From: a virus
Taxonomy: Duplodnaviria; Caudoviricetes
Direction: 5' to 3' (one strand)
Virus record (IMG/VR): IMGVR_UViG_3300023107_000007
Location: 1 to 37,870 of that record
DNA length: 37,870 nucleotides
Below are positions 1 through 37,870 of this stretch, one piece after another. Numbering within the stretch: position 1 is the first letter of the stretch; each line of letters begins with the position of its first letter. Below the pieces are notes generated by a model. That model searched no databases, was not told the origin of the DNA, and saw only the letters and a list, made by a program, of their open reading frames with translations. Made by a program: the position numbers and the translations under genes.

Positions 1-65
1 CACGAGCACGCAAGCCCCGACCCAGCGCACGAATGCCGAAAGAAAAACATCCAGGATTGCGCTGA
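1..65 (+). CDS. 3' end of the terminal HNH endonuclease gene (begins at 37652)
   Basis: Frame from nt 3 reads RARKPRPSARMPKEKHPGLR* (TGA 63-65), a typical C-terminus of actinophage terminase-associated HNH proteins. Confidence 0.65.
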   Translation, partial: RARKPRPSARMPKEKHPGLR

Positions 66-120
66 CAGGGGCCACACACACGCTCGAACAGACCAACAAC
101 GGTCCCGAGCCCACAAACAC

Positions 121-200
121 CCCCCAACACCCCCCTCCCCCCGCCCTACAGAAGCGCGGAGAGTTGCTGTGATTCTTCCTGCGTACGGGTCTGGGGTTTT
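121..200. other. Putative cos/packaging site region
   Basis: Lies between HNH and terminase. C-tracts at 121-146, an abrupt switch from C/A-rich to G/T-rich sequence near 155-165, then TGCTGT...TGCGTACGGGTCTGGGG. Confidence 0.5.
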
Positions 201-220
201 TAGCTTCACGCCTGGGGCGT

Positions 221-254
221 CCCGAAACGGGTAGCTCCTTTTACCCGAAACGGG
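221..254 (+). repeat. Paired CCCGAAACGGG mini-palindromes upstream of the first late gene
   Basis: Copies at 221-231 and 244-254; near-identical pair at 4818-4828 and 4845-4855. Confidence 0.75.
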
Positions 255-261
255 AGCCCCG

Positions 262-483
262 ATGACTGCGACACCGAATGACACTCTTGAGTTTAGCGTT
301 TCCGCTGATGACATCGATGAGGCTGCTCAGTTCGCTGTTTCGCAGTTGCAGGGGTGGACGGTTGAGCGGTCTGCTCGCGGTTTCACGGCCCCGGTTTTGT
401 CGGGTGAGTCTTTCGAACTGGTCGATGGTGTGTGGACGCGCGTGTTCAAGTTCCAGGCAGAGTTTCTGCAGGTGGTGTCCTGA
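262..483 (+). CDS. Hypothetical protein (gp1)
   Basis: 73 aa, GGGAG RBS, TGATG overlap with the next gene. Confidence 0.7.
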   Translation: MTATPNDTLEFSVSADDIDEAAQFAVSQLQGWTVERSARGFTAPVLSGESFELVDGVWTRVFKFQAEFLQVVS

Positions 484-962
484 TGGCTGGCGTTGGTCCG
501 CCGCCGAAAGATCCATCGAAGCGTGCTCGCCGCAATAAGGATGTTGTGAATCTCCGCATTGTGGAGGTTCAGCCGGTTGAGCAGCCGGAGTTGCCGATCT
601 TTTCGGTGATGGTGACTGTCGATGACGTTTTGGTCACTCAGGAGTTTGAGTGGCCGGCGATGACGCTGGATTGGTGGCGGATGCTTGCTCAGCACCCTTT
701 GGTGCATGAGTTCATCGAGACTGATTGGGCTTATCTGATGGAGACTGCGCGTCTTCATGCTGAGTTTTGGATGGGCAAACTATCGCTGGCGTCGGAGCTC
801 CGGTTGCGTGAGGCGAAGTACGGGTTCACGCCGGAGGATCGGGCACGTTTGCGTATTCAGTTCGCTCAGGCGACTGATGCTGAGGTGTCGACGGCTTCGA
901 AGGTTGCTTCTGCTCGTTCTCGGTTTGGTCGTCTGCATTTGCCGGATGAATTGGAAGCCTGA
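483..962 (+). CDS. terS: Terminase small subunit
   Basis: MAGVGPPPKDPSKRARRNKD start and ASELRLREAKYGFTPEDRARLRI motif; directly upstream of TerL. Confidence 0.85.
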   Translation: MAGVGPPPKDPSKRARRNKDVVNLRIVEVQPVEQPELPIFSVMVTVDDVLVTQEFEWPAMTLDWWRMLAQHPLVHEFIETDWAYLMETARLHAEFWMGKLSLASELRLREAKYGFTPEDRARLRIQFAQATDAEVSTASKVASARSRFGRLHLPDELEA

Positions 963-2623
963 TGCCGTGGCGTCCTCTTGATGGTGAGTTGTTTCCCACT
1001 TTGGGGTATCACGTTGCCGATCAGATGGCCGAATTTCTTGACTATGTAGTCACTCGTGAGCAGCTTGAGTTCCTGGTTCGCTTTCACGAGATCGATCCGC
1101 GGTCGTGCACGCGCGTGAAGCGTCGTGCGGTCATCCAGCGGGCTCGAGGCTGGGGGAAGTCGCCGTTTCTGGCCGCGAATGGCATCAGCGAGGCGATGTT
1201 CGAGGTTGTTCCGGCTGGTTGGGATGCTGAAGGGCAGCCTGTTGCGCGCCCGTGGATCGATTACAAGGACGTCATCAACGTTCCGGTCACGGCTACGTCT
1301 GAAGACCAGGTGCGGAACACGTGGCAGCCGCTCTTGGACATGGCGCGTTCTGATTCGTTGGTGAACTCGTTCGATGTTGACCCGATGGATTCGTTTATCA
1401 CGATCCCTGGTGGTCGGATTGAGCCGCGGACGTCTGGTGGCCGATCAATCAAGGGTTTGCCGGGTCAGGTTGCGGCGATCATGGATCAGACGGAGGAGTG
1501 GGTTCGCGGTAATGGTGGGTTGCGTCTTGCGCAGAACATTCGTGACAACGCGACGAAGGCTTCTGGGGTTGTTCTCGAGTCTCCGAATGCTTTTACCCCT
1601 GGTGAGGGTTCGGTAGCTGAAATGTCAGCGCGGGACTGGGACCTGATCACTTCGGGGAAGCACCCGAAGCTGGCTGAGGCTCGCATCCTGTTGTATGACC
1701 ACCGGGAAGCGCCTGCGAAGACTGATCCTGCCGATCACGATTCGCTGGTGTACGGCCTTCGGTACGCCTACGGGGACAGTTCGAACCATGCGGACGGTTG
1801 TGTCATTCACGAGCCACCTTGCCCCCCTGGGTGGGCGGACGTGGCCGGTACAGCGTTGGCGTTCTTGGATACCTCGAACGATCCGCAGGTGTTGCGTGCT
1901 GACTTTCTGAATCAGATCACTCATGCGACGAATTCGTTTGTGTCAGCGCCGGAGTTGCGGGCTATCGCGGCTGATGGTGATAACAACCCGGTGAAGGTCA
2001 TTTCGAAGACTGAGCCGATCACGCTTGGCTTTGATGGTTCTGAGGGGCGCAAGGATCAGCACATTGCTGACTCGACTGTGCTTATCGGTTATTCGATCAC
2101 GCAGCAGCATTTTTTCAAGCTTGGTGTGTGGGAACAGCCGGACGGTCCCGCAGGTGAGGGCTGGCGTCCTCCCGTGCTCGAGGTCGAAGCGGCCGTGCGT
2201 GATGCTTTCAAGGATTTCAACGTGGTCGGTTTCTATGCGGACCCGTCTGCGGGTTGGGCCGGTCAGGTGAAGACCTGGGAGGCACAGCATCACAAGGCGT
2301 TGAAGGTAAAACTGTCGGCGCAGGAGCCAATCAAGTGGCGACAGAAGGATGTTGCGCGTACGTGTGATGCGTTCGCGAACTTGCATTCTGCGATTGTCGC
2401 TGGCGATGTCACTTATGACGGTTCGAAGGAACTCACCGCCCACCTGCTGAACGCTCGCCGTGACGCTCGCCGTAACGGATATGTGCTGATCAAGCCGCAT
2501 GACGATCAGGACTATTCGAAGGTAGATGCCGCTTGGGGCATGGCCTTCGCGCACGCGGCTGGCATCGACGGTGCCGGTCAGATTCTTACTAAGCCTCGTA
2601 CTGCGCCTAGGCGTATCCGCTAA
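962..2623 (+). CDS. terL: Terminase large subunit
   Basis: 553 aa; Walker A RARGWGKS, Walker B-like AIMDQTE, nuclease motifs LGFDGS and KVDAA. Confidence 0.95.
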   Translation: MPWRPLDGELFPTLGYHVADQMAEFLDYVVTREQLEFLVRFHEIDPRSCTRVKRRAVIQRARGWGKSPFLAANGISEAMFEVVPAGWDAEGQPVARPWIDYKDVINVPVTATSEDQVRNTWQPLLDMARSDSLVNSFDVDPMDSFITIPGGRIEPRTSGGRSIKGLPGQVAAIMDQTEEWVRGNGGLRLAQNIRDNATKASGVVLESPNAFTPGEGSVAEMSARDWDLITSGKHPKLAEARILLYDHREAPAKTDPADHDSLVYGLRYAYGDSSNHADGCVIHEPPCPPGWADVAGTALAFLDTSNDPQVLRADFLNQITHATNSFVSAPELRAIAADGDNNPVKVISKTEPITLGFDGSEGRKDQHIADSTVLIGYSITQQHFFKLGVWEQPDGPAGEGWRPPVLEVEAAVRDAFKDFNVVGFYADPSAGWAGQVKTWEAQHHKALKVKLSAQEPIKWRQKDVARTCDAFANLHSAIVAGDVTYDGSKELTAHLLNARRDARRNGYVLIKPHDDQDYSKVDAAWGMAFAHAAGIDGAGQILTKPRTAPRRIR

Positions 2624-2643
2624 TCACTCTGAGGGGGTGTGCA

Positions 2644-3978
2644 TTGCCTACGACTCCCGATGAGTGGCTTCCGGTTCTCACTAAGAAGCTGGATGCGCGA
2701 CAGCCGCGCATTGCGAAGCTGCGGAACTATTCCAACGGTGATGCGGTGCTGCCCGAGATGGGTAAGAACTTGAAGGCGTCGTGGGAGGCCTTCCAGAAGA
2801 AGGCGCGCACTGACATGGCTGGCACTCTGTGCGCTTCTATGTCGGGGCGCATCATTCCGCGTGCTGTGGTGGTCGGTTCGACGTCCCAGAACCCTGCTGT
2901 TGAGGCAGCCCGTCTGGTGTGGCGCAATAACCGCCTGTATGTGGTGTTCTCGGATGCGATCTGGAACGCGCTTGCCGTGTCGATCGGGTACCTGATTTTG
3001 GGTGTCCGTGATGGGCAGCCGGTGATCACGTCGGAGGAACCAGAACAGGTCATCACCGAGCCGGACCCTGCTCAGCCGTGGCGCTCTCGTGCGGCGTTGA
3101 AGGCATGGCGTGATCTGGATGCCGAGATTGATTTCGCGATCGTGTGGGCGAACGGTGTCAAGCAGTGGTTCTCCCGCTCGATGAAGAACTCTGCTGGCAG
3201 TGTTCGTGCATCTTCTGTGGGCGAGTGGGAACCTACTGGCCGCCTTGAGCAATATGTGGGCGAGCTGCCCGTGTTTGCGATCGAGAACGCGCGTGGTGTG
3301 GCCGAGTTCGAGCCGCACATTGACGTCATCGACCGCATCAACCTGGGCAAGCTGCAGCGTTTGGTGATGACTGCGATTCAGGCGTTCAAGCAGCGCATGA
3401 TCGAGGGCGCACTGCCGGACAAAGACGCTGACGGCAACGACATTGACTACTCGAACTTCTTCGATGCTGCCCCTGGTGCCATTTGGGAGCTCCCGGACGG
3501 TGTGAAGATCACCGAACTTGGTGCGGACGACATCCGCCCCCTGCTCGAGGGCGAGAAAACCGATCTGCGTGACTTCGCAATGGTCACTCGCACCCCGATC
3601 GACGTGTTCATTCCCGACAACCAGTCGGCGACTGGTGCGCAGAACACTCAGAAGGGCGAAATTCAGAAGGCCAAGGACCGCATTGAGCGGTTCGGGGCTC
3701 CGATGGAGGCCGCCATTTTGGGGGCGTTGCGTTATCTCGGTGCGGACACTGGCGAGACGGTCCATGTGCAGTTCGAGCAGCCGGAGCATGTGGGGTTGTC
3801 GGAGAAGATGACTGCTGCAGCTCAGGCGAAAGCGGCCGGCAAATCTCGGCGGTGGATTGATCAGTACATCATGGGCATGACTCCTGAGGAGATTGATCAG
3901 GAGGAGGCCGATCTTGCTGAGGAGCAGCTTTCTGCTGCGATTCTGATCGGGGCGACTGGTGGCAACGGTAACGCCTGA
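2644..3978 (+). CDS. Portal protein (SPP1 gp6-like)
   Basis: 444 aa after TerL; EFEPHIDVIDRIN and APGAIWELP motifs. Confidence 0.9.
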   Translation: MPTTPDEWLPVLTKKLDARQPRIAKLRNYSNGDAVLPEMGKNLKASWEAFQKKARTDMAGTLCASMSGRIIPRAVVVGSTSQNPAVEAARLVWRNNRLYVVFSDAIWNALAVSIGYLILGVRDGQPVITSEEPEQVITEPDPAQPWRSRAALKAWRDLDAEIDFAIVWANGVKQWFSRSMKNSAGSVRASSVGEWEPTGRLEQYVGELPVFAIENARGVAEFEPHIDVIDRINLGKLQRLVMTAIQAFKQRMIEGALPDKDADGNDIDYSNFFDAAPGAIWELPDGVKITELGADDIRPLLEGEKTDLRDFAMVTRTPIDVFIPDNQSATGAQNTQKGEIQKAKDRIERFGAPMEAAILGALRYLGADTGETVHVQFEQPEHVGLSEKMTAAAQAKAAGKSRRWIDQYIMGMTPEEIDQEEADLAEEQLSAAILIGATGGNGNA

Positions 3979-4792
3979 GCAGATCATCGTCGGCTATAAC
4001 GATGCGGTCCATGAGGTGCGTTCGCGGGTGGAAGCTTATGCCCGGGGTGCGTGGCTTGCTGCTGGTTCGTGGCGTGATGCTGATGTTGACCGGTTGGTGC
4101 GGTTGATCGTTCCGAAGGTGCAGGCGGGTCAGGTTCAGACGGCGCAGTTGACGTCGGCGTATTTGGCGGCGTTGCAGACTGTGCGCACGGGTGTGCGTGT
4201 GGCCCCGGTGGTGGTTGACCGTAGTTCGGTTACGAGCGTTCGCGGGGTTGCTGCGGATGAGGTTTACCGTCGTCCCGCTGTGGCTATGTACTCGGCGTTG
4301 TCTAAGGGCGCGCTGGTCGGTGATGCGATTGAGCAGAGCTTGAGTCGGTTGTCGTCGTTGGTGGCGACAGATCACCAGTTGGCGAAAACGTCTCAGGCGC
4401 GCCGATCGCTGCAGGGCTCCGGTTTTCAGTACATGCAGCGGACGCTGACCGGTCGTGAGAATTGCGCCTTGTGCGCGATTGCGTCCACGCAGCGGTATCG
4501 GGTGCAAGAACTGATGCCGATTCATCCTGGCTGTGACTGCGGTGTTGACACGGTGGACGCCGGCCGTGATCCGGGGCAGGTTCTAGACCCTGAACGGCTT
4601 GAACTCATCCACTCTGCCATCACTGAGCAACTGGGGGCGTCCGATCGTGGCGCACGGTTCCTCGATGAGGGCGATGAGCGGTCCGACTATCTGGACCTGA
4701 TCGTCACACATGAGCATGGCGAGCTTGGTCCTGTTCTTGCGTGGCGTGATCAGAAGTTCACCTCGAAGGCGGACATTTCCGCCCTCAACTAA
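3959..4792 (+). CDS. MuF-like minor head / capsid maturation protein
   Basis: CALC...PIHPGCDC motif; located between portal and scaffold. Confidence 0.75.
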   Translation: MATVTPEQIIVGYNDAVHEVRSRVEAYARGAWLAAGSWRDADVDRLVRLIVPKVQAGQVQTAQLTSAYLAALQTVRTGVRVAPVVVDRSSVTSVRGVAADEVYRRPAVAMYSALSKGALVGDAIEQSLSRLSSLVATDHQLAKTSQARRSLQGSGFQYMQRTLTGRENCALCAIASTQRYRVQELMPIHPGCDCGVDTVDAGRDPGQVLDPERLELIHSAITEQLGASDRGARFLDEGDERSDYLDLIVTHEHGELGPVLAWRDQKFTSKADISALN

Positions 4793-4812
4793 CTTCCCGC
4801 ATTTGCGGGTTG

Positions 4813-4838
4813 AGCCATCCGAAACGGGTGGCTTTTTT
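4813..4838 (+). terminator. Intrinsic terminator-like hairpin containing the CCGAAACGG motif
   Basis: AGCCATCCG-AAA-CGGGTGGCT followed by TTTTT. Confidence 0.7.
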
Positions 4839-4862
4839 CATTACTCCGAAACGGGGAAACCA

Positions 4863-5369
4863 ATGCCGAAAACGCCCGAAGAGATCGCTGCTGAGGAAGC
4901 CGAAAAGGTAGACAAGCAGCCGACTGTTGAGGAGCAACTGGCCGCTGCGAAAGCGGAGGCCGAGAAGTGGCAAGCACTCTCGAAGAAGAACGAGGCTCGC
5001 GCCAAAGAGAACGCGGACAAGGCGAAAAGCTTTGACGATCTCGAGGAAGCGAACCGTACCGAACTTGAGAAGGCCAACGCTCGTGCGGAAGCCGCCGAGA
5101 AGCTCATCGCGGAACGTGATGCTGCTGAGGCGAGCAAGACGCTGCGTGCTGAGGTTGCGAAGGAAAAGTTTGCGGGTCGAGAGATCCCCGAAACTGCCCT
5201 CCGCGGTGCCACTCGTGAGGAGCTCGAGGCACACGCCGACGAGATCCTCGCCCTGCTTCCCCCGTTGCCCGAGATTCCGTCTGCGGACGGTCAGGGCGGT
5301 GCGGGCAGCGTGATCGGCGATGGAGAAATGTCGGCTGACGACATTGTGGCAGCAGCCACATCCAGGTAA
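4863..5369 (+). CDS. Scaffolding protein
   Basis: Acidic Ala/Glu/Lys coiled coil (EKWQALSKKNEARAKEN; LRGATREELEAHAD), directly before the capsid gene. Confidence 0.85.
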   Translation: MPKTPEEIAAEEAEKVDKQPTVEEQLAAAKAEAEKWQALSKKNEARAKENADKAKSFDDLEEANRTELEKANARAEAAEKLIAERDAAEASKTLRAEVAKEKFAGREIPETALRGATREELEAHADEILALLPPLPEIPSADGQGGAGSVIGDGEMSADDIVAAATSR

Positions 5370-5429
5370 ATCCCTGCAGGTGTTCGCCATGAACCCTCTG
5401 CAGCCATCCATCAATTCCTAGGAGGAATC

Positions 5430-6677
5430 ATGGCAAACATCTTCGTAAAGGGGCAGAAGCTCGCGGCTACCGCGCTCGCTCTGCTCCGCAAGGAAGTGAA
5501 GGCCCCCGCTCTGTTCACCTACAAGTTCGGCATTGCCGACTTCAAGGGTGCTGAGGGCGATGTCATCAACATCAAGCGTCCCGCCGTTCTGGTGGCGCGT
5601 GAGAAGCCGTGGCGTGGTGATGACGCGATCGTGGTCGACCGTCTTGCGAACAGCAAGATTCAGGTCACCCTGAACCGTCACATCTACTCCGCGGTTGCGC
5701 TGTCCCCGGAAGAGGAGACGCTGGACGAGATCGATTACGTCCGCGATGTGCAGGCCCCGCAGGTTCGTGCCGTGCTGGACTTCTTCGAGAACATCGTTGT
5801 CACCGCCCTGCGTGGTGCTGCGTTCGTCTTCGGCGTCACGTTCAACCCGGCATCGGGCACCGCAGTGGAGAGCGACCCTCGCAAGGTCGCCATCCGTGCC
5901 CGGAAGCTTGCACAGAAGGCGCACTGGCCTCTCGGCGGGCGTTACTGGCTTGTGGGCGCGAACGTGTCTGAGGCCATCGCGTCGTACGAGAAGCTGCTCG
6001 ATGTCGACACGGCGGGGCTTCCCGAGGCGGTTCGTGAGGGTGTGGTCGGTCGCCTGGCCGGCTGGACGATCATCGAACTCGATGCTCTCGGCGACGATGA
6101 GTCGTTCTTCGTCCACGAGACTGCGATTGCGATTGCGAACGTTGCTCCTGTGGTGCCGAACGGTGTCGCAAAGGGTGGTGGCGTTGCGGCCGGAAACGGA
6201 CTCGCTGTCACCCAGCTTTGGGACTACGACTCCACGTACATGAAGGACCGTTCGATTGTGCACGCGTTCGCGGGTGCAACGGCCGTCATGGACCCGGAGC
6301 AGGACCCGGACACTGGGGCGATCGTCCGCGACGAGAACGACGTCGTTCAGATGAAGTTCCAGCGTGCGATCAAGGTCACGTTCGGTGCTGGTGGTGCTGA
6401 GAAGCCCACCTACAGCCTGACTATGACTGGCACCCCGACCGGTGGAACGTTCACCGTGACGGTTGACGGTCAGACCACGGATGCGATTCCGTTCAACGCT
6501 TCGAACGCCACGATCGCCGCTGAGCTGAACGAGCTCGCGGGCGTGTCTGGCGCGAAGGTCAGCGGCAACGCGTTCCCCGGCAACGTCAAGACGGTGACGC
6601 TCAACGAGCGTGTCGTTGTGACCGCTTCCGGTGCTGGCCTGACGGGTGGCTCCTCGCCGGCCGTCGCTGCAGCGTAA
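5430..6677 (+). CDS. Major capsid protein with C-terminal beta-rich (Ig-like) extension
   Basis: GGAGG RBS; 415 aa; GDVINIKRP motif; position after scaffold; C-terminal TGGTFTVTVDGQTTDAIPFNA module. Confidence 0.88.
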   Translation: MANIFVKGQKLAATALALLRKEVKAPALFTYKFGIADFKGAEGDVINIKRPAVLVAREKPWRGDDAIVVDRLANSKIQVTLNRHIYSAVALSPEEETLDEIDYVRDVQAPQVRAVLDFFENIVVTALRGAAFVFGVTFNPASGTAVESDPRKVAIRARKLAQKAHWPLGGRYWLVGANVSEAIASYEKLLDVDTAGLPEAVREGVVGRLAGWTIIELDALGDDESFFVHETAIAIANVAPVVPNGVAKGGGVAAGNGLAVTQLWDYDSTYMKDRSIVHAFAGATAVMDPEQDPDTGAIVRDENDVVQMKFQRAIKVTFGAGGAEKPTYSLTMTGTPTGGTFTVTVDGQTTDAIPFNASNATIAAELNELAGVSGAKVSGNAFPGNVKTVTLNERVVVTASGAGLTGGSSPAVAAA

Positions 6678-6712
6678 CCAGCAGTAGTCAATCTCTGAAA
6701 GGTGGTGAGGTC

Positions 6713-7282
6713 ATGGCTGTGACCCAACTTGCATCCGCTAACGATGTTGCGGAGTCTCTGGGCCGTGACCTCACCACCGAGGAGAGCACCAAGGTCGAAT
6801 CGATTTTGGATAAGGCGTCTGAATTGTTCCGGCTTCGGTCGGGTCAGCAGTTCACCGCTGGCAGTTCTTTGGTGCGGTTGAAGGTCAACGGCGGGGTGGT
6901 GCGTTTGCCGCAGCGCCCCGTCGTGTCCGTCGAATCTGTGACGGATGATGAGGGGTATCCGGTTGGGTACACCCGGTTCGGTTCGGTGCTGACGACCGTG
7001 TTGCGGTCGCACCAGTTTGTGCGTGTCTCGTACACGCATGGTGGCGATGTCCCTGATGTGGTGCGTTTGTGCATCGCTGATATCGCCCGCAAAGTTTTGG
7101 AGATCCCTGCTGATGCTCGCGGGGGTCTGTCCCAGTTCTCAACTACTGACGGTCCGTTTTCCAACTCGGGCACTTACGCGTCGTGGGCTGTTGGTGGGCA
7201 AACAATGTTGGCTCCGGATGATGCAGCGTTGGCGGATACGTTCCGTGGTCATTACGGCAGCGTGATTGTGCAGCGCTCATGA
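6713..7282 (+). CDS. Head-to-tail adaptor
   Basis: LASANDVAESLGRDLT...LDKASELFR and VSYTHG motifs; synteny. Confidence 0.8.
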   Translation: MAVTQLASANDVAESLGRDLTTEESTKVESILDKASELFRLRSGQQFTAGSSLVRLKVNGGVVRLPQRPVVSVESVTDDEGYPVGYTRFGSVLTTVLRSHQFVRVSYTHGGDVPDVVRLCIADIARKVLEIPADARGGLSQFSTTDGPFSNSGTYASWAVGGQTMLAPDDAALADTFRGHYGSVIVQRS

Positions 7283-7590
7283 CGGCCATCGACGTCTACC
7301 GGGCGACCACAGAGAATGACGAGTACGGCGATCCGAAGCCTGCCGACTGGTCGCTGTGGGCATCGTTCACCGGCAAGGTCGGGTGGGGCAACCCTGACGA
7401 GCCGCTCGAGGCTGGCAGCAACGTTGTCATCACCAACCGGACGGTGTTTATCCGATCGTCAACGGAGTCAGGCATCCGCGCATCGGATCGGGTGCGCATC
7501 GCGGGCATCGAGTACGAGATTGATGGTGCCGTTGCCGAGTGGGGCGACCCGCACGTTGGCACCCAATTCGCGTTGAAGGCGGCTTCCTGA
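7279..7590 (+). CDS. Head-to-tail stopper
   Basis: DEYGDP and DRVRIAGIEYEIDG motifs; synteny. Confidence 0.8.
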   Translation: MTAIDVYRATTENDEYGDPKPADWSLWASFTGKVGWGNPDEPLEAGSNVVITNRTVFIRSSTESGIRASDRVRIAGIEYEIDGAVAEWGDPHVGTQFALKAAS

Positions 7591-7907
7591 TGCTTGTCAA
7601 AGCGAAGTTCCCGATGAACGCTACAAACCGGAAGGCGATTCGAGAGCAACTGCTTCTCGACTCCACCGGTTCCGGCGTGGAGAAGGCACTGTTCGAGGCT
7701 GCCGAGGCTGCGGCGGGTTCGGGACAGAAAGTGTTCGTGTCTAGGTCTTACGGCGCGGCCGGTCGACTTTCGGTTTGGATCGTTGACTCGCGGGATACCG
7801 AGATGTCGCGAGACAGTCAGGGACGTCGGCAGAAGAGTTCCACCGGTACCCGCAAGGAGCGTATCGCCGCCCTTCGCGAGGCTCTAGGGCGGGTGAATCT
7901 GAATTGA
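7590..7907 (+). CDS. Putative neck/tail completion protein
   Basis: TGATG overlap; lies between stopper and tail terminator. Confidence 0.55.
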   Translation: MLVKAKFPMNATNRKAIREQLLLDSTGSGVEKALFEAAEAAAGSGQKVFVSRSYGAAGRLSVWIVDSRDTEMSRDSQGRRQKSSTGTRKERIAALREALGRVNLN

Positions 7908-8287
7908 CTGAGTTCGCTTCCCGCTGGCCTGACGTCCGTCTATGGGCGGTCAACCTTCTCAAAGCCCGCATCGCGGATTCGAATGCGTCGGCGGAGCGTC
8001 AGGAGACGCTTCCCAGGCAGGTTGTCGTGTCCGTGAGCCCGCAGCAGATCGAAACACCGGTGTCGCGCATCTACTTCGTTTCCGTTGAGGCGTGGGATGC
8101 AGCAAGCAAGGCTGCCGCGCTAAAGCTGTCGTCCGATGCTGCATACGAAATCGAGTCCGCCCCACGCAACGGGTCACCAGTGATCCGCGCCGCGCTCAAC
8201 GCGGGACCGAACGAGTTCCGCGACTCGGCGACTGGGAAATACAGCTACGAAACGGTTGTCCTCGTTGTTGTTGCCCGCCTGCCGTAA
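7904..8287 (+). CDS. Tail terminator
   Basis: 127 aa, VSVEAW motif, precedes the major tail gene. Confidence 0.7.
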   Translation: MTEFASRWPDVRLWAVNLLKARIADSNASAERQETLPRQVVVSVSPQQIETPVSRIYFVSVEAWDAASKAAALKLSSDAAYEIESAPRNGSPVIRAALNAGPNEFRDSATGKYSYETVVLVVVARLP

Positions 8288-8353
8288 CCCTCAAATCTCC
8301 GCTAGTTGCCGAGCGGTTCGTCACAACACACACGAAACGAAAGGTAGCTAGAA

Positions 8354-9193
8354 ATGGCCGCTGCACTCATTGATAACGGACGGGTCAACGACCCGGCCAA
8401 AGTGCGCCTGGTGCAGGATGGTCGTATCCTGCTCGGCGCTTACGGAATTTCCGCCCCCACCGGTCCCGCATGGGACCCCACAGCGGACCTGAGCGGAAAC
8501 GTTCGCTTCGATCTGGGCTATTACGGGGAAGACGGCTTCAGCCTCACCCCTGAGCCCGGTGACAACAAGCAGTTCACCGCCCACAACGAAGACGTCGTTA
8601 TCGACCAGGACGGTCCCGGTACTTGGGCTGTCGCGTTCTCCGGCATCCAGCGCAGCCGGACGCTGGTGGAGACGTACTTCGACACCACCGTAGACACGTC
8701 CACCGGCAAGCTTGTTCTCACGAAAGCGTCTGTTGCGACCTACCGCGACCTGATCACGGTGGGCATTTCCGGCTCCGATGTGATCCTCACTCACTACCCG
8801 CGGGTAAAGGTCACCGATCGTGAAGCGCTCACCTATGGGGCTACCGAGATCAACGCCTTCGGTCTGACGTTCCGTGCGTTCAAGGACCCGGTGACCGGGT
8901 ATATCGCCGCACAGTGGGACACGACCCTGATCGCTACCGCGCCGGCCCTGCCGACGATCTCCGCGACCGCCCCGGCTTCGACGCAGGCTGCGGCCGGCAA
9001 CGTCGTCATCACCGGTACTGGGTTCACTGGTGCGACCGCGGTGAAGTTCGGCACGGACAACGCGGCGTCGTTCACCATCAACTCGCCCACGCAGATCACT
9101 GCGGTTGTTCCGGGCCGTGCTCCCGGTTCGGGAAACATCACCGTCGTCACCCCCGGTGGCACGTCGACCCCGAAGACCTTCGCCACCACCTAA
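8354..9193 (+). CDS. Major tail (tube) protein with C-terminal IPT/TIG domain
   Basis: LGYYGEDG motif; C-terminal VVITGTGFTGATAVKFG...SPTQITAVVP. Confidence 0.9.
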   Translation: MAAALIDNGRVNDPAKVRLVQDGRILLGAYGISAPTGPAWDPTADLSGNVRFDLGYYGEDGFSLTPEPGDNKQFTAHNEDVVIDQDGPGTWAVAFSGIQRSRTLVETYFDTTVDTSTGKLVLTKASVATYRDLITVGISGSDVILTHYPRVKVTDREALTYGATEINAFGLTFRAFKDPVTGYIAAQWDTTLIATAPALPTISATAPASTQAAAGNVVITGTGFTGATAVKFGTDNAASFTINSPTQITAVVPGRAPGSGNITVVTPGGTSTPKTFATT

Positions 9194-9206
9194 GGCGGAT
9201 TAGACC

Positions 9207-9280
9207 CCGTGAGGGCAGCAGGCGGCAACCGTGCTGCCCTCACGGACCCAATTCCTCCGGTTGCCAACTGAAAGGTTGCC
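9207..9280 (+). promoter_or_regulatory. 14-bp hairpin whose loop is complementary to two downstream GGTTGCC sites
   Basis: Stem 9207-9220/9232-9245; loop GGCAACCG; targets at 9258-9265 and 9274-9280. Confidence 0.6.
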
Positions 9281-9625
9281 ATGTTTGAGATTGAAGACAG
9301 TTCCGAAACGGTCCCGATGATCCCGTTCGGGTTCACCAAGGACGGTGTGCAGAAGACCCTGTTTGAACTGCCCGTGCTGGGGGCTAAGGGCGTCCCGATG
9401 GGCATCATGTCGTCGTTCGGCATCTTCTACGACAAGTTCTCCTCCGGTCGAGCGTTGACCGATTCGGAACTGGCCGCGTCGTGGTCGTTCTTCATCCAGA
9501 CCCTCGCAGACACCTACCCCGATGCAACCCGGCAGCTTGCCCGGTTGGACGAAGCACAGCTCAAAGCCGCGCTCGAGCACTGGGTGTCGGAGTCGGGTGA
9601 GTTCGACCCAAAAGTTTCGTCCTAG
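9281..9625 (+). CDS. Tail assembly chaperone (G-like)
   Basis: Lies between major tail and tape measure; ends at a slippery site. Confidence 0.85.
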   Translation: MFEIEDSSETVPMIPFGFTKDGVQKTLFELPVLGAKGVPMGIMSSFGIFYDKFSSGRALTDSELAASWSFFIQTLADTYPDATRQLARLDEAQLKAALEHWVSESGEFDPKVSS

Positions 9626-9996
9626 TCGGAATCCAGGAGTGGCATAAAAACGCACTCCGGTTCGACTTCCGGGCCCGACTCGGCCTGGACTACGACCTAC
9701 TCGCGGCCGGACGGATCTCGTGGAATGAGGCGTGGGGACATGTAACCGAGTTGCTCCGTGAACCGTCTAGCCATCTTGTGGCAGCGGTCGAGGGACACCG
9801 GTATGTGCCCGCTGACGCGGAACGTGCTGCATGGTCTGTCTTCGAAATGTGGCTCGCAAGTCAGTCGAAGAAGAGTGCAAGGAAACTCGACCGACCGTGG
9901 CACGGGAAGAAGCCCACGTATGAGGTTGCGACATCCGCTCAACCGATCGATTCCGAGAGTGCTGCCCGTCGTGCGCAGTTAGCCCAAATGTTCTAG
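9281..9996 (+). CDS. Tail assembly chaperone, -1 frameshifted long form (GT-like)
   Basis: C CCA AAA at 9607-9613 in X XXY YYZ phase; the -1 frame is open to TAG at 9996 (ALRFDFRARLG...LLREPSSHL). Confidence 0.85.
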
Positions 9997-10034
9997 TCCC
10001 TGTTGCCGCGGGGTGGTCTTCGAAGGAGATCCCC

Positions 10035-12389
10035 GTGTCACAGGCTCAGCTTTGGGTGGAGATTCTTCCCACCACTAAGGGCATTCAGAAGCAGGTTGAA
10101 ACCGACCTTGGCGGTGCGTTTACCGCAACGGAGGGCCGGGCTAAGACTTTCTGGGGGAAGGTTGCTGGGTTTGCTGGCGTAGCTACCACTGCGATTGCCG
10201 GCACGGCTGCTGTTATCGCCGGCATCTCTCTCAAGGGTGGTCTTGAGCGTGCTCTGAACATCGAGGACGCGACGGCGAAGCTGAAGGGTCTTGGCAACTC
10301 GACCGAAACTGTAAGCGCGATCATGCAGAACGCACTGGCCTCTGTTCGGGGCACCGCGTTCGGTCTGGACTCGGCTGCCACTGTTGCGGCGTCGGCTGTG
10401 GCTGCTGGCATCAAACCGGGTCAGCAGCTCGAGAAGTATCTGCGCCTCACTGCGGACGCTGCCACCATCGCCGGGTCTTCCCTCGATGAGATGGGCAGCA
10501 TCCTCAACAAGGTGCAGACGCAAGGGCATGCGTACACGGACAACCTGCAGCAGCTCTCCGACCGGGGCATCCCGATCTTCCAGTGGCTGCAGAAAGAGTA
10601 CGGCGTTTCCGCCGACAAGCTCTCCGACATGGTGCGTCAGGGCGAGGTCGACTCGGCCACGTTCCAGAAGGTCATTGAGGAGAACATCGGCGGCGCTGCT
10701 CTGGCGTCCGGTGACACGACCCGCGGGGCGTACGCGAACATGCTGGCATCCCTCAGTCGAACGGGTGCGAATCTGCTCAGTGGGGTGTTTCCTCTGTTCA
10801 AGGAGACGTTCCAGGGCATCACCGCGGCGATGGCCCCAGTCGAGACTGCGGCGAAGAACGTCGGCATCGCATTCGGGGAGTTCGTTGTTCCGCTCGCGGG
10901 GAAGCTCAGCGAAGCGTTCAAGTCGATCGACCTCACTGCTATTCGTGATGGCCTGTCGGGACTTGCTCCGATCATCGGCCCGCTCGTCGGTGGGCTCATC
11001 GCGCTGTCCTCGAGCTTCCTTGGGACTTTGCCTGTCATCGGCAAGCTCATCCCAGTGATCTCCGGACCGCTCGGAATCGTTCTCGGACTCGTGGCGGCTC
11101 TCATCGCAACGTCGCCCGAGCTGCGTGCCGCCCTGGGTGATGCTTTCAGCCAGATCGCTGCAGCGATTGGTTCCGCGCTGGCGACCCTTGCGCCGCTGTT
11201 CGCACAACTGGTCCCTGTGATCGGTCTGATCGCTGGTGCGCTGGCCGGTGCGCTGGCTGGTGCTCTCACTGCTCTGATGCCGTTCATCATCAGCTTCATC
11301 GGGGTGCTCGTCAGTTTGGTGCAGCAGTTGCTTCCGGTGATTCTGCCGCTCATTCAGGACTTGGCGGGAACGTTCGCGGTGCTGATGGGTGCGCTCATGC
11401 CCCTGGTCGGCAGTGTGCTTGACGCTCTCCTGCCGGCACTGATGCTGCTGGTCCCGGTGATTGTCGGCATCGTCCAGGCCATCGCGCCCCTGGTGTCGCA
11501 ACTGATCAACGCCCTGCTGCCTGTGTTCACGGCCCTTATCCCGCCGATCATGGGCATTGTCAGCGCAATCCTGCCGCTTGTGTCGGTGCTGATTTCCGCA
11601 CTGATGCCGATCTTCAACGCCCTGCTGCCGGTCATCACCATGATCATCAACACCGCGCTGATGCCACTGCTCGACATCTTCAGCCAGTTGCTCACCCCAA
11701 TCCTGGGGCTGATCACACCACTGCTCGGGCTACTGACAACGATCCTCACACCGCTCATCCCGATCATCGTGCAGCTAATGAACTACGCACTGGTGCCACT
11801 GATGACAGCGTTCAAAATGATCCTGCCCCCGATCATGGAGGTGGTCAGCGGACTTGCGAGCAGCCTCATCCCGATCATCTCCGCCGTCATGGACATCCTG
11901 GGTGGTCTGATCACCTTCCTGACCGGTGTGTTCACCGGCAACTGGAAGAAGGCGTGGGAGGGCATTCAGCAGGTCTTCAAGGGCCTGATGGATGCCAACG
12001 TAGCCATTCTCAAGGGTGCCGTGAACCTCATGATCGATCTGATCAACGGCATCATCTCGGGCATCAACGATGTGGCCGGCGCGGTGAAAGATGCGACCGG
12101 TGGTGCGATCAATATCCGCATCGGGAAGATCCCACGGCTCGCGAATGGTGCGGTCGTGAAGTCTGGCACGGGCGGCGCTATCGCTCAAATCGGTGAAGGC
12201 CGTTACGACGAAGCGGTGATGCCGCTTGGTGGGCCGCAGCTCGAGAAGATTCGCGCCGCATTGCAGGGCGGTGTCTCCCCACAGCCCACCGGTGGCGTGC
12301 GTGATGTCATCTTCCAGAACCCGGACCCGTACGTGCTTCTCGACATGTTCAACCAGAAATTCGGACAGGGATTGAGGGTCGCACGATGA
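10035..12389 (+). CDS. Tape measure protein
   Basis: 784 aa; tape-measure N-terminal domain (ASVRGTAFGLD, LQQLSDRGIPI); hydrophobic Pro-spaced repeats; FTGNWKKAWEGI. Confidence 0.95.
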   Translation: MSQAQLWVEILPTTKGIQKQVETDLGGAFTATEGRAKTFWGKVAGFAGVATTAIAGTAAVIAGISLKGGLERALNIEDATAKLKGLGNSTETVSAIMQNALASVRGTAFGLDSAATVAASAVAAGIKPGQQLEKYLRLTADAATIAGSSLDEMGSILNKVQTQGHAYTDNLQQLSDRGIPIFQWLQKEYGVSADKLSDMVRQGEVDSATFQKVIEENIGGAALASGDTTRGAYANMLASLSRTGANLLSGVFPLFKETFQGITAAMAPVETAAKNVGIAFGEFVVPLAGKLSEAFKSIDLTAIRDGLSGLAPIIGPLVGGLIALSSSFLGTLPVIGKLIPVISGPLGIVLGLVAALIATSPELRAALGDAFSQIAAAIGSALATLAPLFAQLVPVIGLIAGALAGALAGALTALMPFIISFIGVLVSLVQQLLPVILPLIQDLAGTFAVLMGALMPLVGSVLDALLPALMLLVPVIVGIVQAIAPLVSQLINALLPVFTALIPPIMGIVSAILPLVSVLISALMPIFNALLPVITMIINTALMPLLDIFSQLLTPILGLITPLLGLLTTILTPLIPIIVQLMNYALVPLMTAFKMILPPIMEVVSGLASSLIPIISAVMDILGGLITFLTGVFTGNWKKAWEGIQQVFKGLMDANVAILKGAVNLMIDLINGIISGINDVAGAVKDATGGAINIRIGKIPRLANGAVVKSGTGGAIAQIGEGRYDEAVMPLGGPQLEKIRAALQGGVSPQPTGGVRDVIFQNPDPYVLLDMFNQKFGQGLRVAR

Positions 12390-13243
12390 CGGACAAAGTT
12401 CACGTCGGCCCGCTCACGTTCGACGGCGAGGGCAATTCGGATTGGGTCTACTCGAAGCTGAAGGGGTGGGCCAGTGGCGCACCCATGCGCGGGCAGACGG
12501 ATGAACGGCCTGTCGCTGACGGTGCGAACGGTTCGGCTAAGAACTTTCGTTCGGCCCGGACGCTCACCCTCGAGGGGGCGTTGCGGGCGGACACGTTCGA
12601 GGAAGCCGAAAGCGACTTCTGGGATGCTTTCGCATCCATCCAAGCCGATGGTGTTCCGTTCCCCCTCTCCGTTGAGAACAACAACGGGACACGCACCTGC
12701 ACGGTCTCCCTGGATGGCGTCCCGGAGATTGACGAAACGGGCGAAAGCCCCAACGTGGCGAGCATCAGCGCAACGTTCATCGCTTACGACCCGATCAAGT
12801 ACGGGCCGTCACGCACTGTTTCGACGGGTCTGCCAACAGCGGGTGGTGGGCTCGAGTACCCGCTGCATTCCCCGACAGGCGCTCTCTACTACGGGGCGAA
12901 CGGCAACCTTGGCCGGATGACGTTGGTGAACAACGGCACCGCGGATGTGTGGCCCAGTTTCAAAGCCACAGGCGGGCTCACATCCGGGTTCTTCATTCAA
13001 CGGCTCGATACGGGCGATGTGCTCCGGTACGACCGTGTTGTCCCGGCCGGCACGGTCATCGGGTTCGACTCACAGACCGAAACGGTCACGGTCGACGGCA
13101 TCCCAGGCGGCTCCACATATCTCACACGCTCCGAATGGTTCTCCGTCCCACGGAAGTCGTCCATTGAGGTGCAGTTCAACGCAATCGGCGGTTCAAGCGG
13201 GGCCCCTCTGCTCGAGGGAACTATTGCAGATGGGTTCTGGTAG
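12386..13243 (+). CDS. Distal tail (Dit-like) minor tail protein
   Basis: Follows tape measure; ARTLTLEG, FIAYDPIKYG and NNGTADVWP motifs. Confidence 0.8.
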   Translation: MTDKVHVGPLTFDGEGNSDWVYSKLKGWASGAPMRGQTDERPVADGANGSAKNFRSARTLTLEGALRADTFEEAESDFWDAFASIQADGVPFPLSVENNNGTRTCTVSLDGVPEIDETGESPNVASISATFIAYDPIKYGPSRTVSTGLPTAGGGLEYPLHSPTGALYYGANGNLGRMTLVNNGTADVWPSFKATGGLTSGFFIQRLDTGDVLRYDRVVPAGTVIGFDSQTETVTVDGIPGGSTYLTRSEWFSVPRKSSIEVQFNAIGGSSGAPLLEGTIADGFW

Positions 13244-14395
13244 ATGCCTAGGTTCTTCATCGGTGACCTGCTCACCGGGCGGCGGCTCCAAGACCTGAAT
13301 GTCGCTTCGGGTTCTTGGACGAACACACTCAACGCGGCCGGGGCGATCAGTTGCACAGTGTCCCTTCGTGACCCGGTTACCCGCAAGTTGGGGTTGGCGG
13401 ATCTCGCTGCGGTGGGGAAGTCGTTCCTTGCTGTTGCGGAGGGAACCACGATTCTGAACGCTGGCCCGTTGTGGGTGCACGACTACGACGATGACGCGCA
13501 AACCTTGTCGTTTACGGCTGCGGGCATGTGGTCGTATTTCGATCACCGTGTCTTGCTGCCGGTCCTCGCGGGTCGGCTGCCCACCGATCCGACAACGAAC
13601 ACCCGATGGACGAAAGTGTCTGTCGACCCGGACGACCCGTGGCCGACTGACACGAGCAAGTCGTATCAGGGGATGGTTCGTGGGCTTGTGGCACAGGCGC
13701 AGGCGCAGACTGGTGGAAACGTGCCGGTGATCCTGCCGGCTGAGATTCCTGGTGGGTTCGAGCGCAACTACGTGGGTGCTGATGTCGCATGGGTTGGTGA
13801 GCGTATCAAGCAACTGACTCAGGTTGAGAACGGTCCTGATGTTCGTTTCCCGCCCCGGTTCACGACCGACAAACTCGGTGTGGAATGGCCGCTCCTGATC
13901 GGCACCCCAACCCAGCCGTTGCTGTTCTCTCCGATCGATGTCATCTTCCGGCCGTCTGCAGCGAAGTCGTCTGTGTCGAACCTGAAGGTGAACGTGGACG
14001 GTACGCAGCTCGCCAGTCGCGGGTTTGCGTCTGGCGGGCGGCAGAGCGGTGAATCGGTCGCTGCAGTTGCGACCGACCCCACTCTGCCGGCTGCTGGCTA
14101 CCCGGCACTGGATGCTGTCGATTCAACCCACCAAACGATTTCCAAGGACGCGACGGTCGAAGGGTATGCGAACGAGTTGGTTGTGCGTGGTCGTAACCCA
14201 GTTCAAACATGGTCACTCACTCACAACGTGTCGCAGGAACCCTTCCTTGGCACATTCTCTGAGGGCGATTTTGCGAGCATCCGAATGCACGACAACCCGT
14301 ACATCAAAGAGGGTCACCACCGAATGCGGATAACCCAAATCGGTGGCGACCACAAAGGGCAGACCGTAAACCTGTCATTCCAGCCGGAGGTGTGA
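13244..14395 (+). CDS. Minor tail protein (baseplate hub/Tal-like)
   Basis: 383 aa after Dit; IGDLLTG start; GPDVRFPPRF. Confidence 0.75.
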   Translation: MPRFFIGDLLTGRRLQDLNVASGSWTNTLNAAGAISCTVSLRDPVTRKLGLADLAAVGKSFLAVAEGTTILNAGPLWVHDYDDDAQTLSFTAAGMWSYFDHRVLLPVLAGRLPTDPTTNTRWTKVSVDPDDPWPTDTSKSYQGMVRGLVAQAQAQTGGNVPVILPAEIPGGFERNYVGADVAWVGERIKQLTQVENGPDVRFPPRFTTDKLGVEWPLLIGTPTQPLLFSPIDVIFRPSAAKSSVSNLKVNVDGTQLASRGFASGGRQSGESVAAVATDPTLPAAGYPALDAVDSTHQTISKDATVEGYANELVVRGRNPVQTWSLTHNVSQEPFLGTFSEGDFASIRMHDNPYIKEGHHRMRITQIGGDHKGQTVNLSFQPEV

Positions 14396-14397
14396 GC

Positions 14398-15096
14398 ATG
14401 GCTGGTGGTTATGTCATTCCTGCTTTGACGCCGATGGAGCAGTTGATTCAGCAGCTCGAGTCGTTGCGGGAGCAGGTTCGTGAACTGCAGCGTCCTGATG
14501 GTTCGCAGCTTTCGGATTCGGTGAAGAAGTTGACCCAGTTGGTGAACGATTTGCCGGGTCAGGTGTTCGCCGTTCTTGCCACTGCGGTCGACACTGGCAA
14601 TGTCACGGCGACTGGGTTCGGCCATTTCGGTGGCGAAGTCACAGCCGGTGGCAACGCATCGGTCGGGGGCACCCTGGGAGTGTCCGGCAATTCAACCTTC
14701 GGCCCCATCAAGTCGGCTTACGCACGAGCCCACACTGTACTTTCCGGGTACGCAAATGCGTACTGGGATGGCAACGGCGACGCTGGCGTGAACGTCTCAT
14801 CCGTTGTGTACAAGCAAGACATCGCACCCGCTGACCTTTCGGAAGAGGTACAGGGCATTCTTCGTATGGCCCTTGTCCGATTCCGGTACACCGCCGCGGT
14901 GGAAGAGTATGGCGACGATGCACCGGTGGAGCTCGGTTCATTGGCTGAATATGTCGAGTCGATCGGACTTGGTGAATACATCTTCTACGACGAGCAAGGC
15001 ACCGTTCAGGGCATCAGTTACGAGCGGTTGACCATCCCGCTGATCGCGGTCGTGCAGAGCTTGGACGCCCGTCTAAAGGCGCTCGAGGCTGCCTAG
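14398..15096 (+). CDS. Minor tail protein with C-terminal peptidase S74-like intramolecular chaperone
   Basis: SSVVYKQDI...VRFRY...GSLAE...GISYERLTIPLIAVVQSL plus terminal coiled coil; alternative GTG start at 14392. Confidence 0.75.
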   Translation: MAGGYVIPALTPMEQLIQQLESLREQVRELQRPDGSQLSDSVKKLTQLVNDLPGQVFAVLATAVDTGNVTATGFGHFGGEVTAGGNASVGGTLGVSGNSTFGPIKSAYARAHTVLSGYANAYWDGNGDAGVNVSSVVYKQDIAPADLSEEVQGILRMALVRFRYTAAVEEYGDDAPVELGSLAEYVESIGLGEYIFYDEQGTVQGISYERLTIPLIAVVQSLDARLKALEAA

Positions 15097-15659
15097 TCGC
15101 AGGTGGGAACACCGTTGATGGTGGACCCTGAACCGCTGGCGCACTGGGTGGTGTCGTAGTGACCGCCGCCCGCTTCGTTGGGGTCGGACACGAACGGAAT
15201 GGGCGAACCTGGCGAACCGGGTGCAGCGGCACCACCTGACGTTGAACGCTTCACCGGGGCTTTAGTCGCGGCTTTCGCTGCAGCGTCAGCGGCTGCTTGT
15301 GCTGCCGCGGCATCCGCTGCGGCCTGTGCATCAGCGGCAGCTTTGGCATCTGCTGCAGCTTTCGCCTCAACCGCGGCCTTGTCGACAAGGAACTGCTGGT
15401 ACGCGGCTTCATCAGCAGCGTCCTGAGCGGTCTTCGCATCCTCAGCAGCCGCATACATGGCTTTCTCGGTGGCTTTCTGCTCCGCGGTCGCTTCAGCCGC
15501 AGCAACAGTGCGTGCCTGCTGCTCTGCGCGTGCGTTCTGAATTGCGGTCGCGGTGCCGACCGTGCCGAACACCAACCCGCCAACAACGACAACCGCAATA
15601 CCGATTTGCGCGGGCAGCGGCAACCGGCTCCGGGTGAAAGTTTCGCGAGTGATCTTCAT
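15093..15659 (-). CDS. Membrane-anchored/exported Ala-rich protein (moron-like)
   Basis: N-terminal TM segment IGIAVVVVGGLVFGTVG, Ala-rich helix, C-terminal Cys pair; TAATTT box 6 nt before ATG suggests a leaderless transcript. Confidence 0.75.
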   Translation of the reverse strand: MKITRETFTRSRLPLPAQIGIAVVVVGGLVFGTVGTATAIQNARAEQQARTVAAAEATAEQKATEKAMYAAAEDAKTAQDAADEAAYQQFLVDKAAVEAKAAADAKAAADAQAAADAAAAQAAADAAAKAATKAPVKRSTSGGAAAPGSPGSPIPFVSDPNEAGGGHYDTTQCASGSGSTINGVPTCD

Positions 15660-15750
15660 CCGCACAAATTAATCCACTTCGGCGGGAACTTCTACCCCCA
15701 CAAGGGGTCTGCCCACCTTTTCGTTACCAACGACCACCCGGAAGGACCCC

Positions 15751-16128
15751 ATGCCGAACAGCATCACTCTCCCCATTCAGGAGGAGAACAGCACCGTTGA
15801 CGCCGAAAAGGTGGTGGCGTGGGCAACCCAGGTTGAGGGTGTCGACGCGCACATTGTGTGGAACTACATCCCCATCGGTGACGGGATGGAACGGGGCGAC
15901 CTGAACGGCGTCACCATCCAGTGGGCACACGAGGACACCACGCTCGAGCCCGCCCAGCTAATCGACACAATCGTCGAGTTCACGGACCGTGACGGCGACG
16001 ACTGGGAGTACCCGGTCCAGCTGATCGGTGTGCCCGCGGTTGTCGCACCCACCGCAACGAAGGCCGTGCATGTTCGCCCCGGTCAGACGATCACCCGCAC
16101 AAAGAACGGATTCGAGGTGACCGCATGA
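15751..16128 (+). CDS. Hypothetical tail-region protein
   Basis: AAGGA RBS; ATGA overlap with the next gene. Confidence 0.75.
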   Translation: MPNSITLPIQEENSTVDAEKVVAWATQVEGVDAHIVWNYIPIGDGMERGDLNGVTIQWAHEDTTLEPAQLIDTIVEFTDRDGDDWEYPVQLIGVPAVVAPTATKAVHVRPGQTITRTKNGFEVTA

Positions 16129-17090
16129 CCGCTTTCAAAGGACTCGGCACCTACGGCAATGCAGTCGGTGTGGTCACCCCCCTCGACCACAAACTCGCAG
16201 ACGCCAGCCTCATCACCAAAGCATCCGGCAACCTGATCCGCACCGGCCTGTTCTGGGGCGGTACTGCAACGATCGTCACCGGTACCGCAGGCATGGCTTA
16301 CAGTGTCGCCGGGTACACCTGCGCGACCACCCGCGGTGTCTCGTCTGGTGCGGTCATCGGCGGCAACGACGGCGCACTGTCCGTCAGCACCAGCGCAGCA
16401 CCGGGCTCAAACTCCCGCTACGACGTTGTGTACCACTGGCACCGCGAATTCTCCCTCGATGGCACCGACTCCAACCCGGTCATCGGCGTCATCCAGGGAA
16501 CCGCCGCCGCCTCACCCACCGTCCCATCACTGGCAGCATTCCCTGGCGCTATCGCACTCGCCACCATCCTCGTGCCCGCTGGCGTCACCGCAACAAACAG
16601 CGGAACCACCATCACCCAGACCGCCCCGTTCACCGCAACCGCGGGTGCAGCGATTATGTTCCGCAACCTGACGGAAGCGAACGCGGCAACTGTCATTGAT
16701 GGCACCCGCGGCATGCTCCTCGACACCGGCGTGAACATCAATCGTGTTTCCGGCGCATGGGTGCAGGAGGTAACCACCGGCACATTCGTATGGGTCGCCT
16801 ACTACTCGACTGTCACGGCCAACAAGGTCACCCGCGACAATCGTACGGGCCTGGTGAACATCACCGCCCGCGCGTTTCCCCCCGCCGCGGTAACCGATGG
16901 TTCCTCTATCGCAACAATCCCGGCAGGCTTCCGTCCGGCGACAGACATGGAACTGCCCGTGTCGGCAACGGTTGGCGGGTCGGCTGTCACCGCCACCCTC
17001 ATCGTCACCGCCTCTACCGGTGATGTGAAGGTGTACGGCGCAGGTTCCAACAAGACCCTGTCCATCGCCGCCACCTACGCAGGTGCCTGA
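16125..17090 (+). CDS. Minor tail / receptor-binding-like protein
   Basis: APGSNSRYDVV...QGTAAASP...ALATILVPAG N-domain; IATIPAGFRP C-domain. Confidence 0.75.
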   Translation: MTAFKGLGTYGNAVGVVTPLDHKLADASLITKASGNLIRTGLFWGGTATIVTGTAGMAYSVAGYTCATTRGVSSGAVIGGNDGALSVSTSAAPGSNSRYDVVYHWHREFSLDGTDSNPVIGVIQGTAAASPTVPSLAAFPGAIALATILVPAGVTATNSGTTITQTAPFTATAGAAIMFRNLTEANAATVIDGTRGMLLDTGVNINRVSGAWVQEVTTGTFVWVAYYSTVTANKVTRDNRTGLVNITARAFPPAAVTDGSSIATIPAGFRPATDMELPVSATVGGSAVTATLIVTASTGDVKVYGAGSNKTLSIAATYAGA

Positions 17091-17788
17091 TGTCTGATCT
17101 GGTTCGCATTCCGTGGCAGCCATCGCTGTGGCTGGCTCCGTCCACGTTGGCTCTTCTGGAGGATGCGTCTCGCCGTCTGGGGCGCAACATTTACCTCAAC
17201 GGGCCGGATGCGGCTTGGCGTTCAGAAGCGCGGCAGCGGTACCTGTGGGACATCAACGGTCATAACCCGGCGAAGGCGAACGACCCGGAACGTGGCCAGC
17301 GAGCCCATATGCGGGCTGCTGCTGTTGACGCTCCGACAGATGCTGCCACCCGCAGCGCTCTGATTGCGGCGGGGATGCTCCCAGACCCGAACGAGAAGTG
17401 GCATTTCAACGACCCGCATTGGCCGTTCATGCCAATCATCAAAACCAATACTGCTGCTGCCGCTTCGAGCGCTATCAGCATCACCACTAACCCGACCGGT
17501 CAGGGCGGCAAGCCTGCACCGACTCAAGAGGAGATAGACGAAATGGCTTCCATCACTGACGCGGCGATTATTCGCAACACGGAAACGGAACAGGTGTGGC
17601 TGTTCGATAACCAGCGTGGCCTTGTCCCGCTGATCCCCACATCCGGCATCGACATCAACGCCGCCGTAGAAGCACACGCCAAAATCTTCCACATCGCACC
17701 AGACAACGCCGCCGAAACCTCACCGCCCCGCAAATATGTGCAACTCAACAACGCACAGTGCAAAGCATGGATCGCCACCCGCGGGTAA
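17090..17788 (+). CDS. Endolysin, M15-like Zn peptidase domain plus C-terminal domain
   Basis: WRSEARQ...H-x6-D (HMRAAAVD)...EKWH motifs; first gene of the lysis cassette. Confidence 0.8.
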   Translation: MSDLVRIPWQPSLWLAPSTLALLEDASRRLGRNIYLNGPDAAWRSEARQRYLWDINGHNPAKANDPERGQRAHMRAAAVDAPTDAATRSALIAAGMLPDPNEKWHFNDPHWPFMPIIKTNTAAAASSAISITTNPTGQGGKPAPTQEEIDEMASITDAAIIRNTETEQVWLFDNQRGLVPLIPTSGIDINAAVEAHAKIFHIAPDNAAETSPPRKYVQLNNAQCKAWIATRG

Positions 17789-17851
17789 CCGTCTCAAGGG
17801 ACCACACCACAACTAAATAGCCCTCGGGCACAACCAGCAAGGGGGCAACCA

Positions 17852-18337
17852 ATGTCTGACCCGTTCAGCACAAAAGGCAAAGCAGAAATGCGCCGCCTCA
17901 TTCAGACAATGAAAACGGAACCCGTGCCCGTCATCATGCCCCGGTGGATGCTGTACCTGCTGTACAGCATGTTCGCCATCCTCGGGGTGACACTCGCCAC
18001 ATTCGGGTCCGTGTCGATCAACTTCTCCACACCGCAGGGTTACATCTTCCCGTACGGCGTATCCATCTTCATCACCTCTGTTGGTGCACTCGTCGGGGCG
18101 ATTGCCACCCGCCACCAACCAGACCCAACACCCCGACTGATTGCGCCCGAACTCGCAGCCGTCATCCTCCTATTCGGCTTGCTGTCCGTGTACATCGCAT
18201 CGTCAGTAGTCCCATGGATACAAGGAGACGCCGGTAAAGGATCACTCGGCGTTGTAGTCACCCTCACCGCACTGATCCCATTCATGCGACTACTCACCCT
18301 CGGGCGGCAGGTCATCGCACGACTGGTCCGCCTGTGA
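17852..18337 (+). CDS. Multi-TM membrane protein (lysis cassette)
   Basis: About four hydrophobic segments. Confidence 0.75.
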   Translation: MSDPFSTKGKAEMRRLIQTMKTEPVPVIMPRWMLYLLYSMFAILGVTLATFGSVSINFSTPQGYIFPYGVSIFITSVGALVGAIATRHQPDPTPRLIAPELAAVILLFGLLSVYIASSVVPWIQGDAGKGSLGVVVTLTALIPFMRLLTLGRQVIARLVRL

Positions 18338-18720
18338 TCCACACCGCTGCAGAAGCAGCAACCCCCGACATTGTCCCCTTCCTGCCGATCATCTCCGCCA
18401 TCCTCGTCGTCGTCATCGGCGGTGTCATCGGCATCTACCAGATGCGATACGGGCGACGGAAAGACCAAGAACGCCCACTGCCCCCGTCATGGCCTGAAAT
18501 GTGGAAGAAGATCAGCGAACTTGACGACAAGTTGAAAGCGCAAGAAGAAACGATCGAGAAACGCGACAAAGCTCTCGGCAACATCCTCACAGCCCTTGTC
18601 GACCAGTGGCCGGCCGATCGCCCCGCCCCCATCTTCGACCCGGAAGATCTCGCCGTGGTGTCAGACATCATGCCCGGCAAATGGGCACGACGCCCACGAC
18701 CCAAACCCGCAACCCCATAA
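18334..18720 (+). CDS. Single-TM membrane protein with coiled coil
   Basis: IISAILVVVIGGVIGIY segment; GTGA overlap. Confidence 0.75.
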   Translation: MIHTAAEAATPDIVPFLPIISAILVVVIGGVIGIYQMRYGRRKDQERPLPPSWPEMWKKISELDDKLKAQEETIEKRDKALGNILTALVDQWPADRPAPIFDPEDLAVVSDIMPGKWARRPRPKPATP

Positions 18721-18730
18721 GGAGCAACCC

Positions 18731-19012
18731 ATGAGCAATGCAGTATCCGCCCTGTTCGCATCAATCGTCCGAACAGTGGTCCCCATCGTCGTCGGTGCTG
18801 TGATCGCGTTCGCGGTCGCACACGGCATCACCCTCGATGACCAGTTCGAATCGCTACTCACCGCCGCACTGACTCTCGGGTTCTCTGGCGTTTATTACAT
18901 CGCCGTGCGCATCCTCGAGACGTATGTCGCGCCTCGCTTCGGTTGGCTGCTCGGACTCGCGAAGACCCCCGCCGTCTACACACCCGAGTCGCCAGCAAAG
19001 CACGCCGCGTGA
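18731..19012 (+). CDS. Holin-like protein
   Basis: AAGGAG RBS; SIVRTVVPIVVG...YYIAVRILE...FGWLLG; two TM segments. Confidence 0.75.
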   Translation: MSNAVSALFASIVRTVVPIVVGAVIAFAVAHGITLDDQFESLLTAALTLGFSGVYYIAVRILETYVAPRFGWLLGLAKTPAVYTPESPAKHAA

Positions 19013-19077
19013 ACCCCGACGAATACGAAGTACCCGAAGATCCGATGGACGACCTGCAATGCGAGGCATGCCAGTGA
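19009..19077 (+). CDS. 22-aa acidic peptide ending CEACQ
   Basis: GTGA overlap with the holin stop; MNPDEYEVPEDPMDDLQCEACQ. Confidence 0.6.
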   Translation: MNPDEYEVPEDPMDDLQCEACQ

Positions 19078-19154
19078 CCTGCGCATGCCGACACCGCTGC
19101 ACATGCCCTGACTGCCCCTGTGACGGCAACTGCGACCACTGCACACACGACTGA
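19074..19154 (+). CDS. 26-aa Cys/His-rich metallothionein-like peptide
   Basis: GAGG RBS and GTGA overlap; MTCACRHRCTCPDCPCDGNCDHCTHD (8 Cys, 3 His). Confidence 0.55.
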   Translation: MTCACRHRCTCPDCPCDGNCDHCTHD

Positions 19155-19157
19155 AAC

Positions 19158-19202
19158 GAACGCCCCCACTGCTCTCTCACGAGTCGGTGGGGGCGTTCTT
19201 TC
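19158..19202 (+). terminator. End-of-late-operon intrinsic terminator
   Basis: GAACGCCCCCACTG/CGGTGGGGGCGTTC stem followed by a T-run. Confidence 0.8.
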
Positions 19203-19449
19203 GCGTCGTTGCCCGCACCCACTCACCCCACGTCACATACGCAGCAGTTCGCATGTCAGGAAAATACCCAATCAACGCACGATCCTCAGACCTGGGCTGA
19301 TACGTCACAGCGCGGATCATCTTCACATCGTGCGGTTTCGTCTTCACCTCAAGCAACACAGCAATCTTCCGACCACGATCAACCATGAACCACTCACCAG
19401 GACGAATCGACCGCTCAACCGCATGCATCGGTGTCCAATTGTGGGCGAT
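19177..19449 (-). CDS. Hypothetical protein, start uncertain (ATC at 19449 or ATG at 19428)
   Basis: AGGAG 7 nt upstream of an ATC codon; protein-like sequence GEWFMVD...LIGYFPDMRTAA. Confidence 0.6.
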   Translation of the reverse strand: MAHNWTPMHAVERSIRPGEWFMVDRGRKIAVLLEVKTKPHDVKMIRAVTYQPRSEDRALIGYFPDMRTAAYVTWGEWVRATTRKNAPTDS

Positions 19450-19706
19450 GGCTGGGCTCCTAACTACTGGGAGCAGACCGGCCTTCTGCAAAGTCGATGG
19501 TACGACCAAGCAACGACGTTCAATAAATCAGGCCCAGACTTTACACATCCCCGCAACGTTCAAGAAAACTTGCAACAACCAGTGAGGGTTGATCAGGGGC
19601 GGAACAAGTTTGAGGGGTTGAGTCAGAGGTGGGGGAGTGGTCGACCCGTAAGCTTGCAAATAGCACCAGCAAGAGCGGATGTGCCCACCTCTGTGTACAC
19701 CAGCCC

Positions 19707-19736
19707 TTGTCCCGGTGCCGCCGATGCCAGTAAATT
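19707..19736 (+). promoter_or_regulatory. SigA-like promoter directed at the tRNA half
   Basis: TTGTCC-18 bp-TAAATT, ending 10 nt before tRNA position 1. Confidence 0.6.
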
Positions 19737-19746
19737 ACAGGCATCT

Positions 19747-19797
19747 GCCTCTGTAGCTCAATGGAAGAGCAGTTCCGTCCTAAGGAAAGACAGAGGC
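19747..19797 (+). pseudogene. 5' portion of tRNA-Arg(CCT), probable attP core; T-arm absent
   Basis: GCCTCTG-TA-GCTC AATGGAA GAGC-A-GTTCC GT CCT AA GGAAA-GA-CAGAGGC: acceptor, D and anticodon arms are present. Confidence 0.85.
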
Positions 19798-19875
19798 TTT
19801 TCTTGTCCCCAATTGTGGTCAATAATTGCCTGTAGATCGTTGATATTCCGGGCTTTTGGTGGGAACTGAAACGCA

Positions 19876-19902
19876 CACTGGCAAACATATGGTTTGCCAG
19901 TG
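19876..19902. repeat. Perfect 11-bp inverted repeat
   Basis: CACTGGCAAAC-5 nt-GTTTGCCAGTG. Confidence 0.8.
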
Positions 19903-19951
19903 GTTGTCACCACCTATGTCACCACCTATAGTGGAAGAAGACCTAAGCAAC

Positions 19952-19986
19952 AAAAAGAGGGCCACCGGCTGGAACCAGTGACCCTC
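19952..19986 (-). terminator. Minus-strand intrinsic terminator shielding attP
   Basis: Minus strand reads GAGGGTCACTGG-6 nt-CCGGTGGCCCTC-TTTTT. Confidence 0.7.
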
Positions 19987-20112
19987 GATCGAATACCTGA
20001 GAAAGCAGGCTCGACCCATGAATCATAAGCAGCCAGTACATAGAAGACCAATTCATATCGGCATCATCGGCGGGCAGTGGACCGCACACGACAGACAACC
20101 CGAGGAGCACCG

Positions 20113-21330
20113 ATGCCCCGCAAGCGCAGCACCGGTCAAGGTGGGCTCTACTTCGACGCGGCGCGCAAGCTGTGGATAGGTTCGTACGACAACGGGTTCA
20201 CCCCTGAGGGCAAGCGGAAACAACGCCGGGTCACCTCCAAGTCGCAATCTGTGGCACGCGCAAAGCTCGCGAAGCTCATCCACGAGATCGACACCTACGA
20301 CGCCCCACTCGGCAATCAGACGGTTGCTGAGTGGGGCGTTTCGTGGTTAGAGATGGTGAAGGCCAAGAAGCCGCAGACGTACCGCACCTATAACTCCATC
20401 TTGAAGACATGGGTTCTGCCCCAGATCGGACGGCGGAAAGTCAAAGACATCCGCCCCTCCGACCTGGCGAAGGTCTACGTGAACATCAAAGCTGCCGGAC
20501 GCGCGTCGTCTACTGCCCTCAAGGCGCACAACGTCATGTCGGCCATGTTCGAACAGGCACGACTTGAGCGGATAACCGACCGGAATGTGGCCGCCGACAT
20601 TCGCCCACCGAAAGCGGCGAAGACCACTCGTGACAGTCTCAGCCCCGCGGAAACGTTCAACGTCCTGGAAGTGGCGAAGCAGATACCGGACGGCTCCAAA
20701 TGGCTGGTGTCTCTCTACGCGGGCATCCGACAGGGGGAGCGGCTAGGCGCGACAATCGATTCCGTAGACCTCGAGCGGGGCACATTCACCGTCCGCTGGA
20801 ACCTGGTCGAAGGCAACTACGAACACGGGTGCGCTGGCGACTGCGGCAAGAAAGCAGCCGGACACTGCCCGCAGAAACGGCTAGTGATCCCCGACGTACC
20901 CGACTACCGGCTACTCAAAGGGCGGCTCATGCTGGTCCCGCCGAAGTCGGGCGAAGAACGCACCTTCCCCATCCCTGAAGGACTCCGGGCCATCCTTCAA
21001 AACCAGATCGACCGGGCCAACTCACAACCGAACCCGCACGGACTGTTGTGGCCGGCAGAAGACGGCTCACCCATCCTCCCCAGATCCGATCAGGAACAGT
21101 GGAGAGCGTTACTCAGAGCGGCCGGAATCGACAGACCTGGGGCGACCACCCACTGGGCTAGACATACCGCCATCTCCGACATGACAGCAGGTGGAACCGC
21201 TGACCGCGTGATTGGCGAAATGGTCGGACATAAGTCGCCCGGCGTGACCGGCAGATACCAGCACGTCTCGTCACAGGATGCATCCGAGGCAATGGACAAG
21301 CTCGAGAAGAGACGTCAGCTCGAAAGCTGA
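20113..21330 (+). CDS. int: Tyrosine integrase
   Basis: GAGGAG RBS; arm-binding N-terminus; catalytic GIRQGE, HWARH, VGH and RYQH. Confidence 0.95.
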   Translation: MPRKRSTGQGGLYFDAARKLWIGSYDNGFTPEGKRKQRRVTSKSQSVARAKLAKLIHEIDTYDAPLGNQTVAEWGVSWLEMVKAKKPQTYRTYNSILKTWVLPQIGRRKVKDIRPSDLAKVYVNIKAAGRASSTALKAHNVMSAMFEQARLERITDRNVAADIRPPKAAKTTRDSLSPAETFNVLEVAKQIPDGSKWLVSLYAGIRQGERLGATIDSVDLERGTFTVRWNLVEGNYEHGCAGDCGKKAAGHCPQKRLVIPDVPDYRLLKGRLMLVPPKSGEERTFPIPEGLRAILQNQIDRANSQPNPHGLLWPAEDGSPILPRSDQEQWRALLRAAGIDRPGATTHWARHTAISDMTAGGTADRVIGEMVGHKSPGVTGRYQHVSSQDASEAMDKLEKRRQLES

Positions 21331-21752
21331 CGGGCCAACGCACCAGACAAACCAGTGCGCCACGAACGCCCATAGGTGCGCCCGCCGAGACGCTGCAAAC
21401 ACTGCTCCTGGTACGCGGTCACAATGTCGACTGTCACCTGCAGCTCGTCAGCTATCGCGGCGGGGGAGGGATCGATAGATTCGGCCGCTGCGTAATCCTC
21501 CGGCGCAATGAGCATCTGTGCAGCATGACGCTCCGCTCTTCTCTCGTTCGCGCTGGTGCTGCACTCATCCCCCATGAGGCAGTGAGCGAGCTCGTGGGCC
21601 AGAACAGACCGAAGTTCGAACGGGGTGAGGCCAAAGCTGAGATGAATTGTGCGAGTCGAGTGGTCGTATGCCCCTAGGACTTCATCGTCATCAAGGTGCG
21701 AAATGTGCACTCGGACCCTGATACTTGCGGCGATCTTCATAAGTTCTTGCAT
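21315..21752 (-). CDS. ImmA/IrrE-family metallopeptidase (anti-repressor)
   Basis: RSVLAHELAH...ERRAERHAAQMLI; C-terminal IADELQVT HTH. Confidence 0.9.
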   Translation of the reverse strand: MQELMKIAASIRVRVHISHLDDDEVLGAYDHSTRTIHLSFGLTPFELRSVLAHELAHCLMGDECSTSANERRAERHAAQMLIAPEDYAAAESIDPSPAAIADELQVTVDIVTAYQEQCLQRLGGRTYGRSWRTGLSGALARQLSS

Positions 21753-21770
21753 GCCGCCGTTGTCCCCCGG

Positions 21771-22127
21771 TTAGTCAGCAGAAGGTGAGTCCTTCTTCTT
21801 GGTCGACCTCTTCGTCGCCATGTTCGCAGTCTCCACGTTGCCCCTGACACTGAAGTCGGGAACGTCCGGGGTCCAGCCTTCATCGCGCACTTCGCGCACG
21901 GCCTTTTCCAGCACCTCATCGATTTCTAGGCCCAGCGAATAACAGACTGCCTCGAGCTGGTCGACGTTCAAAGGCTTGGTGCCGCCCAGCACGGACGACA
22001 TATAGGACTGCGAAAGACCCGCTACGCGCGCGATCGATGCTTGCGTGAGGCGGTACTTGGCGATCCGCTCGCGAAGTATCTCTGCGATCTTCTCGTTGAG
22101 TGGGCTCGGCTGAAGCGTATCTGACAT
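21771..22127 (-). CDS. Immunity repressor (XRE HTH)
   Basis: LTQASIARVAGLSQSYMSSVLGG; divergent from cro; no RBS, probably leaderless. Confidence 0.85.
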   Translation of the reverse strand: MSDTLQPSPLNEKIAEILRERIAKYRLTQASIARVAGLSQSYMSSVLGGTKPLNVDQLEAVCYSLGLEIDEVLEKAVREVRDEGWTPDVPDFSVRGNVETANMATKRSTKKKDSPSAD

Positions 22128-22212
22128 GAGATAAATCATCGCACACGAGAAATTAGATTGCACTGGTGCTAGACAACGTATCTTGTGTGCGATACGGTAT
22201 TTCACATGAGCT
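22119..22212. promoter_or_regulatory. Divergent lysis/lysogeny promoters with four 14-bp operator-like sites
   Basis: TAGACA-17-TACGGT at 22170-22198; ATCKCAnnTGMGAT-like sites at 22119, 22138, 22180 and 22199. Confidence 0.7.
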
Positions 22213-22445
22213 ACCAAAGAAGAACCGAAGTCGCGGCCGGGGAAGTACGAGCCCACCTCGGTCGCACCCGTCAGACCGTCAAGGATCTGGCGGACGCAAC
22301 GGGCATCCCAATTTCTACACTCAACCGCCGACTTTTGGTTTTGAGTGCATTCACCATTGACGAGCTGGACGCGATCGCCCGTCACTTCGGAGTTGAGATA
22401 ACAGACCTCCTCCGTCCACCTGTCGCCATCGAGGTGGCATCGTGA
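22206..22445 (+). CDS. Cro-like HTH regulator
   Basis: TVKDLADATGIPISTLNRRL...FTIDELDAIARHFGV. Confidence 0.85.
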   Translation: MSYQRRTEVAAGEVRAHLGRTRQTVKDLADATGIPISTLNRRLLVLSAFTIDELDAIARHFGVEITDLLRPPVAIEVAS

Positions 22446-22666
22446 CCGGCCCCGTGATGCGAATTGAGTTCGCGCCGGCGCTGATGACACGAGAACTCGC
22501 CGCCTACTACATCTCCGGCTCACTGCGTGACCTGGACCGCCTTCGCGAGTCCAAGGAACTGACGCCGGTCGGTGAAGGCAGAAGAGTGATGTATCGGAAG
22601 TCCGAACTGGACACCTACATCGAGAAGATCAAAGAGCGCGATGCCTCGAGGGGGCAGGGCGCATGA
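22442..22666 (+). CDS. Excisionase-like HTH protein
   Basis: LMTRELAAYY...GRRVMYRKSELDTYI. Confidence 0.7.
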   Translation: MTGPVMRIEFAPALMTRELAAYYISGSLRDLDRLRESKELTPVGEGRRVMYRKSELDTYIEKIKERDASRGQGA

Positions 22667-23043
22667 CCGGCAAGCGGCGCAACTATCTCGCTTCGTATGA
22701 AGTTGATGAGTTCGGTTGCTGGAATTACACCGGAGCGCGCAACCCCAAGGGTTACGGCCGGATTCTGCAAGGGACCGCACACCGCTACTTCTACGAGAAG
22801 TTGGTTGGGGCGATCCCCGATGGCCTGCACATCGACCACCTCTGTATGAACACCTCTTGCGTCAACCCGGAACATCTCGAGCCGGTGACGAACGAAGAGA
22901 ATGCTCGCCGCCGTTCTCAGGCGACCACTCACTGTTCGCGTGGTCATGAGTTCACCCCGGAGAACACGTACCGGCGCGAGGGGCGTAACGCTCGCGAGTG
23001 TGTGACGTGTCGGCGTGAGCGCGGGATGAAGGTCGCAGCATGA
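22663..23043 (+). CDS. HNH endonuclease
   Basis: GCWNYTG...AHR...IDHLCMNTSCVNPEHLEPVTNEEN; C-terminal HCSRGH...CVTC. Confidence 0.9.
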   Translation: MTGKRRNYLASYEVDEFGCWNYTGARNPKGYGRILQGTAHRYFYEKLVGAIPDGLHIDHLCMNTSCVNPEHLEPVTNEENARRRSQATTHCSRGHEFTPENTYRREGRNARECVTCRRERGMKVAA

Positions 23044-23141
23044 TCCCCGCCCCGCCCGTCGGCATTCCTGCGGCCACGTCTCGCGTCTACCGCAACTTCA
23101 CCCCAAACCTCTGCGTGTTCACGATTGTGAGGAAGTCATGA
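23040..23141 (+). CDS. Small hypothetical protein (33 aa)
   Basis: ATGA overlaps at both ends. Confidence 0.45.
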   Translation: MIPAPPVGIPAATSRVYRNFTPNLCVFTIVRKS

Positions 23142-23284
23142 CTGCCACAACGTTCGCCATTTATGAGTTCAAGTCTGGCCGTGCGGTCGGGTCTGCGAGC
23201 ACTGAGGAAGCGGCCATGAAGGACTGCATTGCTCGGTATCTCGAGTCCGATAAACGGCACTCGTTCTTCTTCAAAAAGCTTTAG
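23138..23284 (+). CDS. Small hypothetical protein (48 aa)
   Basis: GAGGA RBS; MTATTFAIYEFKSG...FFFKKL*. Confidence 0.6.
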   Translation: MTATTFAIYEFKSGRAVGSASTEEAAMKDCIARYLESDKRHSFFFKKL

Positions 23285-23285
23285 C

Positions 23286-23680
23286 GGTTCGTAGTTCGCC
23301 CGAAGCCCTACGAGCTTTTCTCCGACCGGTAAACGGTCAGCTTTGCCCTGCCCTAAACGTGCGGCAAAGCACTACTGCTCCATCTTCTGACCCGTTGACT
23401 CGCGGCTCTAGGGAGGTGGTTATAACTCAACAGCGAACAGCAGAATCCGGTTCGAGTGCCTTGTGAGTTTGGGTGCTATCGCCGGGTCGAATCACAAATT
23501 GTTTTACCGAGTTAGAGCTACGTGACTATGCGCCGGACTGTCCGCTGCGTCATACACCCGCCCACTAAAGGCACACCGGTGCTGGGGTTGGAGGAACGGC
23601 TAACTCACTGTCCAGGGACCCCTCGGGGGCACACCGACGCTACAGAGTCGTCGGCTGGCACGCGTAACAGAAGCGCATAA
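23286..23680 (+). ncRNA. Candidate large structured RNA with a boxA-like element
   Basis: About 400 nt without a convincing ORF; many nested stems; GGTTATAACTCAACAGCG at 23418-23435. Confidence 0.55.
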
Positions 23681-23694
23681 CAAAGGAGAAGCAG

Positions 23695-23919
23695 ATGGAA
23701 GTACGTATCCGGTCGACGGCGATGACTCGGGCTGTGACGATCGCGGATATCCCGTTCAGGCCCGACGTGATTGACAAGGTGATCCCCTCGCTGCAGGCCT
23801 GGGGTGTTTTCAACGGTGAAGGAACCGAGTTCCCCACCGGGAGCATTGTGGGCCAGTTCGTCGTTGACGAGGACCGCGAGGTGGCTTACTTCGAGGTCAC
23901 TGTCGGCGTCGAGGACTAA
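23695..23919 (+). CDS. Hypothetical protein
   Basis: AAGGAG RBS, 74 aa. Confidence 0.75.
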   Translation: MEVRIRSTAMTRAVTIADIPFRPDVIDKVIPSLQAWGVFNGEGTEFPTGSIVGQFVVDEDREVAYFEVTVGVED

Positions 23920-24012
23920 CTCACTGGGGCCTGTCGCTTTCATCGGCGGCGGGTCTACTCACGGGCCTGGTGTTTGCCGGCTCGCACATGTGATCGATAG
24001 AAGGAGGAAGCA

Positions 24013-24219
24013 ATGCCGAAGTTTGAAGTGACTTTGATGTCGGTCGCTAGCACGGTGGTGTCGGTTGAGGCCGAGTCGCGGAATGACGCGATTGATCTTG
24101 CATTCGAGCAGGCACCAACGCCGGCGTGGGATTGGCCCGATATGGGCGATTGGGCATTGCCAAGTGAGATGTTCCCCGAGTCCAACACCGAGAAGGATGA
24201 CGTGACCGAGCTCGATTAG
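24013..24219 (+). CDS. Hypothetical acidic protein
   Basis: AAGGAGG RBS, 68 aa. Confidence 0.8.
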   Translation: MPKFEVTLMSVASTVVSVEAESRNDAIDLAFEQAPTPAWDWPDMGDWALPSEMFPESNTEKDDVTELD

Positions 24220-24233
24220 TACACCCGCACCAC

Positions 24234-24286
24234 TGCCCCGAGTCGTTTCCGGGATGGTCTGAGTTCGAGTCTCAGCGGGGCAGCCA
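24234..24286 (+). ncRNA. Minimal tRNA-like element (acceptor stem, T-arm, CCA; no D-arm)
   Basis: TGCCCCG/CGGGGCA 7-bp stem, CTGAG-TTCGAGT-CTCAG T-arm, G discriminator, CCA. Confidence 0.7.
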
Positions 24287-24348
24287 GTTTCCACTTCTCC
24301 GGCACACCCCGTTTGGTGTGCCCGCAACCCGACAGATAGGGGCTGATC

Positions 24349-24594
24349 ATGCATGTCGAAACGGTGTCTGGCCCTAACCCATGGGGGAGCACAAGAAACG
24401 TCCCAGGCGGTCATCAGTGCTGGTTTTGCAAGCCGGATGTGTACCCGCCGATGCCCGAGTGGCACACGTTGTGTGCTCGCTGCGGAGAACTGATCTTCGT
24501 TCCGGGTGTCGATCATCTGGTCGATCGAATGTTGGTCTGCGCTGCGTGCGACCGCCTTGTGGAGCTGGCTCTCGAGGAAGGGGAGGCCTCCTGA
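24349..24594 (+). CDS. Small zinc-binding protein
   Basis: CWFC, CARC and CAAC motifs. Confidence 0.65.
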   Translation: MHVETVSGPNPWGSTRNVPGGHQCWFCKPDVYPPMPEWHTLCARCGELIFVPGVDHLVDRMLVCAACDRLVELALEEGEAS

Positions 24595-25106
24595 TGGCGA
24601 AGCCGTACCGGTCTTGCAAGGAAGAGTTTGAGCGTCTTGGTGCGGTGGAGTTGCGCCGCGATAAGACGGGTTGCACGTTTCAGTTTCGTGATGGGCGTTG
24701 TCAGTTTGTGCATTTCAATGTGACGGCGCATGTGGCCCGGAATTTGATTGGTGATGTTCGGGAGCAGTACGGGCATTCACGTGGGATTGGGAAGTTCAAG
24801 GACCCGAAAGCGCCACGGATTGAGATTGCCCGGTTGCGTGCGTCGGAGCATGCGAAGGGTCGGCTCGCTTTGATGCAGAGACAGCAGCAGGTGTCATTCG
24901 ACGAACTCGTGCATGCACTCGTGACACCAGTTGAGGTGCGTTATTCGGGGCTGCATGAGTCGTGGATTTGGTGCGGTCACCGGGTGGCTGTGGCCGTCGC
25001 ATTGGATGCGGATGGCGCACCGGTGATCACGACTGTTCTTTGGGCTACCCGCGAGTTGTGGGATGTCGCACCCAGACCGGAGAAAGCACGGGTTGACGGT
25101 GGCTAA
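24594..25106 (+). CDS. Protein with C-terminal DUF4258/RelE-fold-like domain (possible RNase)
   Basis: SEHAKGRL...ELVHALVTP...RVAVAV...VITTVLW pattern; GGGGAGG RBS. Confidence 0.5.
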   Translation: MAKPYRSCKEEFERLGAVELRRDKTGCTFQFRDGRCQFVHFNVTAHVARNLIGDVREQYGHSRGIGKFKDPKAPRIEIARLRASEHAKGRLALMQRQQQVSFDELVHALVTPVEVRYSGLHESWIWCGHRVAVAVALDADGAPVITTVLWATRELWDVAPRPEKARVDGG

Positions 25107-25172
25107 GCAGCGTGAGGTTCAACGGCTCCGCAAACGAAACAGATAGATCCCCGCCAAACACAAGGAGTCCTG

Positions 25173-25352
25173 ATGTCTTCCCCGAACCCTGAATTGCGAT
25201 TCGTTATCACCCGCACTGCCGATCCCGCCCCGTGGCTCACATGGAACCGATACCCCAGCGGCATCATCGGTGCCGCGTTCAAGCTCGGACACCGACGCAT
25301 GTTGTCCGTGGTGTGGCGAAAGCCGAACGTCAACAAAGGAGATTGGTCATGA
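25173..25352 (+). CDS. Hypothetical protein (59 aa)
   Basis: AAGGAG RBS; ATGA overlap downstream. Confidence 0.65.
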   Translation: MSSPNPELRFVITRTADPAPWLTWNRYPSGIIGAAFKLGHRRMLSVVWRKPNVNKGDWS

Positions 25353-25660
25353 CCACGACTGCACCCCAGATTCTCCCCGACGACACAGCACGGACTAGGA
25401 GATCCGACCCACTCACCAGCCATGAAGCGGCCGACACGAACGATGTCCACGGTTCGCAAGTGTCCGTCCTCCTAATCCTGTCGATGTCGGGTCCTCTTGC
25501 GGATCACGAGTTGGTGGAACGCATCAAGGACTACTCACCATCACGGATCAGGACGGCACGGTCGGAACTGGTGGATATGGGGATGGTCGAGTTCACCGGC
25601 TTCTACCGACTGACTGCGGGCAACAGGCGGACACGGGTTTGGCAGGTGGTCAAGCCGTGA
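25349..25660 (+). CDS. Winged-HTH DNA-binding protein
   Basis: RTRRSDPLTSHEAA...SRIRTARSELVDMGMV...VW. Confidence 0.75.
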   Translation: MTTTAPQILPDDTARTRRSDPLTSHEAADTNDVHGSQVSVLLILSMSGPLADHELVERIKDYSPSRIRTARSELVDMGMVEFTGFYRLTAGNRRTRVWQVVKP

Positions 25661-25746
25661 TGCACATCGACCTCCTACCGCTCCTCATCGCCCTCCCCCT
25701 TATTGCGGGCATGTGGTTGCTGCACCGGAAAGAAGGACGGGAATGA
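25660..25746 (+). CDS. 28-aa single-TM peptide
   Basis: MHIDLLPLLIALPLIAGMWLLHRKEGRE; overlaps both neighbours. Confidence 0.5.
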   Translation: MHIDLLPLLIALPLIAGMWLLHRKEGRE

Positions 25747-25940
25747 GCCGGGAAGAACACTTATCGAAGGTGTCCGATTGGGGTGGATGGCTCAGTGGGA
25801 AATGGCGGCACAAGCGCACAGGTACCGCATATGTCGATGTCTATGTGCCTTTCCCGGGGTGCCCGGTTTGGTCGGTTCGCACCGACGCGGGGTCCGTGTT
25901 CAACGTGCGGGCCGTAAATATCGAGCTGATCGACGAATGA
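25743..25940 (+). CDS. Hypothetical protein
   Basis: AAGGA RBS; ATGA overlaps. Confidence 0.6.
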   Translation: MSREEHLSKVSDWGGWLSGKWRHKRTGTAYVDVYVPFPGCPVWSVRTDAGSVFNVRAVNIELIDE

Positions 25941-26074
25941 CCACGACTCGCACCATCCCGTCTCCCGGCACGATCACCGATTTCCTTACCCGTATTCGTG
26001 CGGCAGGGATACAAGAACCCGATGACGACGACCGCAGAAAACAACGACTTGAAGAAACGGAAGACGAACTATGA
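25937..26074 (+). CDS. Hypothetical protein (45 aa)
   Basis: ATGA overlaps at both ends. Confidence 0.55.
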   Translation: MTTTRTIPSPGTITDFLTRIRAAGIQEPDDDDRRKQRLEETEDEL

Positions 26075-26238
26075 GCACGATCCCGCGCGACCGTGTTGCC
26101 CGGATCATCGCCCAACACGAAGCCGACGAAGCCAGGTTTAGGGCACGGGTTCGGGCTGTATGGCCGTGGATTAAAGACGCCGCATTCATCATCGGGTGTA
26201 TTGCATTCGTTGTCATCGCCGCCTGGTGGATCGCATGA
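26071..26238 (+). CDS. Small protein with C-terminal TM helix (55 aa)
   Basis: AFIIGCIAFVVIAAWWIA; ATGA overlaps. Confidence 0.6.
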   Translation: MSTIPRDRVARIIAQHEADEARFRARVRAVWPWIKDAAFIIGCIAFVVIAAWWIA

Positions 26239-26705
26239 CTGTTCTTGACCCGGCATCTGGGTCCCGGATGTTCTATTTCGATAAGGAAGACCCACGGGTG
26301 ACGTTCGGAGATATCCGGGACGAATCGCATGTACTGGTCGACGGTCGTGCACTGGAAATCCACCCGGACATTCAGATGGACTTCCGCGACCTTCCATTCC
26401 CAGACGCCAGCTTCCGGGTTGTCATCTTCGACCCGCCCCATCTGAACAACGTTGGGATGAATGCATGGATGGGCAAGAAGTACGGGATTCTCGGGACGAC
26501 GTGGAGAGATGATCTGCGCCTTGGGTTCGCTGAGTGCTTCCGAGTACTTCACCCTGACGGCGTTCTCATCTTCAAGTGGAACGAAACCCAGATCCCACTG
26601 CGAGACATCTTGGCGCTCACTCCGGAGAAGCCCCTAGTTGGGCACCGGTCGGGGAAAACGGCGCGCACCCATTGGGTGACATTCATCAAGCCGTCGCAGC
26701 TATGA
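26235..26705 (+). CDS. SAM-dependent methyltransferase, probably DNA amino-MTase-like
   Basis: VLDPASGSRMFYFDK, IFDPPH and ECFRVLHPDGVLIFKWNE motifs. Confidence 0.88.
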   Translation: MTVLDPASGSRMFYFDKEDPRVTFGDIRDESHVLVDGRALEIHPDIQMDFRDLPFPDASFRVVIFDPPHLNNVGMNAWMGKKYGILGTTWRDDLRLGFAECFRVLHPDGVLIFKWNETQIPLRDILALTPEKPLVGHRSGKTARTHWVTFIKPSQL

Positions 26706-26854
26706 AACCAGCGCGCATGCCATCTGCCCGGGTCAAAGTCTTGCCCTGGTACTACACCGACCGTTCTGCACCCAGCCGGTCTGCTGACGATGCAGAAGCA
26801 ATCGCCGCTGACATGGCCGCATCAGACGAAACCACGACGGAGGACACGGCTTGA
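26702..26854 (+). CDS. Hypothetical protein (50 aa)
   Basis: ATGA overlap; MKPARMPSARVKVLPWYY. Confidence 0.5.
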   Translation: MKPARMPSARVKVLPWYYTDRSAPSRSADDAEAIAADMAASDETTTEDTA

Positions 26855-26949
26855 CCCGATACCAACGCTTATTCATCCTCCTGGGCCTCCTATTCGCCCT
26901 CATCGTCATCACGGTCTGCTGCCTCTGGGTGCGGACCGTTACTTATTGA
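26851..26949 (+). CDS. 32-aa single-TM peptide
   Basis: GGAGG RBS, TTG start; RLFILLGLLFALIVITVCCLWV. Confidence 0.55.
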   Translation: MTRYQRLFILLGLLFALIVITVCCLWVRTVTY

Positions 26950-26962
26950 AAGGGGCAATCAC

Positions 26963-27157
26963 ATGTCCGAAACGTATCAAGTGGGCGACCTTGTGGAAGC
27001 CGTCAAAGGCGAAACCACCATCCGGGGTCGCGTCGTTGAACGTGCATCCGGAGATCTCGGCATTGAACTTGCCGCAGCGCTCATCTACTACGAACGCCTT
27101 GAGTTCACCATCACCGTCATCGAGAAAGCTGCGCCGAAGGAGGTGATGTCCAAGTGA
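26963..27157 (+). CDS. Hypothetical protein (SH3/KOW-like start)
   Basis: YQVGDLVEAV...GRVV; AAGGGG RBS. Confidence 0.7.
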   Translation: MSETYQVGDLVEAVKGETTIRGRVVERASGDLGIELAAALIYYERLEFTITVIEKAAPKEVMSK

Positions 27158-27345
27158 CTCTCGTGACCAGAACCACCGTAGAAGTCACCGTCCCCCTGCT
27201 CGACTTCATGACCGAATCCGACTGCTACCGGCAAGCACGCGACGAAATCTACGCCGCATACCCACCACCAGCCACACTCGAACCCATCGACAGCGAAGTT
27301 GTGAACTTCGGTGGGGCTTATCTGTACCGGTGGTCAGTCGCATGA
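27154..27345 (+). CDS. Hypothetical protein
   Basis: GGAGGTG upstream; overlaps both neighbours. Confidence 0.6.
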   Translation: MTLVTRTTVEVTVPLLDFMTESDCYRQARDEIYAAYPPPATLEPIDSEVVNFGGAYLYRWSVA

Positions 27346-28031
27346 CGCTGACCATCTACGACGAGCTCGAGCAAGGTTCCGACGAATGGCTGGCTGCACG
27401 GTGCGGGCTGCTCACCGCATCCACCATCGGCAAGCTCCTCACGCCGGCAGGGAAACTTGCCGACAACGACACCTCCCGCGGCGTCATCGAAACCCTAGTC
27501 GCAGAACGCATCACCGGACACGTCGAATATGTACACCCCACATTCGAGATGCAGCGCGGCTCGCTGGATGAAAGCTACGCACGCGACATTTACCAGGAGC
27601 AGTTCCCGCTGCGACAGGTGAAGGAAGTCGGATTCGCAACAAACGAGTTCGGCGGCCACGTTCTTGGGGCGAGTCCCGATGGTCTGGTGGGCGCGATGGG
27701 TGGCTTGGAGATCAAGTCACCTAAGCCGAAAACCCATCTCCGTACGATCCTCAACGACGACGTGCCCAAAGAACACCTCCCGCAGATCCACACCAACATG
27801 CTCGTCCTCGACCGTGACTGGTGGGATTTCGAGTCCTATTGCGGAGGCTGGCCCATCTACGTCCACCGCGTCCACCGCGATCCCAAATGGGATGCCCTGC
27901 TCACCGACGCACTCCACATGTTCGAGGACAAAGCGGCGTTGACGATCGAGTACTTCAAGACCATGACAGCCGGCGCACCCATCGCGCCACGGATCGACCA
28001 CTTCGCAGACATTCAGATTGAGATCAACTAA
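27342..28031 (+). CDS. YqaJ/lambda-exonuclease-family recombination exonuclease
   Basis: EQGSDEWLAARCGLLTAS, GASPDGLV and LEIKSP motifs. Confidence 0.92.
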   Translation: MTLTIYDELEQGSDEWLAARCGLLTASTIGKLLTPAGKLADNDTSRGVIETLVAERITGHVEYVHPTFEMQRGSLDESYARDIYQEQFPLRQVKEVGFATNEFGGHVLGASPDGLVGAMGGLEIKSPKPKTHLRTILNDDVPKEHLPQIHTNMLVLDRDWWDFESYCGGWPIYVHRVHRDPKWDALLTDALHMFEDKAALTIEYFKTMTAGAPIAPRIDHFADIQIEIN

Positions 28032-28600
28032 TGGACATCAGCGCCGGCCTCGCCCCAAAGTCTGATCAGCTCGACGCGATCGAACTCATCTCGGGTCCGA
28101 GAACATTCACCATCAGCAAGGTATCCACCAACAACGCTGAGCAGCCATACAACTTCCACCTCGCAGAGTTCCCACGCGTCTGGCGGCCGGCGAAGTCGAT
28201 GCTCCGGGTGATGGCAGCTGCGTGGGGCAACCAGTCAGATGCCTACATCGGCAAACGAGTGACCCTCTACTGCGATCAGACCGTGAAGTTCGGCAACGAC
28301 ACCACCGGTGGGACGCGCATCTCGCACATGAGCGGCATCGACAAACCGTTGTCCGTGCCTTTGTTGGTCAAGCGTGGGAAGAGCGCCACCTATACGGTCC
28401 AGCCCCTCCCAGACGCACCCACCGCAAACCCCGCCCCCTACATCGACCCTGTTGTGATCCGCGCATGGGTGACCAAGTTCGACGAAGCAACCACACTCCC
28501 CGAACTGCAGGACATTTGGGGAGAAGCAACCACGGCGGGTGTGACTAAGCAGGCCGAAGTGTTCGCCGCCAAAGAAGCACGGAAGGAAGCCCTCAAATGA
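28031..28600 (+). CDS. Exonuclease-associated protein, candidate single-strand annealing partner
   Basis: KSDQLDAIELISGPRTFTI...WG...GKRVTLY...GGTRISHMS; translationally coupled to the exonuclease. Confidence 0.6.
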   Translation: MDISAGLAPKSDQLDAIELISGPRTFTISKVSTNNAEQPYNFHLAEFPRVWRPAKSMLRVMAAAWGNQSDAYIGKRVTLYCDQTVKFGNDTTGGTRISHMSGIDKPLSVPLLVKRGKSATYTVQPLPDAPTANPAPYIDPVVIRAWVTKFDEATTLPELQDIWGEATTAGVTKQAEVFAAKEARKEALK

Positions 28601-28935
28601 TCGACCTTGATGCAATCCGTGCGCGAGTGAACGCCCTGTCCGATTTTGATGGCGAAGCGTGGCAGGTCTGGTATTCATCCGACACAAAAGAGCCAGTGTC
28701 GGTCGCGCCGGATAACTTCACCGAGCAGTTCCGTGTCGATGGCATGGCGGAAGAAGACGCCGTGTTCGTTGCCAACGCGCCGCAGGATGTTCGCGCACTA
28801 ATCGCAGAGATAGAACGACTGCGCTCTGAACTCGCGAAATCGGATCGCGCCTTCTCTTGTTTGAAAGATCAGCATGCCGGTGCCGATGTTGAGCTTGTCA
28901 ACCTCAAATTTCAGCTCGCAAAGGCCACCTCATGA
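28597..28935 (+). CDS. Hypothetical protein (Ead/Ea22-like)
   Basis: DLDAIRAR...DAVFVANAPQDVRALIAEIERLR. Confidence 0.6.
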   Translation: MIDLDAIRARVNALSDFDGEAWQVWYSSDTKEPVSVAPDNFTEQFRVDGMAEEDAVFVANAPQDVRALIAEIERLRSELAKSDRAFSCLKDQHAGADVELVNLKFQLAKATS

Positions 28936-28958
28936 CCTCGAATGTTGGTGGTGACCTG

Positions 28959-29372
28959 ATGGAGCAGGTCGAGGAATTGAAGTTCGTTGTCCTCGGCGTG
29001 CCAGTCCCACAAGGCAGCAAGGTCGCCTACGTGGTTGGCAAACGTGCTGTCGTTGTCGACTCCAACAAAGACCAGCTTCGACCGTGGCGTGCAGCAGTAC
29101 AGCATGCCGGCGAGATCGCGTTGGCCGGACGCATCGGAATCACCGACGCCGCATGTGTGCACCTCGAGTTCCACATGCCACGACCGAAAACAGTCACGCG
29201 GCTGCGACCGTCCACGAAACCCGACATCGACAAACTCACCCGCGCGTGTCTCGACGGGATGACTGACGGTGGCGTATTCCAAGACGACGCACTAGTTGTC
29301 TCGCTCCACGTTGAGGAATGGTACGCAGACGACCAGCCATACGTCGCCGTGAAAGTCACACGCTGCCAATGA
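28959..29372 (+). CDS. rusA: RusA-family Holliday junction resolvase
   Basis: GVPVPQGSK...KPDIDKLTRACLDGMT...DDALVV. Confidence 0.92.
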   Translation: MEQVEELKFVVLGVPVPQGSKVAYVVGKRAVVVDSNKDQLRPWRAAVQHAGEIALAGRIGITDAACVHLEFHMPRPKTVTRLRPSTKPDIDKLTRACLDGMTDGGVFQDDALVVSLHVEEWYADDQPYVAVKVTRCQ

Positions 29373-29575
29373 CGATGCTTTCACTCTTCGACCCACCGCC
29401 CCGCGAGTGGTTCTGCGTCACATGCGGTGGCCCGCTCGAAAGGCGTCCGCCGTACAGTCCACCAGTTCGGTTCTGTTCGTACTGGTGCCATCTGGTCGAG
29501 AACGGTCCCGACTTTTACACCCTCGAAAGGATCACCCCGTGGCTAGACATGAACCGCCGACGCAAGATCCGGTGA
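29369..29575 (+). CDS. Small zinc-finger protein
   Basis: CVTCG...RFCSYWC. Confidence 0.6.
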   Translation: MTMLSLFDPPPREWFCVTCGGPLERRPPYSPPVRFCSYWCHLVENGPDFYTLERITPWLDMNRRRKIR

Positions 29576-29763
29576 CATTCCCGCCTGCCATCCCGGCGTA
29601 TCACTTCCACCTAACGGCGTCCGATGGGCGTCATTCCTATTTCCGCTACTACACATTCCGGGACGCACACGTGAGAGCTGTGCGGAACGGTAACCGGCCC
29701 GTCTACTACACGGATGCGTCCGGGCGTGTGCATGTGTGCGAACCGATCGGAGAACTCGAATGA
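29572..29763 (+). CDS. Hypothetical protein
   Basis: GTGA overlap. Confidence 0.45.
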   Translation: MTFPPAIPAYHFHLTASDGRHSYFRYYTFRDAHVRAVRNGNRPVYYTDASGRVHVCEPIGELE

Positions 29764-29791
29764 GAGACACGAGAAGAAAGACAGGCGGCTG

Positions 29792-30580
29792 ATGGCACGC
29801 GGAAGAGTAATCACTCCCGATTTTTGGACTGACGGGACGATGATCGGCCTCACATTTGGGGCGCGACTCTTCTACATCGGTCTGTGGAATTTCGCCTACT
29901 GCGACAAGGGCCACCTGCCTGACGATGCGATGGCACTGAAGTTGAAAGTCCTTCCTGCTGATCAGGTGGATGCTACTGGTCTTGTCGCAGAGCTGATGGG
30001 TAGCGGCAAGCTGGTCAGACTTTCCGCTGATGAGAAGACGTTTCTTTGGATGCCAACATTCGAGGGGTACCAGAAAACCGATCCCCGGTGGAAGACCAGA
30101 TGCCCCGCCTGTGCTCTCCAAGACTCACTCGTGCTCACCGAAACTCCGGAGAGTTTGGGAGTGCTCACCGAAACTCTCCCATCCTCAGCGTTAAGAGAAG
30201 AGAAGAGAAATAGAGAGAAGAGAAAAGAAGAGAACCAAACACACGCACCTTCGGTGCTCGAGCGTGAGTTTGACGAAGCATGGAATCACTGGCCAAAGAA
30301 AGTCGAACGCAAGCAGGCGTTCGAGCAGTTCAAAGAAGCCAGGAAGAAGTACAAGCCGATAGCGCTAACTCTGGCGGACGTCATTATCGAGTTCGGTGAT
30401 CTCTATGCCCTGACAACGGAGAAGCGGTTTGTGCCTGCGCTTGGTGTGTGGCTCCGGCACGAACGGTGGACCGACGAACTGCCCACCGCTCAAGGCCGCA
30501 ACCCCACCCGTACGGAACAGAACCTCTCCGTCGTCGCCCAGTACGCGGCGCAGGAGCAGAAAGGAATCACCATTGGCTGA
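29792..30580 (+). CDS. Replication initiator protein (lambda O-like architecture)
   Basis: MARGRVITPDFWTD...ARLFYIGLWNF N-domain; FDEAWNHWPKKV...WLRHERWTDE C-domain; internal iterons. Confidence 0.8.
   Translation: MARGRVITPDFWTDGTMIGLTFGARLFYIGLWNFAYCDKGHLPDDAMALKLKVLPADQVDATGLVAELMGSGKLVRLSADEKTFLWMPTFEGYQKTDPRWKTRCPACALQDSLVLTETPESLGVLTETLPSSALREEKRNREKRKEENQTHAPSVLEREFDEAWNHWPKKVERKQAFEQFKEARKKYKPIALTLADVIIEFGDLYALTTEKRFVPALGVWLRHERWTDELPTAQGRNPTRTEQNLSVVAQYAAQEQKGITIG
30131..30234. repeat. Putative replication origin: iterons plus purine tract
   Basis: GTGCTCACCGAAACTC at 30131 and 30161 with an inverted partial copy between; A/G tract at ~30193-30233. Confidence 0.7.
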
Positions 30581-30785
30581 AGTGAATCACCGCGACTGGC
30601 TGTTTATGCATGTCGGCTGGTTGCTCATGGATTTGCGTCAAGACATCGAGTTCGCCGGGCTGTTCACTGACGGCCCCGATTGGAAAGACGTGGCAACGCG
30701 TCTGGCCGGACTTCAGAACGATGTTGGCGCCTATGCCGACGAGCACTTTCCGCATGTTGAGACAGCCAAGGACGGTGAGTGGTGA
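30573..30785 (+). CDS. Hypothetical protein
   Basis: AAAGGA RBS, TTG start. Confidence 0.55.
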   Translation: MAEVNHRDWLFMHVGWLLMDLRQDIEFAGLFTDGPDWKDVATRLAGLQNDVGAYADEHFPHVETAKDGEW

Positions 30786-31225
30786 ACAAGACCGAGATTG
30801 CGCAACTGCTCACCCTGGCATCCGGGTTTGACCGGCGTGTGGTTGATCAGGTGACTGTCGAAGCGTGGGCACTCATCCCCGAGCTCGCTAATGCCGACTA
30901 TCAGGATGCGAAAGCCGTTGTCGTTGCCCACCAGACGGGGCCGAAACGTACCGAGTATCTGACCGTTGGACACATCACTGATGCGTTGGCTGTGCAGAAC
31001 CGGTCAAACAGGGCGGCGATCGAAACGGATGTCAGATCGGCGAAAGCTCGAGGGCTTATAGACAAGTCCTGGACCGACAAACAAGTGCTTCCCGATTCAG
31101 TTCGGGAGGCACTTTTTACACTCCGCGACACCGAACGTCGCACCGCAGCCCAACGGTTCGCATTCGACGAACTCGAAGGCAACCCGCTCGACCCCGGCGA
31201 CATCGGAAAGGACATACCCGAATGA
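30782..31225 (+). CDS. Putative helicase loader/inhibitor (G39P-like)
   Basis: EIAQLLTLASGFDRR...VEAW...DAKAVVVAH; follows the replication initiator. Confidence 0.6.
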   Translation: MNKTEIAQLLTLASGFDRRVVDQVTVEAWALIPELANADYQDAKAVVVAHQTGPKRTEYLTVGHITDALAVQNRSNRAAIETDVRSAKARGLIDKSWTDKQVLPDSVREALFTLRDTERRTAAQRFAFDELEGNPLDPGDIGKDIPE

Positions 31226-31404
31226 TCGGCCTGCTATCCACCGACCTGGACTTCACCCGGTATCTGAAAACGGTGAACGTCGGTCGTGCCATTCATGAAC
31301 GCCCATCGATGTCGTATGAGCAGAAGCTGATTCGCGAGTACGACGCAGAAACGAAACAACTACTCGCCCAAATCCGAGGCGAACAAATCAGGAGAAGCAA
31401 CTAA
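31222..31404 (+). CDS. Hypothetical protein
   Basis: AAAGGA RBS; overlaps both neighbours. Confidence 0.6.
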   Translation: MIGLLSTDLDFTRYLKTVNVGRAIHERPSMSYEQKLIREYDAETKQLLAQIRGEQIRRSN

Positions 31405-31802
31405 TGGCAAAGATCGAGATCGAGTCCGCGTTCGTCGAAGCGTGGAACAAGAACAGTGACCAGCACCCGGCATGGGGCATGAAAACGGCGGAACCCCACA
31501 GTCGCAAGAACGACGCCGGCAAGTACGAAACCGTTGGCCGCACATTCCGCACCGTGAAGGTGTCTCGCGCATCCGCCCTGGATCTGACCCAGTTTCGCAA
31601 GGGCGACCGAGTGTCCATCTGGGGCAAGGAAGTCACCGAGACGCGGGAACACGAGGGGAAGAAGTTCTACGACGTCGTGGTGTGGGCTGACCGCATCGAG
31701 CTCGCAGAGGGCACCAGGCAGACTACATCCGCCACACCTACTCCCGAGCCGTGGGCAGCAACCGGACCAGCAGTCGACTACACAGAAACTGCCCCGTTCT
31801 GA
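31404..31802 (+). CDS. ssb: Single-stranded DNA-binding protein
   Basis: OB-fold pattern (RKGDRVSIWGK...VWADRIE) and C-terminal APF tail. Confidence 0.85.
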   Translation: MAKIEIESAFVEAWNKNSDQHPAWGMKTAEPHSRKNDAGKYETVGRTFRTVKVSRASALDLTQFRKGDRVSIWGKEVTETREHEGKKFYDVVVWADRIELAEGTRQTTSATPTPEPWAATGPAVDYTETAPF

Positions 31803-32140
31803 TGCCGGACAGCACTAACGATTGGCCCGTAACCGATCTGATCACGCACGCAGATTTCGTCCTCACCGGCGACCCTTCACTGTATGACGACCTGTACCGC
31901 GGCATTGCGATCGACCTGCTCGCTGCACTGAAGGCGGCCCTGACAGATGAAGAAGCGGCCATAAGGCACGCCCACCTTGCCGACCAGAACACCCACTACA
32001 CAAACAACCCCCGCCACGACGATGCAACCCCGGACTGGGATGACCTGAACCCGGAAGAACAACTCACCCTCGACGAAAACCGGTACCTACTCGAAAACGG
32101 TGGGATCGCGTTCGGGGACGACGAAACGGAAAACGACTGA
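31802..32140 (+). CDS. Hypothetical acidic protein
   Basis: TGATG overlaps. Confidence 0.65.
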   Translation: MPDSTNDWPVTDLITHADFVLTGDPSLYDDLYRGIAIDLLAALKAALTDEEAAIRHAHLADQNTHYTNNPRHDDATPDWDDLNPEEQLTLDENRYLLENGGIAFGDDETEND

Positions 32141-32316
32141 TGCCTAAGCGCACCCCTCAGCAGGAACTCGAATACCAGATGCAGAAGCTCAAAGACATGG
32201 GCGTCACGATCAGCGTCTCTCCATCGCATGCCGCACCCGAATCACCGCGGCGTGTTGTCCACATCATCGAAGACGCCGCTAAAGCCGCGGGCATCTACGA
32301 ATCGAAGGAGTCCTGA
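32140..32316 (+). CDS. Hypothetical protein (58 aa)
   Basis: TGATG overlaps at both ends; MPKRTPQQELEYQMQKL. Confidence 0.6.
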   Translation: MPKRTPQQELEYQMQKLKDMGVTISVSPSHAAPESPRRVVHIIEDAAKAAGIYESKES

Positions 32317-32654
32317 TGTCTACCCCTAACCCCGAAGAAACCGAACAGCACGCGCTCGCGTGGGTGTTGAACGATGCAGGGATGGAAGGTCCAGACCGAC
32401 TGAAGTACGCCGATGCGGTTCTCGCCGCTGGCTACCGTCGCCTGTCCGAGTCCGAGATACGCCGCAATTTCATCAGTGATGCCGAAGTGGATGCCGTCGC
32501 TCACGTCATGTTCGAGCCGCCGACAGGTGGGGTAGGCGACTACACATGGGCCGAAATGGTCCGTGATGACCCGACCCGTGCTGATATTTGGCGCACAGAC
32601 GCGCGAGCCGCTCTCGAAGCTGCTCGCGCCGCGAAGGAGGCCGACCGTGGCTGA
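32316..32654 (+). CDS. Hypothetical protein
   Basis: AAGGAG RBS; ADAVLAAGYRR and ARAALEAA modules. Confidence 0.7.
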   Translation: MSTPNPEETEQHALAWVLNDAGMEGPDRLKYADAVLAAGYRRLSESEIRRNFISDAEVDAVAHVMFEPPTGGVGDYTWAEMVRDDPTRADIWRTDARAALEAARAAKEADRG

Positions 32655-32988
32655 CGAATACACACCCACGATGGAAGAACTCGGGTGGGCATGGATCGCA
32701 TACCGACCTGGTAACCGGCCCGTACGTGAGGTGCTGGCCGAACTAGACCGCGCTTTGGCTGCTCATGATGCCGAGATACGCCGCAACCAAGCCCTCGCCG
32801 ACTCCGTGCTCGCCGACCGCGCCGGCCGACCCGACATCGGTCGCGCGATCGTCATCCCATTCGCCATCAAGAGCCAGTGCACCGAGAAGGGGCACAGCGG
32901 GTGTGAGCAGAAGATCATCGACGGGGAGGCGTGGACCATGCATCACGCCACCCCTTCACCCGAGACGGAACAGGAGAACACACGATGA
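32647..32988 (+). CDS. Hypothetical protein
   Basis: AAGGAGG RBS, GTG start; DEYTPT...LAAHDAEIRR. Confidence 0.7.
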   Translation: MADEYTPTMEELGWAWIAYRPGNRPVREVLAELDRALAAHDAEIRRNQALADSVLADRAGRPDIGRAIVIPFAIKSQCTEKGHSGCEQKIIDGEAWTMHHATPSPETEQENTR

Positions 32989-33194
32989 GCCGAGAGCAAC
33001 TGGTGCGCTTCATCTATGCAGTCCTCGATCGCACCGAAATGTACGACGACGAAGGCTTGCTGCGGACGACCGAGACCATCGACAAAGACCCATGGAGCAT
33101 CCCCGACCTCACCGACACTGGTGCCGCCGCGATACTCGCAGACGCACTCATAGCCGCCAACCTTGTGACCCCTTGCGAACGGAGAACCAGATGA
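32985..33194 (+). CDS. Hypothetical protein
   Basis: AGGAG RBS, ATGA overlap. Confidence 0.65.
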   Translation: MSREQLVRFIYAVLDRTEMYDDEGLLRTTETIDKDPWSIPDLTDTGAAAILADALIAANLVTPCERRTR

Positions 33195-33457
33195 GCGATG
33201 ACACCCGAACCGATCAGGGGCATGCGTTCTGGAAACAAGACCTGAAGCGGGTTGCCGAAGCACGCATCCAAGCAAAAGGCCGAATCGCCCAACACACACT
33301 CTGGGTACTTCTCGTGGAGTCATGGGCAGTGCCAGTAGTTGCATGGCTGTCCAACATGCCCTCATTCGTGCACCAGTTCGATTCTGAGCGCCTAAAACAC
33401 TCCCAAGGCCCGAACATGTCAACCAGGAATCCCAACTGCTCAGAAAGGCGAAAATGA
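33191..33457 (+). CDS. Hypothetical protein
   Basis: GGAG RBS, ATGA overlaps. Confidence 0.55.
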   Translation: MSDDTRTDQGHAFWKQDLKRVAEARIQAKGRIAQHTLWVLLVESWAVPVVAWLSNMPSFVHQFDSERLKHSQGPNMSTRNPNCSERRK

Positions 33458-34236
33458 GCGAGCAGCCGATAGCCGAGTTTCAGAAAATCAAGATCGCCTA
33501 CGACCGTGGCAAAAATGACGAAGCACTCACCGCCACCCACGGCCACTTCTCCGAAGGCTTCTACCGCACCCTCGACGCTGCAATCAAGAAAGCGCCAGGA
33601 GTCATAGAACACGTCATCTCACTCATCACCGCATCAGGTGGCGCGGAAGACCGAGTGGACGGCACGCGAGAAGTTCCCCTGCCCATGAGCACCCAGGCGT
33701 TCTCCGACGTGAACGAGATCTACTCGATCCTCGTCTACTGGACGAAAGCATTCGCAGAACAGTTCAACCTGCAAATGCCAGGACCGGCAGCCAGAGCATG
33801 GCGCAACGACCGCGGAACGATCGTCGGCCTACCAACCGACATCAGCGCCAGCGACGCCAGATACCTGGCCGGCGTCATGACCACATGGCTCGGTATTCAC
33901 CTGGAAAACATTTGCGAGCTCGACCCGGAAGACGTAACCGACTTCCGCGACAACCTCCGCTACGTCTTCCAAACCGACGCACGATGGCCACAACAGGAGA
34001 AACCCCGCTACTCCGACATGCCCTGCGCCAACAACGGATGCAACGGCAAAATCGCCGTATACCCGCCGCGCAACTTCGGAGACAGCGAACGAATCATCTG
34101 CGAAACATGCGGACTGCACTACGAACCAAACCAGTACGAAGAACTCATCATCGTGTTCCGGCAAGCACGAATCGAAATGAGACAAGCACAAGCCACCACC
34201 GCCCACCTGATGAAGAAATACCAAATCGCCGTGTGA
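33454..34236 (+). CDS. Zn-ribbon protein, candidate late-gene regulator
   Basis: PCANNGC...ICETCG; last gene before a promoter-terminator pair. Confidence 0.6.
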   Translation: MSEQPIAEFQKIKIAYDRGKNDEALTATHGHFSEGFYRTLDAAIKKAPGVIEHVISLITASGGAEDRVDGTREVPLPMSTQAFSDVNEIYSILVYWTKAFAEQFNLQMPGPAARAWRNDRGTIVGLPTDISASDARYLAGVMTTWLGIHLENICELDPEDVTDFRDNLRYVFQTDARWPQQEKPRYSDMPCANNGCNGKIAVYPPRNFGDSERIICETCGLHYEPNQYEELIIVFRQARIEMRQAQATTAHLMKKYQIAV

Positions 34237-34251
34237 CACGCCGAAAGCGAC

Positions 34252-34283
34252 TTGACATTCACCCCCACGGTTAGGTGTATGCT
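34252..34283 (+). promoter_or_regulatory. Putative late promoter
   Basis: TTGACA (34252-57) and TATGCT (34278-83) with an atypical 20-bp spacer. Confidence 0.55.
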
Positions 34284-34320
34284 AAACGCGAGGATTCAAT
34301 GGCACTACAGCCAGAATCAG

Positions 34321-34354
34321 AAAGAGCCCCTGGACCACGGTCTGGGGGCTTTTT
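34321..34354 (+). terminator. Intrinsic terminator ~40-70 nt downstream of the late promoter
   Basis: AGCCCCTGGAC/GTCTGGGGGCT stem followed by TTTT. Confidence 0.8.
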
Positions 34355-34364
34355 CTATTTCCCC

Positions 34365-34705
34365 CACGTCTTCCGATCACCTGGGACACATCAGACAGCC
34401 TCGAGCGTCAACGCCAGTCGATGAATCGGAACACCCCGTGAGGCCGTGGAGGCCGTCCCAGGTTGCCGCTGGGGAAAACCCATCTTCGGATGACGGACAT
34501 TAGCCAAGGTTGCGAAATGACGCCGGAGGGTCGGTCTAAGAACGAGGCGTCGGCACACGCCTACTCCACGGTTTCACCCACCTCCTGCACGTATCGATCC
34601 CCGTTGCGTGCAGGCATAAACACGGCATCCGATCTGCCGTCACAAGTGCAGGTTCGCCGCTGACGCATACGGCCACTCAAACAACCCGAAATTGAGTGGA
34701 GCCGC
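34365..34705 (+). ncRNA. Candidate structured (pseudoknotted) late-leader RNA
   Basis: Crossing helices 34371-77/34425-31 and 34379-87/34455-63; a cUUCGg hairpin; several further stems. Confidence 0.55.
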
Positions 34706-34706
34706 A

Positions 34707-35933
34707 ATGTCCTGCACCGTCTGCGTCTCCGGCGTTGTCATCGACGACAGCCTCAGCAACGTCGCATGGGGCAAGCAAATCGGCGTATCCGAGAAGGCTG
34801 TTCGAAGCCACCTCAAGCACACGCCACGAGTTGCGAGCTCGAGCACCGCACCCACATCCGGTGGGGAATCCGAAACCCACGACGGCAACGGCGACCACTA
34901 CGTCCGGTTCTCGCAGCAACCATGGGGATTCGACGACTACCGAGCGTTCATCCAGTCCAAAGGGCAAAACCCCGACGAAGTAACTTTCACCTGGGGTTGG
35001 ACGAGCAACCCTGCAGGCGGGTTTTGGAACAAACTCAACAACGTCCGACCGATCGCCGCTGGTGCATCCGCGATTCCCACCGACGACCTACATGCCGCGA
35101 TTGATGCCTGGACGCCCGCTGTAGCCCCCAACGCGACCCCCAGCGCGGAAACGTTCGTCGTCTGTGCCGCGGACCTTCAGGCGGGCAAGGTCGATTACGG
35201 GCTTGGTTCGGGCGATCTGCTCAACCGGGTGCTTGCATCATTCGACCATGCAGCCGAGATCGCAACCAACACCAGGTTCGCGGAAATCATCCTCGCTGAT
35301 CTAGGCGACATCGTTGAGAACATCAACAACACCAGCTCACAACGAGCCACCAACGACCTCGCCATCACCGAACAAATCCGGTTAGCGCGCCGGCTCATGC
35401 TCGAAGGCATCAAACGACTCGCACCACTCACCGACTCACTTGTGTACGTTGCGGTGCCGTCCAACCACGGGTCAGTTCGTCTCGGCCCGAAGTCGCCCGA
35501 AAACCATGTACTCGACGACTACGGCATCGAAATCGCCGAACAACTCCGCGACATCTGCAACGAATCCGACAAACTCACCAACGTCACCATCCGCATCCCC
35601 GAACAGAGCGCCGAAACATTGGCGCTCACCACATCCCGGACAACACTCGGATTCGCACACGGCCACCAAGCACAATCACCAGACGCACTCGGGAAGTTCT
35701 GGCAAGGACAATCACACGGCCGCATGCCACTCGCAGCCGCCGACATCGCCCTGTTTGGTCACTACCACTCGCTGAGAGTGCAGCAATCCGGTGACTCACG
35801 ATGGCTGATGGTTTCGCCGTCCAGCGACTCGGGATCTTCCTGGTTCACCAACAAGACCGGCGAACGATCGCAAGCCGGAATGCTGTCATTCATTACCAGC
35901 GATGGTGCATGGAGTGACCTGCGAATCCTGTAA
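34707..35933 (+). CDS. Calcineurin-like metallophosphoesterase (Mre11/SbcD-like) with N-terminal CxxC/HTH-like region
   Basis: ADLQ, LGDIVEN, PSNHG, AHGHQ and FGHYH motifs. Confidence 0.85.
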   Translation: MSCTVCVSGVVIDDSLSNVAWGKQIGVSEKAVRSHLKHTPRVASSSTAPTSGGESETHDGNGDHYVRFSQQPWGFDDYRAFIQSKGQNPDEVTFTWGWTSNPAGGFWNKLNNVRPIAAGASAIPTDDLHAAIDAWTPAVAPNATPSAETFVVCAADLQAGKVDYGLGSGDLLNRVLASFDHAAEIATNTRFAEIILADLGDIVENINNTSSQRATNDLAITEQIRLARRLMLEGIKRLAPLTDSLVYVAVPSNHGSVRLGPKSPENHVLDDYGIEIAEQLRDICNESDKLTNVTIRIPEQSAETLALTTSRTTLGFAHGHQAQSPDALGKFWQGQSHGRMPLAAADIALFGHYHSLRVQQSGDSRWLMVSPSSDSGSSWFTNKTGERSQAGMLSFITSDGAWSDLRIL

Positions 35934-35940
35934 CGGGAGA

Positions 35941-36050
35941 CGCGGTAGAAAGCCAGTGATGGTGGAGAGCGGCTCTGCTTCGGCAACCGTGACCGGGTTC
36001 AGGACTGGACGCGCAGCTAGGGGCTGAGGCTGCATCAAACGACTACCGCG
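35941..36050 (+). ncRNA. Candidate 110-nt multibranched RNA
   Basis: Closing stem CGCGGTAG/CTACCGCG; internal TGC-TTCG-GCA and GCAGCT/GGCTGC stems. Confidence 0.45.
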
Positions 36051-36080
36051 CCGATGGAGACGCGACCAAGGACCAACACC

Positions 36081-36257
36081 ATGGACTGGCAAGCCGAACC
36101 ACACGAGCTCGACCCGACCATCGCTGAAGCCGTCGACCACATCAACGAGTTACTGCCAACGCGGTACCTCGAGCCGTTGATAACCGCGCGTGACTGCGAA
36201 CTCGGTGGGTTCGACCTTGCCCTCGTCCTCGAGGCCGCGAAAGGGAACGCACCGTGA
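36081..36257 (+). CDS. Hypothetical protein
   Basis: AAGGA RBS before ATG 36081; GTGA overlap. Confidence 0.55.
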   Translation: MDWQAEPHELDPTIAEAVDHINELLPTRYLEPLITARDCELGGFDLALVLEAAKGNAP

Positions 36258-36571
36258 AGATGCCAGAAACAACAGTGGAAGCCGACAATTTCGGCCCGCT
36301 GCCCAACGAGGCACGGATGAGCGCTTACTACTACAGCTTCGAGCCGACAGGCATTGGCCCGGTCGATGCGATCCTTTCCGCCATTGCCGTCGCAGGGAAA
36401 GCAGCGCACCACACCGAGGCTTGGAACGACCACGAGTCGACCTACTTCACGAACCGTCCAGGCTTGGTCGACGGCACGAGCGCAGTAGACCTCATCCAAC
36501 AGAACGCGGATGCAGCAGCCGAAGCGATCCGCACACTCCTCGCTGCCCATCCTCCGGCAGGGGCACGATGA
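36254..36571 (+). CDS. Hypothetical phage protein
   Basis: AYYYSFEPTG...ILSAIAVAGKAAHHTEAW. Confidence 0.75.
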   Translation: MKMPETTVEADNFGPLPNEARMSAYYYSFEPTGIGPVDAILSAIAVAGKAAHHTEAWNDHESTYFTNRPGLVDGTSAVDLIQQNADAAAEAIRTLLAAHPPAGAR

Positions 36572-37023
36572 CCGTTCGACACTGGACAGTCACCACCCAC
36601 CACACTGGTAAGCCGCGTGAGGTTGACTTCCACCTGTACGACAAACAAAGCCAAATGCGGGCTGCAGCATCCCGCCACTCAAACAGGATCGAACCTGACC
36701 CTGCCAACCACCACGAGCACGTCGCCGCAGTCTGCCACTGCTTCACCCTGTCCCATGTAGTCGCAGACGGCACCGAGATTGAAAGCCCCAAAGCGGCCAT
36801 CATCCGGTTCTCACGCGAACACCTCAACGCCGAAGTAATCAGCCACGAGGTAGCACACGCAGCAGCGCACCTCTACGGACTAGACCTCATCAACCCCGAT
36901 GATCTTGCAGCCGACCACTTCACCGGCAACAACGAACCATTCGCATACCTAGCAGGCGACCTATTCGCCGCCATCTGGCCGATGCTCTACGAAGCCACAG
37001 ACGAAGCAAAGGTGCACGCATGA
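36568..37023 (+). CDS. HEXXH zincin-like protein
   Basis: ISHEVAHAA...NEPFAYL. Confidence 0.7.
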   Translation: MTVRHWTVTTHHTGKPREVDFHLYDKQSQMRAAASRHSNRIEPDPANHHEHVAAVCHCFTLSHVVADGTEIESPKAAIIRFSREHLNAEVISHEVAHAAAHLYGLDLINPDDLAADHFTGNNEPFAYLAGDLFAAIWPMLYEATDEAKVHA

Positions 37024-37196
37024 CCGAGATCGCACCCGGATGGAGCAGGCCCGCTATTAGAGTCCAACCGCCAGTTCGCCAGCCAAACGCAGACACGCTC
37101 ACCCCGGCCGAAGCAGCAGGGGTCAACATCGCAGCACGACTCGAACCGGGTGTGCTCGCGGAGTTACGAGACTGGCTCGACAACCAGGCAGTTTAG
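37020..37196 (+). CDS. Hypothetical protein (58 aa)
   Basis: AAAGGTG RBS, ATGA overlap. Confidence 0.55.
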   Translation: MTEIAPGWSRPAIRVQPPVRQPNADTLTPAEAAGVNIAARLEPGVLAELRDWLDNQAV

Positions 37197-37214
37197 AAAG
37201 ATTGGAGCGACCTG

Positions 37215-37502
37215 ATGGCCGCAGTGAAAGACATCGTCACCGTGACTCTCAGCACCGAGACCAAACGGGAAGTCGACCTAATCGACGCTCTGATCCACGC
37301 ATTGCAGCCCTACGTGGACGCGGTCGTAACCAACATTTCAGAACTATGTGCCGCGATCAGCAAGCTGGCAGAACCCACCTCGCATGACGAATATGGCAGC
37401 CCGATCTACTCCTGGCAGATCAGCCCTTCGAGCGAGTCAACACCAGATCAGACTTACGCGGACCCCACTGCAACGCCGAACGGTGCTTCTCAGACGCGAT
37501 AG
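37215..37502 (+). CDS. Hypothetical protein
   Basis: GGAG RBS; 3' end overlaps an opposite-strand ORF. Confidence 0.55.
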   Translation: MAAVKDIVTVTLSTETKREVDLIDALIHALQPYVDAVVTNISELCAAISKLAEPTSHDEYGSPIYSWQISPSSESTPDQTYADPTATPNGASQTR

Positions 37503-37593
37503 ACCAACCAGCAGCAAGCAGCTTCTCCAACTCCTTCTTGCCCGCACGACTCGACAAGTCAACAGCGATCGTCTTCGTCTCCACATCAGCCAT
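37420..37593 (-). CDS. 57-aa hypothetical protein, probably leaderless
   Basis: MADVETKTIAVDL...ELEKLLAAGWSI; TACCCT box 7 nt before ATG. Confidence 0.55.
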   Translation of the reverse strand: MADVETKTIAVDLSSRAGKKELEKLLAAGWSIASEKHRSALQWGPRKSDLVLTRSKG

Positions 37594-37651
37594 ACCGCAC
37601 AGGGTAATACCCCACCCGGGTAACACAACACCCCCGCACAGGAGAACCCCC

Positions 37652-37870
37652 ATGGCATGGGAAACAAACCGCCCCCACCACGTACCCACCCACATACGCG
37701 ACGCCTGCCTACAACGCGACGGCAACCAATGCGTGCACCCACTCCGAGACGGCACCCGCTGCCCAGCCACCACCAACCTGCAAGCAGCACACCTCAAACA
37801 ATGGCAACCCGGCGAACAAACCACACTCGACATGGTGCGCACACTCTGCGAATGGCACCACAACCGAGAA
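37652..37870 (+). CDS. Terminase-associated HNH endonuclease (5' part, runs off the window)
   Basis: AGGAG RBS; IRDACLQRDGNQC...RC...AAH...VRTLCEWHHNRE. Confidence 0.85.
   Translation, partial: MAWETNRPHHVPTHIRDACLQRDGNQCVHPLRDGTRCPATTNLQAAHLKQWQPGEQTTLDMVRTLCEWHHNRE

Follow-up and report, generated by a model that had tools for sequence, protein, structure and literature searches.

A reversed tRNA-Arg(CCT) attachment site in a temperate phage and a candidate promoter for the rebuilt tRNA

Phage genome and attachment site

The stretch of DNA analyzed in this study (the window, 37,870 nucleotides) is, judged from its gene order, a temperate tailed phage genome. Its left part holds the genes for terminase, portal, capsid and tape measure, followed by the integrase, an ImmA-like peptidase, a repressor, a Cro-like protein and then replication genes (Table 1). 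ARAGORN called no whole tRNA gene in the window. In the interval from the tail genes to the attachment site (17090-19012), the usual location of lysis genes, three ORFs are without a PHROG or Pfam match and one further ORF matches only a family of unknown function. The integrase gene begins 323 nt past the half-tRNA described below and contains seven AGA codons and no AGG codons; most structural genes are without AGA. Relatives of this integrase in bacterial genomes (34-65% identity; 10 loci in the full-length range and one partial, L010-L020) were recovered with an alignment scan, a single-sequence scan of bacterial genomes having returned none. Every record belongs to Microbacteriaceae, which is therefore the likely host family. 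The closest integrase of a cultured phage is 42% identical (vB_MoxS-R1), and the region from attP to integrase has no blastn match among cultured phages. When the half-tRNA was compared with cultured phages, the matches listed (25 of 240) were whole mycobacteriophage tRNA-Arg genes.

Table 1. Features of the attachment region and integrase module of the window
Feature	Position	Strand	Remarks
Candidate distal -10, TAAGCT	19649..19654	+	98 nt upstream of tRNA +1; predicted start ~19661
Left (P) arm-type direct repeats, putative integrase arm-binding sites	19680..19701	+	
-35 named earlier, TTGTCC, not conserved	19707..19712	+	varies across 5'-type sites
Palindrome, AT-rich centre holding TAAATT (19731-19736)	19723..19745	+	
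5' half of tRNA-Arg(CCT), attP homology segment	19747..19789	+	Rfam; 43-nt identity to host genes
Symmetric crossover core TTCC-GTCCTAA-GGAA	19773..19787	+	common to 5'-type, 3'-type and whole-tRNA elements
Complement of acceptor 5' strand, then T-run	19790..19801	+	T-armless three-way fold
Perfect 11-bp inverted repeat, right arm	19876..19902	.	conserved across clade
Right (P') arm repeats overlapping promoter-like TTGTCA-17-TATAGT	19904..19932	+	10/12 consensus
13-bp hairpin and T-run, terminator-like for leftward transcription	19957..19986	-	similar hairpins in relatives
Tyrosine integrase, 405 aa	20113..21330	+	PF00589, PF22022, PF14659; phrog_1
ImmA/IrrE-like metallopeptidase	21315..21752	-	PF06114
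Immunity repressor (HTH), putative start codon	21771..22127	-	repressor PHROG matches, ORF ending at 21771
Cro-like HTH protein	22206..22445	+	PF13443, PF01381

A canonical tRNA attP carries the 3' half of the gene, so that the host promoter is retained after integration. The attP of the window holds the 5' part and not the 3' part: the acceptor 5' strand, the D-arm and the CCT anticodon arm are present, and no T-arm follows the core. Rfam scores this segment as tRNA at 30 bits (gathering score 29, E 0.0004). It matches intact tRNA-Arg(CCT) genes of Microbacteriaceae exactly over 43 nt (L137, L138, L139, L144, L189, L193 and others), and in metagenome contigs, which break at the tRNA, host tRNA 3' halves run on from 19786-19789. 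With this identity, the missing T-arm, the flanking repeats and the adjacent integrase, the proposal of the first-pass annotation that the attP carries half of this tRNA is borne out, as is the match to Microbacteriaceae that it expected. It is highly improbable that the phage integrates elsewhere, with the half-tRNA as a relic or as a T-armless small RNA that stands alone. The 52-nt fold of the half-tRNA is stable (z -3.6) and the attR of the window phage itself was not seen in the metagenome contigs, yet arm repeats lie on both sides, the arrangement is conserved together with integrases as little as 56% identical, and the core is where a real lysogen is split.

Paired direct repeats flanking the core are the usual arm-site anatomy of an attP. 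Here a tyrosine integrase is adjacent and arm-type repeats, to which it would bind, lie on both sides of the core. The left repeats keep their position in relatives carrying the 5' half (5'-type) and in those carrying the 3' half (3'-type), and resemble the right units at 19905-19914 and 19917-19926 (repeat family D1). The anticodon stem-loop is the sole segment common to 5'-type, 3'-type and whole-tRNA elements, with slight variation of the flanking 4-mers of the core among them. The 7-nt anticodon loop (19777-19783), bordered by inverted core-type flanks, thus appears to be the shared core of an anticodon-centred (A) site and presumably the overlap region for crossover. A palindrome comparable to that at 19723-19745 is found at equal distance to the core in 3'-type attPs and in one whole-tRNA element; it is likely an accessory-protein site, and possibly a second promoter as well. 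The inverted repeat in the right arm is likely a site for a recombination protein. The best promoter match of the region overlaps the right arm repeats. It is likely the integrase promoter, and the overlap suggests integrase autorepression by analogy with KplE1 intS, for which PMC2951348, as far as its abstract goes, reports autoregulation with arm repeats over the likely integrase promoter at attL, as here. In one 5'-type phage (L041/L005) the attP and the integrase are separated by ~1.5 kb that contains small ORFs, compared with 0.3 kb in the window.

Integrated form in Subtercola vilae DB165

A prophage of Subtercola vilae DB165 encodes an integrase 64.5% identical to that of the window, and both of its junctions were recovered, on separate contigs. 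At attL (L110) the order is host -10 (TAAACT), 5' half, core, phage arm and integrase, and no tRNA is called. At attR (L106) phage tail genes are followed by an arm repeat, an intact tRNA-Arg(CCT) and then cellular-type genes (Fic, adenylate-cyclase and channel genes). The half was found in two copies only in this draft genome, L110 and L106, and the intact tRNA only at attR; the 5' fragment lies upstream of the element and the intact gene downstream of it, as in the reversed class of tRNA-targeted elements. Thirteen Subtercola genomes were searched for comparison, of which one was without a match and 11 yielded a locus. In all 11 of these, the DNA that precedes the intact tRNA matches that preceding L110, and the gene downstream of L106 matches the gene following the tRNA in one of them (L183), which looks like an empty site since it matches both flanks of the S. 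vilae junctions. The exchange of the DNA upstream of the tRNA upon integration, which the first-pass annotation had predicted and proposed to look for in prophages with related integrases, is thus seen directly in one lysogen, a relative and not the window phage: a truncated half remains at attL, and at attR phage DNA precedes an intact tRNA. The S. vilae prophage region (L196, G001:C19:1-20000) also has tRNA-Trp(CCA) and tRNA-Asn(GTT) calls.

No second 5'-type lysogen was found among 401 genomes of the family, of which 291 matched the 5'-half pattern and five had two copies. G094, G292, G299 and G370 were considered as lysogens and rejected, their copies being overlaps at contig ends or gene duplications, and the upstream DNA, where readable, being of host type. 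A shorter core pattern had at least two matches in ~60 genomes, among which G001, G003-G005, G019, G292 and some first loci were classified. Another attL with the 5' half was found (L019/L104); its partner junction is absent from the draft genome. A metagenome pattern scan returned 14 loci, comprising the window record (L176), four repeats of known viral contigs, one different tRNA (L171) and eight new loci; none of the 13 true matches is an attR, and L169 is cut at the core. G299 (C5, 2868.7-2870.4 kb) has a facing pair of complete tRNA-Arg(CCT) genes (L148 and L153), 1.5 kb apart and each behind the same host promoter, which is either a duplication or an assembly artefact.

The promoter and control of the rebuilt tRNA

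The first-pass annotation had assigned the rebuilt tRNA to a -35/-10 pair immediately upstream of the half, TTGTCC (19707-19712) and TAAATT (19731-19736). The pair is present as described (18-nt spacer, 8/12 consensus); the role given to it holds up poorly. We compared 15 5'-type sites, 14 from phages and metagenomes plus the S. vilae attR, which represent 10 lineages once six close kin are collapsed. The integrase is downstream in nine of the 14 phage and metagenome sites, four of the others ending too soon and one being cut at the core. A second hexamer farther upstream, of the form TAnnnT, is found at positions -95 to -99, immediately beyond the left arm repeats, in 15/15 sites including the S. 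vilae attR, and in 0/5 3'-type attPs (L044 was omitted as a copy of L042), as expected of attPs that need no promoter. The DNA around this distal hexamer averages 41% identity across sites, and the patterns used to collect the 5'-type sites excluded its region. In 216,448 tests, each pairing a three-letter gapped pattern with a position from -250 to -72, it is the only pattern present in 10/10 lineages; the maximum over 12 shuffles was 6-7 lineages. It resembles the -10 of the host tRNA promoter, where TAnnnT occurs at -15 to -19 in 31/34 upstream sequences, many of them from close relatives. No -35 is conserved at the distal hexamer, and inspection by eye reveals no -35 consensus in the host tRNA promoter. 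On these comparisons the pair at 19707/19731 is probably the wrong promoter and the candidate moves to 19649-19654, likely a constitutive replacement promoter for the tRNA. In several 5'-type sites a motif, GGGGGAGTGG, precedes the distal -10 by a variable distance (19630-19639 in the window, also L164, L168 and L172).

Transcription of the rebuilt tRNA from the proximal pair, alone or together with the distal hexamer, is unlikely. TAAATT stands exactly 10 nt before tRNA +1, in the register of the host -10, and the six sites of the close group all keep the proximal TAnnnT, as do L040 and L173. These eight of the 15 sites represent three of 10 lineages, however, and the seven that lack it include the only real attR, that of S. 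vilae. The -35 is not conserved, being altered already in L038 and L165, close kin with the same upstream block, and the pair falls below the promoter-scan threshold. The proximal -10 also lies within the palindrome common to 3'-type attPs and thus is probably first a feature of the recombination site.

We therefore favor, with a probability of about 0.78, the reading that the tRNA is rebuilt at attR behind phage DNA and is transcribed, likely, from the constitutive distal promoter at -98. Crossover would occur in the anticodon loop of the half-tRNA, leaving the intact tRNA-Arg(CCT) at attR behind phage DNA. The distal promoter, outside the arm repeats, would then drive it with a transcript that starts at ~19661 and crosses the repeats, giving a leader of ~86 nt. 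Removal of leaders by RNase P is established tRNA processing and would free the tRNA from this one; at the S. vilae attR the leader folds separately from the tRNA. The host promoter, remaining at attL and aimed at the integrase, would transcribe the truncated half only. The distal promoter is best read as a repair of the damage caused by integration.

Past the core of the window, eight nucleotides pair with the first eight of the tRNA and are followed by a T-run; the structure has no CCA. The predicted 52-nt fold has a free energy of -20.9 kcal/mol and none of 200 shuffles was equally stable. Among 14 folded 5'-type junctions (13 attP-type sites and the S. vilae attL), the closing stem is present in eight, which form two groups and show A-U/G-U at one position, and absent in six, the S. 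vilae attL among them. Stem and T-run are probably a terminator that damps transcription running on toward the integrase, which would start at the phage promoter in attP and at the host promoter in attL. The model for this reading is ICEKp1, whose stems are reported as attenuating in the part of PMC13023037 available to us; in ICEKp1, as at the attL expected of the window phage, the host tRNA promoter points into the integrase with such stems between. In L164, L165, L041 and L168 the stem-closing sequence equals the host acceptor 3' strand. The closing sequence may be what is left of a whole tRNA gene minus its variable loop and T-arm, and may record the origin of the 5'-type attP.

The same system offers a different explanation of the distal hexamer, namely as the integrase promoter of the free phage, with promoter switching that depends on the state of the element and with expression of the attR tRNA as a by-product. 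In attP the hexamer does point at the integrase, and at attL the host tRNA promoter would replace it, as the accessible text of PMC13023037 describes for ICEKp1. Against this, 3'-type sisters, oriented alike to the integrase, have the distal hexamer in 0/5 cases, a separate 10/12 promoter match stands just before the integrase, and in the window phage a terminator-like stem follows the half-tRNA. We regard a free-phage integrase promoter as very unlikely and retain the distal hexamer as the candidate tRNA promoter.

The larger claim of the first-pass annotation, that the prophage might control decoding of AGG codons in its host, is unsupported: no link between repressor and operator held up, AGG use is ordinary, and tRNA-Arg(UCU) is also present in hosts. 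The findings do not show phage control of host translation. Regulation of the rebuilt tRNA by the repressor or by arm-bound integrase, tuning AGG decoding, is quite unlikely. In its favor, transcription from the distal promoter has to cross the arm repeats, located 20-40 nt inside the predicted transcript, and the KplE1 integrase represses a promoter overlapping attL, according to the abstract-level account in PMC2951348. In the window and in L036, the predicted start site also shares a 9-nt match with the repressor/cro spacer. Such a match is at chance level (~5% of random windows), a 3'-type control gave 11 nt, and the match is missing from L037, L038 and S. vilae. A repressor operator at the distal promoter was accordingly rejected, the match failing in 3/4 other 5'-type phages and the control scoring higher. 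AGG accounts for 22/516 arginine codons in 27 phage ORFs, a figure that may truly be lower given that 12 of the 22 come from two long ORFs possibly in the wrong frame (32765 and 36190), and for 8/177 in seven host ORFs. Four of five host genomes, S. vilae included, have tRNA-Arg(UCU), and excision would restore the host promoter. In E. coli, tRNA-Arg(UCU) reads AGG and makes argW, the CCU tRNA, dispensable (PMC4652775, seen in part).

A bolder version can be stated in which reversed sites place the promoter outside the arm sites, transcription of the host tRNA runs across the recombination site, integrase and excisionase bound at attR throttle tRNA-Arg(CCU) and slow genes containing AGG, and the host promoter at attL is redirected to a functional T-armless 52-nt RNA. 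We hold this as speculative and improbable. If true, host genes containing AGG would slow as the prophage commits to excision, and the tRNA-like RNA from attL could be a decoy for anticodon nucleases. The constitutive distal promoter remains our preferred reading.

Three repairs of one tRNA and known systems

By sequence comparison, one integrase family keeps tRNA-Arg(CCT) working in three ways, with a 3' half, a 5' half or a whole spare gene. Ten 5'-type loci have a recovered integrase, window and S. vilae counted. Six 3'-half phage loci (L039, L042, L043, L044, L049 and L058) are oriented to the integrase in the same way, and the opposite orientation is seen in four junctions with a 3' fragment; the 3' half, with the anticodon-loop core, is carried or left in these six loci and in L012, L013 and L050, with L057 as the tenth. 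Two elements of 17-20 kb split tRNA-Arg(CCT) and have a whole divergent spare copy aboard, L105 (G002:C12, near 101.4-101.6 kb) and L151 (G019:C55, near 20.7-20.9 kb). The spare tRNA lies right outside the arm repeats, with its own -10 and a changed anticodon stem. These two elements are candidates for tRNA-dependent integration in Microbacteriaceae. All three designs preserve tRNA-Arg(CCT), which suggests that the gene is useful.

In a 13-row integrase tree the 3'-type L039 groups with the window (support 95/98), and monophyly of the seven 5'-type rows is rejected (AU p 0.0099, LG+G4). Near-identical and distant rows were omitted from this tree, and the groups were set from the att sequence after a quick 40-row tree had been viewed. 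With L039 nested beside the window and the 5'-type grouping rejected, the carried half has changed at least twice, among integrases 56-93% identical. The switches arose by evolution of the attP or by exchange of modules.

The first-pass annotation had ranked this among the strongest candidates in the window for an undescribed system. The layout is already known. In the Islander survey a 5' tDNA fragment marks 159 of 3919 islands, ~4% of tRNA-targeted islands (PMC4383910), and the reversed orientation is credited to Zhao and Williams 2002 in PMC6563490. From the parts of PMC4383910 available, the 5'-fragment islands share with the window the displaced 5' fragment, the anticodon-centred site and an element encoding its integrase; those parts contain no promoter analysis, whereas a candidate promoter position is available here. 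The MabA1 prophages of Mycobacterium abscessus, integrated at attB-5 in tRNA-Met, have the same reversed layout (Dedrick et al. 2021, PMC8092301, seen in part). In the MabA1 record MW584152 the half-tRNA is at both ends and the integrase comes right after attL. At the prophage end TATGCT stands at -94, outside the arm repeats, together with four other TAnnnT hexamers, so the match is consistent with the distal promoter without being discriminating or proof of it. MabA1 differs from the window in tRNA and host family, the available portion of PMC8092301 does not locate the promoter, and sisters that switch halves are a feature of the window family.

A different comparison is with the tRNA-dependent lysogeny of Fionnbharth and Boilgate, where related integrases use one tRNA and different repairs (Guerrero-Bustamante and Hatfull 2024, PMC10865867, seen in part). 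There the tRNA supply of the lysogen depends on a phage promoter, which is a likeness to our reading of the window. The cores of those phages, as described in the text available, are ~10 bp and rebuild no tRNA, whereas the window shares 43 nt with attB and would rebuild the host gene, as the intact tRNA at the S. vilae attR illustrates. A whole phage tRNA of the disrupted isotype, also part of that system, is absent from the window and present in L105 and L151. The ICEKp1 integrase gene uses the adjacent host tRNA promoter, and neither the ICEKp1 nor the KplE1 abstract describes a phage promoter driving a host tRNA. We found no published location of a replacement promoter at a reversed site in a search that missed most of the subscription literature.

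What is new here is the promoter position, the three repairs within one integrase family and the T-armless closure of the half-tRNA. The promoter position is testable, with a natural negative control in the 3'-half sisters and a cultured lysogen in S. vilae DB165, and the results are relevant to attP module evolution and to designing integration vectors for Microbacteriaceae. The family also extends beyond tRNA-Arg(CCT): integrases ~43-45% identical to that of the window are located just after an intact tRNA-Thr(CGT) in L011 and L048, a target switch within the integrase family as read from these sequences.
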